This document shows, in pieces, positions 1 through 54,216 of a DNA stretch of 54,216 nucleotides. The stretch spans positions 1-54,216 of IMG/VR virus record IMGVR_UViG_3300019458_000010. The stretch is one strand, 5' to 3'. The notes under the pieces were generated by a model. That model was not told the origin of the DNA. It did no database searches and saw nothing but the letters and a program-made list of their open reading frames with translations. How positions within the stretch are numbered: position 1 is the first letter of the stretch; each line of letters starts with the position of its first letter. The DNA comes from a virus. The translations under genes were made by a program, and so were the position numbers.

Positions 1-123
1 AAAGTCTCAATGGTCGAAAGATTCTGCTCAAAGGAAATCACGATGGTTCGTGGGCAAGACAAGCCAACGTTGGGTGGCATCATGTTTCTAAAGCAATATC
101 CACAAAAATAGGTGATATATGGA
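1..123. repeat. Terminal direct repeat, left copy (identical to 54094..54216). Indicates assembly overlap, i.e. circular closure or terminal redundancy.
   Basis: aaagtctcaatggtcgaaag...aaaataggtgatatatgga read at both window ends with no mismatch seen. Confidence 0.95.
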
Positions 124-296
124 TAGACATGGCGCATAGTCCCCTGCACTTCGAAGACGCGAATGAGTTTGGTTATGTCCTATGCGGCCATGCACATGAG
201 AAGTGGAAGATGAAAGGTAGGATACTAAACGTAGGTGTCGATCAATGGGACTTCTACCCCGTACACCTGCAACAAGTAAAGGAGATGTTTCAGTGA
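1..296 (+). CDS. Calcineurin-like metallophosphoesterase, C-terminal part (the gene wraps the contig ends; N-terminal part at 53892..54216)
   Basis: Frame 3 is open from the window edge to TGA 294-296. Translation ..LKGNHDGSW..LCGHAHEKW.. continues the ORF starting at 53892. GNHD and GHxH motifs are present. Confidence 0.85.
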   Translation, partial: SLNGRKILLKGNHDGSWARQANVGWHHVSKAISTKIGDIWIDMAHSPLHFEDANEFGYVLCGHAHEKWKMKGRILNVGVDQWDFYPVHLQQVKEMFQ

Positions 297-559
297 AGAA
301 CTTCGACGCGGGTGGAACAGCAATTAAGCTCAAAGAAGGCGAACGGATCGTAACGGCTTGGGCAGAAGACGCCAGAGGGCCAGGATGGTCTAATACTGTG
401 GTGTGGTATATAACAAAAACAAGAGAAGGTAAGCTACAACAATGTTGCATGCAACCAAATGAACAAAACTCAGAAATTCGAACCCTTTTCAGACTCTCAG
501 TTGAAATGCAATTAGCAATGGTCCGAGCAGCCACTCAGTCTCTGATAGAAAAGAGATAA
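293..559 (+). CDS. Hypothetical protein
   Basis: Same frame as track ORF 245..559. GTG 293 is preceded by AAGGAG (278-283) and overlaps the upstream stop (GTGA). No motif recognised. Confidence 0.5.
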   Translation: MKNFDAGGTAIKLKEGERIVTAWAEDARGPGWSNTVVWYITKTREGKLQQCCMQPNEQNSEIRTLFRLSVEMQLAMVRAATQSLIEKR

Positions 560-563
560 AATA

Positions 564-1397
564 TTGGAATTTGATCCTCTTGCAGACCCTTGCTTCACTT
601 GTAAGTTATGGGAAAATAAGATAAATCCGTGCATTGGGCCGAAGGTTTACAAAAAAGGAGGATTAGTCCTTGTCGGAGAAGCGCCCGGAGAGAATGAAGA
701 TAAAATTGGAGATGTATTTGTGGGGAAAGCCGGGGATGTCCTACGACTTCATCTCCAAGGAATGGGAGTTACCAGCTTCACTCTCCTTAATGCAGTTAGA
801 TGCCGACCTACGGGAAAAGATAGAGGAAATCGTGCGCCAACGGCCCGGGAAGTGGCACATTGCTCCGTGTTTTTGGCCGAGGACTTGCAACAACTCAATC
901 CAACTTTATGTATCTGTCTCGGCGCAACAGCAGCAAAAGCTCTAGGACTACCCCATCTACCACTAAAGGAGCTTAGGCATCGTTCTTGGTGGGTTAGGGT
1001 GGGGTCAGAAATAGCCCTTGTAGAGGCCCCAGAGGGGCCTAGAATCGACGATCTCATACCAGTACGGGTAACCCACCACCCTGCCGCACATATGCGGCCT
1101 GGAAAGGTTAATTTACTACACGAGATGCAGCAGGATTTGGAGAAGTACGTGACTGAATATCGGGCATTGACAGGTGGCGATAAGTATGGTATACTGAACA
1201 TAGAGATGGAGGGAAAGGATAAGAAAAAACCTATTAATAATAATACTAGAACTATAAAAGAACTAGTATTAGATATAGAAACTACTGGTTTTCTTAAGGG
1301 GTATAAAGCTCTGCCCTTTGATAAAGGCGACATTCTCTTAATAGGTTGGGATGAAGGAGAAGGATATACTTCTACGACAGAAATGGGAAAGTCTTGA
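564..1397 (+). CDS. Family-4 uracil-DNA glycosylase-like domain plus the ExoI motif of a PolA 3'-5' exonuclease (N-terminal piece of a split DNA polymerase)
   Basis: CFTC..C cysteines, GEAPGENED and THHPAAHMR motifs in family-4 UDG order. C-terminal LVLDIETTG is the ExoI motif. ORF stops at TGA 1395-1397. Confidence 0.85.
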   Translation: MEFDPLADPCFTCKLWENKINPCIGPKVYKKGGLVLVGEAPGENEDKIGDVFVGKAGDVLRLHLQGMGVTSFTLLNAVRCRPTGKDRGNRAPTAREVAHCSVFLAEDLQQLNPTLCICLGATAAKALGLPHLPLKELRHRSWWVRVGSEIALVEAPEGPRIDDLIPVRVTHHPAAHMRPGKVNLLHEMQQDLEKYVTEYRALTGGDKYGILNIEMEGKDKKKPINNNTRTIKELVLDIETTGFLKGYKALPFDKGDILLIGWDEGEGYTSTTEMGKS

Positions 1398-3036
1398 GTG
1401 GGTAAAGATTGGGCATAACTTACAGTACGAAGCTATCTGGTTGTCCTATCTCTACGGGTGGCAGCTTAAAGGTCCTTGTTTTGACACGATGATAGCTGCC
1501 CACCTTCTGGACGAAAACTCTGAAGACCGCTCCCTAGATGCTCTAGCTATGAAGCATTGCGGAGCACCAGCATGGAAAGATCAATGGAAACCCTACGCCA
1601 ACGAAATGAAGACTTTGGAGTGCATGCCCGACTCCTTCTTAGCACCGCTTGCTCGTTACAACGAGCAGGATATCAAGTGGACGAAGAACTTGTATCAATA
1701 CTTCGAACCTTTATTGACAAAGCAGGGCCTTACTTCCCTATTCCGCGTGGAGATGGAAAATCTAAAAACTTTGGCAAGGATGACTGAGTGGGGAATACTA
1801 GTAGACACAGAGCTACTACATGAGTGGACAACTCATTACCGAGTTCGCTACAAAGAGTTGCAAGATTCATTTGATTTTAATCCAGCCTCGGTCCCTCAGA
1901 AGCTCACCGCACTTCGTGCCGCTGGATACAACATTGCTAGCACAGGCGACGAAGTTCTCGCTGACTTGGGAGAGGGACTACCAGCAAGGCTGCGGGAATT
2001 CAACAAGCTTCACAAGATACTTGGCACATATCTTGATGGTTTCGCAACGCAAATTTACTCCGATGGTCGAATACACCCCCAATTCCATCAAAATCGGGTT
2101 GTGTCGGGGAGACTGTCTAGCTCCGATCCTAATAGTCAAAATTTCCCCAGAGACACAAGTGAGTTGCCATTCCGAAAGCTCTTCCGAGGGACGTGGAGTC
2201 GTTTACTCCGATTTGATTTCTCCCAAATAGAACTTCGTGTTGCGGCACATCTTTCAAAGGATAAGGAGCTACTTCGTGTTTACAGGGAACATCAAGATAT
2301 CCATTCGGTTACCGGAGAGCGAATTTGGAATAAACCGGCCAGAAGTCATTCAGAAAATGAACGAGTGGCTGCCAAGGTTACCAACTTTGCTTCCCTTTAT
2401 GACCCATTCGATACGTGCTATGGTGCCGTCCGATTCAAACTACATAGTGACTACGGAATTGATTTTGACTGGCTACACACCAAGAGCTTCGTGGACGCTT
2501 TTCGTGACTCGTATCGGGGTTGGTTTTCCTCCCTACTCGGCGTCACACAGCAGGTTTACGATCAAGGGTGGGTCAGGCAGCCCATCACTGGACGCATTCG
2601 TCGAAGTCCAGGTTCCTTGCAAAGTTGGGGACTTAAGGAGCGACCCAGATCATTACAGCACCTCAGAGAGCTATGCCGAGGCAACAAGCCTTTGCAGGAA
2701 ATTATCCGAAGCATTCCAAATAGCCTTAATCAAGGGTTTGCTTCTGGAGACCTTACCAAACTCGTCTGCACCGCTATTGACCGCCAATTGCAAGCTAGAG
2801 GCTTCCGAAGCCGAGTCTGTAACATCATCCACGACGAAGCCCTCGTTGACATCTACCCGCCGGAGGAAAAGGAAATTATAGATATCGTGTACAAGACAGC
2901 GACAAATCCTCCTTTGTACGTGGCCTTTGGAACAACCATCAAAGACGTTCCCATTGAAATAGAGATAGGGATAGGAGACACATGGTCAGACGCGAAGAAA
3001 AAGGAAAACCAGATTTCCTTGGCTCCTGCATTCTAG
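1351..3036 (+). CDS. polA: Family A DNA polymerase (ExoII/ExoIII plus polymerase domain); frame open from 1345
   Basis: GHNLQYE (ExoII-like), YNEQD (ExoIII), DFSQIELRVAAHL (motif A), RVAAKVTNFASLY (motif B), IIHDEALV (motif C). Confidence 0.9.
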   Translation: MKEKDILLRQKWESLEWVKIGHNLQYEAIWLSYLYGWQLKGPCFDTMIAAHLLDENSEDRSLDALAMKHCGAPAWKDQWKPYANEMKTLECMPDSFLAPLARYNEQDIKWTKNLYQYFEPLLTKQGLTSLFRVEMENLKTLARMTEWGILVDTELLHEWTTHYRVRYKELQDSFDFNPASVPQKLTALRAAGYNIASTGDEVLADLGEGLPARLREFNKLHKILGTYLDGFATQIYSDGRIHPQFHQNRVVSGRLSSSDPNSQNFPRDTSELPFRKLFRGTWSRLLRFDFSQIELRVAAHLSKDKELLRVYREHQDIHSVTGERIWNKPARSHSENERVAAKVTNFASLYDPFDTCYGAVRFKLHSDYGIDFDWLHTKSFVDAFRDSYRGWFSSLLGVTQQVYDQGWVRQPITGRIRRSPGSLQSWGLKERPRSLQHLRELCRGNKPLQEIIRSIPNSLNQGFASGDLTKLVCTAIDRQLQARGFRSRVCNIIHDEALVDIYPPEEKEIIDIVYKTATNPPLYVAFGTTIKDVPIEIEIGIGDTWSDAKKKENQISLAPAF

Positions 3037-3188
3037 CAGACGGTACAATAACTCATTGTTGGCATGAGGTGTCTATCATGCCTCGCACGCACTATATACG
3101 ATTTCTTATATGCTGTGAATGCGGGACGGAGATGAAAACAACTGACCGAAATCATGAACCAAACTTTTATGGCGATCGGAGGTAATAA

Positions 3189-3527
3189 GTGACAGTCGAA
3201 GAGCAGGCTGAAAGACAGAGAGAACTACATGGGGCAAGATACCGCATGCTTACAAAAGTTGATAAACTTCTTGAACGTGAGTTGGACAAGCTCGCTAATG
3301 TGGAAAAACATGGTCCCGACTACATAGAGGAATATGAGGCAATTAACAAATTAGGAGGTCTTCGGGTTGCGTTGTTTCGAGAGCTAATCGATGTAGCTCT
3401 GGCGGGCGCAACTGCCCGCTCAGTCACGAATGCTTATGACGAGACAGACTACAAGAAGTGGCTTGATCTAGTAGACAAGGGTGCTGAGGATCAGCAAGGA
3501 CCTGCGTCTCGAAAGGAGGACGAGTAA
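3189..3527 (+). CDS. Hypothetical helical protein
   Basis: GTG-start ORF filling the gap between the polymerase and the next gene, on the operon strand. Confidence 0.55.
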   Translation: MTVEEQAERQRELHGARYRMLTKVDKLLERELDKLANVEKHGPDYIEEYEAINKLGGLRVALFRELIDVALAGATARSVTNAYDETDYKKWLDLVDKGAEDQQGPASRKEDE

Positions 3528-3529
3528 TA

Positions 3530-4042
3530 ATGCCGAATCAGCAGGGACGTGTGACGGGAATCGAGCCGAAGCAGACGGCAAAGGGTAAGACGTATTATCG
3601 GGTACAAGTAAACGGAATGTGGCTTTCAACATGGGAGAAGCCGGAGTTTAATGATGGGGATGAAATCACGTTTGACATCGTGCAGAAGGGAGATTTTAAG
3701 AACTTGGCTAACGCCGCGGTTGTTGAAGGAACTAGTCGGCCTGTCGCCGGAACAACGGTACGATCTACTCGCCCAAATGGCTCTTTCGACTCTGACCGAG
3801 AAGCGCGTATCCTTAGGCAGAACGCCTTCACTTCGGCTAGCTCGCTCGTGGGCTCGCTCATTGAAGCACAAGGTCCTAAAGGCAATTGGGACCTTCGAAA
3901 AGCATTCGACGCGAGTGTAAGGCTTGCCCAGGATATCTTCCAGGTGAATATGTATGGGTACGAGGGATTACCCCAAGCAAAAGCAAAAGAAACAGCCTCA
4001 GCCGCCCCGGCAGGGGGTGCTGATGAACTTTTCAAATACTAG
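3530..4042 (+). CDS. Possible single-stranded DNA-binding protein (weak call)
   Basis: Lies in the replication cluster. Beta-rich N-terminal half, Ala/Gly linker and acidic-aromatic tail GGADELFKY reminiscent of SSB tails. Confidence 0.35.
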   Translation: MPNQQGRVTGIEPKQTAKGKTYYRVQVNGMWLSTWEKPEFNDGDEITFDIVQKGDFKNLANAAVVEGTSRPVAGTTVRSTRPNGSFDSDREARILRQNAFTSASSLVGSLIEAQGPKGNWDLRKAFDASVRLAQDIFQVNMYGYEGLPQAKAKETASAAPAGGADELFKY

Positions 4043-4129
4043 CCGCTTGCGCCGATGCCCTAGCTTGGCAAACGGCTAGGCTCGCCCGCCTTATAGCTAG
4101 AGAAAAAGACCCCCAAATCAAGGAGATGT

Positions 4130-4645
4130 ATGAAGAAAGGTTTCAGTGGCACGAACGAGCTTACACAACCATCCTCAACCAAATGCGTCACCACCCTCCA
4201 CCCACCTCATCCGAAAGTGATTTACTTAATCGGCAGCCTACGTAATTCTGGCATTCCACTCATTGCAAACCAACTTCGAAAATTGGGCTACGACGTTTTT
4301 GATGACTGGTTTGCACCAGGACCAAAGGCCGATGATTGGTGGCAACACTATGAGACAACGAGAGGAAGAACATACGAGGAAGCCCTTGATGGGTATGCAG
4401 CAAAACATATATTCGAATTCGATTTCTCTCACCTATTGTGGGCCAACATCGCAATACTGGTCATGCCCGCTGGAAAGTCCGGCCACCTCGAACTCGGTTG
4501 GTTACTCGGACGTGGAGTACCTGGATATATTCTATTCGATCGTGTCCCGGAACGTTGGGACGTAATGTATCAGCTCGCTAACGGCGTCTTTTTCACTTTC
4601 GAGGGACTACGTGATACTCTCACCCGCAACCATTCGCCATCTTAA
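4130..4645 (+). CDS. Nucleoside 2-deoxyribosyltransferase-fold protein (copy 1)
   Basis: AAGGAG RBS 4 nt before ATG. Pattern KVIYLIGSLRN...ILVMPAGKSGHLELGWLLGRG resembles NDT-like Rossmann proteins. Called from motif memory only. Confidence 0.5.
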   Translation: MKKGFSGTNELTQPSSTKCVTTLHPPHPKVIYLIGSLRNSGIPLIANQLRKLGYDVFDDWFAPGPKADDWWQHYETTRGRTYEEALDGYAAKHIFEFDFSHLLWANIAILVMPAGKSGHLELGWLLGRGVPGYILFDRVPERWDVMYQLANGVFFTFEGLRDTLTRNHSPS

Positions 4646-5066
4646 GCTAGTTCATCCTTGCGTTGATGCACAAAGGTCCCATGGCGTTTCGTTCGGTCTT
4701 GGTCACGCTGGCTATGATGTTCGCATTGCCAAACACCATTGGTTATACCCTGGCCAGTTCCAGTTAGGATCAACCATGGAACGCTTTATACTACCCGATA
4801 ACGTGTTAGGAGTTGTTCATGATAAGTCTACTTGGGCTCGTAAGGGCCTATCGGTGTTCAACACTATCTTGGAACCAGGGTGGGAGGGACATTTAACATT
4901 AGAACTAGTCAATCACCATAATGAAGGGCTTTATATTCCATCAGGAGTAGGAATTGCCCAAGTTGTCTTTCACCTTCTAGACTGCGCTACTGACAACCCC
5001 TATCGAGGGAAGTACCAGAATCAAAAAGCAGGCATACAGGAGGCTATCTTTGAGTCAGCTAATTAA
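4611..5066 (+). CDS. dcd: dCTP deaminase / dUTPase-superfamily enzyme
   Basis: GYDVR, KSTWARKGL, EPGWEGHLTLELVN, GIAQVVF, YRGKYQNQ in Dcd-like order. GAGGG RBS before GTG 4611. Confidence 0.8.
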   Translation: MILSPATIRHLKLVHPCVDAQRSHGVSFGLGHAGYDVRIAKHHWLYPGQFQLGSTMERFILPDNVLGVVHDKSTWARKGLSVFNTILEPGWEGHLTLELVNHHNEGLYIPSGVGIAQVVFHLLDCATDNPYRGKYQNQKAGIQEAIFESAN

Positions 5067-5259
5067 TTGGCCTAACTTTAAGAAATTGCCGAGATGTGAA
5101 TTTGGCACATTATCTAGCATGAATGGTCCAAATGATGAGCCACTTTGTGGAGAGCCTGCATCTTACAAAGTGTGGTGGAAAGAAGATGCAGCGGATTCCA
5201 TGTTTGTCTGCGATAAACACGCAAGAGAAATTGAAATAGCAGATGAGCCCGGCTTGTAG
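5050..5259 (+). CDS. Hypothetical protein (start uncertain; alternative ATG at 5119)
   Basis: Track ORF on the operon strand; no motif. Confidence 0.4.
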   Translation: MSQLINWPNFKKLPRCEFGTLSSMNGPNDEPLCGEPASYKVWWKEDAADSMFVCDKHAREIEIADEPGL

Positions 5260-5440
5260 GTATCACGGAGCGGACTGGATTATAGAGGGAGCTAGCGGAT
5301 ATTTCTACTGTGAAAGGTGTGACAACAGGGAGCAAATTGAAAGTGCCGAAGCCTTTGAGGAATCCCGAAGAGAAGAGGAAGAAATGGAGAATGCCGAGGA
5401 AGCGGGTAATGCCAATGCCGACAAAACTGCACAAGGTTAA
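5243..5440 (+). CDS. Hypothetical small protein with an acidic tail
   Basis: Track ORF. Competes with the overlapping alternate-frame ORF 5310..5507 over a GA-rich stretch; preferred because it leaves the RBS of 5494 free. Confidence 0.35.
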   Translation: MSPACRYHGADWIIEGASGYFYCERCDNREQIESAEAFEESRREEEEMENAEEAGNANADKTAQG

Positions 5441-5493
5441 GCCAGACTATCATCGAACAGAAAACCGTAAGGTAATAAAGGAGATTTTAGCCG

Positions 5494-5697
5494 ATGAGGT
5501 GGTATAACTGGCTAGGCATTATGCTGGTGGCCCTACAATTCGCCGCTTTTGCCGCGCTATTAGTTACGGTTCTGGCCGACTATTGGGACTCGGGACGGCG
5601 TGAGGATTTCGTGGCAATATTCGTTGTGGTGTTAGCTCAGGTGTTAGCTTTAGTAGGTTTTTCAATAGTCGGCCTCTATATTATTGTTTTACCATGA
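5494..5697 (+). CDS. Small membrane protein with two predicted TM helices
   Basis: AAGGAG upstream. Hydrophobic stretches WLGIMLVALQFAAFAALLVTVLA and FVAIFVVVLAQVLALVGFSIVGLYIIVL. Confidence 0.6.
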   Translation: MRWYNWLGIMLVALQFAAFAALLVTVLADYWDSGRREDFVAIFVVVLAQVLALVGFSIVGLYIIVLP

Positions 5698-6461
5698 ATG
5701 CTAGAGCACTAGCAAGAAGCATCAAGGAGGGGTGGAGTGCTAAAGCTAAACAGAAACGAGACGACCACGAGCCCAGAATCGGATCTACGTTCCACGCTAG
5801 GGAAGCAGGTGGATGCCAGCTTAGAGCCTATCTTAGAAGACTTAGCTATCCTGAGACAGAACCTCGTCCAGATGCCGCCGGAAGACTTGCGGACTTGGCA
5901 GAACGTGGTGAATTTCTTGAACAATCTACTCTCGCCGCTCTTAAGCTTTCAGAGCCCAGCGTTCATGCCGCAGGTCAGAAGAGGGGTTCTGCAACGTTTA
6001 GCTCAGGAGGCATCCGAATTGAATGTGTGGGCCGCCTGGATGGCCAATTGTCAGATGATACGGGACTTGAATGTAAGTCCACCGGAACCGAACACTTCAA
6101 CGAAATCCGCAGCAAGCTAGACCTTGAGCAACTTAGACCAGCCTGGGTAGATCAGTGTCTTGCGTACTGCTACATTTTTAACCTTGCCTGTGTATACCTA
6201 ATACTCATCGATCGTAATGACCATCGCTACAAAGTATTTGAGGTAAAACGTGATAGAAAGCGAGAGGAAGGACTCCTAAAGGAACTTGTCGAAACGGAAA
6301 AGAGTATACAAGCGAAAGACCCGCCGAACCCGAAAGTCACGCTCGCGTGTTACCATTGCCCGTACCACCCGTACTGCCCAGCCTTCGGCGGTGATAGTAG
6401 TAGCATCGAAGAAGCGCCCTCCGAAACAATCCTACTTAGCAGTAGTCCAGCAGAAGTATAA
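5694..6461 (+). CDS. Cas4/RecB-like PD-(D/E)xK nuclease with a 4-Cys cluster
   Basis: N-terminal Cys (GGCQLRAY), GRLDGQ...LECKS (D..ExK), QCLAYCY (QxxxY), C-terminal CYHCPYHPYC. Confidence 0.75.
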   Translation: MNARALARSIKEGWSAKAKQKRDDHEPRIGSTFHAREAGGCQLRAYLRRLSYPETEPRPDAAGRLADLAERGEFLEQSTLAALKLSEPSVHAAGQKRGSATFSSGGIRIECVGRLDGQLSDDTGLECKSTGTEHFNEIRSKLDLEQLRPAWVDQCLAYCYIFNLACVYLILIDRNDHRYKVFEVKRDRKREEGLLKELVETEKSIQAKDPPNPKVTLACYHCPYHPYCPAFGGDSSSIEEAPSETILLSSSPAEV

Positions 6462-6702
6462 ACGCTCTCCAACCAAAAAAGAAGTCATTCATCACTTAGA
6501 CGAGAATCCCTGGCACAACCATTATGCCAACCTTGTTCTTCTTCCTAAGTGGGCTCATTGGGTTATGCACACATGGGATCGTGCCGGTTGGTTTCGAGAC
6601 TATGGAACAGAGATTCTAGAGACCGTTAAAGCATTCATGCATTTGCACCAGTTTCCGTGCGCCGAATGTGAAGAGGTGAAGAAAAATGCCAAAGAGGATT
6701 GA
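6391..6702 (+). CDS. HNH-like endonuclease-fold small protein
   Basis: IHHLDENPWHNHYANLVLLPKWAH core. The frame is open from 6286; GTG 6391 is the last possible in-frame start and overlaps the upstream gene by 71 nt. Confidence 0.45.
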   Translation: MIVVASKKRPPKQSYLAVVQQKYKRSPTKKEVIHHLDENPWHNHYANLVLLPKWAHWVMHTWDRAGWFRDYGTEILETVKAFMHLHQFPCAECEEVKKNAKED

Positions 6703-6880
6703 GCTAGACGATGAACAATATGCCGAGCTAGAGAATGCATTTTTTGATCTTGACAAGGCTTTGAACAGAGAGTTTGATGACATTTACAATGACGAATTAC
6801 TAGAGGACTACGAGGACGCTGTGTCAAGAGCAAGAGACTTCCTACAGGGCTTGATAGACGAAGCCGAGGATGTGGAATAA
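6686..6880 (+). CDS. Small, highly acidic protein
   Basis: Track ORF, 64 aa, very D/E-rich (DDEQYAELENAFFDLD...EDYEDA...DEAEDVE). Confidence 0.55.
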   Translation: MPKRIELDDEQYAELENAFFDLDKALNREFDDIYNDELLEDYEDAVSRARDFLQGLIDEAEDVE

Positions 6881-7311
6881 TGGAAAAGCGTTGCGATTTT
6901 TGTGGATACTCTCCTGACCTAGCACTTACCCCAGAAGAGATGTCCGAAGAGGAAAAGATAGCGGCCCTTCAAATGTTCGGTGGACCAGACCATGAGGGCG
7001 GGCCGCTGCGAACACCCGAGCAATGTTACGAACTCTTTCTACATCATCGTTTGGGTTCGTCTGCCGATTGGCTCCCCGAAGAGGGTCCAATTACAACACA
7101 ATTCGGACCCAAGTGGATATCTCATCCAGAACGCCAATTAGAGCCGTGGCCACGTGATAATTATGGCATACTTTGGTGGCCTGGCCGGGAGTATGGTTAT
7201 CCCGATCCAACTCTCCGTCCCACACATAAGTACGAACGTGTATACAAGTGGGTTCGAGACAAATTCAAAAACCTCATTAAAGGATTAAAGGAGGCGTTGT
7301 CTAGTGCCTAA
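6880..7311 (+). CDS. Hypothetical protein
   Basis: Track ORF, ATG overlapping the upstream stop (TAATG). Confidence 0.6.
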   Translation: MEKRCDFCGYSPDLALTPEEMSEEEKIAALQMFGGPDHEGGPLRTPEQCYELFLHHRLGSSADWLPEEGPITTQFGPKWISHPERQLEPWPRDNYGILWWPGREYGYPDPTLRPTHKYERVYKWVRDKFKNLIKGLKEALSSA

Positions 7312-7711
7312 CCGATCTCTTGATGATCTGCACCCCTGGGTAAAGGCGAAGGCCGAACGATTCTTAGAGAAGTGCAGAGGCGGAGGATTCCCAGTACTAA
7401 TCTATGAAACTTGGCGATCTCCTGAAGACCAGAACGCGAGGTTTGGCGAAGGGAAATCGGATGCTCGTGCTTGGGAGTCTCCGCACCAATACGGCCTAGC
7501 CTTTGATTGTGTGCCCTTCGCAGAAGGAGGACTTGTTGCTTGGTGGGAGGCACCAGATAAAGTGTGGTCGTATCTTTACTCAATGGCAGCGGCCTGTGGT
7601 CTTGATCCTCTAGGTGATATTTACGGAGAGTATTTGCCCTGGGACAAGGGGCACTTTCAAGAGCCAGGATGGAGACTAGTAAAAGACTTGCTTCCTAAGA
7701 GGATTAACTAA
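7304..7711 (+). CDS. Peptidase M15 (VanY-like) endolysin
   Basis: SPHQYGLAFD matches SxHxxGxAxD; downstream WDKGHFQ supplies the second His. Confidence 0.8.
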   Translation: MPNRSLDDLHPWVKAKAERFLEKCRGGGFPVLIYETWRSPEDQNARFGEGKSDARAWESPHQYGLAFDCVPFAEGGLVAWWEAPDKVWSYLYSMAAACGLDPLGDIYGEYLPWDKGHFQEPGWRLVKDLLPKRIN

Positions 7712-7737
7712 TTCTTCGAAAGGGGACTGATGTCCGA

Positions 7738-8511
7738 ATGTCTAAGAATCGTCCTAAGCGAACCGGGGATGTGGCTATCACGCGTGTTCTCGCATTACCC
7801 GATATCCACTACCCTCTTCATGACCAGCGCGCTCTTTCTGCTGTTGAGAGTTTTATCCCAGACTTTAAGCCGGATATTGTTATCTACCTTGGCGATCAGT
7901 TGCAGATGGATTGTGTGTCACATTGGCTCGAAGATAAGCGTCGCCGACTCGAAGGACAAAGGCTCCTTAAGGACTATGAAGGATTCAGTCGGGTCCTTGA
8001 CCGACATATGGCGCTTGCGCCTGCTGCCAGGTTTGTCTTTATATTCGGGAATCACGAGGACTGGTGTCAACAATACATTGATCTTCACCCTGAGATGGAG
8101 GGGATGCTCGAAGTGGAGCATGCTCTTCGCCTACGAGAGAGGAACTTTGATGTCATCCCGTTTGGACAAGCATATCAGGTAGGTTACCTCTGGTACATTC
8201 ATGGCGTCTATACAAACGAACACCACGCCAAAGCCACCGCTCTTGCGTACCGTCGCAACGTTCGTTATGGCCATACTCATGATATTCAGCATCATACTCT
8301 TACTTCACCCGTCGATGTTGAGGATCGGATTTCCGCTTCCAGCATTGGTTGCCTCTGCAATGTTAATCCCCATTATCTACGTATGCGCCCGAACCGTTGG
8401 CAACTTGGTTTCAATGTGGCGTATGTCCGGTCAGACGGAACGTTCAATGACTTTACCATTGCCATCATTCAAGGAAAGTTCACCTTCGAGGGAAAAACAT
8501 ATGAAGGCTAA
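7738..8511 (+). CDS. Calcineurin-like metallophosphoesterase
   Basis: DIHYP, GDQLQMD, GNHEDW, IHG, GHTHD in canonical order. Confidence 0.8.
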   Translation: MSKNRPKRTGDVAITRVLALPDIHYPLHDQRALSAVESFIPDFKPDIVIYLGDQLQMDCVSHWLEDKRRRLEGQRLLKDYEGFSRVLDRHMALAPAARFVFIFGNHEDWCQQYIDLHPEMEGMLEVEHALRLRERNFDVIPFGQAYQVGYLWYIHGVYTNEHHAKATALAYRRNVRYGHTHDIQHHTLTSPVDVEDRISASSIGCLCNVNPHYLRMRPNRWQLGFNVAYVRSDGTFNDFTIAIIQGKFTFEGKTYEG

Positions 8512-8956
8512 TAGTAAGTACAATCAGACTGTTATTTCACCCGTGACTGTTGGAGAACGTATTTATACCTCAGGCACAAGCGGTAACGATTTTCTGCTTG
8601 AAGATATAAAAATTGAGGCGGAAAAAGGTGGTCGAAAGAATGACGACGGAAAATTACGTTATGACCTTATCTCTACTGTGGGCCTCAGACGGCTCGCCGA
8701 AGCATATACCATTGGGGCCAACAAGCCAGGCTATGGCGATAACAATTGGCGTAAAGGGCTGCGATGGGGAAGACTTTTCGCCTCTCTTATGCGCCACGCT
8801 TGGGCCTGGTGGACTGGAGAGCGTGACGATCCCGCGGATGGTCAGCACCACCTGGCATCGGTTGCCTGGATAGCGTTCGCACTAATGGAGTATGAAGAGT
8901 GTGGTATTGGCGAAGACGATAGGTGGAAGAAATACTCGGTCCCGTGTTCATCGTAG
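8501..8956 (+). CDS. MazG-like all-alpha dNTP pyrophosphohydrolase (dATP/dGTP diphosphohydrolase-type domain)
   Basis: ATG 8501 overlaps the upstream stop. KNDDGKLRYDL..LAEAYTIGA..YGDNNWRKG..MRHAWAWWTGERDD..DGQHHLASVAW pattern. The 8201..8500 part of the track ORF is a shadow of the upstream gene. Confidence 0.65.
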   Translation: MKANSKYNQTVISPVTVGERIYTSGTSGNDFLLEDIKIEAEKGGRKNDDGKLRYDLISTVGLRRLAEAYTIGANKPGYGDNNWRKGLRWGRLFASLMRHAWAWWTGERDDPADGQHHLASVAWIAFALMEYEECGIGEDDRWKKYSVPCSS

Positions 8957-8999
8957 GGGCTTTATACCTTTTCCTATGGTTTACAGGAAGGGAAGGTAA

Positions 9000-9422
9000 A
9001 TGAAAGTCTACCTTAGCGGCACGATAGCGGGGTTAAACTACGAACAAGCAAACGCGTGGCGTGTAGATGCTACCGAGAAACTTAGAGATTTTGGTATTCA
9101 AACAATTAACCCCCTACGAGGACGGATGTTCGGAGAATCCTCCGAGGAAATCTTCGATCCCAACGAGCTTGTACATCGTGACCTCCGAGACCTTCGTGTA
9201 TGCGATATTGTTCTTGCTTATATGGACACGCTATCTCTCGGTACAGCAATGGAGATTTGGCATACCTACTACACTGAAAAGAAGCCGGTGATCTTTGTCA
9301 CAACGAATGACCAGATTCGAAATCACCCCTGGATTCATGTGACAAGTACCAAAATCTTTTGTACCCTTGATGAGGCCATCACTTATATCGTGACAAGATG
9401 GGCTGACGAGGAAGAGATTTGA
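9000..9422 (+). CDS. Nucleoside 2-deoxyribosyltransferase-fold protein (copy 2)
   Basis: MKVYLSGTIAG..., CDIVLAYMDTLSLGTAMEIW (S-x-G-T-x-x-E) typical of NDT-like proteins. Confidence 0.6.
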   Translation: MKVYLSGTIAGLNYEQANAWRVDATEKLRDFGIQTINPLRGRMFGESSEEIFDPNELVHRDLRDLRVCDIVLAYMDTLSLGTAMEIWHTYYTEKKPVIFVTTNDQIRNHPWIHVTSTKIFCTLDEAITYIVTRWADEEEI

Positions 9423-10643
9423 ATGTACCATGAAATCTTCGCATTCCTGCTACACAAGGACTTGTACGCCCAATATGCCCATTACGACATCCGCGAACTT
9501 TTATCGGGATCGAGAGTCGCTCAGACTGTCTACAAAACTATTCGAAATTTGCAGGAATCGGCGGACAATACTCGATCAGGAAATAAATCGATTGACGAGA
9601 TCAATCTCCTGGCAAAGGACCAGCTACCGGAAAGAGAACACACCGAGCTTCAAGCATTCTTGGGACTTGTGGGAGAAGTAGACCGTGCGAAATACTCCGA
9701 GACAGGGATTAAGAAAGCTTTTGAGAACGCCCAGCGACGTAATCTTGCGGCATACCTTGCCGCATCTGCCCTTCCCGCGCTCACAGATGGAGAGCTTCTC
9801 GATGTTCCTGGCATCTTACAAAAACTCGAAGAGGGGTCAAATCGTCTCTATGCCAGTGATAACCGAGTCGATTATGGCGAACACACGGATAGAGAAGTTA
9901 CGCCAGCTAAAACAATTCCTTCATACATCCGACCTTTGGATGCAGCGATTGAAGGAGGGTTATCTCCCGGACAACTGGCAACTTTCGTTGGATGGCCTGG
10001 TATCGGAAAAACTCTTCTTTTACATCAATCGGCGGCTCTTGCCTATTATCATGGACATCACGCCGGGGTCATTACCCTGGAGATTAGTAAGGAAGAAGCT
10101 TGCCGTCGTATTGATATGTTCTTCGGTCGTGGCAAGGAGGATTTGGGAGCCACCTTCAATGAACGAATGGCAGAGGCTAAGTCACGCGGTGGCCGACTTA
10201 CGATCATTGACTCGGCTGCTGATGTGTGTACGCCAGACACAGTACAATCGATTCTTGAGTCAGCTCGTCGACGCGGCACACCCATCGACACACTGTACAT
10301 CGACTACGCCGATCTCATGGAGACCGGTAGGAATCTAGAGGACTACAACGAACTTGGGGAAATATACAAACGCCTTCGACGAGTAGCTGCAAAGTTTGGG
10401 GTTCCGATATGGACTGCGAGTCAGGCCGTGCGAGGGTCTCTTGGCAAAAGATGGCTTGATATGGGGGATATTGCTGACAGTTTTAAGAAAGCCCGTATCG
10501 CCGATCTAATCATTACGATTAATCAGACATACGACGAGCAGGAGACGGGAGACTTACGGCTTTATGTTGCTAAAAGTCGCAGGAACAAGGGGCATCCAAA
10601 AATTCACCTAAAAGCGGATATGGATAGAATGGCTGTACTATAG
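9423..10643 (+). CDS. dnaB: DnaB-like replicative helicase
   Basis: Walker A GWPGIGKT, LYIDYADLM, TASQAVR, RecA-fold C-terminal half behind a helical N-terminal domain. Confidence 0.85.
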   Translation: MYHEIFAFLLHKDLYAQYAHYDIRELLSGSRVAQTVYKTIRNLQESADNTRSGNKSIDEINLLAKDQLPEREHTELQAFLGLVGEVDRAKYSETGIKKAFENAQRRNLAAYLAASALPALTDGELLDVPGILQKLEEGSNRLYASDNRVDYGEHTDREVTPAKTIPSYIRPLDAAIEGGLSPGQLATFVGWPGIGKTLLLHQSAALAYYHGHHAGVITLEISKEEACRRIDMFFGRGKEDLGATFNERMAEAKSRGGRLTIIDSAADVCTPDTVQSILESARRRGTPIDTLYIDYADLMETGRNLEDYNELGEIYKRLRRVAAKFGVPIWTASQAVRGSLGKRWLDMGDIADSFKKARIADLIITINQTYDEQETGDLRLYVAKSRRNKGHPKIHLKADMDRMAVL

Positions 10644-10660
10644 GTAAATAAAAACAATAA

Positions 10661-10697
10661 AGCCCTGGGGGCTACAAACCTCCAGGGCTTTTTCTTT
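10661..10697. terminator. Bidirectional intrinsic terminator at the convergence of the two arms
   Basis: agccctgg(10661-10668)/ccagggct(10682-10689) stem, followed by ttttctttc on + and by ttattgttttta on -. Confidence 0.8.
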
Positions 10698-10719
10698 CTG
10701 GCTTTTTCTTTAAGAGTTG

Positions 10720-10920
10720 TTATTGTGAACGTCTAGAGCGGTAATATGCTTCTATAAAGAGGTCAACCTTCTTCTCTAGCTTCTCTAGGGTCTCTCTATT
10801 ATGGCGAATATGGTTTGTTAATAGCTCGTCTAGCTTTTTTGTCAGAGTGACGTATACCACCCATGTAAAACCATACGATCCTAGCACTAGAGGAATTATA
10901 AGATAATCATACGAGGTCAT
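10720..10920 (-). CDS. Small single-pass membrane protein (last gene of the late operon)
   Basis: N-terminal hydrophobic YLIIPLVLGSYGFTWVVYVTL followed by a charged helical tail. Confidence 0.55.
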   Translation of the reverse strand: MTSYDYLIIPLVLGSYGFTWVVYVTLTKKLDELLTNHIRHNRETLEKLEKKVDLFIEAYYRSRRSQ

Positions 10921-10925
10921 GGACG

Positions 10926-12272
10926 TTATTTCCCTGCGCTTTTCTGAGCACGTTGCTGACGCCTATGCGCTTTCATACGCTTATTTGCCATACGAAGGGC
11001 TTCTATGGCGGCTGTGCGCGCCTCTAAGGGTATTTCAGCAGCATATTCCGCTTTTCCAGGAGCTATCGCCTGAGCTAGTCCCTCCGTATACTTCATCTCC
11101 GCACGAGGTATAAGCCAGGCTTCATTGGCCATCTGGGGCTTTTGCTTTGCCAATTCTCGATAGTACTTGAAAATGGGCTTTCCCCATACTCCACGAACGT
11201 ATTCGCCAATTGTACTACTACCACCTCTAGGAAACATCGAAGCCACGTTCATCGCGTCTTCGAGCAACTTCCCTCTAATAGATTCTGGTAAACGGCCGGG
11301 TGACAAGAGGGCATGGACCCCCTCGTGTCGTAGCACACTTTCGGCCTTCTCGTAAAGAGCGGCATTGGGATCAAACTTGCCAGTCGCAATTACGTCAGCC
11401 GCAGGATTGCGACGTTTTATAGCAGCCGTCATTGGGTGCGTAGGAGCAAAAAGCTCACCCGTCGCCATAAAGCCGCTACCTTCACCCTCTAAGCGGCTCT
11501 TGTGAAATTCTAAAGGCTTCGAGCCTTTACCTGTAAATGCCTTACGTAGTTCTCCAGGGAGACCACGAAGAGACGCGTAAATCTCTTTCTCTCCAGGATA
11601 TCGTAGAGATAGCTGACGTAATCTCTCTTGTTCCGCTGCGAAAGCTTCCGCCCACCGCGAGTATGGCGAGTGCGCGGCCCCTTCTGCGGCTTGTGGAACC
11701 TTAGTTGGTAAGTCCTGTGCTACTCGTTCGGCTTCTGCACGAGCAGGTGATTTAGGCACCATAGGATAAGGGCCACCTTTACGATAGGCTCCTGGTAAGA
11801 ACTTTGCTTCGGGTGTTGCGGCTCCCTTGAGCTTCGTAGCTACTGTTTTTAGGCCTTTTTCTATGATTGGAGCCCCATGTCGTATTCCTGCCCGCAGCAA
11901 GCTAAGCAGACCAGGGCCAACTTCTGACGCAAAACCAGCACCAAAACCTACCTTCTCCGCCGTTGGGCCCATTCCTTCCTCAATAGGTGTCTGTGCAAGA
12001 CTCTGCGATAAACCTTTCCAGGGGGACATTAGAGTTCGTAGCCCGCTTAGGCCGGTTCCAACTACATTAGCCCCTGCGCTTAGACTCTTAACTCCCGGCA
12101 TCATAAGATCGACGAGATTAGAAGGAAGTTCTTCCATACCGGCTTTAAAAGCCGTTTTCCCCTCTTCATACTCTCTACTAGTTTCCCTACCTACTCGACC
12201 GGCGAATCGGCTAAAAAGGCTGCCCTTAGCTACCGCCTCCGCCATCTTTTCCCACATTTCCTGCTCTGCCAT
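10926..12272 (-). CDS. Virion-associated protein with a zincin-like HExxH motif
   Basis: 448-aa ORF with GAGG RBS. HEGVH encoded at 11313-11327. Gly-rich N-terminal third. Confidence 0.6.
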   Translation of the reverse strand: MAEQEMWEKMAEAVAKGSLFSRFAGRVGRETSREYEEGKTAFKAGMEELPSNLVDLMMPGVKSLSAGANVVGTGLSGLRTLMSPWKGLSQSLAQTPIEEGMGPTAEKVGFGAGFASEVGPGLLSLLRAGIRHGAPIIEKGLKTVATKLKGAATPEAKFLPGAYRKGGPYPMVPKSPARAEAERVAQDLPTKVPQAAEGAAHSPYSRWAEAFAAEQERLRQLSLRYPGEKEIYASLRGLPGELRKAFTGKGSKPLEFHKSRLEGEGSGFMATGELFAPTHPMTAAIKRRNPAADVIATGKFDPNAALYEKAESVLRHEGVHALLSPGRLPESIRGKLLEDAMNVASMFPRGGSSTIGEYVRGVWGKPIFKYYRELAKQKPQMANEAWLIPRAEMKYTEGLAQAIAPGKAEYAAEIPLEARTAAIEALRMANKRMKAHRRQQRAQKSAGK

Positions 12273-12600
12273 CTACCTCATCCTTGTAGAGTGGATTGCT
12301 ATACAGCTTTTTGCCAATTTTTAACTCATATACAGAGTCTACACACCCGGCGGGAATTAACTGACTACTCCTGCCAGAGAAGCCTTCTGAGCCGTCCTCA
12401 TCATCCATTGTAAGGCCTCGCTCTGGCCTGACAACAAGGATACCACGTCGAAGGTGCTTTACCCAACCCACAAGTTCAAACGTGGGGCATTTACGTGAAT
12501 AATCATCTGGGTCATACGTGTCATCAGATTGGTGATACTCAATAATGTCCTTCCAACGAATGAGAACTAGCTTATCAATTGGAAGATCGTTTAGCTTCAA
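12226..12600 (-). CDS. Hypothetical protein
   Basis: Track ORF (TTG start) on the operon strand. Confidence 0.5.
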   Translation of the reverse strand: MKLNDLPIDKLVLIRWKDIIEYHQSDDTYDPDDYSRKCPTFELVGWVKHLRRGILVVRPERGLTMDDEDGSEGFSGRSSQLIPAGCVDSVYELKIGKKLYSNPLYKDEVDGRAGNVGKDGGGGS

Positions 12601-12611
12601 GGGTGGTCTCC

Positions 12612-15600
12612 TTATTGTAACTCACGTTCTCTTATTGCCTGCTCATAGGGGGCACGAACCGGCCTAGGTGCCTGCTCTCGTAGCCTTTGTGAACCAGGCT
12701 TGACACGTCTTTCCATTGCTTCTTTCAAGCTTGGCAAGGATGGAATAATTGTCGATATTTCTGGGTAGCGTTGTTTAAATCGCTCAAGAAGCTGTGATGC
12801 TTCTGCATTTCGGCCACGTACACGTAGATCGGACATACGCCCCTGGAAAGTGCGATATTCCTCAGCAGCAGAGCGTTGCAGGTCTGTCAGTTGGTTTAGT
12901 TCGAACATACGCTGGCTTGTCAGGCCCATAGCCTTCATCATCGCCTCACCACGACTAACCTTCTGATGTAGTGGACCTTCAGCTTCTTCAGCACCAAGGG
13001 CCTGCTTCAGTGTCAAGGCGGCCCTATCGACTTCTCCCGCCTTAAAGAGTTTAGCAGCCATTCTAAACCTATTGGCTTGGCTTCCACCAATGGGTGCAGA
13101 ACGTAGTATCTTGCTAGCCCGTTGATCGGGAGTTAGAGGCATGCCGAAGTCGGAAAGGTCCGTACCATTTCCCATGTTAATACCGGTGATAGCCGCCGCA
13201 ATACTCTGCACATGCTCAAAGGCGGGGCCGGGCAGGTTAGTGGCTATTCGCTGCATATCATCATAGTTCAATCCCCACATCGAGGTCTGGTCCGCTAAAG
13301 CCGCTCCCATATAACCTACAAGACCTGGGAACACCTTGAACGGCTTACCATACACCCGACGAGTAAATTCTAAGTCGGCACCAGGAGCAATAGCATCTGT
13401 CCCGAAGAGTGTCAACGTGCCGAGCATGAAGCGAGCAGCCCCCCGTGGGTCTGAGCGAATCAACTGCTCGGTGAACCCTAGTTGGTTAATGGCAAAGGTC
13501 TTAAACTGCCCCACAACGGAGCCTAAATCGTTTCTCGCAAATTCAGGGGTACGACCAATACGGGATGCGAACTGCGTCCGTTCTGCAACATACGCTCCAT
13601 ATTGCAATGCCGCAGACTCAGGCCAGTTACGAGACTTGGCGTGATAGAAGCCCGCCTGAAAGGCATGAATCTTGTTGCTATTCTCAGACCAAAAGAAAGG
13701 AAGTCCTATTGCCCTGTTAATATCCCTAATGCCCTTTCGGAGTCCCGCATACAGACCCTCAGCTCCCGCAATATCCGCGAAAGCCAACTGATCTCTTCCA
13801 AGGATTCCCATTCCCTTAGCCGTCATGCGAAGGGCTTGGTTGGGGATTAACCCCTTCATGAAAGAACCGACATCAACCATACCGAGGATATTTAGTCTCT
13901 GTGTAGTATTAACAATAGGTGATAAAATCGAAGCTCCCATAGTACGCCAAAACTCTGCTGTCTTTACAATTTCGGTAAACGCCTTACCTAGATGCTCAAC
14001 TTGTGTACTAGGATGACCGACATAATAATTGAATAACGCCGCAACATAATCAGCTTTCTGCGGAGAAACGAGAGGCATTAACTCCTTAATACGCGGGAAA
14101 ATAACCGAATTTGTTACCACCCGCGAGAATGCGTTAATTGTCGTGTTTAGGAGTTCTTCAAGAGTAGCTTCCTTTGGCGGAATGTCATATCGCCGACGAT
14201 TTAGGAAGAAAGCCCTAGCTTCTCCCTTAATCTGGCTCTCGATATGAATAGGGAAGTAACCTTCCGCCAACTCAACAAGTTGCGCGCGTTCTGCCATAAC
14301 CTTTTCACGAACAAATGGTAGGTAATTGCCAACAAGGTCTTTCGGATCAAGTTTCTTCATTGCAACAAGGTCGTTGCCCATCTCTTCGAGAATTTTGGCA
14401 ATACCGCGCCAAGCGGTTATTTCCTCGGGTGTAGCCCCCGTTCGCTGCAAAATATCGAGTGTACGGCTTTGTGCTTCTACAAGTTTTCTAGAAAAACTCG
14501 TAGTAGGTGGCGCATCCGACAAAAGGGGAATTTGGCTCTCCGCGGTACCCTTAGCTGCCTTAGTGGCTTGCTCAGCAATATCACGCTCAGTCGGTCCCTG
14601 GCCTGCATGCCAGGCACGTAGAACGCGCTCTCGCTGTGTTTTATTTAGAGGCTTTAAAAAGTTCGCAGCCTCTTTTAAAAGGCTAGTACTCACAGGGCGC
14701 GCCATCAATTCGCCAGCCGCTTTTAGTCTCAAAATCTCCATGGCATTTGGATCACCAAATAATACTCGCCAAGGAGAGTTCGCAAATCGAAATAACCGCG
14801 TATTCATTGCAGCATCTAGGACGCTACCAACTCCGGCTTTAATTGCGCCAATAGGCTTACTAGGGTCGGCGCCTGTTGGCCCATATCGCATTAACTTATT
14901 CCAGTCGTCAGCAATAGCCGCAGGTGGTTCAAGTAAGTTATCCCAGTCAGCAGGAAGGCCTAAACGTGACCAAATACGCTGTGCTGCTTTAGCTTCTGGA
15001 TGTTGTAAGAAATAGTTCATAGGATCGCGTGGTAGTGTTAGCTGATAGGGCTTACTTAGCTTGGTAGTACCTCCTAGGACTTCATCCAATCCCATAGCTT
15101 CAAGGCGTTTAGCTGTCGGGCCAAGAATTCTGCCCGCCTTACTAAAGAGGGTTCCACCTGCTAGAATCCCAACACCAAGGTCTGCCATCATACCAGCAAG
15201 TTCAGGACTGATGCGAGCAAAGCCTAGCTCTACCCCTTCAGGACCAAGAGCCCGTGCCGTTGCTACATCAGCAGAAGCCCCGAGAATGTCGCTCAACGCG
15301 CCTACAGCAGCACCTAAGAGGGCTCCAGGCACCGCACCGATACCACCCATCGGGGCACCGAGACCTGCTCCTGTCACTGCACCTAGGCCCGCTGATACGG
15401 CAATCCTCGGGATTCCAGTACCTAAAATCCCAGATGTAATCTTCTCTTCGATCTGTTGCAGGAAGGTTCTAGGAGCCTCATATGGAACTGGTTGTCCTGC
15501 CATACCTGCCATAGGATCAATGGGCTCCTGTGGCTGCGGAGGTCCCATCAAGATATCCGAGAGCGGATTTTGTTCCCCTCCTGTAACAGGATCGAGAAAG

Positions 15601-15623
15601 TTTGGATCAAACGGCGAAGCCAT
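12612..15623 (-). CDS. Giant internal-virion, ejection or tape-measure-like protein
   Basis: 1003 aa. Glycine-zipper hydrophobic segment GLGAVTGAGLGAPMGGIGAVPGALLGAAVGA near the N-terminus and a long helical C-terminus. Call rests on size and position only. Confidence 0.55.
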   Translation of the reverse strand: MASPFDPNFLDPVTGGEQNPLSDILMGPPQPQEPIDPMAGMAGQPVPYEAPRTFLQQIEEKITSGILGTGIPRIAVSAGLGAVTGAGLGAPMGGIGAVPGALLGAAVGALSDILGASADVATARALGPEGVELGFARISPELAGMMADLGVGILAGGTLFSKAGRILGPTAKRLEAMGLDEVLGGTTKLSKPYQLTLPRDPMNYFLQHPEAKAAQRIWSRLGLPADWDNLLEPPAAIADDWNKLMRYGPTGADPSKPIGAIKAGVGSVLDAAMNTRLFRFANSPWRVLFGDPNAMEILRLKAAGELMARPVSTSLLKEAANFLKPLNKTQRERVLRAWHAGQGPTERDIAEQATKAAKGTAESQIPLLSDAPPTTSFSRKLVEAQSRTLDILQRTGATPEEITAWRGIAKILEEMGNDLVAMKKLDPKDLVGNYLPFVREKVMAERAQLVELAEGYFPIHIESQIKGEARAFFLNRRRYDIPPKEATLEELLNTTINAFSRVVTNSVIFPRIKELMPLVSPQKADYVAALFNYYVGHPSTQVEHLGKAFTEIVKTAEFWRTMGASILSPIVNTTQRLNILGMVDVGSFMKGLIPNQALRMTAKGMGILGRDQLAFADIAGAEGLYAGLRKGIRDINRAIGLPFFWSENSNKIHAFQAGFYHAKSRNWPESAALQYGAYVAERTQFASRIGRTPEFARNDLGSVVGQFKTFAINQLGFTEQLIRSDPRGAARFMLGTLTLFGTDAIAPGADLEFTRRVYGKPFKVFPGLVGYMGAALADQTSMWGLNYDDMQRIATNLPGPAFEHVQSIAAAITGINMGNGTDLSDFGMPLTPDQRASKILRSAPIGGSQANRFRMAAKLFKAGEVDRAALTLKQALGAEEAEGPLHQKVSRGEAMMKAMGLTSQRMFELNQLTDLQRSAAEEYRTFQGRMSDLRVRGRNAEASQLLERFKQRYPEISTIIPSLPSLKEAMERRVKPGSQRLREQAPRPVRAPYEQAIRERELQ

Positions 15624-16594
15624 TATCTACCTAGTGGAGGCTGGGGAGGCGCTGTAATCCAATCAAAAAATCCTCCCGCTACATTCCCAATCTGGGACGG
15701 AGGCCACTCCCCGGGGGCAACATTCTGGGGTCCATAAGGCTGACCACCAGGCTTAATCGCCATGCCTGGGCCGGTCGGGTCAAGCATCTTAAGACGAACT
15801 CGAAGATTACCCCTCTCATCTAAAGTTCGAGTTATAAGGTCCTCAACATTCTGCCTAGTAAAGACGGCCATAGCCTGCGCTAAAGCTAGATGCAGCATGT
15901 TCTCCTTCTGGGGCCCCTCTGGCATACCCATAAAAGTCGTCATAAGCGACTGCATAACTTGGCCAAGACCGCCCGCCTGCATCATGAGAGCCCTACGATA
16001 GGATTCCTGTTGCTCGGGAGGGAGAGATTCAAACTGTTCAAGCGTCATACCAAGCAAGCCGCTAAGCGGAGTCTTGCGGATACGTTCTAACATATTGGCT
16101 TGTTCTGTTGCTTGTCTTTCACGCTGGGACTGCATTTGCATCTCTTCTTGAAGTTTAATCGCCTTGCGTTGCTCTTCCCCCTGCATTTGAATCTTTTGCT
16201 GCTCCGATTGTCTTGTAGCCTCGGCCTGTCTCTCCGCTTGGATAGCGCCAACTTGTCTCTGCAAACGTTCCGCGTGTTCGGGCTCTAAACTAGGCGAAGA
16301 CAAGGCCATATTAAGATAAGTCTCCGACAAGTCGCGGTAGGCACCAGCCCCCAAGCCACTAGGCACCTCGGGAATCTCAGACCTTGTATCTTCCCAGGGT
16401 GTACTTTGTTGCAAACGACGGTTAGCTAAGGCACTCATAGAAGCCGCTTGCTGTGGAGGCGTCACATCCTGATTGACACGAACGTTTCCCTGTTGAAACA
16501 GGTCCTCAATTGTTGGAGTCCCAGGAGGCATCTGTTTTTGAGGTACAGGTGCGATGTCCTGAATATCCCATGGGTCATACGGAAGCGTAGCCAT
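15623..16594 (-). CDS. Q/E/M-rich coiled-coil protein (internal virion protein candidate)
   Basis: Track ORF with start and stop overlapping its neighbours; central QAERQAEATRQSEQQKIQMQGEEQRKAIKLQEEMQMQSQRERQ. Confidence 0.55.
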   Translation of the reverse strand: MATLPYDPWDIQDIAPVPQKQMPPGTPTIEDLFQQGNVRVNQDVTPPQQAASMSALANRRLQQSTPWEDTRSEIPEVPSGLGAGAYRDLSETYLNMALSSPSLEPEHAERLQRQVGAIQAERQAEATRQSEQQKIQMQGEEQRKAIKLQEEMQMQSQRERQATEQANMLERIRKTPLSGLLGMTLEQFESLPPEQQESYRRALMMQAGGLGQVMQSLMTTFMGMPEGPQKENMLHLALAQAMAVFTRQNVEDLITRTLDERGNLRVRLKMLDPTGPGMAIKPGGQPYGPQNVAPGEWPPSQIGNVAGGFFDWITAPPQPPLGR

Positions 16595-17403
16595 TACGCG
16601 AATGCTCCACCCTTCATAAGGGCCTGCAAGATAAGTTGAGGCGTGATAGCCCCCTGCTGTTTAATGCGAGCAGCTTCTAATCCAGGCTGATAACCCATAA
16701 CCGTAGCTTGCTGTGCTGGCACATAGGCTTCAGACATCATGCCAGCCTTACGAGCAGCGAGGTTTGATCCACGGGTGTCGGCCCAAGAACTTTGTCCGCC
16801 ATACCGGCCAGTCCTAGCGGAGATTTGCTGATTCTGTCTTTCTAGTGGCTCGAACTCCCTAGAGACCCTCTCTTGTAAACCCGCAAGGATTCGAGAGTCG
16901 GCCTGTACGGGCATAGGTACGTCTGCGAACATACCGCCACCACCGCCCTGACCACCAAATAGACTTAGCAACTTCTGCATCAATTGATTCTGGAAGCCCC
17001 ACATCATTTTCTGTTGGTCAAAAGCAGCAGATTCGCGCTCCGCTTCTTGCCCAGCCATTCCCTGCATTTGCTGACCGGCTTGCATTCGCATCTGGGAGGA
17101 CCGATCTGTGCCCCCACCCATTCGCATACTTCTCCAAGCCTCTTCGTTAGCACCTGTTAGAAGGCCAAGAACTCGTGGTAGGTACTTCCCTGCCTCGGCG
17201 GGAAACATTCCATAACCACCAGTTTTCATAGAGTATAACGGCCCGGCAGAGCCAGTAGGGAAGTTTCCGCCGCCACCAGACTGTTGGCCGCCCTGCTGGC
17301 CCGGACCACCTGCCTGACTAATTGGGGGCGGCCCACTTTGACCATAGCCCGTAAAGGGCATTGTCGCTGATCCACCTGTAGGTTTCGGAGTATTTGTTGC
17401 CAT
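16594..17403 (-). CDS. Low-complexity G/Q/M-rich protein
   Basis: GGPGQQGGQQSGGGGNFP, MRMQAGQQMQGMAGQ, GGQGGGGGMF tracts. Confidence 0.55.
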   Translation of the reverse strand: MATNTPKPTGGSATMPFTGYGQSGPPPISQAGGPGQQGGQQSGGGGNFPTGSAGPLYSMKTGGYGMFPAEAGKYLPRVLGLLTGANEEAWRSMRMGGGTDRSSQMRMQAGQQMQGMAGQEAERESAAFDQQKMMWGFQNQLMQKLLSLFGGQGGGGGMFADVPMPVQADSRILAGLQERVSREFEPLERQNQQISARTGRYGGQSSWADTRGSNLAARKAGMMSEAYVPAQQATVMGYQPGLEAARIKQQGAITPQLILQALMKGGAFA

Positions 17404-17408
17404 TTTTG

Positions 17409-18950
17409 TTACAACCCCCTATACTCGTCGTATTCGAAGACGCCACCCATAAAGCTGTGTGCTACCTGTCCTGTGTATGTCAAGGTGAGTTGTAAACCCC
17501 ACCCCGTTCTCCCAATCGCCACACGAGGGCGAACAATATCTGCGGTGCTACTAGTCAATAGGACTGCTCGACTTGCCGACTGCACGGCGTAATCAACAGC
17601 ATAAACATTAAAATTCATTGTGCTGTTTGTGGAAGCAGTCGTCGTTGTAGTTAACTTTGGATAGAAGTTGTGGAAAACCTTTGGGGCCGACAACCCTTTA
17701 ATGTCGTTCTGTTGATCCATGTAACCAAAGAGAATGCCCGTTTGCAGCGTAGAGGCGATATTCCCACCAGTTAAAGATGCAAATGAGGCAGCACCGTCTA
17801 TGCTATACACTCGTTTGTCAGCCGTGGTATTGTCGTCCAGGCCAGCAGCGAAGTAGACGTTCAAGTTACCATTGTTATTTTCCCTAAGGCAAGAAGCCTG
17901 ACAAGTCTGCCCTGAATCCATAAAGGATGTCATCCGAGTCCACTGCCCGCTATTAAAGTGAAATATCCAGCAGACGTTTTCGGCTGTGCTCGTTCCCTCG
18001 GATACCCAAATATAGTATCTATTCAGGTCCATAGTTGAGTCGTATACGGCATGCATAAACGACCCACGAGAGACATTCCTTCTTGTACTTAGGCTAGTAC
18101 GATTGATCCAGTAATCTCGAATATCCGCGCTAAGCTCAATGCGCTTTAAGTCTGCTGTCAGGAGCCATACGCCCTGATTGTTAGCGTAGACCAGTCCTCC
18201 ATTGACACGAGCTATGGTTCGATGGCTGACACAGCCGTGATCTTCATAAAGAGTTCGCTTGGACCAGTCATCCGGGTGGTCTCCAATGAGAGCCGTAACT
18301 GTCCGACGGGTGAATATTGCCAAGTAGTTCTCGACAGAACGGATGCCAGTAACAAAGTCGCCCACGGGAGAAGTAATAACCTCGGTTCCCGCGTCTGTGC
18401 CAGTCCAGAGGTTCCTATTTCCATCTGCACAGTAATGTATGGACATAGGTGCTGCTGAACGACCAGCCAAGAAGACTCTGTTCTTCCAGGCTTCGACGTA
18501 CCTTGGCGCTGTCGGTGGTGAACCAGTAGTTACAATGTAGGTTGCAGCATCACTTGTCTCCATGAGGTTATCCGACCCATTTGCCATGAGAAGGATACCT
18601 GTGAAGACCGTTGTATCCCAGAGAAGAGTCTGACTCGAACTGATAGCTGGTCCAGTCAAAGCAACGCTTGTTCCCGTCCCAATTTCTTGAATCGCAGGGG
18701 CGGAGGTAAAACGAATCAAGTTTTTAACTGTTCCGCCTGCTGTGTCATCTTCCTGAAACTCAACGAGATGCCTAGTGCGAGGTGTTATGGCTGCACTAAC
18801 AAATGTACTATTTCCCTCTATAGTGCGCCACCGACGACCACGAGGATAGTAGTTGTCACACTGCACAAGTTGATGACCTGGCAATGAAGAAATGTCCTCG
18901 TAAAGATTTATACCGCCCGCCTGAACGGGCATCCATTCGATAAGAGGCAT
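17409..18950 (-). CDS. Virion structural protein (tail-associated candidate)
   Basis: Track ORF 17409..19022 trimmed to ATG 18950, which overlaps the upstream stop as TAATG. Beta-rich sequence. Confidence 0.55.
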   Translation of the reverse strand: MPLIEWMPVQAGGINLYEDISSLPGHQLVQCDNYYPRGRRWRTIEGNSTFVSAAITPRTRHLVEFQEDDTAGGTVKNLIRFTSAPAIQEIGTGTSVALTGPAISSSQTLLWDTTVFTGILLMANGSDNLMETSDAATYIVTTGSPPTAPRYVEAWKNRVFLAGRSAAPMSIHYCADGNRNLWTGTDAGTEVITSPVGDFVTGIRSVENYLAIFTRRTVTALIGDHPDDWSKRTLYEDHGCVSHRTIARVNGGLVYANNQGVWLLTADLKRIELSADIRDYWINRTSLSTRRNVSRGSFMHAVYDSTMDLNRYYIWVSEGTSTAENVCWIFHFNSGQWTRMTSFMDSGQTCQASCLRENNNGNLNVYFAAGLDDNTTADKRVYSIDGAASFASLTGGNIASTLQTGILFGYMDQQNDIKGLSAPKVFHNFYPKLTTTTTASTNSTMNFNVYAVDYAVQSASRAVLLTSSTADIVRPRVAIGRTGWGLQLTLTYTGQVAHSFMGGVFEYDEYRGL

Positions 18951-20005
18951 TAAGCTGTCACCTGAATTGAGCCGGGGCTTGTCAAAGCCCCTGAAACAGA
19001 CGTAGCACCTGAGAAGGACCATTCATATATAAGCGTTTGCGTGCCTGACACACTCAATGGTGTTGCCGAAGTCAGAAGGGCAAAGAATTGCGTACCTAGT
19101 GTTGCGCCAGTTATAGCAATTGAGGCTGTATTGCTAACATGACTTCCGATACGAAATCGAACGTTAATCGTGGCACTACCCGCTCCAACAATTGAGTTTC
19201 CAACAAAACCTACATAGGCATTAAGAAACTGACTGCCAGCAGGTATTTGCACGGCCTGAGATAGCGCAGTTCCAAGGGATGCAGGCAACGAGGTGATGGC
19301 CGTCTTTGCAGGTGTAACAGTAAGAGTCCCTAAGAAAGCAACAGTACAAGATGTCTCATTACTAAAGCCACTTTGATTACCAGACCTATCCACAGCCCTT
19401 ATACGATAAAAGTACGTTGTACCTGGTGTGGCATTCACATCTTCCCATGAGGTCGTAAATGCGTTCGTGTACAGGGTGGTAGCAGGCGATGAGGTATCTC
19501 GATAAATCGAGTAATAGGCAAGGTCCGCTTCCGTGTTTGGCGTCCATGATAGCCGAATAGTAGCTGTGGCAGGACTAGTTGTACAGCTTAGACCTGAAGG
19601 GCTGGCTGGCGCAGTGGGGTCAGGGGCCGAAGTCACTTGCTCGTCAGCGGAGAACTGACCTCGTGTTCCATACTGCCTGCGTTCAAGAGCAAAAGCAACA
19701 GTATGATTAACACCTGTCTCGACAGGACGGATTATATGAGGGCTCGTCTTCGAACGTTCATAGGTGTATCCACTATCAGTAGTCTTTTTCCAGCGGATAA
19801 TATAGTCCATGTCCTTACGAACGGGAGACCATGTGACAGTAATCGCAGCCGCTGAACCCCCATCAGAAAGAGTAAATGCGGAAGATGCGAGGGTCGGGGC
19901 AGCACTAGGCGTCTTTGGCTGCTGGCTTCTACGTATAAGATCGTCTTCTCGTATCCTCTGTAACGGATTTGTCTCGCCTTGCAAGGCATCAAAAATCTCG
20001 CTCAT
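18950..20005 (-). CDS. Fibronectin-III-repeat fibre or appendage protein
   Basis: ITVTWSPV..YIIRWKK and IRLSWTPNTEADLAYYSIYRD..TYFYRIRAVDRSGNQSGFS are FN3-like. Confidence 0.6.
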   Translation of the reverse strand: MSEIFDALQGETNPLQRIREDDLIRRSQQPKTPSAAPTLASSAFTLSDGGSAAAITVTWSPVRKDMDYIIRWKKTTDSGYTYERSKTSPHIIRPVETGVNHTVAFALERRQYGTRGQFSADEQVTSAPDPTAPASPSGLSCTTSPATATIRLSWTPNTEADLAYYSIYRDTSSPATTLYTNAFTTSWEDVNATPGTTYFYRIRAVDRSGNQSGFSNETSCTVAFLGTLTVTPAKTAITSLPASLGTALSQAVQIPAGSQFLNAYVGFVGNSIVGAGSATINVRFRIGSHVSNTASIAITGATLGTQFFALLTSATPLSVSGTQTLIYEWSFSGATSVSGALTSPGSIQVTA

Positions 20006-20673
20006 GGGTCTATAAACTCATTATCTAGAGGATTCGGTAGTAGTTCACCTGTGCAGGACCAGTTATCTCCCCATGGTTGAGTGGAGTGCGTGTAACTCCC
20101 GCCCGCGAAAGTGCTGCCTACAATATCAAAACCAGGATTGCCGCCGAAAATCACGGCAGGTACGGTAATGTTGGTCACGACAACCCCATTCCACGAACCA
20201 ATTAAGTTTATGTTGCCACCAACTTGGATACACTGGGACTTTAATGTCCCCGAAGTAATACCGGGCGATCCAAGATCATAATAATCGCTGTTGGTATTCG
20301 AGGGCAGCGAGCGCACACTGCCATCATTCCACTCAAGAAAAGCTAGTGTGTCATTTAATATAGGACCTCTTGTTAACTGCCATGTATACGCGGTCATTTT
20401 AGTGCGGTCCATGCGGTGCCCAGTTGTGATGTTTCCATATGATCCCTGCACAAGATCAATCTGGACCGTTGTATCTTCCGTAAATTGTTGTCCAATATAA
20501 AGTGCAAAATTGTGAAATGTGACTGGGCTCCAGACAATATTAGTCTTAAGGTCGGGTCGTTGAAGACCAGGTACCCCTGTCCAATTATTATTAGGTGCCA
20601 AAGGGCTTCCAATCGTGTTTCCTAGCGGTGTTTCATCAGCCCTATTGAAATTATCGGTTACCGTTGTTGGCAT
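20002..20673 (-). CDS. Fibre or receptor-binding-like structural protein
   Basis: Track ORF, beta-rich, ATGA coupling with the next gene. Confidence 0.5.
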   Translation of the reverse strand: MPTTVTDNFNRADETPLGNTIGSPLAPNNNWTGVPGLQRPDLKTNIVWSPVTFHNFALYIGQQFTEDTTVQIDLVQGSYGNITTGHRMDRTKMTAYTWQLTRGPILNDTLAFLEWNDGSVRSLPSNTNSDYYDLGSPGITSGTLKSQCIQVGGNINLIGSWNGVVVTNITVPAVIFGGNPGFDIVGSTFAGGSYTHSTQPWGDNWSCTGELLPNPLDNEFIDP

Positions 20674-20685
20674 GATTACTTCGTG

Positions 20686-21654
20686 TTATCCACGAATCCC
20701 AACGCTCAGTGCCGTAAGAGCGTTCGTTCCGCCCGCAGCGCCACCGACCCAAGTACCCTGGCCCGCCTCAACATTACCGAAAATGGTGGCATAGTGATAT
20801 CCCTTGGCCAGGAGGCGCTGGTTCATCAGCGTAAGCGGGATGGCGTTGCTGGCAACGAATTGCGTTGAAATCCAAACTCCATAATCCGTGAGTGTGGATT
20901 CGTCATCCACGTTAATCACAGAGCGAATCGCTACCGCAACAGTGTCTGCGTATGCCCAACCTCCCAATGCGAGATCAACTTTTTCGTTATCCCACGTCAA
21001 GAATTCAACTCGGATTTCAGAGTTAAGTTCAACATACGATGTGCTTGTCGTGGTGCGATTCGCCGTGAAGTTTTTTCTTCCAACTTTGGAACCACGGTTG
21101 AAGTAGCTTAGAACAAACATTTGTGTCGCCGAATCGGCCCATGCCGTACCACTAGTAGTCCTAGCTAATCCAACTAATGACCTAGTGGCATCTCCCGTTT
21201 TAATCTCTACACCTTCATTACCAGCCGCTGTGTCAGCCACATTTGCCGTAGTGCTAGCCTCCAACGTCATCGTCGAGCCGTTCATAAAGACGTAAATGTA
21301 ATAGAGCGTGCTTGCGCTAAGGCCGCTAGTACTGAGTGTGGGTCCTGAGCTGGGAATCTGTCTTGACGTGCCATTAATGACGATCCACGAGCCATTGAAC
21401 CGACTGAGAAGAAGATTCGAACCAGATTTCGTAAGTCTACATTCCCCATGATTCAAACGCTTAAGGGCATTCGTACCAGGAACAACCCCTATCTCCGTTT
21501 CAACAGCGATAATAGCCGTCGCAAGGTTATTAATCTTCTGTGCGTGGGTAGAAGTTGTCGCATACGGGGGACTGCCTACATTAGCTTGTGTTGTGGCCGT
21601 ATCAAGGCTTGTTGGATAGCCACTTGTACCGCCATCGGCAAAAATATCGCCCAT
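20686..21654 (-). CDS. Fibre-like structural protein
   Basis: Track ORF, S/T/G/N-rich beta-type composition. Confidence 0.5.
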   Translation of the reverse strand: MGDIFADGGTSGYPTSLDTATTQANVGSPPYATTSTHAQKINNLATAIIAVETEIGVVPGTNALKRLNHGECRLTKSGSNLLLSRFNGSWIVINGTSRQIPSSGPTLSTSGLSASTLYYIYVFMNGSTMTLEASTTANVADTAAGNEGVEIKTGDATRSLVGLARTTSGTAWADSATQMFVLSYFNRGSKVGRKNFTANRTTTSTSYVELNSEIRVEFLTWDNEKVDLALGGWAYADTVAVAIRSVINVDDESTLTDYGVWISTQFVASNAIPLTLMNQRLLAKGYHYATIFGNVEAGQGTWVGGAAGGTNALTALSVGIRG

Positions 21655-21657
21655 TAT

Positions 21658-22422
21658 CTATGTGCTCCTGTCAGGCGAGGGGGTAACTGGAGTCTGTGCA
21701 GGTTCAGTCCAAGTAGATGTCACTGGCGCTGTACTAGGTTCTGTCCAGGAAGTTGAAATTGCAGATTGGGCAGGCTCGGTCCAGCTACCCGAAGTTGGGG
21801 TCACACCAGGTTCGACCCACAAGCCAAAAGACGGTCTTTCACGCCAAGTGAAGGCTTGGTATAAGTGTACAGGCCGGGCATGCCTACGAGCAAAATCAGG
21901 GTACTTTTGATAGTCACACGGAAACTGTGCCGCATCCGCGAGTGGCGGGGCTATTGTCGCGGGGTTGACCGCTCCGCCCATGCGGGCAGGATGTATAAAT
22001 TTACGATCTATACGATCTTGATATGTAGGATGCCAGCTTTGAGAAATAGGACCCGTAGCATCTGGTAAGTTTAACAGAGCTTCTTGTGCAATACAACCCA
22101 GACTGCGGATATCAAGTTGTTTTCTACGGGCAAAGTCGGGATAGATAGGAAGCCAACCCACGTGGTTCAGCGGGAAGTCTGCTAAGGAAAGTAGAGGGCT
22201 GACTTCTCCGCCCTGTAAGTGTGGGCGGCTTTGAAAACGCCTAGCAAAGTCGGGATAGCGTGGAATCCAGCCCATGCGCTGGTCAGCACAAGTTTTACCC
22301 CCGTCCCACCCGAGTTGTCCCCAACTAAAAGTGCCCCATCCTTCAGTACTACAATCAAGTACCCAATCATGTATGGGTACAAATGGAAAACTCTCGTATT
22401 GATATCTCCTACGATGAGGCAT
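21658..22422 (-). CDS. Repeat protein (3x YPDFARR, 3x WTEP)
   Basis: GWIPRYPDFARRFQ, GWLPIYPDFARRKQ, YQKYPDFARRHA; C-terminal SWTEPAQS..SWTEPST..TWTEPAQT. Confidence 0.55.
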   Translation of the reverse strand: MPHRRRYQYESFPFVPIHDWVLDCSTEGWGTFSWGQLGWDGGKTCADQRMGWIPRYPDFARRFQSRPHLQGGEVSPLLSLADFPLNHVGWLPIYPDFARRKQLDIRSLGCIAQEALLNLPDATGPISQSWHPTYQDRIDRKFIHPARMGGAVNPATIAPPLADAAQFPCDYQKYPDFARRHARPVHLYQAFTWRERPSFGLWVEPGVTPTSGSWTEPAQSAISTSWTEPSTAPVTSTWTEPAQTPVTPSPDRST

Positions 22423-23428
22423 TGCCAGAACTCACAATCTCATAGGTGCGCCAGTGGTCAACAAGTGTAGGCATATGTGAAATAAGATGGGGAATGACAA
22501 CATCGGGCGATGTTAAATTCTTGATTGAAAGATAGTGATAAGGGTTAGTATTAAAGTTCACATTACCACTCCCACCTACAGTGAAGCCACTCGATGTCAA
22601 CGATTGAATATGGTCAACCTGATCACCGGCGAACGCTGTTACAAATGAGTTGTCTCCAGTAGCGAACCCAGGGTTAATAACGCCCCGGGCATTCGCACTA
22701 CTTTCACGACCGTTTATCCAAACCATGACTGGCTGGAAAGCGTCAGATTGTGTGATTGTTTGGGGATCAGCCCCATCTCCAGTATAGTTACCCTGAAACA
22801 AATTGCCAGTACTGTTAACAATTGCAAAAAAATAGTAGGAGTTTGTATTGACGTTGGTAAAGGTGCCGCTACCAACTTGAAACGTCCCCGATCCGACAGT
22901 TTGTATCTGGTCGGCAATGGGTGTGCCTCCAGCCTCCGACCGGAAAGAATTGTCGCCCCCTTTTGTCCCATACCAAACAATGGGAGCGAGGCGAGTCACT
23001 TCACTTGCACCTTGTAGTACACACACAAAACTAGGTGTAAAACTCCCACCCGTACTTATATTTCGATTATCCGTCGCATTACCAGTATACTTACCTGTTA
23101 CGAGGGCGGCTGTGTCAACACCAAAGTTATACCAACGGTACGTGGAGCCACTTTTATTAACAAGAACGCTTGTATTAACCGTAAAACTGCTGCTACTCCA
23201 AGCACTAATACCAGCCGATGAGGTGATGGTGTTGTCTGCGGAAGCAGTCGTGTCATATTTATAGTTTATGCTATCGGCGAGATATTCGGCTGTCAAAAAG
23301 ACCATGGAGTTTAAGGCGGTGTCTGCTCCAGTACGGGGGGATAGAATAAGAAGCACCGCCGGTTGAAACGTGACGGTGATGTTTTGGGCTGATCCAGTAC
23401 CGGAGTATGTTCCCGTCTCAAATCGCAT
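22409..23428 (-). CDS. Structural protein with three internal beta-modules
   Basis: Three segments each starting G-x-Y-[ST]-G-x-[GA] (TGTYSGTGS / TGKYTGNAT / QGNYTGDGA) and ending in FTV/FQV..N.N..Y motifs. Confidence 0.5.
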   Translation of the reverse strand: MRFETGTYSGTGSAQNITVTFQPAVLLILSPRTGADTALNSMVFLTAEYLADSINYKYDTTASADNTITSSAGISAWSSSSFTVNTSVLVNKSGSTYRWYNFGVDTAALVTGKYTGNATDNRNISTGGSFTPSFVCVLQGASEVTRLAPIVWYGTKGGDNSFRSEAGGTPIADQIQTVGSGTFQVGSGTFTNVNTNSYYFFAIVNSTGNLFQGNYTGDGADPQTITQSDAFQPVMVWINGRESSANARGVINPGFATGDNSFVTAFAGDQVDHIQSLTSSGFTVGGSGNVNFNTNPYHYLSIKNLTSPDVVIPHLISHMPTLVDHWRTYEIVSSGNASS

Positions 23429-23430
23429 GG

Positions 23431-23682
23431 CTAGTCTAGCACCGCCAGTTTACCCTTTTCGTACATATCAAGCTTCTTCTCGAAGGGAAAACAAGTCCCT
23501 ATAGCTGCGCATTTCGAACAGGTACACTGGTTACACATGAAACACCAGCCACCCAAGTCGGCGGGTTTCGCCCCGGTTGGAACTCTGAATACGGCATTAC
23601 AGTGCGCGCACTGCGCATAATCAAACTCGGCTGTCGGGCCATCGGGAGATACGGCAATGCCATATCCATGAGGGTTACGCAT
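23431..23682 (-). CDS. Cys-rich small protein
   Basis: CAHC..., CFMCNQCTCSKC...C: nine cysteines in 83 aa. Confidence 0.55.
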   Translation of the reverse strand: MRNPHGYGIAVSPDGPTAEFDYAQCAHCNAVFRVPTGAKPADLGGWCFMCNQCTCSKCAAIGTCFPFEKKLDMYEKGKLAVLD

Positions 23683-23695
23683 TTATTCCTCGTGG

Positions 23696-24142
23696 TTATT
23701 CCTCGTGATAAAGGCCGAGCGTAACTGCAAAGGCGGATGTCACAACCGTCGCATAGAAACCAGCACCGTTAGCGGCTGTGGCAGGCAGAACAAGCTCCTT
23801 ACCAGGCGCGGCAATCCATCTGAACGAAGCGCGCTGATTCAGAGGCATCGAGAAGATGATAGCATTTGAGGTGTAAGTTGGTTCGGCCGAGTGGTTAAAA
23901 CCAGCCGCCGCAAGCGCCGCAGGATCGACAGGGTCAATAGCCACAGGTGTAAAGGCAGTGCTGGTACCAGCAGCGGTATAACGCTGCCAGATATAACGGG
24001 CAGCTTGATCGGCAGGTGTCCCTTCGGAACCCCACACGAACTCATAAATCTTGGGTCGGATTGTGGTTGCTGAAGTAAGACCGGCCATCGTAACGTTGAC
24101 CGTATTTGTGTCAGGAAGCTGTGAAAAGTAGCTACGAGCCAT
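23696..24142 (-). CDS. Hypothetical structural protein
   Basis: Track ORF on the operon strand; the overlapping 23839..24153 frame was judged a shadow. Confidence 0.5.
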   Translation of the reverse strand: MARSYFSQLPDTNTVNVTMAGLTSATTIRPKIYEFVWGSEGTPADQAARYIWQRYTAAGTSTAFTPVAIDPVDPAALAAAGFNHSAEPTYTSNAIIFSMPLNQRASFRWIAAPGKELVLPATAANGAGFYATVVTSAFAVTLGLYHEE

Positions 24143-24164
24143 TTATTTGTCACTCCTTTATTGA

Positions 24165-24875
24165 TTAGAAGAGAACCCGATCTCGATCGGTATCCCCTAT
24201 GTCACCAAGCCGTACAGCACGCTCGGCGTTGATCTGACGACGCCGCACGTATGGCAGCTTCGCTTGGTACTCAATCTTAAACATTTCAAGCAAGTCCCCG
24301 TAACGGGACTTGTCTCCCCGCTCAAGCCACGCTTTCGCAGCAGCAAGGTAGGTGTTTGCTATGTGTAACTCCGTAGGTATTTGCAAGCTTGCGGAGTCTT
24401 GTGTCATCTCGTCTGGCAGACGCCAGTAAGTGACGTAGAGCCTCCCATTCGCAGAGTTAAAGGCAGGATAGACACCTAGCTGATACGTTCCGCTTTCTCC
24501 CCATAGGAAATGAGCTTCTGGCCTATTTGAGGAAGTACGCGGATGGGCTCGAGCGTACTCAATGTCCGTCCCAGGGATTTCGGTAAAGTCTTCAGAGGCG
24601 GTGCTTCTAGCCCGGACAGTACGAATTGCGTGATAATTAGGGGGAAGAGAGTATAGCTCCTGGTCAGTCACAGAAGCCGTAAAAGCCTCAGAGGCTAGCA
24701 AAGGTTCTTCCTGCCCTGTGGCAATCCCGGGCACACACCCTGTCGCAATATCCACCTGAGCTTCATTGATATAAATATTCAGGAGGGCATCTGTCCAATA
24801 TGAGGCTGTCGGCTCCTGCACAAGTAGGCGCACACGAGCTAATTGCAATACTCTAGTATTTGGGGTGAGTGGCAT
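24165..24875 (-). CDS. Possible head-tail adaptor/connector protein (weak)
   Basis: N-terminal pattern ..ASYWTDALLNIYINEAQVDIA.. and ..ELYSLPPNYHAIRTV.. resembles adaptor families from memory. Confidence 0.35.
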   Translation of the reverse strand: MPLTPNTRVLQLARVRLLVQEPTASYWTDALLNIYINEAQVDIATGCVPGIATGQEEPLLASEAFTASVTDQELYSLPPNYHAIRTVRARSTASEDFTEIPGTDIEYARAHPRTSSNRPEAHFLWGESGTYQLGVYPAFNSANGRLYVTYWRLPDEMTQDSASLQIPTELHIANTYLAAAKAWLERGDKSRYGDLLEMFKIEYQAKLPYVRRRQINAERAVRLGDIGDTDRDRVLF

Positions 24876-24878
24876 TTA

Positions 24879-25289
24879 TCAGAAGCCTCCAAAAGACTGT
24901 CTACGCAGACGCGGTAGGCCGCCAGTACGGAACTGCGGGATAACCTCGTCGAAACATTCACGGCAGACGAATTGCCCAGCACCAGCCCTACGGCCAGTAG
25001 GCCGAAGCATTTCTCGGATATGATAAACGTAGCCACAGACAGCACAGCGCCCTAGGCGGCCAAGGGGCGTATAGTTGATACCGCCCCGAGAGGGGCCAAC
25101 GTTAGGATTGCCAGTCGGGCTGGCGACGGCTGTGATAGTCAGAGTAGAGCCAGAGGAAGCAGCAGTAACCGTCGCCTCGTCAATGCCCTCAGCACCGATC
25201 TCAGCCTCGGTTGCGTCAGTAGCGAGGTTGTGGCGGCAGCCTGCAAACACCACCCCATCAACGGTTATCTTTTCGATCTGCCAGGCCAT
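24879..25289 (-). CDS. Protein with a C-terminal Cys4 zinc ribbon
   Basis: CAVCGYVYH...FVCRECFDE. Confidence 0.5.
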   Translation of the reverse strand: MAWQIEKITVDGVVFAGCRHNLATDATEAEIGAEGIDEATVTAASSGSTLTITAVASPTGNPNVGPSRGGINYTPLGRLGRCAVCGYVYHIREMLRPTGRRAGAGQFVCRECFDEVIPQFRTGGLPRLRRQSFGGF

Positions 25290-25546
25290 TAACGTTTATC
25301 CACATCCTCTTGAATCATTTCCATTACCCAATATTTGTAGCTACTGGCGTCCCATTTTCCCCATCCACCCTTCCAATTTGGACATCGGGAGTGACAGGGC
25401 CACTTATTGTGTATAGGTTTCTGACATAATGCACAAAAGACCCACTTCGCTAGAAGGCGTGGTCCAACCTCTAGCTTCTCGTTACAGTGTGGACAGTTAA
25501 TCGTGGCATATGGTCCGCGAAAAACTCTATCCTTGGGGGTTTCCAT
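25289..25546 (-). CDS. Cys-rich small protein
   Basis: CPHCNEKL...CALCQKP plus further Cys/His residues. Confidence 0.5.
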   Translation of the reverse strand: METPKDRVFRGPYATINCPHCNEKLEVGPRLLAKWVFCALCQKPIHNKWPCHSRCPNWKGGWGKWDASSYKYWVMEMIQEDVDKR

Positions 25547-25552
25547 TGAGTT

Positions 25553-25954
25553 TTAGTTAAGCCTCACTGTATGGCCGGGCCAAGGTGAACCGTCACCGCC
25601 AATCCGTTCCGTACTGTCCCCAGAGGCAGTAGGGCGTGCGAAGAAGTAGGAACAGGGGGTGTCAAGGATTTGGTCGGGTTGGACGGGGAACTCTCGGCAT
25701 ATTCGGGGCTTATCCTCGTGGATTTTACAACGTGCGCTAACAACGTCGTGCATGGGACACGGTGCGTGCATCGCACCTTTAATGAACCCAAGCTTAGAAC
25801 CATCTACTTCTTTCCACTCGAAGCCACGTACTTCATAATACCTCTCATCAATTTGTGGATACCACTGAACGGCAATTTCCAACTTTATGACGTGTTGACA
25901 ACACCAACCACAGTTGTTACACTCACCACCACGTACCCAACTATGAGCTTCCAA
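25553..25954 (-). CDS. YkgJ/UPF0153-type CxxCxxCC cysteine-cluster protein
   Basis: ECNNCGWCCQ = CxxCxxCC; C-terminal CKIHEDKPRICREFP matches the family's C..(R/K)P..CR.FP motif. Confidence 0.7.
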   Translation of the reverse strand: MEAHSWVRGGECNNCGWCCQHVIKLEIAVQWYPQIDERYYEVRGFEWKEVDGSKLGFIKGAMHAPCPMHDVVSARCKIHEDKPRICREFPVQPDQILDTPCSYFFARPTASGDSTERIGGDGSPWPGHTVRLN

Positions 25955-26689
25955 TTATCCAATTACTCCTGGCCTTAAGTTGGTCCCACTCGGCCCACCA
26001 ACCTGCCCACCAATGATCCATTTCATTTTGTTTTGCGCCGCGCCGTTGGCAGCGGGCCGTAGGGCAATCGTGACGGCGCGCCACTCGTCCGAGGTGATGG
26101 TGTAGGCCCCGGGGTCCTCCGCCCCGGCCGTCGCCTTGTTGATGGAGGCGATGGCCACCGTAGCGCCGTCACCGGACACCGCACCGTTCGTATCTCGGGC
26201 GAGGGTGTTGCCGTACCCGCTGGGGTAGGTAACGCTGCCGGACGATTCGTCGTCGTCTAACAGCGCAACGCTGAAGACCCGGGCCCCGTCGGTGACCGTA
26301 GTAATAGACGGCGAGTTGGGATTGGCGCTGAGACCCGTGGCGACCGTCGCCGTGGCATCCTGGGCAGTGGTGGTATCTACCCCACTCCATACCTGGATAA
26401 GACCAGCCGCCTTCTTGGTGCCACCCGTCTCCCGCGTCACAACAACGGTCGTGTCCGGCGTAGACCCCATCCGCTTGAAGCAGATTTGGTGGCCTGGCGT
26501 AGTCCCGGTGGGGCCGACGATGTTTGTGTAGCCCTGGCCCTGCACGCCGCTGGTGGAAGTGTAGCTGTCAGCCGCGATGCAGATGAGGACGATGTCGTTT
26601 GTCGCGGGGGTGCCCGGGAGGGTCTTCGTCTCGGTCCCCGTCCCGACGGCGGTCTCGAAGGTGTTTTGGGCGACGAACGCGATTGCCAT
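25955..26689 (-). CDS. Hypothetical structural protein encoded by a markedly GC-rich gene
   Basis: Track ORF. Hand counts of 60-nt lines give about 60-73% G+C, against about 42-57% in the adjacent gene. Confidence 0.55.
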   Translation of the reverse strand: MAIAFVAQNTFETAVGTGTETKTLPGTPATNDIVLICIAADSYTSTSGVQGQGYTNIVGPTGTTPGHQICFKRMGSTPDTTVVVTRETGGTKKAAGLIQVWSGVDTTTAQDATATVATGLSANPNSPSITTVTDGARVFSVALLDDDESSGSVTYPSGYGNTLARDTNGAVSGDGATVAIASINKATAGAEDPGAYTITSDEWRAVTIALRPAANGAAQNKMKWIIGGQVGGPSGTNLRPGVIG

Positions 26690-27021
26690 TAGGTAGTGGG
26701 TTCCCCCGGGTGAAACTCCAGGATGGCACCGGGTGCCATCCCCACCTCTCCATCATCAGGGTCTCGTGCGAAAATGCCTACGCCAGCATTAGCGAGGTGG
26801 ATCGTGACAGACTCGGAGGCATCCTTGCCTGCTAATCGGAACGTCACCGCGCCCACCAGGGGCTGGCGGAATACCAACGAGGACTGACGCCGCTTGTCGT
26901 TTGAGCGGGCGTGAACCGCCAGGACCTGCAGCGTAACATCATGCAACTCAAACACGATCTTTAGCTCACCAGGAACCTCAAACCACTCAACTAACATTCG
27001 GTGCCCCTCCCTTCCCTGCAC
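26689..27021 (-). CDS. Hypothetical protein
   Basis: Track ORF, stop/start coupled to the downstream gene. Confidence 0.45.
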   Translation of the reverse strand: MQGREGHRMLVEWFEVPGELKIVFELHDVTLQVLAVHARSNDKRRQSSLVFRQPLVGAVTFRLAGKDASESVTIHLANAGVGIFARDPDDGEVGMAPGAILEFHPGEPTT

Positions 27022-27032
27022 ACACAGGCAGG

Positions 27033-29168
27033 TTAAGACTCAATTGTAAAGTAGCTCACAAGGATACGAATGCTTCCTGTCGTCGGGACTTCGCTTGTGA
27101 TCCGCAGGTCCTCGCCGTCTGCGCCGACCCCAAGGATGCCGCTACCGTCCCCTCGGCTGATACCTGATCCGGCAGCTACCCCAGGATGGGTGAGGACGAC
27201 ACCCGTCGTGGTCGGAGTAGTCGTGGCCCCGAAGCCGACACGGAAGCCAACATCAACCGTGTTCGCGTTGTCGGCAGTCATTTGAATTTGTGTAACGACG
27301 ATCTTGAGCCCAGCAGCTACAGTGACAATCGCGGCATCGGTTTGGGCGGCTGTATACGCCGCTTCAAATGTGATAATGTTCGGGTGGCCCCCGAGCGTGA
27401 AGGGTACGCCGTGGCGGTTGAAGTACCAGTTCGTTCGGTCTGCCGCTGCGACCTGGGTAGGGTTCGTACCGTGGGCGATCGCCCGGCCGCCCACCTTTGC
27501 AGGGTTGCCGCTGTCTACCCCGTCATGCGCAACATCCCCGACTACCTGGGCGTTGAGGTTCGCGGCGGTCGTCTGGACCACCGTGGCATTCAGGTTGGCC
27601 GCCGTCGCTTGCGCGACGTTGAGATTTGTTCCGCTCGCTATCCCCTGTACCGCTAGGACAGTTCCAGCAGTCGGCGATCCTGCCGCGTCCCCCCCGGCGA
27701 TACGGAGGTTTGTCGCTGTCGCCTGGTCAACGGTGATGGAGTTTCCACCGTCCTGTACGTTTACAGCAGAGGCGCCGCTTGCGTTGTTGATAGTCACATC
27801 GCCGATATCTGTTCCAGGTTGGGCGGATGCGAGAACGTTTACTTCTCCGGCTGCCGTGACAAGGGCAAGATCGGTTCCATCAGTAATTTGAACTGGCCAG
27901 CGGTTGGCCGTGGAGGCAGGTGTTCCTTGATTCGCAGTGACCGTGCCGGACACTGGCTGAGTAGTTGTCCCAGTTGGGTCAACCCGGACGGGTGCTCCAG
28001 ACGTGCCAACCTCTGTTCCGCTGTTATTCCGAAGGTTGACGTGCATGCCCCGCTGGTTGGTAATCCGAATGGCGGCAGCCTGGTCTTCCGTCGGAGCGGT
28101 TTGTGTCTCGTTGAAGACTCCCCCGATGGGAGTCATGTTTGTCGTGCCGTCGGTGAACGCGGAGCGGTCGGCCTGAGCCGTCCCGCCAGAGCCCCCGAAG
28201 GCGTCTACGAACGCCCCGGCAGACGTGACGACTTGTACGAATTGCGCGCCGTAGTTTGTCGCATTCGCGGTCACCCAATCACCCGAAGCAGACACCTCTC
28301 CAGCCGGTGTGTCACGCCGCCGGAGATTCAGCGATGCCGCGACAGGATCGCCTGGCGTGACGGCGTCTTCCGTGTACTCCGTGCCACCACCAAAAGAGGT
28401 GATCTGGTTTCCAGAGGCGTCTACGATTGCGACGTTGAGCGAGTCGGACGCGCCCGTGTCCCTCACCGTGGCGGTATTCGTACCATCGCCGATCCCGATA
28501 CGCTGAATACCCGCGGCTACGGTAGAGACCGCCGAGCCAGCAATTTGATTGACGTTGAATGGCTCGTTATCGGGGAAGGTCCCGATGTTCACCGTGCCAC
28601 TAGCCGTTACGTTAAAGGTATCTACTCCTGTGGCAACGATGGCTCCACCACGAGACGTGTACTGTGCCTCAACCGCCTGGCCGGTAGTGACCGTTGGCTG
28701 CGTAGTGTTGAATATACCACCTGCCTGAATAGGATTGCCCGCCTTGGCCGCCCCAGAGGCTGCCCGTCCTTCTACTTGACCGACTAAGCGCGCTGCCCGA
28801 TCAGTCACGTCCACAGTAAAAGTACCAGTTCCGGCATTCGCAGTGACAGTGCCGTCTACTGTGACCGAGTTACCACCATCTTGAATGTTAACTGCGGACG
28901 CACCAGACGCGTTATTAATGGTTACATCGCCAATGTCCACGCCAGGTTGAGCCGTTGCAATAACATTCTGCTCCCCTGCTGCTGTAACGAGAGCAAGATC
29001 GGTACCATCACTCATACGGACGGGAAGAGGCGCAGTCGTGGCGGCGTCAGTCGCAGACCCATCTGCTCCAAATGTTACCTTGACGCGTTGATACTTTACG
29101 CCAGCGATATCATCTGAAGCGATAGTGTCTCCGCCAGACCCGCTGTTAAGAACGGTATTATCCGCCAT
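27033..29168 (-). CDS. Large repeat-containing fibre or decoration-like protein
   Basis: 711 aa with an internal ~60-aa duplication (DGTDLALVTAAGE.NV.A.AQPG.DIGDVTINNASGASAVN.QDGGNS.TVD) and short AANLNA.VV repeats. Confidence 0.6.
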   Translation of the reverse strand: MADNTVLNSGSGGDTIASDDIAGVKYQRVKVTFGADGSATDAATTAPLPVRMSDGTDLALVTAAGEQNVIATAQPGVDIGDVTINNASGASAVNIQDGGNSVTVDGTVTANAGTGTFTVDVTDRAARLVGQVEGRAASGAAKAGNPIQAGGIFNTTQPTVTTGQAVEAQYTSRGGAIVATGVDTFNVTASGTVNIGTFPDNEPFNVNQIAGSAVSTVAAGIQRIGIGDGTNTATVRDTGASDSLNVAIVDASGNQITSFGGGTEYTEDAVTPGDPVAASLNLRRRDTPAGEVSASGDWVTANATNYGAQFVQVVTSAGAFVDAFGGSGGTAQADRSAFTDGTTNMTPIGGVFNETQTAPTEDQAAAIRITNQRGMHVNLRNNSGTEVGTSGAPVRVDPTGTTTQPVSGTVTANQGTPASTANRWPVQITDGTDLALVTAAGEVNVLASAQPGTDIGDVTINNASGASAVNVQDGGNSITVDQATATNLRIAGGDAAGSPTAGTVLAVQGIASGTNLNVAQATAANLNATVVQTTAANLNAQVVGDVAHDGVDSGNPAKVGGRAIAHGTNPTQVAAADRTNWYFNRHGVPFTLGGHPNIITFEAAYTAAQTDAAIVTVAAGLKIVVTQIQMTADNANTVDVGFRVGFGATTTPTTTGVVLTHPGVAAGSGISRGDGSGILGVGADGEDLRITSEVPTTGSIRILVSYFTIES

Positions 29169-29284
29169 AGCCTGCTCTTACACTCCTAGTCCAACTAGCA
29201 TACGTTGCGGGGTTGCTCCTACGGCTGCGGCTGTGCCTCCTGCGGGAGGCATTGGAAGGTTATACAACCATAGCAGCATCGCTG

Positions 29285-29539
29285 TTAAACCTCAGCTAGA
29301 CGCTCTTTGATTCTCTTAACCTTTGATTCGAGAAGGGCAAGCTCCTGTGCAGCAGCACTAACCTTCTTCATAACCTCTTGCAACTCAGCTTCCTTCTTTT
29401 CCTTGACCTGCACCGTCCCCTTGATAGAATCACTAAGGTCCTTTAGCGTGGCTTCCTTCTCCTTAGCCGTTGCCAGGACTTTCTCGGCATCCGCGGCAGC
29501 AGCAACCAACAGTCGGGCAAGTTCGAGCATCTCGGGCAT
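29285..29539 (-). CDS. Small coiled-coil protein
   Basis: Track ORF, heptad-like K/E/L/A-rich. Confidence 0.5.
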   Translation of the reverse strand: MPEMLELARLLVAAAADAEKVLATAKEKEATLKDLSDSIKGTVQVKEKKEAELQEVMKKVSAAAQELALLESKVKRIKERLAEV

Positions 29540-29551
29540 AATTACGTCACC

Positions 29552-29848
29552 TCATTCTAAATAATAATCCACGAGGCCGCGGGCTGCGCCTGTCGTGGTG
29601 ACAATGTTTAGTGGTCGATCAGCAGCCCCATCAAACCAGGGATTCGCAGTATCAGATGGCAATACGAATCCGCCCTGGGCAGCTACATCAAAGGGTCCAG
29701 TCAAATCATCCGTGCCGTCAGTAAATTTTAGCGTGCCAGTCGCCGATAAAGTAACAACAACTCTAGTTACCCTAACACGGCGGCCCTGGGTAGCAGCAAC
29801 AAGTAGCGTTGTACCGGCGGCGCCCTGATTTATGACAACTCTTGGCAT
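29552..29848 (-). CDS. Hypothetical small beta-rich protein
   Basis: Track ORF on the operon strand. Confidence 0.5.
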   Translation of the reverse strand: MPRVVINQGAAGTTLLVAATQGRRVRVTRVVVTLSATGTLKFTDGTDDLTGPFDVAAQGGFVLPSDTANPWFDGAADRPLNIVTTTGAARGLVDYYLE

Positions 29849-30697
29849 TTAGAGGTATTCCACATACAACATATTATTTGCTGCGGCAGTACCGATGAAA
29901 CCACCAAAAGCCACGCCCCCATCGAAGACTCGGCCACCTTCCCCGCCCTCATTTAGAGATATGGTCGTATTAGCTGTCACCGATGTTTGCCAGTAAACAG
30001 AACGTCCAACGTAAATTCGTGCCGCAGAACCACCAGTTGTGCTTGGTGCCGTTGTTGCACGAACGCGGACGGCATATCGCGCGGGCGGAATTCCGCCGCC
30101 TGGAGAGGCAACTGTAGTTGCAACCGGCGCCCTAAATGGGACAGGCAGAACAACTAGGCGCTCATCAGCAGCGGCCGTAAACGAGGCTGAAACAACAGGT
30201 GTTACTACAACCCACGCGTCGGAAGCTGAAGCAAGTCCAGTAGTCGGTCGGCCCCAATAGGCATAGTCGAAAATGGGCGAACCACCGGCAGAGGCAGTTG
30301 TCTGATCTATAGAAAGGACGTTGAATGGAATACTCGCCGCCACAACAAACCCATCGTTGGCAGTGGTTGTGAAAAGACCAAAATCGTCGATTTCTATGTC
30401 CTGTGCGTCTGTCGTGTCATCGGTAAATGTTCCTGCCGCATCCAACTGACCAGCAGACCAGGCACGATCAGGGAGCATGTGAACAAATCCGGCTGCCGAG
30501 GATGTTACCACAAGAAGCTTGGCCATAATGACGCGCAGGCGTCCACGCGACAAGCCGCTGGGTGTAAAGTCGGCATCTGTCGGCACGGACCCTATCGGTA
30601 ATCCAGCCGTGATAGGCACTACATCTCGGGCAGTCCTGGGCGTGCCAAGCCAAAGGTTCGGCTGGTTGTCATGAAAAACCCTAGTATCGTGGCCCAT
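29849..30697 (-). CDS. Hypothetical structural protein
   Basis: Track ORF directly abutting the next gene. Confidence 0.5.
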   Translation of the reverse strand: MGHDTRVFHDNQPNLWLGTPRTARDVVPITAGLPIGSVPTDADFTPSGLSRGRLRVIMAKLLVVTSSAAGFVHMLPDRAWSAGQLDAAGTFTDDTTDAQDIEIDDFGLFTTTANDGFVVAASIPFNVLSIDQTTASAGGSPIFDYAYWGRPTTGLASASDAWVVVTPVVSASFTAAADERLVVLPVPFRAPVATTVASPGGGIPPARYAVRVRATTAPSTTGGSAARIYVGRSVYWQTSVTANTTISLNEGGEGGRVFDGGVAFGGFIGTAAANNMLYVEYL

Positions 30698-30716
30698 GTA
30701 ATTTATCCTTACTTAC

Positions 30717-31250
30717 TTACTGGTTACTAACCCAAGCGAGGTCCAGGAAAGCTCCGTAGACACGGTAGACAGTCGTCAAAGCGCGGTTAGCCGTGATCTG
30801 AATATAGCTAGCCCTGTCCTGTCGCATAAAGTAGGGTGTACCGAAGGTAACCCGTGTCAGGTAAGGCTGAGCATTCGTGGCAGTCGCCAAGGTGCCGCTT
30901 AGTGTTCCACCGACGGTCGTAGACACGGCAGGAGCAGTAGTGTTCGCATAGGTCGTCTCCAGCATGTCATAGGTGTGGGCATCCATGGCCGCAGTACCGA
31001 TGAAGTACATGTACGTAAAGCCCCTAAGCTGAATACCACGCCCAGCACCAAGTCCCGACACATCTCGGAAGACGATATGACTGATCGGAAGTTCAATTGT
31101 GCTCGTCGCATCAGCAGCGGCAACGGTATTGTAGTAGTCACCCGCCGCGTTACGGGTCCTTGTCCAAGTGCCTGTCGTGTAATAAATATCAGGAAGCTCG
31201 ACGGCAGGAATCCAAACCTGCCATTCAGAAGTTCGGTCAAGTAGAGCCAT
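30717..31250 (-). CDS. Hypothetical structural protein downstream of the capsid gene
   Basis: Track ORF; GGGAGG RBS (aaagggaggaaaaacacaaATG). Confidence 0.55.
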   Translation of the reverse strand: MALLDRTSEWQVWIPAVELPDIYYTTGTWTRTRNAAGDYYNTVAAADATSTIELPISHIVFRDVSGLGAGRGIQLRGFTYMYFIGTAAMDAHTYDMLETTYANTTAPAVSTTVGGTLSGTLATATNAQPYLTRVTFGTPYFMRQDRASYIQITANRALTTVYRVYGAFLDLAWVSNQ

Positions 31251-31287
31251 TTGTGTTTTTCCTCCCTTTAGTAGTTATGTGTATAAA

Positions 31288-31326
31288 TGTAAAATCCGCG
31301 TATGTACAGAGCCCCGGCATGCGCGG
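31288..31326 (-). terminator. Possible leaky intrinsic terminator after the capsid gene
   Basis: On the minus strand, ccgcgcaug...cauacgcgg (5+3 bp, one mismatch) followed by auuuuacauuu. Confidence 0.3.
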
Positions 31327-31369
31327 CCCGCCTTGAGGAAAGTTAGATCAGACAGTCAGGGATTGACAG

Positions 31370-32263
31370 TTAGGCCCCCAGGTTCCCGTGAACGCCTCTC
31401 CACTCGTTAACACCGAAGGAGAACCGCATCCGGCCTTTGAACATCATGTCGCCGGTATTGAAGTCCTCTTCTGTCCGAGTGTGCAACTGGCGCCGCCAGA
31501 ACCACTTCAGGTCATGCATGTCACACAGGACGAACCACGCAGTCGTGGAGGTCAAGTATGGCCATACAACGACTGACAGAAGCCCCTCAACAGGGTTCAC
31601 GTCGTTGTCCGAAGACCCGGGCAGGTAAGAAGACTTCAAAATCTGCTTAGCTGTAAACTCCAGGTCCGGGGGAATAACCAGCGTCCGAGGCATCTGCTCG
31701 ATCCGCTTGCCAACCCCGTCTAGCTCTGTCCGAAGCTCAATCAGGGCCGTCTCGAGAGACGACACAGACAAGGCTGCGGCCGTGCTAGTATTGCTCAGGT
31801 TTGCTCCGCTATCCTCTCGGGTGTGAGCCGAAGAAAACAACGCCACGCCGTCACCAGCGGTGAATGTACCGGTACCAAACCCGGCGTTAAGGATTAGAGC
31901 AGCCCGCGTCTCGATTGTGGAGCGAGCAGAGATACCTAGAGCCCGACCGACCTTTCTCATCGGCCCATACAGGTCGTCCTCGACCGCCTCTTCGGTGATC
32001 CGAACGCCCTTCGCAAAGGTCGAGTGAGTATAGGTCTGCCGGTTGCCAGGCAGGAAGTCCTCATACGCGATTGTGTTGCCTTCCGACTTGCTAGCAAAGT
32101 TGGTAAGACCCTGCATCGTGAAGTCCTCTTCGTACTGCCGGTTAGAGGTCATCACGTTGAAAATCTTAGAGTAGACAGGAACGTACCGCCCATAGCTCTC
32201 AAAGAGAGCACCACGCAAGCCGGGGATGAACAGCCGCGTAAAACGGCTAGAAATCATACCCAT
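31370..32263 (-). CDS. Major capsid protein (HK97-fold type)
   Basis: 297 aa, downstream of portal and scaffold. Sequence pattern recalls Mu gpT-like major head proteins. A 119-nt gap with a hairpin follows. Confidence 0.7.
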   Translation of the reverse strand: MGMISSRFTRLFIPGLRGALFESYGRYVPVYSKIFNVMTSNRQYEEDFTMQGLTNFASKSEGNTIAYEDFLPGNRQTYTHSTFAKGVRITEEAVEDDLYGPMRKVGRALGISARSTIETRAALILNAGFGTGTFTAGDGVALFSSAHTREDSGANLSNTSTAAALSVSSLETALIELRTELDGVGKRIEQMPRTLVIPPDLEFTAKQILKSSYLPGSSDNDVNPVEGLLSVVVWPYLTSTTAWFVLCDMHDLKWFWRRQLHTRTEEDFNTGDMMFKGRMRFSFGVNEWRGVHGNLGA

Positions 32264-32290
32264 TTTCTATGTCACCACCTTTCAATGTAT

Positions 32291-32785
32291 TTAGATAGCC
32301 TCGTCAAACAGCAAATGCCGAGAACGAATCTTGCCCCATACACGAATGTTCGTGTCGCCTGTCGCATCCTTCGGCGAAAGACGAATGGGCACAAAGACAG
32401 CAGTACCACGGTTTGTGGCAGAAGTAGCTGTGGACACAGCGGCGACTTCGACCTGATGGTCGTTTGAAGACACGACAATGTCGCGGCCAGTACCAAACAC
32501 TGGATCGGTACCCGTCGAGTTCGTATTAGCCTCGATAACGGAACCCGCCACGTACACAAAAATATCCGTGGCGCTCTTACCAGAGGTGATGTTCGCACCA
32601 GCCACCATATTCGTGCCCAGCAGAGTTGCCGGGTCCGTGGCTACGGCCACCCAGTTCGAGCTACCATCCAAGGTAACCCATCGCAACGCGGCCAAGGTCG
32701 TAGAGTTCGCCTCGGTATACTGTGTGAAAAAGCTGTCCGCCCCAGGGTAAACGGTCTTTGGGGAAACAACGGTAATCGTTGCCAT
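32291..32785 (-). CDS. Hypothetical head-associated protein (decoration candidate)
   Basis: Track ORF immediately upstream of the capsid gene, T/S/A/V-rich. Confidence 0.45.
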   Translation of the reverse strand: MATITVVSPKTVYPGADSFFTQYTEANSTTLAALRWVTLDGSSNWVAVATDPATLLGTNMVAGANITSGKSATDIFVYVAGSVIEANTNSTGTDPVFGTGRDIVVSSNDHQVEVAAVSTATSATNRGTAVFVPIRLSPKDATGDTNIRVWGKIRSRHLLFDEAI

Positions 32786-32802
32786 TTTCTATAGTCACTC
32801 CT

Positions 32803-33546
32803 TTACTTGGGAATCCCGCCCGAAACGTATCTAGTCCCGGTAGCTAGGCGGGGCCTACCAGGCTGACTCATGAATGCCTGCTTTCGAGCTACGCGCTCTT
32901 CAGCATCAACTCGCTCAGCATCTTCTTTAGTCTCTTCAGAGAAGAAGGAGACACCTCGATTTTGCTGTCCATAACCAGAAGCACGTGCTTCTCGTATCGC
33001 TTCCCGCTCCGCCCCTTGTTCATCAGGGTTGGCAGCAGGCGGGTTGCCTAATTGTGCAAGCAACCTCTCCTGGAGAACCTGGTCGTGAACCCCCTTCATC
33101 CACTTGGGTCGCATCATAAGGATTGCGTCCCCATGGCGAAAGCAAGTGTCAATCTGTCCCGGCAGAGGCTTACTTGTTTCAGCCGGTTCATAGCCAAACT
33201 GGTTCTGATACTTGCTTATGCTCTCTTTAACATCCCGAGCCCAACAAAACTGTGCATTAGGATAGCGTTTCGCAATCGCGTGCGGTATCTCCATCAGAGC
33301 GGTGCCACGGAACCGCTGCTTCCACAACTCAGCAAGCTCCGTACTAAACTGATCGCTCGGGTTCAACGCCTGGACTTCAAGAGCGTCAGTATCCGACGCC
33401 TCAATCTCTGGTCGTACCTTTGTTACAGCCGACTCCTTTGTAAGTTGTGGCCCAGAAATGGTGTCAATAGGCGTTACCTTAGGAGGACGGCCGCGCTTGC
33501 GTTTACCAGTCGCAGGATCAATAGGATTCTTAGGACTACGTGCCAT
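32803..33546 (-). CDS. Hypothetical protein with a basic GRP-containing N-terminus
   Basis: Track ORF; AGAGGGA RBS; KRKRGRPPK motif. Confidence 0.5.
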   Translation of the reverse strand: MARSPKNPIDPATGKRKRGRPPKVTPIDTISGPQLTKESAVTKVRPEIEASDTDALEVQALNPSDQFSTELAELWKQRFRGTALMEIPHAIAKRYPNAQFCWARDVKESISKYQNQFGYEPAETSKPLPGQIDTCFRHGDAILMMRPKWMKGVHDQVLQERLLAQLGNPPAANPDEQGAEREAIREARASGYGQQNRGVSFFSEETKEDAERVDAEERVARKQAFMSQPGRPRLATGTRYVSGGIPK

Positions 33547-33561
33547 TTATCCCTCTACCTA

Positions 33562-33741
33562 TTACTTCGCGGCCGGGCCCTTAGAGCCCTCACCATCCGC
33601 TTCAAAGTCGTACTTCTTCGCCTTAGCAGAGGCGTTGTGTTCGTCCAGGTAACCTGTCTTCGCCTCGCCCATGTACGCCAGGCCCTCAACCTCGGTGCGA
33701 GACTGAAAGCCCTTTTCATAGTATCCGCCGTGCTTAGCCAT
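33562..33741 (-). CDS. Small protein (59 aa) below the ORF-track cutoff
   Basis: GGAGGTG RBS 6 nt before ATG 33741. Translation MAKHGGYYEKGFQSRTEVEGLAYMGEAKTGYLDEHNASAKAKKYDFEADGEGSKGPAAK. Replaces the Arg-rich shadow ORF 33555..33749. Confidence 0.55.
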   Translation of the reverse strand: MAKHGGYYEKGFQSRTEVEGLAYMGEAKTGYLDEHNASAKAKKYDFEADGEGSKGPAAK

Positions 33742-33761
33742 GTATACACCTCCTACTTCTT

Positions 33762-33965
33762 CTAGTTGCCCTCAGTCTCCGGCCAGACAGGATTCATCCG
33801 CCGTTTCCAAGGAAGGTACGCCTCGTCAACCTCTCCCCCGCTCATATAGCCGCAGGACGAGCCTTTCTCGATGTCCTCAACACCCTGTGCCTCGCCACGG
33901 CTCTGCCGGTAGCCAAGTACGTAGGGCTCCTGAACACCTTTTTGTTTGCTAGCCTTGTGAGCCAT
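33762..33965 (-). CDS. Small hypothetical protein
   Basis: Track ORF 33762..33971 trimmed to the second ATG, which is 8 nt after AAGGGG. Confidence 0.45.
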   Translation of the reverse strand: MAHKASKQKGVQEPYVLGYRQSRGEAQGVEDIEKGSSCGYMSGGEVDEAYLPWKRRMNPVWPETEGN

Positions 33966-33970
33966 TTGCA

Positions 33971-34180
33971 TTACCCCTTTAGATAATTAGTCGGACTTCC
34001 AACAAGAGGTTTCTTCCGGCCTGGATTAGTTAAATTGGTGGGGGAGGCCGCCATTGGGTCCTTACTCTTTGTCGGCGCGAAAGGTGCGACAGGCGCCTTC
34101 TTTCCTGGTGCCTTCCTATTACTTTTACTTGCCACCCTTTTTACCTCCCAAGGAAGCGCCAGGGCGCTTTCCCTTCTCAA
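33971..34180 (-). CDS. Small K/P-rich protein; start and frame unresolved
   Basis: TTG-start track ORF. The good RBS (AAGGAGAG) actually serves an ATG at 34199 in another frame, which gives only 24 aa (34125..34199). Confidence 0.3.
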   Translation of the reverse strand: MRRESALALPWEVKRVASKSNRKAPGKKAPVAPFAPTKSKDPMAASPTNLTNPGRKKPLVGSPTNYLKG

Positions 34181-34218
34181 TCTCCCTCGGCATACTCATT
34201 GTTATGACCTCTCCTTAT

Positions 34219-35094
34219 TTAGTCAATAGTCGTCATCTGATCACGCTTTGCTCCACGACGATTCATAATCCAGAGATTCTCAACATCCTTCTTCGTGCGG
34301 GGTTTGCCAGTCGCGGGATCAGGCCCGCCAAAGAACTGCCATGCCGCCCGCTGTTCCTCATCATCCATAGTTGCCTCATCAACCTCACGAGCGCGAGAGC
34401 CCGTCGTTGTTCGTTCTGCGTCGTCAAGTTCTCGCTTCGTTGCCTTCGTCTTCTTGAGGGTTTCAGCCTCAGAGCCTTGCACGGCTTCCATCATGTGCAT
34501 AAAGGCGACTTGCCTATAAGCCGTCTCCTGATCTACCTGGAAGTTACGTGCCTTTCGGTAATCATTGACATCTTTCTTCAGGGCACCATAGCCGAATACT
34601 TCATGATCGTATTTATTGGCGAGTCGATCTTCTAGGAGACTCTCTTGCTGCCCAACAAGATAAGTTAGGGCAGGGTTAATCTCTTTCTCACGAAGCTCGT
34701 TAATTCCCTGCCCGAAAATCTCACCAGCCATATCTCGGATAGCCTCTTCCATCAATTCGGCAGCCTCGGGCTTGAGTTTCTCTTTCCACTTTCGGGTCTT
34801 TGCTGAAGCCTCAGTGCGCTCGTCATGGGTACGTTCCACAATGCGTTCTGTCTGTCTAGGAGGTTGCTGCGCCATAGCGGAGACGGCAGACGTAAGCTCT
34901 TTAATCGTCTCCATGAAGGTCTGCTGATTCTCGGCAAGTTCCTTCAGGGGTTTTTCCCACTCTCGCTCTGTCTTATCGGTCGAGGCAGTATCTTCTAAGG
35001 CTTGAATTGTTTGTCCGGCTAGTGCCTCCAAATCCTCTTCATTGTCAACTATAGGATTAGGAGTGTCAAGAGGCTGGGCAGTTTTAAGAGCCAT
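34219..35094 (-). CDS. Scaffolding-like protein
   Basis: 291 aa, acidic, long predicted coiled coil, located between the portal and capsid genes. Confidence 0.5.
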   Translation of the reverse strand: MALKTAQPLDTPNPIVDNEEDLEALAGQTIQALEDTASTDKTEREWEKPLKELAENQQTFMETIKELTSAVSAMAQQPPRQTERIVERTHDERTEASAKTRKWKEKLKPEAAELMEEAIRDMAGEIFGQGINELREKEINPALTYLVGQQESLLEDRLANKYDHEVFGYGALKKDVNDYRKARNFQVDQETAYRQVAFMHMMEAVQGSEAETLKKTKATKRELDDAERTTTGSRAREVDEATMDDEEQRAAWQFFGGPDPATGKPRTKKDVENLWIMNRRGAKRDQMTTID

Positions 35095-35401
35095 TCATCT
35101 CTCCTTCCGTAATCACAGGCGCAGACTCAGTAAGACCGGAATCCCGGCGGATTGAGCGCGCGAGTTCAACATACTCGTAGGGATGATTTCTTAGCGCGCG
35201 AAAAGCGCGTAGTGTATACCGGATTGATTGTAAGAAAGCAGGATCAAGACTTTCACCATCAAGCATCTCATTGGTCAATTGCATAATTGCCGAATCAAGT
35301 ACGACTCGTTCATAGGTCTTCCACGCAGGATGTTGTAGCAAATCACGAATCTCGTCGCCAATAACGACGGTATCACGATCCCTACTGCTGAGCTCGGCCA
35401 C
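35084..35401 (-). CDS. Hypothetical protein
   Basis: Track ORF 35084..35536 trimmed to GTG 35401, which is 5 nt after GGAGG. The rest is a shadow of the portal 3' end. Confidence 0.5.
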   Translation of the reverse strand: MAELSSRDRDTVVIGDEIRDLLQHPAWKTYERVVLDSAIMQLTNEMLDGESLDPAFLQSIRYTLRAFRALRNHPYEYVELARSIRRDSGLTESAPVITEGEMNGS

Positions 35402-37322
35402 TCTCACCTCCGGCGGCTTCACCGCCTTGACGGCTTCCACCGCCCTCAAAGTCCTTCTTATTCTGGCTGATTTGAGCACCAGGACCAGTGCTACCTGCGG
35501 GCTTTCCAGTGTCTCCAGGGCCAGCCATCGGGGCACCAGTCATCATACTCTCCATAACCCGAAGCTGGTTCATAATGGCCATCTTTTCTTTCATACTGCC
35601 CAGATATCTCGTGGGATTCGGAAGACCAGTTGCCTCCATCCAATCCTCAATGATATTCCCCCATTCAAACAACTGCATCATGGGGTCAAGGGCACGTAGA
35701 ACAGCCAAGGTTGTCTGCCACTTCTCACGCTCTGCCAACTTGCCAATTTGCTCGGTGGGGGCAATGGCGAGTTTCAAACTATACTCGGCCGCATTAATCT
35801 GATGTGGCTTGACTTCAAGGTATTGTATGCCCTCTGGACCGACAATATCAACGGTCACAGGGGCGTCCATAAACTGTTTAATTCTAGAGATAACCAGTTC
35901 GACGGCAGGAGTGACAGAACGTTCCTCGAACAGAAGGCGGCTCAACTTCAGACGAGCTTCGGCTGCTTGCTGCAAAGCAAGAAGACCACCAGCAGTACGA
36001 TGGAACGACGTGTTTGCTCCCTTACGGACTCCAGCGAACTCTGCCCCAACACCCGTTGTCTCCTGCCACAACTGATCGTTCCATTGCTGAGCAGCGATTA
36101 ACTTGTCGAAGATCGGGTCCATCTTAAGGGGCAGAACGTCCGACGTGGGGTCGTCACAATCGATACGTCCAGAGGGTCTGGATTTCAATTGAGCATCGGG
36201 TATAGAGGCGCTCTTACGAACAAGGAGCATTGCGTTCAAGATAAAGTTGGCATTATCTACACCCATGTTAAAGCGGGTGTTGATTTCTCGCTGCAACTGT
36301 TCAACCCACTCCATCAAGCCAATGCCAAGGAAGTCATTGCTTACGGGAATATAATTTGCAGCCCGATAGGGCTTTTGCCCGTCAATGTAAGGATTCAATC
36401 GGACTTTAACGGCACGTTGCGCCTTGTCGCCCATAGCGGTCACTCGGGCGTTTTCAAGGCGGCCATCACCATTGACATCAAAGCGCCCCCAATAGTCATA
36501 AAGGACGACTTTGCGGAGCTGCTCGATCATATTCTTTAAACTATCGCCCTCGTTGCCGAGATAGCCGTAAGCAGCGCGGTCCCGCTCATCTTTGAAGTGC
36601 CGATCATCCGCAAGCTCGCGGGAATGAGCCGCAAAAGCTAATACTTCTTCTTCTTTAATATTTTCGTATTGCCCCTTACGAATTCGATCCACGACAACAT
36701 CAACAGGAAGTTCGTACCGCTCCATTACGAAGTCCATCTTTTCAATCGTAGGAGCCGTATAGTCAAATAGGAAATCGAAGAGGTCAACGTTGACGATACG
36801 GGGCATATCCTCAACGACCTTCAATTCGAACTGTTGCGTGTCTGCGTCAGGGTTTCCACCAGGTAGAGCACGCAACTCTTCCTTATACGACCAAGGTACC
36901 TTGACAATGCCGGTACCATAAATTAGGGCGTCTTTCCACCAAAAATAAAGAGCGTCGAAGAAGCGCATCGCATGTAAGTAGTAATCAAGCAGGTGATTCA
37001 TGTGTTGGGCAGCTTCGGCGTATTCTGCCCTGCGACCACGGACTTCGACGGTGGGATTGTCGCCGATTGTGCGAGGTATAACCGTCTCCACGAGGGCGCC
37101 AGACTTAGGGACCCAAATTTGACTCCGCAACTGGCTCTGTACGGGGTCTCGTCCAAAGACGTTCATATTCCCGCGATACTGCGCGTATCTACGAGAAAAG
37201 TCCCGTCGGCGAGATTCCATTCGCATAGAAGCCCATGTGTGCGCCTCCTGCAAATGGACCGTAGCCCGCTCCAAGCGGCCCGTTCCTGTCTTATCTCCTG
37301 CGACCTCGTAGAGGGTTGCCAT
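35382..37322 (-). CDS. Portal protein
   Basis: 646 aa, located downstream of the large terminase and upstream of scaffold and capsid. Gly-rich charged C-terminal tail. Called from size and synteny. Confidence 0.75.
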   Translation of the reverse strand: MATLYEVAGDKTGTGRLERATVHLQEAHTWASMRMESRRRDFSRRYAQYRGNMNVFGRDPVQSQLRSQIWVPKSGALVETVIPRTIGDNPTVEVRGRRAEYAEAAQHMNHLLDYYLHAMRFFDALYFWWKDALIYGTGIVKVPWSYKEELRALPGGNPDADTQQFELKVVEDMPRIVNVDLFDFLFDYTAPTIEKMDFVMERYELPVDVVVDRIRKGQYENIKEEEVLAFAAHSRELADDRHFKDERDRAAYGYLGNEGDSLKNMIEQLRKVVLYDYWGRFDVNGDGRLENARVTAMGDKAQRAVKVRLNPYIDGQKPYRAANYIPVSNDFLGIGLMEWVEQLQREINTRFNMGVDNANFILNAMLLVRKSASIPDAQLKSRPSGRIDCDDPTSDVLPLKMDPIFDKLIAAQQWNDQLWQETTGVGAEFAGVRKGANTSFHRTAGGLLALQQAAEARLKLSRLLFEERSVTPAVELVISRIKQFMDAPVTVDIVGPEGIQYLEVKPHQINAAEYSLKLAIAPTEQIGKLAEREKWQTTLAVLRALDPMMQLFEWGNIIEDWMEATGLPNPTRYLGSMKEKMAIMNQLRVMESMMTGAPMAGPGDTGKPAGSTGPGAQISQNKKDFEGGGSRQGGEAAGGESGRAQQ

Positions 37323-37324
37323 CG

Positions 37325-37468
37325 TTATTTCTTTTTCCGGCTTTGTCCGGCCTTGCTAAAGGCGATTGCCCGGAGCATAGCCTCCTTAGCCTTACCCGTC
37401 TTCCCCGTCTTGGTTACATTCCTGGGAGTATTGGTGTGAACCTCCCGCATGGCGTCTTGCAACTTCAT
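37325..37468 (-). CDS. Small basic protein (47 aa) below the ORF-track cutoff
   Basis: GGAGGT RBS. MKLQDAMREVHTNTPRNVTKTGKTGKAKEAMLRAIAFSKAGQSRKKK. Fills the TerL-portal gap exactly. Confidence 0.5.
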   Translation of the reverse strand: MKLQDAMREVHTNTPRNVTKTGKTGKAKEAMLRAIAFSKAGQSRKKK

Positions 37469-37486
37469 CGGTACGACCTCCAATAA

Positions 37487-39106
37487 CTAATACCCCGTCA
37501 CATCATCTAGGGGTTTATATTCAGGTCCGAGTCGGCTGTTTCCTCCAATATTGGGGAAGTATCCGAACTTTTCGATGTCGGCCAGCGCATCGAGCACATC
37601 ATCATGCTTAGCGCGTGGGAACCGGCGGTACTCTTCCCTAAACTCGTCGGTTCCTCTAGCACCCCGCACCATGTAAAAGCCTCCGGCTTGGAACATGGGC
37701 GAGAGTGCTCTGATTCTAGCTTCCTTAGAAATTTTTGTATCTCGCTTAAAAAAGTTAAGCGGGAGGTATACACGTTTACGTCGGCATGCTTCTCGGAACA
37801 CGGATTGATAGGCATCAAACCCAGCCACAGACTCAAATCCGACTTGTACTGGTCTAAATATTCGGTAGACATCAAACACCTCGTCTACAAGTTTATCAGG
37901 ATTCCATCGTCCATAATGCGTATCAAGTAGAATACGCATGGGGGTAGGATGCCCGAATTCATTTGGAGGACAAGCAAAGCCAACTGTTACAATTGCGGAG
38001 TAGTCGCTATCGGCCGTTTCTGTCACCGCGGGGTCGATACTAGTGAAAATCACCATTTCGTCCCAGAGTTCGCGGATTCTTGCTTGGCTCAAGACGTTGT
38101 TCCTAATCCAGTCTTCCTTGAAGACCGCCGTCTCCGCATCAATAGGATCGTTCATGTATTGACAGGAAAAGGAGTAGGGAGAGTGCATGGCCTTCAAGGG
38201 TACAATAGTCTCTTCGTTGAGGATTTCAGGAGCGAAGAGAGTACCGTCAGGCAGCCTCCAAGGGTAGACCATGATATCAAAGTACTTACCCTTGTAGACA
38301 CCGGGGCTCTTAATACGAAGCCCCTCAATTTCTTCGATAATCCAGCCGTAAGCATCCTTGTCATCCCAACGAGTACCAATGACTACGTACTGCGCGCCAG
38401 GATCAAGGATTGAAGTCATTAACTGAATGTGCTGAATAACCTTTTGAATCTGCTCGGCTGTCGTGACGTTCTTCTCGGAGTGGTAGTCGTCACCAATAAC
38501 TACGTCGTAGTGCATACCGACTTTAACGATATCTACACCGCCGACAGCGAGACTTGCTTCCTTCTTACTAAAATCGGTTCTTGTCCCGATTAGAATCTGG
38601 TCTTCGTTCCACGTCAAGCCACGGTTTGCTTTGGCGAAGCGTATAGCCTCGTCGGATATAGGTATGTTGAGGTCGCCATGGAACTCTCGGAGCAACTTGT
38701 TTGTCGCTATCAAACCCTTGATAGCCCGTAAGGTATCCGCACTCTTCGCATATGTCTCGGAGTCGAGCAAGATTCGCGTGTTCGGATCGCGTAGAAGAAG
38801 CCATAATGGATATGCCTGCCCTGCTAGTGTCGTCTTAAACGTGCCACGAGGAAGGAGAATAAGCTTCCAGTTGTTCGTAAGTCGGCCTTGGTATTTCCCC
38901 GTGTTGGTGAGGAAATCTGCGAGATCAGCGTGTGGATGAGAAGTAAGACGATTAAAACCCAAGGTATTGCGAGCAAAATGGTAGAGATTAGTAACATCTT
39001 CGTAGGCCCAAGCAGCATGAATTATCTCATGATTAGGAGGTTCTAACAACTGGTTATTGTTGTTGTTCTGAGACGACTCGATACTCGGCTTCGATTTCTC
39101 GTGCAT
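37487..39106 (-). CDS. terL: Terminase large subunit
   Basis: LLPRGTFKTT (Walker A-like), VVIGDDYH (Walker B), VIGTRWD, C-terminal nuclease-sized domain. Confidence 0.85.
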   Translation of the reverse strand: MHEKSKPSIESSQNNNNNQLLEPPNHEIIHAAWAYEDVTNLYHFARNTLGFNRLTSHPHADLADFLTNTGKYQGRLTNNWKLILLPRGTFKTTLAGQAYPLWLLLRDPNTRILLDSETYAKSADTLRAIKGLIATNKLLREFHGDLNIPISDEAIRFAKANRGLTWNEDQILIGTRTDFSKKEASLAVGGVDIVKVGMHYDVVIGDDYHSEKNVTTAEQIQKVIQHIQLMTSILDPGAQYVVIGTRWDDKDAYGWIIEEIEGLRIKSPGVYKGKYFDIMVYPWRLPDGTLFAPEILNEETIVPLKAMHSPYSFSCQYMNDPIDAETAVFKEDWIRNNVLSQARIRELWDEMVIFTSIDPAVTETADSDYSAIVTVGFACPPNEFGHPTPMRILLDTHYGRWNPDKLVDEVFDVYRIFRPVQVGFESVAGFDAYQSVFREACRRKRVYLPLNFFKRDTKISKEARIRALSPMFQAGGFYMVRGARGTDEFREEYRRFPRAKHDDVLDALADIEKFGYFPNIGGNSRLGPEYKPLDDVTGY

Positions 39107-39632
39107 TCCTTAGTCCTTGAGACTCTTTGAGTTTTTCCCATAAGACTCGACGCTCATCAAGAGTGATTGCGATAGTCCGAGATTCGGTTCGCTCGGTAGC
39201 CTCCCCTGCCGCAAGAGCCGCCTTATCAAAGATCGTCGCAAAGGCTTTTGCCAACTGAGCATGCGCACCTGCATGCTTCGCATCAACAGGAAGAGCAGCC
39301 AGAGCATCGAGGTAACGGCGTTGAACAAATAGTCCGCCAGTAATTGCCTCCATCTTGCTAGTTTCTCGGACCAACTGAACAACACGTTTATTTTCCTCTT
39401 TGTTAAGTATATTGCGGATAGTACCAGGATTTAAGTCTAATGCCGTAGCAATCTGCCCATATGTTGCTCCAGCAGCACGTAAGGCGATGGCCGCCTTATC
39501 CCTTTCCTCTTTGGGGAGTTCTGATGGGATTATGGCGAGAGCGGCCTTTTCCTCTTCCATCTCGCGGGAGCGAACAAGAGCCTTTTCACGCTCTTCAATC
39601 TGGCGGGGAGTCATTCGTTTGACATACCTCAT
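39054..39632 (-). CDS. terS: Terminase small subunit (HTH)
   Basis: AGATYGQIATALDLNPGTIRNIL helix-turn-helix followed by a helical oligomerisation-like region; overlaps the terL start. Confidence 0.65.
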   Translation of the reverse strand: MRYVKRMTPRQIEEREKALVRSREMEEEKAALAIIPSELPKEERDKAAIALRAAGATYGQIATALDLNPGTIRNILNKEENKRVVQLVRETSKMEAITGGLFVQRRYLDALAALPVDAKHAGAHAQLAKAFATIFDKAALAAGEATERTESRTIAITLDERRVLWEKLKESQGLRNAREIEAEYRVVSEQQQ

Positions 39633-39891
39633 CGGAGCCGCCTAACGCCAGACAATACGCCTTAAGAACTAGTACAACCTCGCGCCAGTCCTTCTGCAAA
39701 ACAACTACACATACCCCATCTGCTATCACGTCCTTTTGGGGATTACGCAGGGAGCAGAGGATCAAACGTGGCGCCGCAGACAGGACAGGTGGTGGTGATG
39801 GTAAGTTGACCCCCGGAGTCGCGCAAGCGGTCAGAATTAGGACGAATACGAGCGTCAAGAAGCCACAAGTTCGCTTGTAACACCCGCTCAT
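39595..39891 (-). CDS. Lipoprotein ORF in the +1 frame of 39743..40003 (o-spanin candidate)
   Basis: MSGCYKRTCGFLTLVFVLILTAC: basic n-region, hydrophobic core, LTAC lipobox, then Pro-rich ATPGVNLPSPPPV. Confidence 0.4.
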   Translation of the reverse strand: MSGCYKRTCGFLTLVFVLILTACATPGVNLPSPPPVLSAAPRLILCSLRNPQKDVIADGVCVVVLQKDWREVVLVLKAYCLALGGSDEVCQTNDSPPD

Positions 39892-40003
39892 CAAATACCC
39901 GAAGAATTTCAAGTTTCGCCTTTTCTGATAGAGTATATCGGTCAAAGATTTCTCTGAGGAAGTATATAGCAAACTTTGCTAATATAGTCCCCAAGAGTTC
40001 CAT
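39743..40003 (-). CDS. Hypothetical helical protein (i-spanin candidate, weak)
   Basis: Starts 13 nt after the holin-like stop. Hydrophobic N-terminus LLGTILAKFAIYFL, then helical; only 86 aa. Confidence 0.4.
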   Translation of the reverse strand: MELLGTILAKFAIYFLREIFDRYTLSEKAKLEILRVFDERVLQANLWLLDARIRPNSDRLRDSGGQLTITTTCPVCGATFDPLLPA

Positions 40004-40016
40004 TTATTATTATTAG

Positions 40017-40196
40017 TTAGCTAGAAGGCGGGGGGCTACTAACAGGTGACTTGAGCAGAGATGCGATAACCGTTGCTAGGCCAGCTAGGACGGCAACCAG
40101 AGTCGGGTTCGCCTGCACAAAGGGAAGGAGTATGTCTGAAAAGGCGCCGATCAAGGCCACGACAGCCCCGACGACGGCGGGGAGCCATTTGAGCAT
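40017..40196 (-). CDS. Holin-like protein with two predicted TM helices (59 aa, below the ORF-track cutoff)
   Basis: ATG overlaps the ClpP-like stop (TAATG) with AAGGAGG upstream. MLKWLPAVVGAVVALIGAFSDILLPFVQANPTLVAVLAGLATVIASLLKSPVSSPPPSS. Confidence 0.55.
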   Translation of the reverse strand: MLKWLPAVVGAVVALIGAFSDILLPFVQANPTLVAVLAGLATVIASLLKSPVSSPPPSS

Positions 40197-40834
40197 TATT
40201 TTTCCTCCTTGTCAGCGATTCCAAGTTCTACGAGCAGGGAACCAGGACCGGCCTGTTCCTTGCCGCAACGGAACCACTGCTCAACTTCAGCAAACTTCTT
40301 GTTTATGGAATCAGATAGTTCAGAGACGATCATTGTCAGCACACGGCGGAGAATTTTTGCTTCCTCGTTATTCTGCATGGCTATCGAGGGCAGATCGACA
40401 CATATTGGCGGTTCAAGGAAGCCGCCACCCCGTTGCACGCCATGAATAAGGGTCAGCGAGTTTGACGCTATAAAGCGGGAGCCAGGAGAGCCTGCGGCGA
40501 TGATAAGTGTTGCGCCACTCGCTACGAGTGATCTGCCATGAATCTCGAGTATAAGACCTTTTGCTCGTGCGCGCTTCATTTCCTGACTTGCCTCTACTGA
40601 CCAGATGACAGAGCCCCCAGGGCTCATGAGGACAATAGTCAACTTACGACACTTCGCCTCCTGGGCAGCTTGCAAATCGTCTCTAACCCTCTCGGCAAAG
40701 AACTTATCGACCTCACCAACCCAGCGAGTAGAACATGCATTTGAAGGCGTAAATAACTCAGTGGTGAAGAAACCAAGAGCAAAAGCGAGCAAAAGAATGG
40801 GAACAACGAATAGCTTCTTAATGTTTTTCTTCAT
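40196..40834 (-). CDS. ClpP-family serine protease with an N-terminal signal anchor
   Basis: MSPGGSV; Ser of VASGA and His of LIHGV are 25 residues apart, as in ClpP; N-terminus MKKNIKKLFVVPILLLAFALGFF. Confidence 0.65.
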   Translation of the reverse strand: MKKNIKKLFVVPILLLAFALGFFTTELFTPSNACSTRWVGEVDKFFAERVRDDLQAAQEAKCRKLTIVLMSPGGSVIWSVEASQEMKRARAKGLILEIHGRSLVASGATLIIAAGSPGSRFIASNSLTLIHGVQRGGGFLEPPICVDLPSIAMQNNEEAKILRRVLTMIVSELSDSINKKFAEVEQWFRCGKEQAGPGSLLVELGIADKEEK

Positions 40835-41796
40835 TCTGGTGTCACCTCAGTTTTGAGGGATCGTACTTTCTTAGTTTTCTTCGGAGCTTCGCTCATAAAC
40901 AGCCGTTTAAAGGCAGCGAACACCTCTTGTCCAGAGGGCACATCTAAGGGGCCGAATTCACCACGAATAGGCACCTGACCAGGGCTTATAGGCTCTGCGA
41001 GGGGCCTAGGAGGCTCAAAGCCGGGGAAGAGGGCTCCTGATATGCTCTCTCCTTCAGGAACGCTCGCTTCGGCCTTTGCCTTGATACTCTCCAATTCATC
41101 AGGGGCTAATTTACCCCTAGGAGGGCCTGCTTTCTGTAAAAGGACTTTTCCAACAGGAGCTACTGGCGCTTCCTCGGTTGCCCCAACTTCTGCGCCTCGT
41201 GTTGCTTGTCTAATTCGATGTTTGCCTGTTACCTCACCCCGGAGCTTACGGAGTTCATTCTGAAACGTCCCTCGACTACCTTTAGGTCGTGGTTTTGTCG
41301 GATCAACGATATGGTCGAGATACTCCTTAAGGCGGGGGCTTGCTGCTTCATAAATCTGCTTTGCTTTAGCTCCTAGGCCAGAAGAACCCTCTTCAGCAGC
41401 CGTAAGCCTTGCAAAGATGCTTTCTGGGTCTGTTTGTTTCTCTAAAACCTCCGGCTTGGCTTTTGTGCGGTATTTTGTCAACTTATCCTGTGCGGAGGCT
41501 AGAAACTCGTCAATGCCTCGTTTTGCTGCACCTGGTACCTCTGCCGAAGGCATACCCCGTTTAAAGTGAGTAGCTGCTGACTGTAAGAGGTCTGCGTACT
41601 CTGCCGAAGCATCTTGTAAGACTTTTGGTGAAATCCCCTTGGCATATTTTGAGGCAGCCTGTAGTAGTTTCAGAATCTCTGGGTCTTCAGCAAGACCTTT
41701 GGAAAGAGGCCCGAGCATACCAACCCCACGAACATTTGTAGCCTGCCCAAGGGCTCTGGCTATTTTCATGATGATTGTGGGGTCTATTGTTGCCAT
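40831..41796 (-). CDS. Hypothetical protein, first gene of the late operon
   Basis: Track ORF, K/E/A/P-rich, no motif recognised. Confidence 0.55.
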   Translation of the reverse strand: MATIDPTIIMKIARALGQATNVRGVGMLGPLSKGLAEDPEILKLLQAASKYAKGISPKVLQDASAEYADLLQSAATHFKRGMPSAEVPGAAKRGIDEFLASAQDKLTKYRTKAKPEVLEKQTDPESIFARLTAAEEGSSGLGAKAKQIYEAASPRLKEYLDHIVDPTKPRPKGSRGTFQNELRKLRGEVTGKHRIRQATRGAEVGATEEAPVAPVGKVLLQKAGPPRGKLAPDELESIKAKAEASVPEGESISGALFPGFEPPRPLAEPISPGQVPIRGEFGPLDVPSGQEVFAAFKRLFMSEAPKKTKKVRSLKTEVTPE

Positions 41797-41812
41797 GTAT
41801 ACCTACTATCAC

Positions 41813-41834
41813 AAAAAGGCCCCTAAAAGGGGCC
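41813..41834 (-). terminator. Intrinsic terminator 16 nt upstream of the first late gene
   Basis: Minus strand reads ggcccc-tttta-ggggcc followed by ttttt. Confidence 0.65.
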
Positions 41835-41859
41835 CAGTCAATAACCCAGTCAAAGGCCC

Positions 41860-41965
41860 TTATATATATATTATATTAATAATAATATATAGCCCCCTAC
41901 GGGGGCTCTAGTATATATATTATATATATTATTTATATATTATATTATATATATTATATATACTC
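41860..41965. repeat. TA-rich low-complexity tract interrupted by a GC hairpin (agccccc-tac-gggggct, 41891-41907)
   Basis: tatatatatattatattaataataatatat + hairpin + gtatatatattatatatattatttatatattatattatatatattatatata. Confidence 0.9.
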
Positions 41966-41990
41966 TTCTTTCCCTCACCTCTCTAAGACC

Positions 41991-42019
41991 AGTATACCAT
42001 GAGAAACACTATTTGTCAA
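41991..42019 (-). promoter_or_regulatory. Near-consensus sigma70-type promoter facing the late operon
   Basis: Minus strand: TTGACA (42019-42014), 17-nt spacer, TGgTATACT (extended -10; hexamer 41996-41991). Confidence 0.6.
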
Positions 42020-42328
42020 GAGAAAAATAATGTTCTTCGGCCTTTTCTTTACCTGCCCTATTTTCATACACTTTATAGCTTACCTGTAGCAAAATGCTAC
42101 ATGGGCCTAGCAAGTTGGTAAGTGTATGAATGTAGGGCCTCTTACCCATTAGGGAGGGGCCCCTCAAGCCCCCTGGGCCGCCTGAAGTCCTACAGGCGTA
42201 TGGTGTGGCAAGGATGACACAGGGGGAGGATGTCAACCCACTCACCCATTTGTCAGTCAATCGAGTGCCCGAATTCACATCACCCGGTCAACACTGACGC
42301 AGTCAACAATTTAGCCTGGAGGTGCGCT

Positions 42329-42523
42329 ATGTTCTCTGTGTGGTGTGACGCGTGCGGCTGGGTTGCCATGCGCCTCGGGACCAAAGCCGAGGCTAGCTCC
42401 CAAGCCCAGAAACACATCCCTGCCATGCTATGGGGGTGCATCCGGCTTCCTGACACGGCCCATGTTTGCGAGATCATGATGCAAATTGGGCGCAATCCGT
42501 ACGAGAACGTCAAGGTCGGCTAA
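42329..42523 (+). CDS. Early hypothetical protein
   Basis: GGAGGTG 4 nt before ATG 42329. The upstream part of track ORF 42230.. lacks an RBS. Confidence 0.55.
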   Translation: MFSVWCDACGWVAMRLGTKAEASSQAQKHIPAMLWGCIRLPDTAHVCEIMMQIGRNPYENVKVG

Positions 42524-42547
42524 AGTACCCAATAAGGAGGACAACCT

Positions 42548-42733
42548 ATGAGCAGAACAAGCGGAGAGTTTTGGTACTGCAATGTCTGCCGTGCGCAGAA
42601 CCACGAGGTTGACGGTGAGTGTCAGTACTGCGAATGTGCTGGCGCTGGATGCCGTCGAGACTCATGCTCCGACCCACGCCACTTCACCTATGAAGAGTCC
42701 GTGCTGCCCGGTTTGACATCACTAGGTCAATAA
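42548..42733 (+). CDS. Early zinc-ribbon mini-protein
   Basis: AAGGAGG RBS; WYCNVCRAQN...GECQYC Cys4. Confidence 0.6.
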   Translation: MSRTSGEFWYCNVCRAQNHEVDGECQYCECAGAGCRRDSCSDPRHFTYEESVLPGLTSLGQ

Positions 42734-42750
42734 CGTATAGGGGCACGAAT

Positions 42751-42783
42751 CCGCCCCGGGGAGATTGCGTCAAACCGGGGCGG
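42751..42783 (+). promoter_or_regulatory. GC-rich stem-loop between early genes
   Basis: ccgccccgg (42751-42759) pairs with ccggggcgg (42775-42783): 9-bp perfect stem, 15-nt loop, no U-tract. Confidence 0.5.
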
Positions 42784-42794
42784 CCACAACAAGC

Positions 42795-42809
42795 TGTCAA
42801 TAGTTGACA
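42795..42809. promoter_or_regulatory. Operator-like palindrome TGTCAA-TAG-TTGACA
   Basis: Perfect 6+6 inverted repeat ending 22 nt upstream of ATG 42831. Confidence 0.45.
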
Positions 42810-42830
42810 ATTCAAGACGGGAGGGATGCC

Positions 42831-43013
42831 ATGGGCAAGCAAACACGTGTGGATAAATGGGCAAAATCCCATCCATGGCCAAGCAGACTAGTTGGATGGA
42901 AGCGGGAAGTGGCTGAGGCCTATAGGCTGAAGAAAATCATGGAGGACGCCTACAGTCGCTGGTGGGCGAAGGGGGGATTGAGCCCATGGACGAACAGACG
43001 CGACATCTACTGA
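42831..43013 (+). CDS. Early hypothetical protein
   Basis: GGGAGGG RBS before ATG 42831 (track ORF 42804.. trimmed). Confidence 0.5.
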   Translation: MGKQTRVDKWAKSHPWPSRLVGWKREVAEAYRLKKIMEDAYSRWWAKGGLSPWTNRRDIY

Positions 43014-43162
43014 ACGAAGTTTTCGACCAACCCAAGGCCGAATGCCCCTGTTGCGGGTTAACGTATGACCCCACAACTACCCTCGCGAAGAAATGGAAGC
43101 TGGCAATGTACGAGGCCCTCGGGCTCGCACAGAACGAGACAATACCCCAGAAGGAAGGCTAA
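42986..43162 (+). CDS. Early hypothetical protein
   Basis: Track ORF 42962.. trimmed to ATG 42986, which follows a G-rich RBS; contains CPCC. Confidence 0.45.
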   Translation: MDEQTRHLLNEVFDQPKAECPCCGLTYDPTTTLAKKWKLAMYEALGLAQNETIPQKEG

Positions 43163-43166
43163 GCCT

Positions 43167-43352
43167 ATGGGTACTTGCTTCATTTGCACGAAACCTGTCC
43201 CGGTAAACCATGGGGTCTGTTCCAAGGAATGCTCTCAGAAACTAACCCTGAGAGCGAAACGCGCGCTAAGGAATGCTCGCGATGGCGGCTTGATTGATGC
43301 TGACGAATATTACAACAGCATGCTCAAGCTGAACCTGGCAACAACGGAGTAA
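43167..43352 (+). CDS. Early Cys-containing mini-protein
   Basis: GAAGGAAGG RBS before ATG 43167; CFIC...C..EC. Confidence 0.5.
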   Translation: MGTCFICTKPVPVNHGVCSKECSQKLTLRAKRALRNARDGGLIDADEYYNSMLKLNLATTE

Positions 43353-43357
43353 AAACC

Positions 43358-43603
43358 GTGGACGAAAAGCTACTCCGGCAGCTTTTGGTAGACAAGCTAC
43401 TAAGCGCCGCAAGGACCATGGAAAATGCCACGCAAGACGCGCGTGATACGTTCGTCGAACACTTCGCCACGCTACGCGATAAATGCTCTAGGCAAGACCA
43501 CCAATATGTGCTGGACCACCTAGGCGAAACACTTGACACGGTAGCAAAAGACATAAACCATATCGAGAACATCACCGAGTTATGGCTCTACGTGGGCAGA
43601 TGA
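43358..43603 (+). CDS. Early hypothetical helical protein
   Basis: GTG-start track ORF. Confidence 0.5.
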   Translation: MDEKLLRQLLVDKLLSAARTMENATQDARDTFVEHFATLRDKCSRQDHQYVLDHLGETLDTVAKDINHIENITELWLYVGR

Positions 43604-43724
43604 TGTAACCGTTGCCTTGGTGGCGATTTCCTCAAAACCAAGGCGCCATAATCCCCCTGTTTGCTATAGGTGGGGCACCTGTGCCATTTCAATCTAACCT
43701 ATACCAGCAGGGGTAAGTATCAAA

Positions 43725-43798
43725 TGTTGTAGGTCTGATAAGAGGGCCCGGAGCCCGGCTTGCTCTAAGAGCAAGTAGAGACAATCAGACCTACAACA
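43725..43798. repeat. Nested inverted repeat (15-bp perfect arms enclosing a 7-bp hairpin)
   Basis: tgttgtaggtctgat (43725-43739) / atcagacctacaaca (43784-43798); inner cttgctc-taa-gagcaag (43759-43775). Confidence 0.85.
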
Positions 43799-43835
43799 AA
43801 TCTTCTCACCCGTTCCTCAACAAAGGGGAACAAAA

Positions 43836-44705
43836 ATGCCACAAACCAAGACTGACCTGAAGAAACAAGCGCAGGAAAGAAAGGAAAGGGATTCACTGCG
43901 GGAGTATGCGGAGACTTTCTTCGCACGGCATGGGCAAGACGTGTTCGATGGTCTCGGGGTAGCGGTAGGGCTGAAGCATTGGCTTGGCCTTACCACAATC
44001 TATCTAGACCTTGCCAGGCCGTGGGGCAAGAAAGGGCGTGAACGTCTAGGCTCCCCCGACGGTGACGGTTGGGTTAGTGTGGACGAGCTAACTAACCTTC
44101 TACATATTCAAAGGGCAAGGGTCACACTTCAAACCGCTCTGAGGATATGCAAAGCCATAAGGGGATACCTGACCAAAGAGGTTGGTGACTACAAAGGGGC
44201 GTTTCCGAAGGTTGCGGAAGAGTTATACGAAATAGCACAAGTCAATTTCGCCAACTCGACTGTGACCATCAACGCCCTGTACAAAGCTGCCAAGTCTGAC
44301 TCACGCTTTCGCGATGACCTTGCCGTGAAAGCCCCCGACTGGCAGTCGCGTGCCGCGGGAACGTACAACACCCTGCTTAGGCGCTTGGCGTGCGTTGGGT
44401 TGGATTCAGACACGCTATCCAAGCGCCATAGCAAGGACGAACTAACAATCGCCGATGCACCGTTTCTGTTTCTGACCGTTCCTCAACTTGAGGGATTAAT
44501 TACGGCGGTTGATGAGGCGGTGGTACGCCACAAGCGGTCAGCCCCTCTTGAGGCGCGGATTGCAGTAGCCAACGACTTACTGGATATCGCAATCGCGCAG
44601 GCCGACAACGAAAGCATAGCAGCCCAGATGGAAGAGGCCATAGCGGCTGACGAAGGGGCTAGAGCAGAGATGAAGCCCGCCATGCAGGGCGCAGAGGCAA
44701 CGTAA
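43836..44705 (+). CDS. Hypothetical 289-aa early/middle protein
   Basis: Track ORF with GGGGAA RBS; no motif recognised. Confidence 0.6.
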   Translation: MPQTKTDLKKQAQERKERDSLREYAETFFARHGQDVFDGLGVAVGLKHWLGLTTIYLDLARPWGKKGRERLGSPDGDGWVSVDELTNLLHIQRARVTLQTALRICKAIRGYLTKEVGDYKGAFPKVAEELYEIAQVNFANSTVTINALYKAAKSDSRFRDDLAVKAPDWQSRAAGTYNTLLRRLACVGLDSDTLSKRHSKDELTIADAPFLFLTVPQLEGLITAVDEAVVRHKRSAPLEARIAVANDLLDIAIAQADNESIAAQMEEAIAADEGARAEMKPAMQGAEAT

Positions 44706-44734
44706 GACAGGCGAGGCGCGGGTGAGAGAAATGA

Positions 44735-44782
44735 GGGCTAGTTAGGTGTCCGAAAATCGGGCATCTAGCTGGCCCTTTTTGT
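44735..44782 (+). terminator. Strong intrinsic terminator
   Basis: 19-bp RNA hairpin 44735-44775 (4 G-U pairs, loop aaa) followed by ttttt. Confidence 0.75.
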
Positions 44783-44840
44783 GTTCATAGGTGCCTCAAT
44801 TTCGGGCAGTTAACTAAAGGCGAAATGGGGGAAATCAAAA

Positions 44841-45104
44841 ATGAGCGGTGATGAAAGACACCCGCACCAGGAAACACCATACGAAACCTGTCTTCAATGG
44901 CAACCAGGGGCGGTCCCGACAGTATTAAGCTTTTTTGTCTGGATCAAGGATAAAACAGGGAAATGGCAACGATGTGGCGAGCAACGAGTTTACTTGGACA
45001 TATGGGATAGCCAAGTAAACAAAGGCGACGGTGGACATATCCGAAACCCTCTGCTCAAGACCTTGCAATGGCGCTGGGATGAGCCAGAACCCCGATACAA
45101 CTGA
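44841..45104 (+). CDS. Hypothetical protein, paralogue A
   Basis: Shares VW(I/V)K..G.W...GE.RV.LD.WD...N.G.GG.IRNPLL..L.W.W with 45117..45473. Confidence 0.6.
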   Translation: MSGDERHPHQETPYETCLQWQPGAVPTVLSFFVWIKDKTGKWQRCGEQRVYLDIWDSQVNKGDGGHIRNPLLKTLQWRWDEPEPRYN

Positions 45105-45116
45105 AAGGGGCAAACA

Positions 45117-45473
45117 ATGAGCCACCAGCGACGTGAAGGCGAACCAAATGCTAACACGTTCCTGCAAAAATGTCCTACCTGCGATAAAGTGCACAGAAGG
45201 CGAAAAACCAAGCAGGTTCCTACCATTGAAACCTACCTTGAAATAAAATCAATCGATCCAAATACTAGAAAATCTTATAGTGATGCGGAACATACAATAC
45301 ATTTCACCCTATGGGTGAAACAAGGTGGGTTGTGGAATGAAGGCGGAGAGTATCGGGTGAGGCTTGACGGATGGGACGATACCATTAATGAGGGCGAGGG
45401 AGGGTACATCAGGAATCCTTTGCTAGAACAACTGCATTGGCATTGGTGCCCACCAATCTGTCGCGGTTCTTAG
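45117..45473 (+). CDS. Hypothetical protein, paralogue B (with an extra N-terminal CPTC segment)
   Basis: See paralogue A; GGYIRNPLLEQLHWHW versus GGHIRNPLLKTLQWRW. Confidence 0.6.
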   Translation: MSHQRREGEPNANTFLQKCPTCDKVHRRRKTKQVPTIETYLEIKSIDPNTRKSYSDAEHTIHFTLWVKQGGLWNEGGEYRVRLDGWDDTINEGEGGYIRNPLLEQLHWHWCPPICRGS

Positions 45474-45486
45474 GGAGGACTTCTAA

Positions 45487-45747
45487 ATGAAAATCTTTGT
45501 CGAGTACGAAGATCGATACTCCCACTACGGCATCCCTGGCGCACAAACAGCACGGAAAGAGTGGATTTTCACAGATGAAGACTCTGGTCAGTGTCCGCAT
45601 CCTGATGCTATTCGGGCCGAACTGCCAGACGATGTTTTTCACGAACTTCGTGCGGCACAACATCGTTTGTACATCGCTGAGTGGAATTTTACACAGGCGG
45701 CGAAAAAAGCGGGCTACACGTGGGAGTGGCTAAAACTGTACAACTAA
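45487..45747 (+). CDS. Hypothetical protein
   Basis: Track ORF with GGGAGGA RBS. Confidence 0.55.
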   Translation: MKIFVEYEDRYSHYGIPGAQTARKEWIFTDEDSGQCPHPDAIRAELPDDVFHELRAAQHRLYIAEWNFTQAAKKAGYTWEWLKLYN

Positions 45748-45759
45748 TAGGGAGGACAA

Positions 45760-45957
45760 GTGGGAAACCAAGGTAGGACATTCTTTGCAGGTTTTCCCAA
45801 GTATGATATGACACGCTCTCCATACGTGCCGCTAGTAACAAGCTGTTGTAACTGGAAAGTAGTAGTGAAGGCGCAAGGCGAGAAAGGGAAATGTGGTAAG
45901 TGTGGCGCTGAGGCACCAGCCTACTTAACCCCATCAGGGGTGAAAGTGAGAATGTAA
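45760..45957 (+). CDS. Hypothetical small protein
   Basis: GTG-start track ORF after GGGAGGA; CGKCG motif. Confidence 0.45.
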   Translation: MGNQGRTFFAGFPKYDMTRSPYVPLVTSCCNWKVVVKAQGEKGKCGKCGAEAPAYLTPSGVKVRM

Positions 45958-46044
45958 ATGGAGACAAAAGTACTCGTCGCTATAGTGGTTTTACTCTACC
46001 TAGTCTCAGTCTTTGGCATTATTATTCTCGGGCGCAAAAAGTGA
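45958..46044 (+). CDS. 28-aa single-TM peptide (below the ORF-track cutoff)
   Basis: METKVLVAIVVLLYLVSVFGIIILGRKK; ATG abuts the upstream stop. Confidence 0.35.
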   Translation: METKVLVAIVVLLYLVSVFGIIILGRKK

Positions 46045-46059
46045 ACTAGGGAGGCAAAA

Positions 46060-46218
46060 ATGTGGTGGCTAGTGATAGCAATTATGATAGGGCCGGGACA
46101 AGTTATGCGGGCTGAGATAGGGCCATTGAACACGCAAGCACAGTGTGAAAAGTTTGCCGCACAATGGTTAGAAACGATAGAAAACCCCATTGTGGCAAGG
46201 TGTGAACAACGTGGCTAG
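46060..46218 (+). CDS. 52-aa protein with a signal-like N-terminus (below the ORF-track cutoff)
   Basis: GGGAGG RBS; MWWLVIAIMIGPGQVMRAEIGPLNTQAQCEKFAAQWLETIENPIVARCEQRG. Confidence 0.45.
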   Translation: MWWLVIAIMIGPGQVMRAEIGPLNTQAQCEKFAAQWLETIENPIVARCEQRG

Positions 46219-46245
46219 TAAGAACTGGAGAAAGGAGACTACAAG

Positions 46246-46689
46246 TTGCTAATCGTCGCGGACGGCAAGTTGGCACCTGAGAGAATCAGTAAGAAGAGGA
46301 AATCAACACGTTGGCGAAAGCACCTTGTCGTGAAAAAGCCGAAAAAGCAGCTAGTCAGCAAAGGCATTTTGTTCGTGGATGGTGAGAAACACTATTTTCA
46401 GTATCCACAAAAGGGGAGCAAGATGGGCAATAAAAAGCGCAAAACAATAAGGACGAATTACAACTTCGCATATTCGCAAGGCCGCTACAAGCATAAGGAA
46501 ACGCCGCGATTCCAGGATGAGCTGCGGTATCACCCCCGTGCCGTTGACGAGGGTTATCGACAATCCTTGGAAGGCGCGGCTGACGCCATATGGGAAGCTT
46601 TCAACTGGGAAGATGCGAAGGAAGGCGGATACTATTGGAGCAGTCTGTACAAGCGACTGATTGAACTTTCCGAAGGGGAAGCACTATAA
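46246..46689 (+). CDS. Hypothetical basic protein; its C-terminal module is shared with 53663..53899
   Basis: AAGGAG before TTG 46246 (alternative ATG 46423). C-terminus AIWEAFNWEDAKEGGYYWSSLYKRLIELSEGE. Confidence 0.5.
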   Translation: MLIVADGKLAPERISKKRKSTRWRKHLVVKKPKKQLVSKGILFVDGEKHYFQYPQKGSKMGNKKRKTIRTNYNFAYSQGRYKHKETPRFQDELRYHPRAVDEGYRQSLEGAADAIWEAFNWEDAKEGGYYWSSLYKRLIELSEGEAL

Positions 46690-46941
46690 ATGTCCAAGCT
46701 GCTAAAGCCTATCCTTGTGGAATACGCGCCAAATACCTTCCGAACGATAGAAGGCGTTTTCGGACTAGTAAAGACAACTGACAGCGCGCCTATTGAGATT
46801 CCCTACCATTGCTTGTGTACGTTGCAAAAAACGCTCGATAAGATTTTAGTATCAGGTCTTACTTCTAGTGGAACAGCGTCCATTGTGGTAGATAAGGGGG
46901 TCGAAAGCACACCACATGAGGCAAAGGAAGCGGAAGTCTAG
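46690..46941 (+). CDS. Hypothetical protein
   Basis: Track ORF, TAAATG junction. Confidence 0.5.
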   Translation: MSKLLKPILVEYAPNTFRTIEGVFGLVKTTDSAPIEIPYHCLCTLQKTLDKILVSGLTSSGTASIVVDKGVESTPHEAKEAEV

Positions 46942-46949
46942 GAAAAAAC

Positions 46950-47180
46950 ATGACGCTAGACGACAAGATTTGTAAGATAATCACATTGGACGAACAAGAA
47001 CTAAACGACTTACACTTTGACCTAATGGGACTTTTCAATGAGACGGTTGACCTTTCAGAAGATGAAGCAGAGGATGATGCAGCCATATTTCCGACGTTAA
47101 GGGCCTTGTTAGAACTTATAAGTCCCGAGGTTTCCGGTGAAGAAGATAAAGAATACGAAGGTATGGAGGCCACCACATAA
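46950..47180 (+). CDS. Small acidic protein coupled to the first amidoligase
   Basis: 76 aa, D/E-rich; its stop overlaps the ATG of 47180 (TAATG). Confidence 0.55.
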   Translation: MTLDDKICKIITLDEQELNDLHFDLMGLFNETVDLSEDEAEDDAAIFPTLRALLELISPEVSGEEDKEYEGMEATT

Positions 47181-48232
47181 TGGTGTGGCAGTTCAAGCTT
47201 GACAAGACACCTGATAAATATAAGGGCCGACAAACACTTTACAGTGAATTGAAGCTTGGGGGAGACCCGGAGCTTTTTCTCACGAATCCGGATGGGCTAA
47301 TTGTAGCTCCCGAGAGTATAGGGGTGAAGCCGACAGGCCCTTACCTATACCCGGACGGGGCACAACTTGAACTACACCCTGAACCATCACATTGTCGCGG
47401 GTACATGCTAGATAACCTGCGAACCTGCCTTAGACAGGCAAAGTTAGCGGCTGACAAGCGCGAATTGCACCTGAACATTTCCCCAGCAGTCCCAGTTACA
47501 ACCCGCAACCTGCAAGAATTCCCAAAGTCTGCACTTATTGCAGGATGCGAACCAGATTTTGATGCATACACGGGAGAAACAAATCTGCGTTGGTGTGACT
47601 TTCGCAAGCATCGCACAAGGTATGGAGGGGGCCATTTACACGCAGGGCACCCCGTCCTACAAAACAATCCTAATCTCCCTTCAATTGTAGCAATGTGTGA
47701 CCTTGTCGTGGGGATATTTGACACGGCCTTAACACCAGTTCCTAAACTCGAACGGGTTAGACGACGTTTCTACGGCCGCGCAGGATGCTTCCGTCCACAA
47801 CCACATGGCTTCGAGTACCGCACATTATCAAACTCTTGGCTTCGACATCCCAGAATGGCTTTTACAATCTACGGCCTATTTCGTGATGCAATTGATTTGT
47901 GTGTTCTCCGCCCTAACAGCGCTCGTGAACTTTGGGGGAGAACCAGTCAAGATGTTGCACACATCATAAATGAAGGCGACAAGGAGGCCGCACGTCGACT
48001 GTGGGTGAAAGTTGTAGAGCCGTTCATGGTAGAACAAAATGTAAGGTTGTCTGGTTGCGTAAGTGAAGTTTTTCGCGGTTACTTAGATCTCGCCACAGAA
48101 CACGCAGTGGACTTTCCAAGTCCACCAGAACCTTCGCCAGACTGGAAAATTGAGAAAAACGAAGACTCTTTCGAAACCCACGGCAACTTTGTCGGTTCGC
48201 TAAGGGAAGTAAAGTATGAAACTGGGCGCTGA
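47180..48232 (+). CDS. COOH-NH2 ligase (glutamine synthetase/GCS2-fold amidoligase, phage phiEco32-like type), paralogue 1
   Basis: GGDPELFL, DGAQLELHPEP, RYGGGHLHAG, GFEYRTLSNSWL in the motif order recalled for phage amidoligases. Confidence 0.65.
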   Translation: MVWQFKLDKTPDKYKGRQTLYSELKLGGDPELFLTNPDGLIVAPESIGVKPTGPYLYPDGAQLELHPEPSHCRGYMLDNLRTCLRQAKLAADKRELHLNISPAVPVTTRNLQEFPKSALIAGCEPDFDAYTGETNLRWCDFRKHRTRYGGGHLHAGHPVLQNNPNLPSIVAMCDLVVGIFDTALTPVPKLERVRRRFYGRAGCFRPQPHGFEYRTLSNSWLRHPRMAFTIYGLFRDAIDLCVLRPNSARELWGRTSQDVAHIINEGDKEAARRLWVKVVEPFMVEQNVRLSGCVSEVFRGYLDLATEHAVDFPSPPEPSPDWKIEKNEDSFETHGNFVGSLREVKYETGR

Positions 48233-48977
48233 AGCAGAATTTCTGGCGCTTGACCATAGAGGCAACCCATTCACCTTAGTTGGCTTCATCCTTTCAGCCC
48301 CTGATATTATCGGGGTTGATGGGCACGAAGAGACCGTCGAAATCCGTAGTGAACCTGGAGGTTCCGCTAAGGAAGTTTTTGAGTCTGTCTCAAAGCGCGT
48401 TGCATTGTACGAAAGTGTTATTACGACAGCGCAGCTTAACAGGAAACTACCAAACAACCTTACGCGAATGCGTGCAGGGGCTTACTATGTAACTAACTTA
48501 GGTATCCACATAAACTTTTCTGGCTTGTCACCAAATGCCATTGAACCACTAGTCGTGACAATGGGCGAAGTACTGTTAAACAAGTTACTCCATCGCTGCG
48601 TTAGTGCTACCGAGCTAGTATCACGTAATAACGCTATGTCGCAGGCAATACCACACGGTGTCATACGGGTTAAAGGCGAGGGAAGTTGGTTCGAATGGAG
48701 ACAACCCTACTCTTGCCTTACGCCGATACATTTCGCTGGACTCTTACTAGGGGCTGAAATTTTCGCTCGACTAGCCGAAGTAAATCTACCAGCCTTGAAA
48801 AGACTAGCAAAAAGAGAGGACAATGAAGAACATCACATAAAAGCACTGCAGAGACTCGCTATTGACGAACCCTATCTTAAGAAGGAATGCGTAACATTCT
48901 TGAAAATGCGTGAGAAAATTCTCGCTCTAGGAAAGTTCGACTGGTCCAAGGATGTTCTTCCCGAGTGGTGCCATTAG
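48216..48977 (+). CDS. Amidoligase-fold protein, paralogue 2
   Basis: GAEAEFLAL, DGHEETVEIRSEP, LGIHINFSG, WFEWRQP parallel the motifs of 47180..48232. Confidence 0.55.
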   Translation: MKLGAEAEFLALDHRGNPFTLVGFILSAPDIIGVDGHEETVEIRSEPGGSAKEVFESVSKRVALYESVITTAQLNRKLPNNLTRMRAGAYYVTNLGIHINFSGLSPNAIEPLVVTMGEVLLNKLLHRCVSATELVSRNNAMSQAIPHGVIRVKGEGSWFEWRQPYSCLTPIHFAGLLLGAEIFARLAEVNLPALKRLAKREDNEEHHIKALQRLAIDEPYLKKECVTFLKMREKILALGKFDWSKDVLPEWCH

Positions 48978-48994
48978 TTGAAAGGAGAAAAATC

Positions 48995-49387
48995 TTGCGT
49001 GCAGAAGAGCAAAAAGACCGCCTCAAACTGCTCGAATCAATTGACCAGCATTTGGGTCGTGCAGTGAATTTGATGCATGACTACACAGCACGGTATACCC
49101 TTGACGGACTGGTACATTCAGCACACCACATGTTGAACACAGCTAAAGGCGCAATAAGCACTAGTGTTGTTCTGCTTAAAGAAATCACACTGGATCAACC
49201 TGGCCCGGCAGAAAGGACTAGGCGGGAACGGAACATAACAACTGCACGCGTACGAGGCGAACGTCTTGCCTTCAACGCCCTTGATGAGCCAGATGAGCCA
49301 CCAGATGAGCCAAACATTCCGCGGGAAGTGGCGGAGGCTATCTTCCCTGCCCTTAACCAGGATGAAGGCAACCGCGAGGAAGACTAG
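48995..49387 (+). CDS. Hypothetical protein
   Basis: AAGGAG 7 nt before TTG 48995 (track ORF 48965.. trimmed). Confidence 0.5.
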   Translation: MRAEEQKDRLKLLESIDQHLGRAVNLMHDYTARYTLDGLVHSAHHMLNTAKGAISTSVVLLKEITLDQPGPAERTRRERNITTARVRGERLAFNALDEPDEPPDEPNIPREVAEAIFPALNQDEGNREED

Positions 49388-49390
49388 CTT

Positions 49391-49753
49391 ATGGAGGCGT
49401 TTTGTTTACTTTGTTCTACTAAAACACCGGTCCCCGAGAACAATAAACTGTGTACATACCATAAGCGTTTCTATAGGCTGTGCAAAAGATGCGGACAGGT
49501 AATGTGCCGAGTAGCAACCGCGAGGGCGGCGGCAAGCCCAATGTTCTGTAGTTCCTGCATTGTAGAACACGCCGGATTCTGTGACGATTGCGGAGAACTA
49601 ATAGCAAAAGGGGAGGGGAAAATAATTTCGATGCCAAGGCATACGGTTGGCCCAAAACACCTCTGTCTGAAATGCCAGAAAGAAAGGCTACCCTTGAAGT
49701 TTACAGAGCTTGAGATAAGACCCACCGTGATGTGGGACGAGGCAACAACCTAA
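49391..49753 (+). CDS. Cys-rich (multi zinc-ribbon) protein
   Basis: CLLC, CKRCG, CSSC, CDDCG, CLKC pairs. Confidence 0.55.
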   Translation: MEAFCLLCSTKTPVPENNKLCTYHKRFYRLCKRCGQVMCRVATARAAASPMFCSSCIVEHAGFCDDCGELIAKGEGKIISMPRHTVGPKHLCLKCQKERLPLKFTELEIRPTVMWDEATT

Positions 49754-50874
49754 TGTGTGGAATTGGCGGATGGGTTGCTTTTGGTAAGGAAAGACCAGGA
49801 GCCGAAGCCATACACACTATGCTATCCTCCCTCGAAACCAGAGGGGGGGACGCAACCGGCATCGCATATGCCCCAGATTGGGGGTGTCGTAGCACAGGCT
49901 ACTGCAAGCACCATTTACCCGCAACTCAGTTTGTCAAAAACCCTGACGTAAAAAGGTACCTTGAACATGCAGGTGAGTCTCGTCTCGTTATTATGCACAC
50001 AAGAGCCGAGACGAAAGGAACGCACAAGGACAATAAAAACAATCACCCTGTTATGCGTAAGGAGGGTAAATATCTCGTTGTCCATAACGGAACACTGGAT
50101 AACGATGACGCCATTTTTGACGAGTGGAAAATCGAAAGGCAGGCCACGGTAGATACGGAAGCTCTCGCCGCTCTCTTAGATAGAGGTGATTCACCACAGG
50201 CTTCCTTGGAACAACTGGAATTCGCACGGGGCTCCTACGCTATCGCGGCAATGTGTCAAAAGACGCCAGACCACCTAATTCTGCTCCGCAGAACTAGCCC
50301 GCTTTGCTATACGTTCGATAAAGAGCGAGACCTACTTCTGTTCGCATCAACGCCTGCCGCTCTATCAAAACTGCTACAGATAGAGGAAACAAAGGCCAGA
50401 GGATTCACAACGAAACGCGCGTTTCTCGTGCGTGACTTCCCAGACGACAGCGCAATGATTATCGACTCTAGCGGCCTATGCTTCGAACATAAGCACGCTA
50501 TCGCGCAGAACGCCCCACTTGGAGGATGGGGCAAATACCCTTTAGCACGGCGATGGGCTGGCCAAACTGGCCAGGCTGGGATTAGTAATAATAAGAAATA
50601 CTTTCCATTCATAATCAAAGGTCAGGGAGGTTTGATCACGCCCACCTTCGTTGACAAGACAGCGAAAATGAAGAGCTTCCAGGTTTTCCCAATTGACAAC
50701 GATGCTGCAAAAGAGGTGAGTGTACAATGTCCTTCCTGTTGGCAATGGGTAAAGGCGGCTGAATTTAGGGGACACTGGTCTTGTCCATTGTGCAAAGAAA
50801 AGTTAATTCCACCGACAATCTTTCGGACTGTTACGGAGGCGGAGGTACATATTGGCAAAGCTCGTTCATGTTAA
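49753..50874 (+). CDS. Class-II (Ntn) glutamine amidotransferase-like enzyme with a C-terminal zinc-ribbon extension
   Basis: ATG 49753 gives MCGIGGW (Cys2 nucleophile); RGGDATGIA, MHTRAETKG..NNHP, VHNGTLDN, VDTEA; C-terminal CPSCWQW..CPLC. Confidence 0.75.
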   Translation: MCGIGGWVAFGKERPGAEAIHTMLSSLETRGGDATGIAYAPDWGCRSTGYCKHHLPATQFVKNPDVKRYLEHAGESRLVIMHTRAETKGTHKDNKNNHPVMRKEGKYLVVHNGTLDNDDAIFDEWKIERQATVDTEALAALLDRGDSPQASLEQLEFARGSYAIAAMCQKTPDHLILLRRTSPLCYTFDKERDLLLFASTPAALSKLLQIEETKARGFTTKRAFLVRDFPDDSAMIIDSSGLCFEHKHAIAQNAPLGGWGKYPLARRWAGQTGQAGISNNKKYFPFIIKGQGGLITPTFVDKTAKMKSFQVFPIDNDAAKEVSVQCPSCWQWVKAAEFRGHWSCPLCKEKLIPPTIFRTVTEAEVHIGKARSC

Positions 50875-51211
50875 CGGGTTTTACGGAGACCACTTTATTC
50901 CCTTGAAATCGTTCGACGAAAAGGGGTGGGATGGCATGATTCATTCCATAGAAAGAGAGCGTGGGTTGACAAACCCCATACGTCACTATGCTTGGCTTAG
51001 TGTAGTTGATAACGAAACATACGAGGAATCCGATGCACCTGAAGACGTTAGGGCAGCCCTTGAAAGTGTCGGCAAACGGGTGGACAAACTACATTTGTCC
51101 GTTCTGTCGGGATGGGAAGAAGGATCATTTTTGGGTGAGCCCAGACAAGAAGATAGCTTATTGTCACAAATGCGGGAAGACAACTGGCCTCACGAAGGAC
51201 ACGGAGAGTGA
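50852..51211 (+). CDS. Hypothetical protein whose 3' ~180 nt overlap the primase gene
   Basis: GGAGGT 5 nt before TTG 50852; no in-frame stop until 51209-51211. Confidence 0.5.
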   Translation: MAKLVHVNGFYGDHFIPLKSFDEKGWDGMIHSIERERGLTNPIRHYAWLSVVDNETYEESDAPEDVRAALESVGKRVDKLHLSVLSGWEEGSFLGEPRQEDSLLSQMREDNWPHEGHGE

Positions 51212-52058
51212 ATTAGTTGCGTCGGATAGGTGGGGTGGTATGCTGGGATTGAAAAATCTACTGGCAAAAGCGATAGGACACGCTGACAAGAAGGAGGAAG
51301 ATTTATTGAACGTGGACGGGCAAATGCACTATAAACCCCTGGACCTAGAAACTGTTTACGTGGGCTACAATCCCATGGAAGTTTGGGAGCTAACAGGGAC
51401 AGCAAAGCTACTCGTGGCGGATTACTGTCACAGTCACCACATTGCGCCTGTTGACCTGGCCAGGGTCGGTGCGACAATCTTATTGGGGGATTGTCACAAC
51501 ACACAACGACTATCCAACCCGAAAATTCCCTTAGTAATTTTCCTCCCAATATTTCGGGGCGGAGCCCTTGTAGCAGGTTGGGGAAGGGTCTTTAACGAGA
51601 CGAAAACAGACGGTAAGCCCTGGAAATGGCGTGGTTACGGTTTCTCGGACGGCAACGGTGCAATATTGTACACTACAGCACTGCCGCTAGCCGCGTTTGC
51701 AATGACGGAAGAAAAAGCAGAAAAAACACCCGTGGTTCTAGTAGAATCTCCCACCGACGCAATACGACTACAACGTCTAGGATGGTGGGCAGTAGCTCTA
51801 GGTGGACATACAATCACTCAGAAAGGACGCGAGGAACTAGCAAGAATGCCGCAAAAGAGTGTTATTGTGCTGCTCGATTCAGATGCGAAAAATGCCACAC
51901 TAAGTCTCGTTGCTAAAGTTCAAGCTTTCAAAAAGAAGGTCGTACCAGTCTTCATACACAGCAAAGGAGAAAGTTATATTGTGGACCCTAGTGATTTAGA
52001 TGACCACGACTTGCGAGGGTTTCTTCTAAAACCGATCCAGGAGCTTATCAATGGCTAA
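51033..52058 (+). CDS. DNA primase (Cys4 zinc finger plus TOPRIM)
   Basis: GAGGA RBS before ATG 51033; CPFC..(17)..CHKC; VLVESPTDAIRL and VLLDSDAKN TOPRIM motifs. Confidence 0.75.
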   Translation: MHLKTLGQPLKVSANGWTNYICPFCRDGKKDHFWVSPDKKIAYCHKCGKTTGLTKDTESELVASDRWGGMLGLKNLLAKAIGHADKKEEDLLNVDGQMHYKPLDLETVYVGYNPMEVWELTGTAKLLVADYCHSHHIAPVDLARVGATILLGDCHNTQRLSNPKIPLVIFLPIFRGGALVAGWGRVFNETKTDGKPWKWRGYGFSDGNGAILYTTALPLAAFAMTEEKAEKTPVVLVESPTDAIRLQRLGWWAVALGGHTITQKGREELARMPQKSVIVLLDSDAKNATLSLVAKVQAFKKKVVPVFIHSKGESYIVDPSDLDDHDLRGFLLKPIQELING

Positions 52059-52482
52059 AAATGACGACGCGATTTTAGCTGACAAAGTGTTCGCATTGCT
52101 TAATGCGTGGCGAAACGAAGGAAATATCGGACTTTCTTTACCCTTTATAAGCTGGGCCACACAAAGTGATCCTCTAGAAGTATTTGAATTGATAGAGAAG
52201 TACTATCGGGACTATCAATTCTTGTATTGCAACCAGACCAGAATGCGGGTAATGAGACCAATTACGTATTGGTGGGACAACCATCGTAGAAGTATCGACA
52301 ACAAATATTTCGTAGGTCGGGCACGTGGGCTTTTACTTCGGGGAACACCATCACGACATAATAGAAAATGGTGTCCCCCAACAGATGAAGACTACTACTT
52401 CGTTAGCAAAGTATTGAATATCCGCAGTCTATCTCTCGAATGTCGTCAAAACCCGAAAACAAAGGAGGTAGAGTTCCTTTGA
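52051..52482 (+). CDS. Hypothetical protein
   Basis: Track ORF, ATG overlapping the primase stop. Confidence 0.55.
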   Translation: MAKNDDAILADKVFALLNAWRNEGNIGLSLPFISWATQSDPLEVFELIEKYYRDYQFLYCNQTRMRVMRPITYWWDNHRRSIDNKYFVGRARGLLLRGTPSRHNRKWCPPTDEDYYFVSKVLNIRSLSLECRQNPKTKEVEFL

Positions 52483-53228
52483 TAATTTTGGGTAAAGGTG
52501 CTTCTGTTCGCGCATTGCGACAAGAGTTACGTGATTTACCTAATGTTGGGCCAGTAGTCCGTTGGGGTGCCAAGGATGAAGGGCTACTCGACATACATCC
52601 GATGGTGCCAGTACTTAACAGGAGAATTGTATTTGATAAACACCAACAGCTAAAAGAGTTTGCAAGAGCAGAGATTCCGAGTCCACGGGTAATTTTATTG
52701 GAGGATTTTGATCATGAGTGGTGGTGGGTGGGTCGTCTTCGGTGGCTTGGTCGCCGCAGGCATCATCGCGGCGGCAACGATATTATCGGACCTATGGACG
52801 CCGACCAAATGCGAGACGCTCTCCGAGCGGGAGAAGCGGACTTCGCTGTGCAATTCATAGACAAAACACATGAATGGAGGGTGCATGTCTTCCGAGACGA
52901 AATCCTTCGAATCGCTAGGAAAGTATGGAGGGGGAATGATCCAGTTCCAGGCGGAGTTGCGTGGAACGCAGAAGCCGGATGGCACTTTCGATATAATGTT
53001 GGTCTTCAAGACACCACAAGAGGCAAACTCTCGGAATTGGCAAGACGTGCAGTTCAAGCACTCGGAATGGACTTTGGGGCAGCAGACATCGTTGCTGTTA
53101 TCAAACCTAACAGCCGTGATTACTTCGTGCTTGAAGTAAATAGTGCCCCAGGCGTTGCAGATAACGAGAATACTTTGGCCGCCTATGTAAAAGCCATAAG
53201 AAAATGGAGTGACGACTTTGACTACTAA
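52479..53228 (+). CDS. ATP-grasp enzyme (RimK-like)
   Basis: TTG 52479 lies 8 nt after AGGAGGT and overlaps the upstream TGA. IILGKGAS.., HEWRVHVF, FGAADIVAV..YFVLEVNSAPG. Confidence 0.7.
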   Translation: MIILGKGASVRALRQELRDLPNVGPVVRWGAKDEGLLDIHPMVPVLNRRIVFDKHQQLKEFARAEIPSPRVILLEDFDHEWWWVGRLRWLGRRRHHRGGNDIIGPMDADQMRDALRAGEADFAVQFIDKTHEWRVHVFRDEILRIARKVWRGNDPVPGGVAWNAEAGWHFRYNVGLQDTTRGKLSELARRAVQALGMDFGAADIVAVIKPNSRDYFVLEVNSAPGVADNENTLAAYVKAIRKWSDDFDY

Positions 53229-53403
53229 AAAAATTAAGTGTTCACATGATCCGCGAGAAAGACTAGGACAACCCATTGGTATGTACCATTGCCCGGAGTG
53301 TGGGGAAATGGTTCTTGCTGGAGTAAAACACCTCGATTGGGATGATGTCGAGGTGTGGCTTTGGAATAAGTGCGCAGAACTCCCAGAGGAGAAATCCTCA
53401 TGA
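53209..53403 (+). CDS. Zinc-ribbon mini-protein
   Basis: Track ORF (alternative TTG 53218 after GGAG); C..H...CPEC. Confidence 0.45.
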   Translation: MTTLTTKKIKCSHDPRERLGQPIGMYHCPECGEMVLAGVKHLDWDDVEVWLWNKCAELPEEKSS

Positions 53404-53666
53404 ACTTCCCAAAGATTTGTGCAAAATGCGGAAGCAAACTAGTTTGCATATATCATTGCCCCGACTGTGGGGGAATGATTATGGGTTATCATTGGGGAGA
53501 AAGTCCATATGGTCGTATGGCCGATGCCTGTGAGGTATGCAACGGACCATTTACAAATATAAACGAGAAAGTCAACCCGGTCCGTTGGCCTCATGGACAG
53601 GGAAGTAACGTGTGGAAATACGTTTGTGGCCCCTGTTTCAGGGGAGAAAAGGAGAAACTGTCATGA
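53400..53666 (+). CDS. Double zinc-ribbon mini-protein
   Basis: ATGA overlap start; CAKCG..CPDCG and CEVC..CGPC. Confidence 0.5.
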   Translation: MNFPKICAKCGSKLVCIYHCPDCGGMIMGYHWGESPYGRMADACEVCNGPFTNINEKVNPVRWPHGQGSNVWKYVCGPCFRGEKEKLS

Positions 53667-53899
53667 AAAGGTGTATCGCATGCGGAAGCGAACTAGCAAC
53701 CCCTTGGTCCGGCCGCGTCAAAGAAAATGACAAGAAGCGCTTGCTAGACGCAGCCGATGCCATATCGGATGCCTTCCCATGGACTCTCGCTTCGGAGGGG
53801 TTCGACTATTGGGCACAAATATATAAGAGACTCAAAAATATTTCTAAGGGAGAGTCAATACACGAGCGCCAGCGTCTCACCGAGCTTAGCCGTGAGTGA
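53663..53899 (+). CDS. Zinc-ribbon N-terminus plus a C-terminal module shared with 46246..46689
   Basis: ATGA overlap start after AAGGAG; CIACG; AISDAFPWTLASEGFDYWAQIYKRLKNISKGE. Confidence 0.5.
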   Translation: MKRCIACGSELATPWSGRVKENDKKRLLDAADAISDAFPWTLASEGFDYWAQIYKRLKNISKGESIHERQRLTELSRE

Positions 53900-54216
53900 A
53901 ATTTGGTTTACCGCAGACCACCATTTTTGTCATAAGAACATAATCAAGTACTGCAACCGTCCATTTGCGAATGTCCGGGAAATGGACGAGACAATGATAA
54001 GAAAGTGGGACACTCTTGTACAACGCGAGGATACCGTTTATCATCTAGGGGACTTTGCTTTTGCATCCAAAGCTGTCATTGCGGCTCTGCTACAAAGTCT
54101 CAATGGTCGAAAGATTCTGCTCAAAGGAAATCACGATGGTTCGTGGGCAAGACAAGCCAACGTTGGGTGGCATCATGTTTCTAAAGCAATATCCACAAAA
54201 ATAGGTGATATATGGA
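53892..54216 (+). CDS. Calcineurin-like metallophosphoesterase, N-terminal part (continues at 124..296 of the circle)
   Basis: GTG 53892 gives SEIWFTADHHFCHKNII..VYHLGDFAF..LKGNHD. DxH, GD and GNHD motifs are present; the start codon is uncertain. Confidence 0.8.
   Translation, partial: MSEIWFTADHHFCHKNIIKYCNRPFANVREMDETMIRKWDTLVQREDTVYHLGDFAFASKAVIAALLQSLNGRKILLKGNHDGSWARQANVGWHHVSKAISTKIGDIW
54094..54216. repeat. Terminal direct repeat, right copy (identical to 1..123)
   Basis: Same 123-nt string as the window start. Confidence 0.95.

Follow-up and report, generated by a model that had tools for sequence, protein, structure and literature searches.

The 31-kb minus-strand late operon of this phage is headed by a promoter and leader belonging to a module that is present twice in the genome: one copy stands before the late genes and a second, reduced one is found in the polymerase gene, within the linker that joins its UDG and PolA parts. 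We examined the interval 41797-42019 within the window, the whole stretch of 54,216 nucleotides, to which all coordinates refer. Our best reading, a tentative one, is that a conserved and portable control module would lie here, with the interval as its transcribed half; the module would be a promoter plus DNA-unwinding element resembling T4 oriF/oriG or the T7 primary origin, which would also drive the late operon and carries a lineage-specific attenuating terminator. The module would consist of an A/T-rich upstream stretch, a near-consensus host promoter, a polypurine start and TA-only tracts clamped by a GC hairpin.

The phage belongs to an uncultivated clade without an RNA polymerase, a sigma factor or a known anti-terminator of its own, yet with a perfect host promoter before its structural genes, which raises the question of how late expression is delayed or dosed. 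No near-identical DNA was found in 50,697 phage records, and the identity of TerL to that of any sequenced phage is at most 28%. Matches in IMG/VR were fragments only, one of which (L001) ends inside the first late gene; two DNA-pattern scans of the same collection returned chance matches or nothing, and a host search in GTDB genomes gave no close relative. More distant TerL relatives (30-36% identity) were set aside for comparison, since their genomes are low in GC and A/T runs are uninformative in them. An independent assembly of the same phage is identical over 603 nt across the region, which is therefore not an assembly artefact.

The late promoter and its surroundings

The preliminary description placed a consensus-like promoter before the late operon, and we found it there, with a match beyond chance. 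On the minus strand, the -35 element TTGACA (42019-42014) is separated by a 17-nt spacer from the -10 element TATACT (41996-41991), which is extended by TGg (41999-41997), so that the whole reads TTGACA-17-TGgTATACT at 42019-41991. It is the sole site within 36-48 kb to match the consensus at 11 of 12 positions, and in the 54-kb window the top promoter score is reached at only two sites, this one and 1167 on the plus strand. A matching promoter occupies the same position in all nine relatives, with divergent spacers. Because it is kept in every one of them, we take it to be a real promoter for host RNA polymerase; judged by its sequence, it is a genuine, very strong promoter of the sigma70/sigmaA type. 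Just 5' of the -35 element lies an A/T-rich stretch, gaagaacattatttttctc (42020..42041, minus strand), which may serve as an UP-like element and has counterparts in L009, L010, L016 and L017.

On the plus strand, a search of 42020-42330 and of the relatives gave no sigma70-like early promoter. An ATACTAG-type motif was rejected as a phage-specific promoter, as it is not spread over the genome, and a TCGGGCA motif was dropped because its enrichment is only ~2-fold.

The first late gene (40831..41796, minus strand) encodes a 321-aa protein of no known family, homologous to the first late gene product of L018 and L012, and is followed in order by genes for a ClpP-like protein, a small HTH protein, TerL and the portal. 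Immediately upstream of the promoter region is a conserved non-coding block of ~100 nt (42081..42183, minus strand), single-copy and in the same orientation in all relatives. We rejected the block as a protein-coding sequence, the only shared frame having stops in L011, L012 and L017 with the conservation running past them. Nor has it a convincing RNA fold; RNAalifold gives one weak hairpin on either strand, from eight distinct sequences that carry no covariation power.

The predicted leader and its duplex stability

The purine-rich start, AU-rich tract, GC hairpin and two tandem repeats attributed to the leader in the preliminary description are all present, beyond chance. The predicted transcript begins at A41984 with the polypurine, Shine-Dalgarno-like sequence AGAGAGGTGAGGGAAAGAAGAG (41984-41963, minus strand), in which GAGGTGA at +6 to +12 matches the anti-SD core; by a sequence criterion, no start codon lies at initiation distance. 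Next come TA-only tract 1 (41962-41912, 51 nt), whose duplex is less stable than any other in the genome (z = 7.1), and TA-only tract 2 (41891-41860, 32 nt), with the perfect GC hairpin AGCCCCC-GTA-GGGGGCT between them (41907-41891, -13.9 kcal/mol). Apart from these two tracts, no A/T-only run in the 54 kb exceeds 14 nt, and tract 2 is 83% complementary to tract 1 over 29 nt. The sense (non-template) strand of tract 1 carries TATAAT four times between +27 and +66, and there is none within the first 25 nt of the transcript; the hexamer shows a strand bias, with five sense and no antisense occurrences. The direct repeats TTGACTGGG (41853-41845 and 41841-41833, minus strand) are set 12 nt apart, the second overlapping the 5' arm of the terminator.

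RNA folding, suggested earlier as a check, showed the 194-nt leader to be more stable than 200 of 200 shuffles (z = -3.3 as RNA, -4.0 as DNA). In the full-length minimum free energy structure the 5' polypurine pairs with the terminator tail; we did not take this as an anti-terminator, because the pairing consists of G-U and A-U pairs and lacks conservation.

Among duplex segments of 50-100 bp, the lowest stabilities in the window belong to 41861-41962 (z = 6.4-7.1) and 1180-1281 (z = 4.4-4.7), and each of these lies directly 3' of one of the two best promoters in the 54 kb. Where a relative offered 10 kb of sequence or more, as did L011, L012, L013, L016, L017 and L018, the 60 bp of lowest stability in the locus lies within ~150 bp of the late promoter: upstream in the first three, downstream in L016 and overlapping it in L017 and L018. 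In the two short loci it lies at +0 (L009, overlapping) and +195 (L010, downstream). Beside the late promoter, low duplex stability is conserved both where that promoter transcribes the tract and where it does not. Gene orientation also diverges at this site, and cumulative GC skew has its minimum there, although the skew minimum is weak evidence, since skew and the switch in gene orientation are confounded. The replisome of the phage is T7-like, with genes for PolA, a DnaB-like helicase and a Toprim primase, and no replication initiator protein was found among its proteins. An iteron-like cluster of TTGAC motifs and the conserved block adjoin the site.

These features are consistent with the origin-like reading, under which the TA/GC segment would work as DNA, as an element that transcription causes to unwind, and the same promoter would transcribe the late operon. 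Most transcripts would here stop at 41817-41812, giving an RNA of ~170 nt, and the late genes would rely on read-through, either a passive leak amplified by genome copy number or the work of some factor. As at T4 oriF/oriG, both copies here are units of ~100-130 bp in which a promoter is followed by the most unstable DNA. Again as in T4, where oriG lies in gene 34, there are two copies, one of them inside a coding region, in a phage with its own replisome and no initiator protein, and the unwinding element is without sequence conservation. The T4 elements differ in that their promoters depend on MotA, where the one here is a full host consensus. In addition, the unwinding tract here contains a GC hairpin, the element stands at the head of the late operon as well, some relatives have the tract upstream of the promoter, and the origin is a candidate one. 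The T7 primary origin, which adjoins RNase III site R1.1, comprises promoters phi1.1A/1.1B and an A/T-rich region. Here too a promoter reads into an A/T-rich stretch with an RNA hairpin nearby, in a phage with a T7-like PolA/helicase/primase set, but the promoters are of host type, not for a phage RNA polymerase, and the A/T content is far more extreme (100% over 51 nt).

Several observations count against an origin. In L011, L012 and L013 the TA/GC segment lies upstream of the promoter and its transcription would need another one, and only a moderate TTAGCA-17-CATAAT was seen inside the block, in L012 and L013. In L009, L017 and L018 there are no TA-only tracts, only A-rich polypurine and GC hairpins. 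A/T-rich flanks are common at strong promoters for unrelated reasons, and the polypurine start and hairpins can equally be read as RNA-level features, namely a 5' stabiliser and processing sites. Finally, the TATAAT bias suggests a strand-specific role, which would be superfluous for a pure unwinding element. As a method, the pairing of 'best promoter' with 'least stable duplex', seen here at two places and across relatives, makes it easy to propose transcription-primed origins of metagenomic phages from sequence alone.

A second copy of the module in the polymerase gene

The reduced copy (1167..1281, plus strand) is in frame within the linker that connects the UDG domain to the PolA ExoI motif. 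Its promoter, again TTGACA-17-TGgTATACT (1167-1195), shares the top promoter score and is followed by the polypurine transcript start TAGAGATGGAGGGAAAG (1201-1217) and an A/T-rich tract (1231-1281) that is the second least stable duplex (z = 4.7). Both promoters share ATGGTATACTG-N5-TAGAGA-N2-3-GAGGGAAAG in the same register, a common transcript start that only 27 of 20000 random 41-mers score equally. There is no terminator behind the second promoter, which argues against read-through as a conserved function of the leader.

In L092 the module is complete and in frame within the polymerase gene, running from promoter through polypurine, TA tract and GGCCCC-TAC-GGGGCC to a further TA tract. The module at this site is also kept in L093 and is weaker in L091. 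The GC hairpin occurs in L091 and L092; in four homologs it encodes KAPTGP or KAPKGP, with the stem kept while the loop and the encoded residue vary. In L091 and L092 this site has the lowest stability in its locus, whereas that of L093 is not unusually unstable. A regulatory DNA element in frame within a polymerase gene would be an unusual case of overlapping codes. A third module proposed at 39920-40020 was rejected as merely an A/T-rich intergenic spacer.

Since the late promoter reads into the least stable DNA of the genome, meets a terminator in this phage only and has its unit repeated in the polymerase gene, it looks more like a portable promoter-plus-unwinding element than a conserved lambda-style switch. 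A possible though doubtful extension is that this is a portable origin fired by host RNA polymerase, with two roles. Its late copy would couple replication initiation to late transcription, the other copy would have been domesticated as a low-complexity UDG-PolA linker, and the added terminator would make the origin transcript a gate for the late genes.

Portable elements of related make-up are known as the PeSL cassettes of T4-type phages, small composites of a sigma70-type promoter and a stem-loop that recur within a genome and appear mobile; they are numerous and flank variable genes (PMC2839356, PMC4122927). The recurring promoter and stem-loop composite here is similar, and the order of stem-loop then promoter is found in L011, L012 and L013. 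Unlike PeSLs, it has only two copies, at fixed, conserved places, contains TA-only tracts and, in one case, lies in frame in a gene.

The terminator and alternative readings

The terminator described earlier is real: a hairpin and U-tract stand 16 nt before the ATG of the first late gene, as claimed, although the pairing is an 8-bp stem with a 3-nt loop and not ggcccc-uuuua-ggggcc. The stem-loop, GGGCCCCU-UUU-AGGGGCCU at 41835-41817, has six G-C pairs and is followed by UUUUGUG (41835-41810 overall, minus strand, -14.9 kcal/mol), the 16-nt gap running from the last U (41813) to the ATG at 41796. Counting this one, the genome has just three terminators that are clear and strong. The tail of this one, CCUUUUUGUG, is that of the phage's other strong (early) terminator, and no further strong terminator was found within the late operon. 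It is also lineage-specific: a U-tract terminator between promoter and late gene is absent in eight of eight relatives, and in L011, L012 and L013 the leader is only ~3-30 nt long, with the TA tracts and GC hairpins lying 5' of the promoter.

These findings bear on the central proposal of the preliminary description, that the late operon is controlled by terminator read-through. In lambda, the constitutive PR' promoter makes a short terminated RNA until Q allows read-through of tR' into the lysis and structural operon. A switch of this type would here comprise a constitutive promoter, a stop at 41817-41812 and an RNA of ~170 nt, with a phage protein or the leader RNA in cis giving read-through late. 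The layout is that of PR'/6S RNA/tR', in that a strong sigma70 promoter and a short leader ended by an intrinsic terminator precede a long late operon. As at PR', -10-like hexamers lie in the early transcribed region, and the four at +27 to +66 on the non-template strand could cause sigma-dependent pausing; they begin at +27, however, and those of lambda lie within the first 10-25 nt. The transcript start common to both promoters could be a loading site, and no function is assigned to the many small early proteins of zinc-ribbon type. Also, the first 2.4 kb of plus-strand genes is closed by a very strong terminator (44733..44782, plus strand, -36.6 kcal/mol), with equivalents in L012, L016, L017 and L018, making five lineages with this phage. 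No consensus promoter was found downstream of it, so that some anti-termination activity in the clade is credible.

The proposal had stated that no Q-like gene is recognisable, and we agree: none of more than 50 window proteins scanned has a Pfam or PHROG match to Q, N or another known anti-terminator, and no homolog of a sigma factor or phage RNA polymerase was found, including among the large late proteins. The Q gene normally lies just upstream of the late promoter region, where the neighbour here is the non-coding block. The absence of the terminator in all relatives and the duplication of the promoter unit in the polymerase gene, with no terminator at the second copy, also set this region apart from lambda, as do the essentially leaderless arrangements of L011, L012 and L013. 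Moderate promoter-like sites inside the late operon (39049, 35069 and 23296) count further against control from the leader.

The alternative offered for the factor, a put-like leader RNA, was not supported. The cis-acting put RNAs of HK022, which give factor-independent antitermination, are compact, conserved two-stem RNAs of ~70 nt. The likeness is that hairpins lie just 3' of a strong promoter with no protein factor recognised. Here, in contrast to put, TA-only tracts separate hairpins that are simple GC clamps, and three relatives have them upstream of the promoter. Nor do the relatives' leaders align or share a two-hairpin fold, their hairpins differing in number and position. Rfam 15 gave no match at gathering score in the window or in nine relatives. 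With the terminator missing in relatives and almost no leader in three of them, a read-through gate is plausible in this phage but is not a conserved logic; the switch is at best a feature of one lineage, placed on a module with another, conserved role. We consider a lambda-type switch doubtful as the main explanation, although it can coexist with the preferred origin-like reading.

Somewhat less likely still is that no switch exists and that the promoter is an ordinary strong one followed by a long, structured 5' UTR. Here the polypurine would protect the mRNA, the GC hairpins would be processing or stability elements and the terminator a fixed attenuator. The anti-SD match without a usable start codon is consistent with this, as are the purine-rich starts that follow both promoters and recur in L009, L017, L018, L092 and L093, and the GC hairpins without U tracts that have counterparts in the leader of every relative. 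Polypurine or SD-like 5' stabilisers are established in Bacillus, reportedly through work on STAB-SD and SP82 by Agaisse and Lereclus in 1996 and Hue et al. in 1995, and TGn extended -10 promoters with strong SDs fit a Bacillus-like host. As in STAB-SD and SP82, an SD-like polypurine stands at the very 5' end with, by the sequence criterion, no adjacent start codon; unlike them, it covers only the first 22 nt of the leader, and any stabilising effect would depend on the host having RNase J. Both studies appear in the reference list of PMC3997798. This account leaves the TA-only tracts of 51 and 32 nt unexplained, and accounts neither for the tracts and hairpins upstream of the promoter in L011, L012 and L013 nor for those maintained in frame within a coding region.

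It is improbable that the region is a packaging site or genome end, with TTGAC as the site for an HTH protein resembling a small terminase and the TA/GC segment marking a pac site or terminal-repeat boundary. An iteron-like cluster of 14 TTGAC motifs, mostly on one strand, spans 41840-42810, about 1 kb; it includes the TTGACTGGG repeats and four more same-strand motifs (42232..42310, minus strand) between the conserved block and the first plus-strand gene (ATG at 42329). The region lies upstream of the packaging genes, and the 192-aa protein encoded just before TerL has an HTH like that of sigma-70 region 4. The three assemblies of the phage are circular permutations of one another, as expected for a terminally redundant genome, and the short metagenomic contigs L009, L010 and L014 end within ~130 nt of the block, an anecdotal observation, since contig ends derive from low-coverage assemblies. 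Against this, the corresponding region of the relatives has only 2-3 TTGAC motifs, and the second copy in the polymerase gene would be unexplained.

That the terminated ~170-nt RNA is itself the product, an abundant trans-acting phage small RNA, is scarcely credible: a strong promoter and a good terminator do bound a discrete RNA that folds better than shuffles, but its sequence is not conserved, no terminator bounds the RNA of any relative, about half of it is TA-only low-complexity sequence, and Rfam has no match to it. Reduced to promoter, leader and attenuator only, the region would be ordinary; it still yields a well-defined strong promoter/terminator pair, which would serve a phage group without a cultured member.

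The late promoter, its leader and its surroundings

The late operon is preceded by a compact series of elements on the minus strand. An UP-like A/T stretch (42041-42020) leads into a -35 TTGACA (42019-42014) followed by a 17-nt spacer, with the TGg of an extended -10 at 41999-41997, a -10 TATACT at 41996-41991 and a transcript start predicted at A41984. The transcript would open with the polypurine AGAGAGGTGAGGGAAAGAAGAG, ending at 41963, and continue through an A/T-only tract of 51 nt (41962-41912), CTAG, a perfect hairpin AGCCCCC-GTA-GGGGGCT (41907-41891) and a second A/T-only tract, of 32 nt, ending at 41860. Two TTGACTGGG repeats (41853-41845 and 41841-41833) and a hairpin GGGCCCCU-UUU-AGGGGCCU (41835-41817) with the tail UUUUGUG then follow, and the first late-gene ATG (41796) lies 16 nt past this tail.

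The promoter, leader and terminator listed in the preliminary description are thus confirmed, and they exceed chance. The promoter is the sole 11/12 consensus match within 36-48 kb and shares the top score in the window with just one other site; apart from the two leader tracts, no A/T-only run in the 54 kb exceeds 14 nt; the leader fold beats 200 of 200 shuffles, as RNA and as DNA; and an identical 603 nt occurs in another assembly of the same phage. TATAAT is rare genome-wide (2 plus-strand and 9 minus-strand copies, with ~13 expected per strand), and the sense strand of the leader holds five of the nine minus-strand copies, the antisense strand none.

The window comprises an entire phage genome with a circular assembly, and three assemblies of 54.1-54.2 kb are mutual circular permutations. 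The minus-strand late genes (41796 to 10926) encode a 321-aa protein of unknown family, a ClpP-like protease, a small HTH protein, TerL, an SU10-type portal, a capsid protein and tail proteins. The plus-strand early genes (42329 via the window end to 10643) encode many small proteins, a phiEco32-like COOH-NH2 ligase, a GATase, a Toprim primase, UDG, PolA, a DnaB-like helicase, and dCTP-deaminase-like, Cas4-like, MazZ-like and deoxyribosyltransferase proteins. The distance from cultured phages is large, with TerL identity at most 28%, and a comparison with GTDB genomes gave no host assignment.

Two further features adjoin the late module. A single-copy block of ~100 nt (42081-42183, minus strand) recurs in nine of nine relatives, its nucleotide sequence conserved and its orientation unchanged, with the pattern GGCGGCC-GGGGG...AATGGG..AGA..CCC...ACTTAsCAA...GTGTAGC-loop-GCTACA. 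Its conservation exceeds that of the late leader; it is non-coding, with no convincing RNA fold and no Rfam match. The interval 41840-42810 has the highest TTGAC density in the genome (14 motifs, 11 of them on the minus strand, against ~2 expected) and contains a 26-nt repeat (42266-42291 and 42705-42730).

Relatives and a second copy within the polymerase gene

Relatives were collected via the first late gene (loci L008-L010) and via TerL at 66-71% identity (L011-L018 and L021). All share the divergent early/late layout, and in every one a promoter of the type TTGACA(AA)-17-TG(G/C)(T/C)A(T/C)A(C/A)T, in L018 the variant TAGACA-17-TATACT, precedes the homologous first late gene. With the promoter type kept and the spacer sequences unrelated, the comparison speaks strongly for a real promoter. 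Judged by sequence, the leader beyond it is not conserved as RNA, and a hairpin with U tract between promoter and late gene was found in none of the relatives. GC hairpins, in some cases accompanied by TA tracts, lie 3' of the promoter in the window, L016, L010, L017, L009 and L018; in L011, L012 and L013 these elements lie 5' of it and the leader is only ~3-30 nt. In all six relatives whose sequence spans 10 kb or more, the 60 bp of lowest duplex stability in the locus fall at most ~150 bp from the late promoter. In L011 (5802-5921) the late-gene ATG is probably 9 nt past the -10, which would give a near-leaderless mRNA; the called start, 79 nt beyond, is less likely.

The only other top-scoring promoter in the window, TTGACA-17-TGgTATACT, lies at 1167-1195 on the plus strand. 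It is followed by TAGAGATGGAGGGAAAG, where the late leader has TAGAGAGGTGAGGGAAAG in the same register, a match that no more than 27 in 20000 41-mers drawn at random from the genome equal, and an A/T-rich stretch comes next after the transcript start. This copy lies within coding sequence, in frame, where a linker joins the UDG domain to the PolA ExoI motif. The linkers of relatives differ in both sequence and length but retain the residues whose codons form the promoter, LT (TTGACN) and (G/A)IL (the extended -10). Among relatives' loci with the polymerase gene, L092 holds the complete module: TTGACA-17-TGcTATACT, CTAGAGGGTGAGGAGAG, a TA-only tract, the hairpin AAGGCCCC-TAC-GGGGCCT and a second TA-only tract, translated as ...SSIYNNIYNNKAPTGPIYNIL.... 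L091 has the same stem with a different loop and encoded residue (AAGGCCCC-GAA-GGGGCCTT), and L093 has the promoter and purine start and nothing further of the module. The two lowest-stability duplex segments of the whole genome, 41861-41962 (z = 6.4-7.1) and 1180-1281 (z = 4.4-4.7), are the DNA immediately 3' of the two best promoters.

A third hairpin of the GGCCCC/GGGGCC type, AGGCCCC-AGA-GGGGCCT (1024-1040, plus strand), lies within the UDG gene 127 nt 5' of the polymerase-gene promoter and encodes EAPEGP, kept in four homologs (P0103-P0106). The UDG ORF (564-1397) terminates in the ExoI motif LVLDIETTG, and the remaining PolA is encoded by an overlapping plus-strand ORF in a different frame (1351-3036). 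The ORF ends at this place in seven of seven homologs, which makes it a conserved frameshift or split polymerase and not an error.

Possible roles of the promoter module

The TA/GC segment keeps its lowest duplex stability and its perfect Watson-Crick GC clamp in every setting: 5' of the promoter, 3' of it and even within a coding region. Because this property is independent of position, the sequence comparison makes a role at the DNA level more likely than one in the late mRNA leader. The primary origin of T7 comprises promoters and an A/T-rich region, and the phage encodes a T7-like replisome. In T4 oriF and oriG the minimal structure consists of a promoter and, directly 3' of it, ~50 bp of A+T-rich unwinding element; the transcript primes replication by way of an R-loop, and the unwinding element needs no particular sequence (PMC3016281). 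At the level of sequence, at which the likeness is drawn, the module has both of these elements. Its late-operon copy also lies at the gene-orientation divergence point and the cumulative GC-skew minimum, beside the TTGAC cluster and the conserved non-coding block. For these reasons we rank first, tentatively, a promoter plus unwinding element that would act as a transcription-primed origin and also drive the late operon; its purine-rich transcript would be expected to form a stable RNA-DNA hybrid. No replication initiator is recognisable among the annotated window proteins. Likeness to the PeSL promoter/stem-loop cassettes of T4-type phages (PMC2839356, PMC4122927) is limited to the mobile composite itself. 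The promoter and terminator are in themselves ordinary; what merits follow-up is the extreme TA tracts, the in-frame duplication inside a polymerase gene and the conservation across an uncultivated clade.

The preliminary description had proposed control of the late operon by terminator read-through. The late-leader terminator (41835-41812, minus strand; last hairpin -14.9 kcal/mol) is no chance hairpin; other terminator-like matches in the window are at shuffle level, the only two other clear strong terminators being a convergent one (10659-10691) and one at 44733-44782 (plus strand, -36.6 kcal/mol) with the same CCUUUUUGUG tail. Most transcription from the late promoter should therefore end after ~170 nt, and the late genes would be reached by read-through. 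The 44733 terminator stands behind the first 2.4 kb of genes on the plus strand and has long-stem equivalents in L012 (3503-3465), L016 (3515-3490), L017 (3521-3480) and L018 (657-611). With no consensus promoter downstream of it, the genes beyond seem to need read-through, and the clade may thus read through terminators somehow. As the late promoter's conserved logic, however, the switch fails, since relatives lack the terminator, three lack a leader and the second promoter copy is not followed by a terminator. The layout resembles lambda PR'-tR', but the terminator is not conserved and Q is absent: as the preliminary description had noted, no Q-like gene was found, nor an RNA polymerase, sigma factor, N or other known anti-terminator, among the more than 50 window proteins scanned. 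A lambda-type switch in this phage, which is compatible with the origin, is possible but doubtful. The suggested put-like leader RNA is unsupported: the leaders share no conserved fold, fail to align and have no match in Rfam.

It is unlikely that the module acts chiefly in the RNA, with the first 22 nt as a STAB-SD or polypurine 5' stabiliser and the hairpins as processing or stability elements. Those 22 nt (GAGGTGA etc.) do resemble such stabilisers (references in PMC3997798), which would account for the transcript start; the TA-only tracts, and their place 5' of the promoter in some relatives, are left unexplained. A packaging site or genome end, to which the TTGAC cluster, the small HTH protein ahead of TerL and a few contig ends might point, is improbable, and a free-standing small RNA more so.

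The early region

The early genes contrast with the consensus-type late and polymerase-gene promoters, as no sigma70-like promoter for them was found in 42020-42330 (plus strand) or the matching interval of relatives. The 5' UTR of a 289-aa early gene (43836-44705) contains a perfect inverted repeat of 15 bp around a structured loop of 44 nt (43725-43798, plus strand). Beside its early genes, L016 (1-1195; GCA_040961615.1) has genes for an RNA ligase and for a release-factor-like protein (PCRF/RF-1). In the window, genes for dCTP-deaminase-like, MazZ-like dATP/dGTP diphosphohydrolase and nucleoside 2-deoxyribosyltransferase proteins are grouped (4611-5066, 8201-8956 and 9000-9422, plus strand), which hints at a modified DNA base in this phage.

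Follow-up and report, generated by a model that had tools for sequence, protein, structure and literature searches.

The genome of an uncultured phage analysed here carries a rare variant, reduced and rearranged, of a known and biochemically unsolved phage amidoligase module; what sets this variant apart is a divergent clade of the ligase family PF14395 ('clade B') standing in place of Amidoligase_2 (PF12224), along with a set of lineage-specific small proteins. The window (the whole stretch of DNA analysed, 54,216 nt, IMG/VR record IMGVR_UViG_3300019458_000010) has a 123-bp terminal overlap, which shows it to be a complete phage genome and makes the 'circular junction' remark of the original prediction correct; its portal shares just 25% identity with that of the nearest cultured phage. 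All non-structural genes sit on one arm, including the amidoligase module, whose genes overlap tightly in the order ligA-ligB-orf140-cys120-GATase-orf119-primase…ATP-grasp, and no strong + strand terminator was found downstream of position 44777. The features of the block are:

46950..47180, + strand: acidic 76-aa ORF, pI 4.05, TAATG-coupled to ligase A
47180..48232, + strand: ligase A (ligase 1), a PF14395 COOH-NH2 ligase of the GS/GCS superfamily (clade A) with a C-terminal extension
48216..48977, + strand: ligase B (ligase 2), of a highly divergent PF14395 clade (clade B), in the Amidoligase_2 slot
48965..49387, + strand: orf140, a conserved accessory ORF, helical in its N-terminal domain and ending in an acidic tail that varies
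49391..49753, + strand: cys120, a conserved accessory multi-zinc-ribbon protein with 12 Cys
49753..50874, + strand: Ntn GATase, a stand-alone class-II glutamine amidotransferase domain (residues 1 to ~210)
50852..51211, + strand: orf119, a conserved accessory ORF, acidic, with its 3′ end running into the start of the primase gene
51006..52058, + strand: DNA primase lying within the array, with a CHC2-type Zn ribbon and a Toprim domain
52051..52482, + strand: orf143, a basic ORF between primase and ATP-grasp
52479..53228, + strand: ATP-grasp ligase, RimK/Ddl/LysX-like, 249 aa from a TTG start

Every open reading frame and motif reported in the original prediction is present, and the four enzyme folds it proposed are supported by library matches (Pfam, PHROG, NCBIfam), by profile searches and by AlphaFold models compared through Foldseek, which place the four proteins in the GS, Ntn-GATase and ATP-grasp folds with their catalytic residues kept. 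Ligase A (motifs GGDPELF, DGAQLELHPEP, GGGHLH and FEYR) scores 40 bits against Pfam PF14395 (cutoff 25), matches phrog_3815 at E 2e-35 and has homologues in 311 phage records; it keeps 26 of 26 invariant columns of its alignment (A4), the invariant residues being G27, D29, E31, D59, E64, H152/H154, R194/R195 and E212-Y213-R214.

Ligase B carries the motifs GAEAEF, DGHEETVEIRSEP, LGIHINF and FEWR, and is a very divergent PF14395 member. It has no direct match in Pfam, PHROG or NCBIfam, and a word-indexed search of 5.8 billion protein clusters detected only two relatives; an exhaustive profile search gave 53 matches, nine of them below E 1e-30, with PF14395 present in 45 of the 50 scanned. Matches to a clade-B HMM are confined to the second ligases of four loci (L002, L003, L005, L021), two of which (L005 and L021) exceed the Pfam PF14395 cutoff, and the clade-B model additionally matches phage 'Amidoligase enzyme' structures. 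The AF2 model of ligase B (pLDDT 94, pTM 0.92) finds its best structural match in YbdK/GCS2 and gamma-glutamylcysteine ligases (1tt4/1r8g, E 2e-6, TMq 0.65), followed by others including GshF, GS, PafA/Dop and gamma-GCS; it has in common with YbdK/GCS2-type ligases the catalytic framework ExE…E…H…R…ExR, but has no sequence-level match to them and is far shorter (253 aa against ~370 aa). That ligases A and B are paralogues, as originally proposed, is undetectable by pairwise BLASTP (E 0.35) but is supported at the level of profile and fold, and both retain the GS-fold residues that bind metal and phosphate. In the window copy of ligase B, however, three family positions that are 94–98% conserved are changed (H100N, Y141M, G142S), and its activity may for this reason be lost or altered. 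The original prediction had noted neither these changes nor the use of Amidoligase_2 by the canonical module.

The Ntn GATase begins MCGIGGW, contains HTR…NNHP and HNG motifs, and matches Pfam GATase_6 (5e-15) and GATase_7 (3e-10), the NCBIfam GlmS N-domain (7e-23) and the GlmS N-terminal domain in the PDB. All five equivalents of the GlmS glutamine site are kept in an alignment with 1xff (Cys1, Arg26, Arg73, Asn98-Gly99, Asp123), while Pfam and NCBIfam found no synthase domain in the protein. Its tail of ~160 aa ends in a zinc ribbon (CPSC…CPLC, of the form CPxC…CPxC) that is retained in L002 and L126, and example sequences from the two largest clusters of GATase tails likewise contain CxxC pairs. 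The ATP-grasp ligase (motifs HEWRVHVF, FGAADIV and LEVNSAPG) starts at a TTG that lies 9 nt past AAGGAGG and overlaps the stop of the preceding ORF. Its direct Pfam matches fall under the cutoff; it matches phrog_2599 at E 1e-22, and its profile (A5) matches PDB sequences of RimK best (8e-11) as well as Ddl, alpha-L-glutamate ligase and cyanophycin synthetase. The AF2 model (pLDDT 89) matches Ddl (4e-11), ArgX/LysX (including the complex with LysW) and PsnB, Ddl equalling the RimK/LysX-type enzymes as a structural match, and residues K148, D203, E219 and N221 are invariant. RimK, which glutamylates ribosomal protein S6, and LysX/ArgX, whose carrier is LysW, both extend a terminal glutamate through its carboxylate, the amino acid added being glutamate or alpha-aminoadipate; unlike these systems, the module has no conserved S6-like or LysW-like partner.

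The gene combination itself is not peculiar to this phage: in a survey of 86 loci, all four functions occur together in 74. The canonical phage module consists of PF14395, Amidoligase_2, Ntn GATase and ATP-grasp, often with Peptidase_C26 (65 loci) and GGACT (30 loci), frequent partners that act on gamma-glutamyl amides. This agrees with the original statement that the combination had been described in phiEco32-like and other phages; the comparative genomics of the module is reportedly the work of Iyer et al. in 2009. As in the canonical modules of phiEco32-, LUZ24/PaP3/tf-, CW02- and Slicky01-type phages, the window combines a PF14395 ligase, a class-II GATase with a zinc-ribbon tail and a RimK-like ATP-grasp, situated close to a primase on the early/replication arm. 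Unlike them, it lacks Amidoligase_2, Peptidase_C26, GGACT and a 216-aa family that most canonical modules possess, has orf140, cys120 and orf119 inserted, and has its ATP-grasp gene separated from the others by the primase. Clade B occurs in five of the 86 loci and Amidoligase_2 in 73, with no locus containing both, which is the expectation for functional replacement; clade B replaces Amidoligase_2 in modules of the window type. As Peptidase_C26, GGACT and the 216-aa family are all missing, the chemistry may also differ from that of the canonical module. The window-type block is kept in independent metagenomic contigs (L002, L122/L123, L124).

The small ORFs of the block differ in how far they are conserved. 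Homologues of orf140, which has no library match, keep its position in L002, L121, L124 and L128, with a positional analogue in L122. In L002, L122, L123 and L124 a homologue of cys120 directly precedes the GATase; cys120 itself has a weak Pfam match to DZR, its Cys pattern is preserved in an alignment with L002, and it is coupled to the GATase by the same TAATG overlap that couples the acidic 76-aa ORF to ligase A. The same four loci have homologues of orf119, which has a TTG start preceded by GGAGG, between GATase and primase. The primase (Toprim_2/Toprim/Zn_ribbon_DnaG; phrog_47, E 2.5e-16) was correctly described as interleaved with the module, whereas orf143 has neither a match in Pfam, PHROG or NCBIfam nor a homologue in the related loci. 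It is doubtful that the acidic 76-aa ORF is part of the module, as had been supposed: its coupling to ligase A is real, but it has no Pfam, PHROG or NCBIfam match and no homologue in 85 PF14395 loci and 10 clade-B metagenome loci, including the closest syntenic relatives, of which L122 carries a non-homologous 115-aa ORF in its place.

On balance, and with modest confidence, we suggest that the product of the module is most likely a small amide or peptide of glutamate type. The folds, the active-site residues, the linkage of the genes and the exchange of Amidoligase_2 for clade B are shown directly, whereas the reactions, their sequence and the substrate are inferred. Three ATP-dependent carboxylate–amine ligases (clade A, clade B and the RimK/Ddl-like ATP-grasp) would each couple a carboxylate, activated as its acyl-phosphate, to an amine, and between them make or lengthen a short amide or peptide of gamma- or alpha-glutamyl type. 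The Ntn domain, which stands alone, is predicted to bind glutamine or a gamma-glutamyl group, most likely hydrolysing glutamine and supplying ammonia in trans to a ligase-made acyl-phosphate to give a carboxamide, and less likely trimming a gamma-glutamyl adduct; no ammonia-channel partner for it was identified. Orf140, cys120 and orf119 would be lineage-specific accessory or scaffold proteins. The generic chemistry of the original prediction (ATP-dependent amide ligation, with an Ntn enzyme donating ammonia or trimming) is supported. Pairings of this kind have precedents in MurT/GatD, AsnB/LtsA and EgtA/EgtC, in which an ATP-dependent ligase has as its partner a glutaminase or an Ntn amidohydrolase, which either supplies ammonia to an activated carboxylate or removes a gamma-glutamyl group; in the last of these pairs the ligase, EgtA, is of GCS type and its partner, EgtC, is a class-II Ntn enzyme that stands alone. 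Homology of these to the window enzymes does not go past the fold or superfamily level, and the Ntn domain is best matched by amidotransferase models (GlmS, PurF, AsnB; GATase_6/7), lying nearer to GlmS/PurF than to the YafJ/EgtC-type model GATase_4, which it matches below cutoff.

The substrate would most likely be a small molecule or peptide stem, and probably neither DNA nor a dedicated phage protein tag. A cell-wall (peptidoglycan-precursor) peptide and some other small amine or peptide metabolite are possible to about the same, tentative degree; a substrate of another kind is rather unlikely, a nucleic acid or nucleotide more so, and a protein more so again. Peptidoglycan modification is the standing hypothesis, the module having been called a putative pathway for it (PMC11945000; PMC10580990). 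As had been remarked of the product, the literature searched yields predictions alone, with no biochemical product, substrate or phenotype for any module member.

The original interpretation is partly supported. Its lean towards a nucleic-acid or nucleotide target, on the strength of neighbouring replication genes, is not. On that reading the ligases would place a glutamyl or amide group on a base, nucleotide or tRNA in co-ordination with replication, and the module does lie in the replication arm with an embedded primase, at an equivalent position in L122, L123 and L124, and with nucleotide-pool genes close by (DCD/dUTPase-like, dATP/dGTP diphosphohydrolase N-domain, nucleoside deoxyribosyltransferase-like and UDG-superfamily). 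Lee et al. (2021; PMC8989533) also report that, in certain viral contigs, Pfam domains for amidoligase and glutaminotransferase occur together with genes for thymidine hypermodification. We nonetheless regard such a target as unlikely. Every non-structural gene lies on the same arm, which makes co-location with replication genes a weak argument. The window differs from the thymidine-hypermodification clusters in that Pfam scans of + strand ORFs of at least 90 aa found no dUMP/dCMP hydroxymethylase (thymidylate-synthase-like), aGPT-Pplase or TET/JBP, nor, among other known base-modification families, DpdA or PurZ-like proteins. Across the 86 loci the module is accompanied by hydrolases and cyclotransferases of gamma-glutamyl groups rather than by enzymes that act on DNA, and bacterial PF14395 genes adjoin peptide ligases (three YheC/D ATP-grasp ligases in Heliobacterium) or GGACT. 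No feature of the window speaks for DNA or nucleotides as the target; the primase, which all close relatives also carry inside the block and which is probably no part of the module chemistry, is compatible with a replication-linked role without being evidence for one.

Protein tagging of the Pup or LysW kind, in which one GS-fold paralogue would ligate and the other process a small acidic protein or tail that the ATP-grasp extends, appears improbable. PafA (the Pup ligase) and Dop (a deamidase/depupylase) are likewise a paralogous GS-fold pair in one operon with an N-terminal GxExE motif, and match the ligase B model (E 1e-4 to 5e-4), as the ATP-grasp matches RimK and ArgX/LysX; the block does encode acidic proteins (orf119, the 76-aa ORF and, in its tail, orf140), and small proteins with a zinc ribbon and acidic tail occur in 17–23 canonical loci. 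However, the small-molecule ligase YbdK outscores PafA/Dop structurally, the window has no proteasome or Mpa context and no conserved Pup-like protein ending GGQ/GGE, and none of the small proteins accompanies the module in every one of the loci surveyed. The 76-aa ORF, confined to this genome among the loci compared, ends …EATT, in neither Gln nor Glu, and the C-termini of orf140 homologues vary (ED, RR, RF, RQ).

Least probable of all is an 'auxiliary metabolic gene' set that boosts host nitrogen, glutamate or glutathione-type metabolism with no dedicated product, as suggested for phages with amidoligase, GATase, GGCT and glutathione-synthase-like ATP-grasp genes (PMC10945688; PMC10580990): every enzyme here does handle glutamine, glutamate or gamma-glutamyl groups, but the families are phage-specific and highly divergent rather than housekeeping genes recently copied from a host, ligase B has few relatives, the Ntn domain stands without a housekeeping synthase domain, and the genes are tightly coupled in translation to lineage-specific small proteins.

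The plus-strand genes between 46950 and 53228 form a dense array, each overlapping the next or joined to it by a 1-3-nt junction, and every ORF and motif that the original prediction had described here was found in place:

46950..47180, plus strand, acidic 76-aa ORF (acid76)
47180..48232, plus strand, ligase A, a PF14395 carboxylate-amine ligase
48216..48977, plus strand, ligase B, a divergent PF14395 ligase ('clade B')
48965..49387, plus strand, orf140
49391..49753, plus strand, cys120, a protein with 12 Cys
49753..50874, plus strand, Ntn GATase
50852..51211, plus strand, orf119
51006..52058, plus strand, primase
52051..52482, plus strand, orf143
52479..53228, plus strand, ATP-grasp enzyme

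TAATG overlaps join acid76 to ligase A and cys120 to the GATase, and orf143 meets the ATP-grasp gene at TTGA, which follows AAGGAGG by 9 nt. On the longest ORF calls, orf119 runs at its 3' end into the start of the primase ORF, in a different frame (50852-51211 versus 51006-52058); relatives apparently share this overlap (13665-14024 versus 13927-15207 in contig L122; 3190-3474 versus 3380-4588 in contig L124), which spans roughly 95-205 nt. A strong plus-strand terminator-like hairpin (20-bp stem, T-run) lies at 44733-44777, 3' of a 289-aa ORF, and none comparable was found on that strand from there to the window end, so it is plausible from sequence that the array and the primase share a transcript.

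Bases 1-123 are identical to 54094-54216, and because of this exact 123-bp direct repeat at its ends we take the window as a complete genome of ~54,093 bp (~54.1 kb), either circular or terminally redundant. The genes for a capsid protein, an SU10-type portal, terminase and a ClpP-like protease lie in a minus-strand block (~10.9-41.8 kb), and the non-structural genes all fall in a plus-strand arm that runs from 42 kb to the end and on through 1-10.6 kb. The portal has ~25% identity to its nearest counterparts in cultured phages, the module region found no nucleotide-level relatives by megablast against 50,697 phage records, and the window has no tRNA genes.

Ligase A matches the Pfam family PF14395 ('Phage phiEco32-like COOH.NH2 ligase-type 2') at 40 bits (gathering cutoff 25) and phrog_3815 (E 2e-35), found no PDB sequence match, and keeps all 26 invariant columns of its family alignment, which include the GxDPE, D…E, HxH, RRxxYGxAGxFR and EYRT motifs. 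Its homologues occur in 311 of the 50,697 GenBank phage records, chiefly phages of Pseudomonas, Escherichia and Vibrio. The Ntn protein scores 56 bits on GATase_6 (cutoff 27) and also matches GATase_7 and the GlmS N-terminal glutaminase domain; a HMMER alignment to 1xff/4amv shows equivalents of Cys1, Arg26, Arg73, Asn98-Gly99 and Asp123 all conserved. Its Pfam, PHROGs and NCBIfam matches span only residues 1 to ~210, with no fused acceptor or synthase domain of the kind seen in GlmS, PurF and AsnB, and are followed by a tail of ~160 aa that ends in a CPxC…CPxC zinc ribbon. The ribbon is kept in close relatives, and among module GATase tails, examples from the two largest clusters have CxxC pairs. 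The ATP-grasp enzyme falls under the cutoffs of Pfam RimK (13.7 bits versus 21) and NCBIfam rimK_fam (16.9 bits versus 143) and matches phrog_2599 at 1e-22; a profile of its family finds RimK (8e-11), then Ddl, alpha-L-glutamate ligases and cyanophycin synthetase. Its model (pLDDT 89) matches Ddl, ArgX/LysX and PsnB in Foldseek (E 4e-11; ~1e-10), and the Mg/ATP-binding residues K148, D203, E219 and N221 are invariant.

Ligase B is the most divergent member, with no match in Pfam (E<=1), PHROGs, NCBIfam or PDB sequences, nor by tblastn against phages, and with only two relatives in a word-indexed search of 5.8 billion protein clusters. A profile built with those relatives found 53 proteins in an exhaustive HMMER search, 45 of the 50 scanned being PF14395 members; clade-B relatives in two loci, L005 and L021, themselves exceed the Pfam PF14395 cutoff (72 and 81 bits). 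The description of ligases A and B as paralogues holds at the level of profile and fold: their pairwise BLASTP alignment is not significant (E 0.35), but hhalign joins them over the N-terminal 120 columns (E 3.5e-4), and the family's ExE, DG, ExR, H and ExR columns are retained in the ligase B alignment. A confident AlphaFold (AF2) model from a 50-sequence alignment (pLDDT 94, pTM 0.92) has as its best PDB match in Foldseek the carboxylate-amine ligase YbdK (E 2e-6, TMq 0.65), followed by the GCS domain of GshF and then glutamine synthetases, PafA/Dop and gamma-glutamylcysteine synthetase (E 2e-6 to 1e-3), which places ligase B, as modelled, in the GS/GCS carboxylate-amine ligase fold. Profile and structure searches have therefore assigned the four proteins to the predicted GS/GCS, Ntn-GATase and ATP-grasp folds, ligase B by profile and model only. 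Ligase B keeps all residues invariant across the 50 sequences (G4, E8, D35, E42, R44, H98, E160 and R162); it alone carries H100N, Y141M and G142S, at positions that are His, Tyr and Gly in 47-49 of 50 family members, its closest relatives included. Because of these changes at near-invariant positions its activity is not to be assumed, and the paralogue may have lost activity or become re-specialised.

Homologues of the module also occur in 232 IMG/VR stretches, and the content of 86 loci shows how the window differs from the canonical arrangement.

Module components among 86 loci (80 IMG/VR loci, the window and five other loci), annotated by iterated HMMs
ATP-grasp: 81/86
Ntn GATase: 80/86
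All four core functions (PF14395 ligase, second GS-like ligase, Ntn GATase, ATP-grasp): 74/86
Amidoligase_2: 73/86
Peptidase_C26-type gamma-glutamyl hydrolase (Pfam E 4e-21): 65/86
Protein of ~216 aa between the two ligases (phrog_11055/4877): 55/86
GGACT: 30/86

These partners all make or break glutamine or gamma-glutamyl amide bonds. In the LUZ24-like phages, for example, primase/helicase is preceded by COOH-NH2_lig, Amidoligase_2, GATase, ATP-grasp and an AIG2/GGCT-like gene (PMC3890496), and the set in Slicky01 is the same. The four-function core is also present together in the window, in which we found no match to Amidoligase_2 (PF12224), to GGACT (iterated search with GGACT seeds, E<=1e-3), or, among its ORFs, to Peptidase_C26 and the 216-aa family (hmmsearch, E<=10), examples of which in canonical loci lie at 226-873 in L007 and 8787-9446 in L001. 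An HMM built from ligase B together with close relatives matches only the second PF14395 gene of L002, L003, L005 and L021, the few loci that likewise lack Amidoligase_2. Clade B (5 loci) and Amidoligase_2 (73 loci) never co-occur among the 86, and Peptidase_C26 and the 216-aa family are missing from all clade-B loci. The window is thus a variant of a known phage module, in which Amidoligase_2, Peptidase_C26 and the 216-aa family are replaced by clade B with orf140 and cys120. Among phage structures, the ligase B model matches some annotated 'Amidoligase enzyme' and others annotated 'COOH.NH2 ligase-type 2', which fits a like-for-like replacement of Amidoligase_2 by clade B within one fold. 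Alignments of the PF14395 clades to Amidoligase_2 are not significant by hhalign (E 0.07-0.11), so the relationship of these families rests on fold matches and on background knowledge from Pfam and Iyer and colleagues.

The order ligase A-ligase B-orf140-cys120-GATase-orf119-primase…ATP-grasp recurs in contigs from a metagenome scan, among them L122 and L123 (~47-49 kb, groundwater; GGACT further downstream) and L124, and L002 has the order ligase B-orf140-cys120-GATase-orf119 in common with the window. Since this order recurs in relatives, orf140, cys120 and orf119 are regarded as real conserved accessories of the clade-B variant; conservation of acid76 and orf143 was undetectable in related loci. 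Two candidate substrates in the array were rejected: acid76 as a Pup/LysW-like tag (no homologues; it ends EATT, without a terminal Glu or Gln) and the acidic tail of orf140 as a RimK-type substrate (C-termini not conserved).

Canonical modules at 17-23 of the 86 loci also contain, downstream of the GATase or the ligases, a family of ~70 aa that pairs a CxxC…CxxC zinc ribbon at the N-terminus with a strongly acidic tail (for example 7840-8052 in L009, 7908-8123 in L013 and 13859-14053 in L090). Its architecture resembles that of LysW, but we rejected it as a LysW analogue given this restricted occurrence and its variable C-termini.

The module brings together three ATP-dependent carboxylate-amine ligase folds with catalytic frameworks and one glutamine-binding Ntn hydrolase domain, in tight gene linkage and with the clade B/Amidoligase_2 replacement pattern. 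We propose that the ligases would act via acyl-phosphates to make a short glutamate-type amide or peptide, and that the Ntn domain would most likely feed ammonia in trans to one of them; this role is favoured because the protein scores as a GlmS/PurF/AsnB-type glutaminase and not on the GATase_4 model, while EgtC-like trimming of a gamma-glutamyl adduct is possible. Peptide or amide chemistry is also pointed to by bacterial PF14395 genes, which adjoin YheC/D ATP-grasp ligases or GGACT: in Heliobacterium mobile a chromosomal copy follows three tandem YheC/D-type ATP-grasp genes (L102 5954-10858), and a copy in a Thermodesulfobacteriota genome forms a pair with GGACT beside a PMT_2 glycosyltransferase (L113 9530-11175). 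The module was reportedly predicted by Iyer and colleagues in 2009 from comparative genomics. Later papers regard it as a putative route of peptidoglycan modification that would serve superinfection exclusion or prepare for lysis (PMC11945000; PMC10580990; traced to Iyer et al. 2009), and elsewhere the same genes are termed auxiliary nitrogen-metabolism genes (PMC10945688). The literature searched gives no experimental product.

The original prediction had leaned instead towards a nucleic-acid or nucleotide target; a more far-reaching and improbable reading is a replication-coupled system that would put glutamyl or carboxamide on DNA, a nucleotide or a replication protein. The conserved block does embed the primase and is without gamma-glutamyl hydrolases, and Lee et al. 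note some contigs in which thymidine-hypermodification genes occur together with amidoligase and glutaminotransferase domains, a co-occurrence that favours a nucleic-acid target. The module also lies in the replication arm with nucleotide-pool genes close by:

564-1397, 4611-5066, 7738-8511, 8201-8956 and 9000-9422, plus-strand arm, nucleotide-pool gene set (Pfam scans)

This set is unusual: it has a UDG-superfamily protein whose ORF overlaps the start of PolA, together with a dCTP-deaminase/dUTPase-like protein, a metallophosphoesterase, a dATP/dGTP diphosphohydrolase N-domain protein (PF18909, E 7e-29) and a nucleoside 2-deoxyribosyltransferase-like protein. However, all of the non-structural genes share this arm with the module, and those base-modification enzymes that have Pfam models gave no match in the window: among 30 plus-strand ORFs, several of the small ones matchless, Pfam found no dUMP/dCMP hydroxymethylase, TET/JBP or aGPT-Pplase, nor 5-HMUDK, for which it may lack a model. 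We therefore consider a nucleic-acid target improbable, and of the original interpretation it is the enzymology that stands, for a module that was already known. A Z-genome or hydroxymethyl-pyrimidine pathway was rejected, as window scans found no PurZ-like or thymidylate-synthase-like ORF; the phage may alter its dNTP pool or use a non-canonical base. Pup/LysW-like protein tagging, a rival suggested by the structural matches of ligase B to PafA/Dop and of the ATP-grasp enzyme to ArgX/LysX, is opposed by the better match to YbdK and by the lack of a conserved tag or carrier protein, no small protein being universal to the module and no conserved small disordered tag ending in Gly-Gly-Gln or Gly-Gly-Glu being found.

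The module is widespread and has been known since a 2009 comparative-genomics prediction. What the window contributes is leverage for comparison, not a new system. It reveals that four functions form an irreducible core, that a second PF14395 clade can stand in for Amidoligase_2, and for Peptidase_C26 and the 216-aa protein besides, and that orf140, cys120 and orf119 travel with this replacement; these findings define the smallest set of genes with which to attempt heterologous reconstitution and look for the product. Should that product prove to be a cell-wall or metabolite modification, it would represent a new route of phage host takeover, and if a DNA or protein modification, new modification chemistry; the replication-coupled reading, if true, would mean that phages use GS-fold ligases for a new class of nucleic-acid or replisome modification.

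Other ORFs of the plus-strand arm deserve mention. Two pairs of small ORFs are paralogous, 46246-46689 with 53612-53899 (BLASTP E 5e-12) and 44841-45104 with 45117-45473 (E 2e-17); the latter pair shares a C-terminal motif, GGxIRNPLLxxLxW, and ORFs upstream of the module in contig L126, and more loosely in L122, have similar ends. A Peptidase_M15/VanY-like ORF at 7304-7711, in the early plus-strand arm and apart from the structural genes, is probably an endolysin-type peptidase, and may be relevant if the module targets the peptidoglycan stem peptide.
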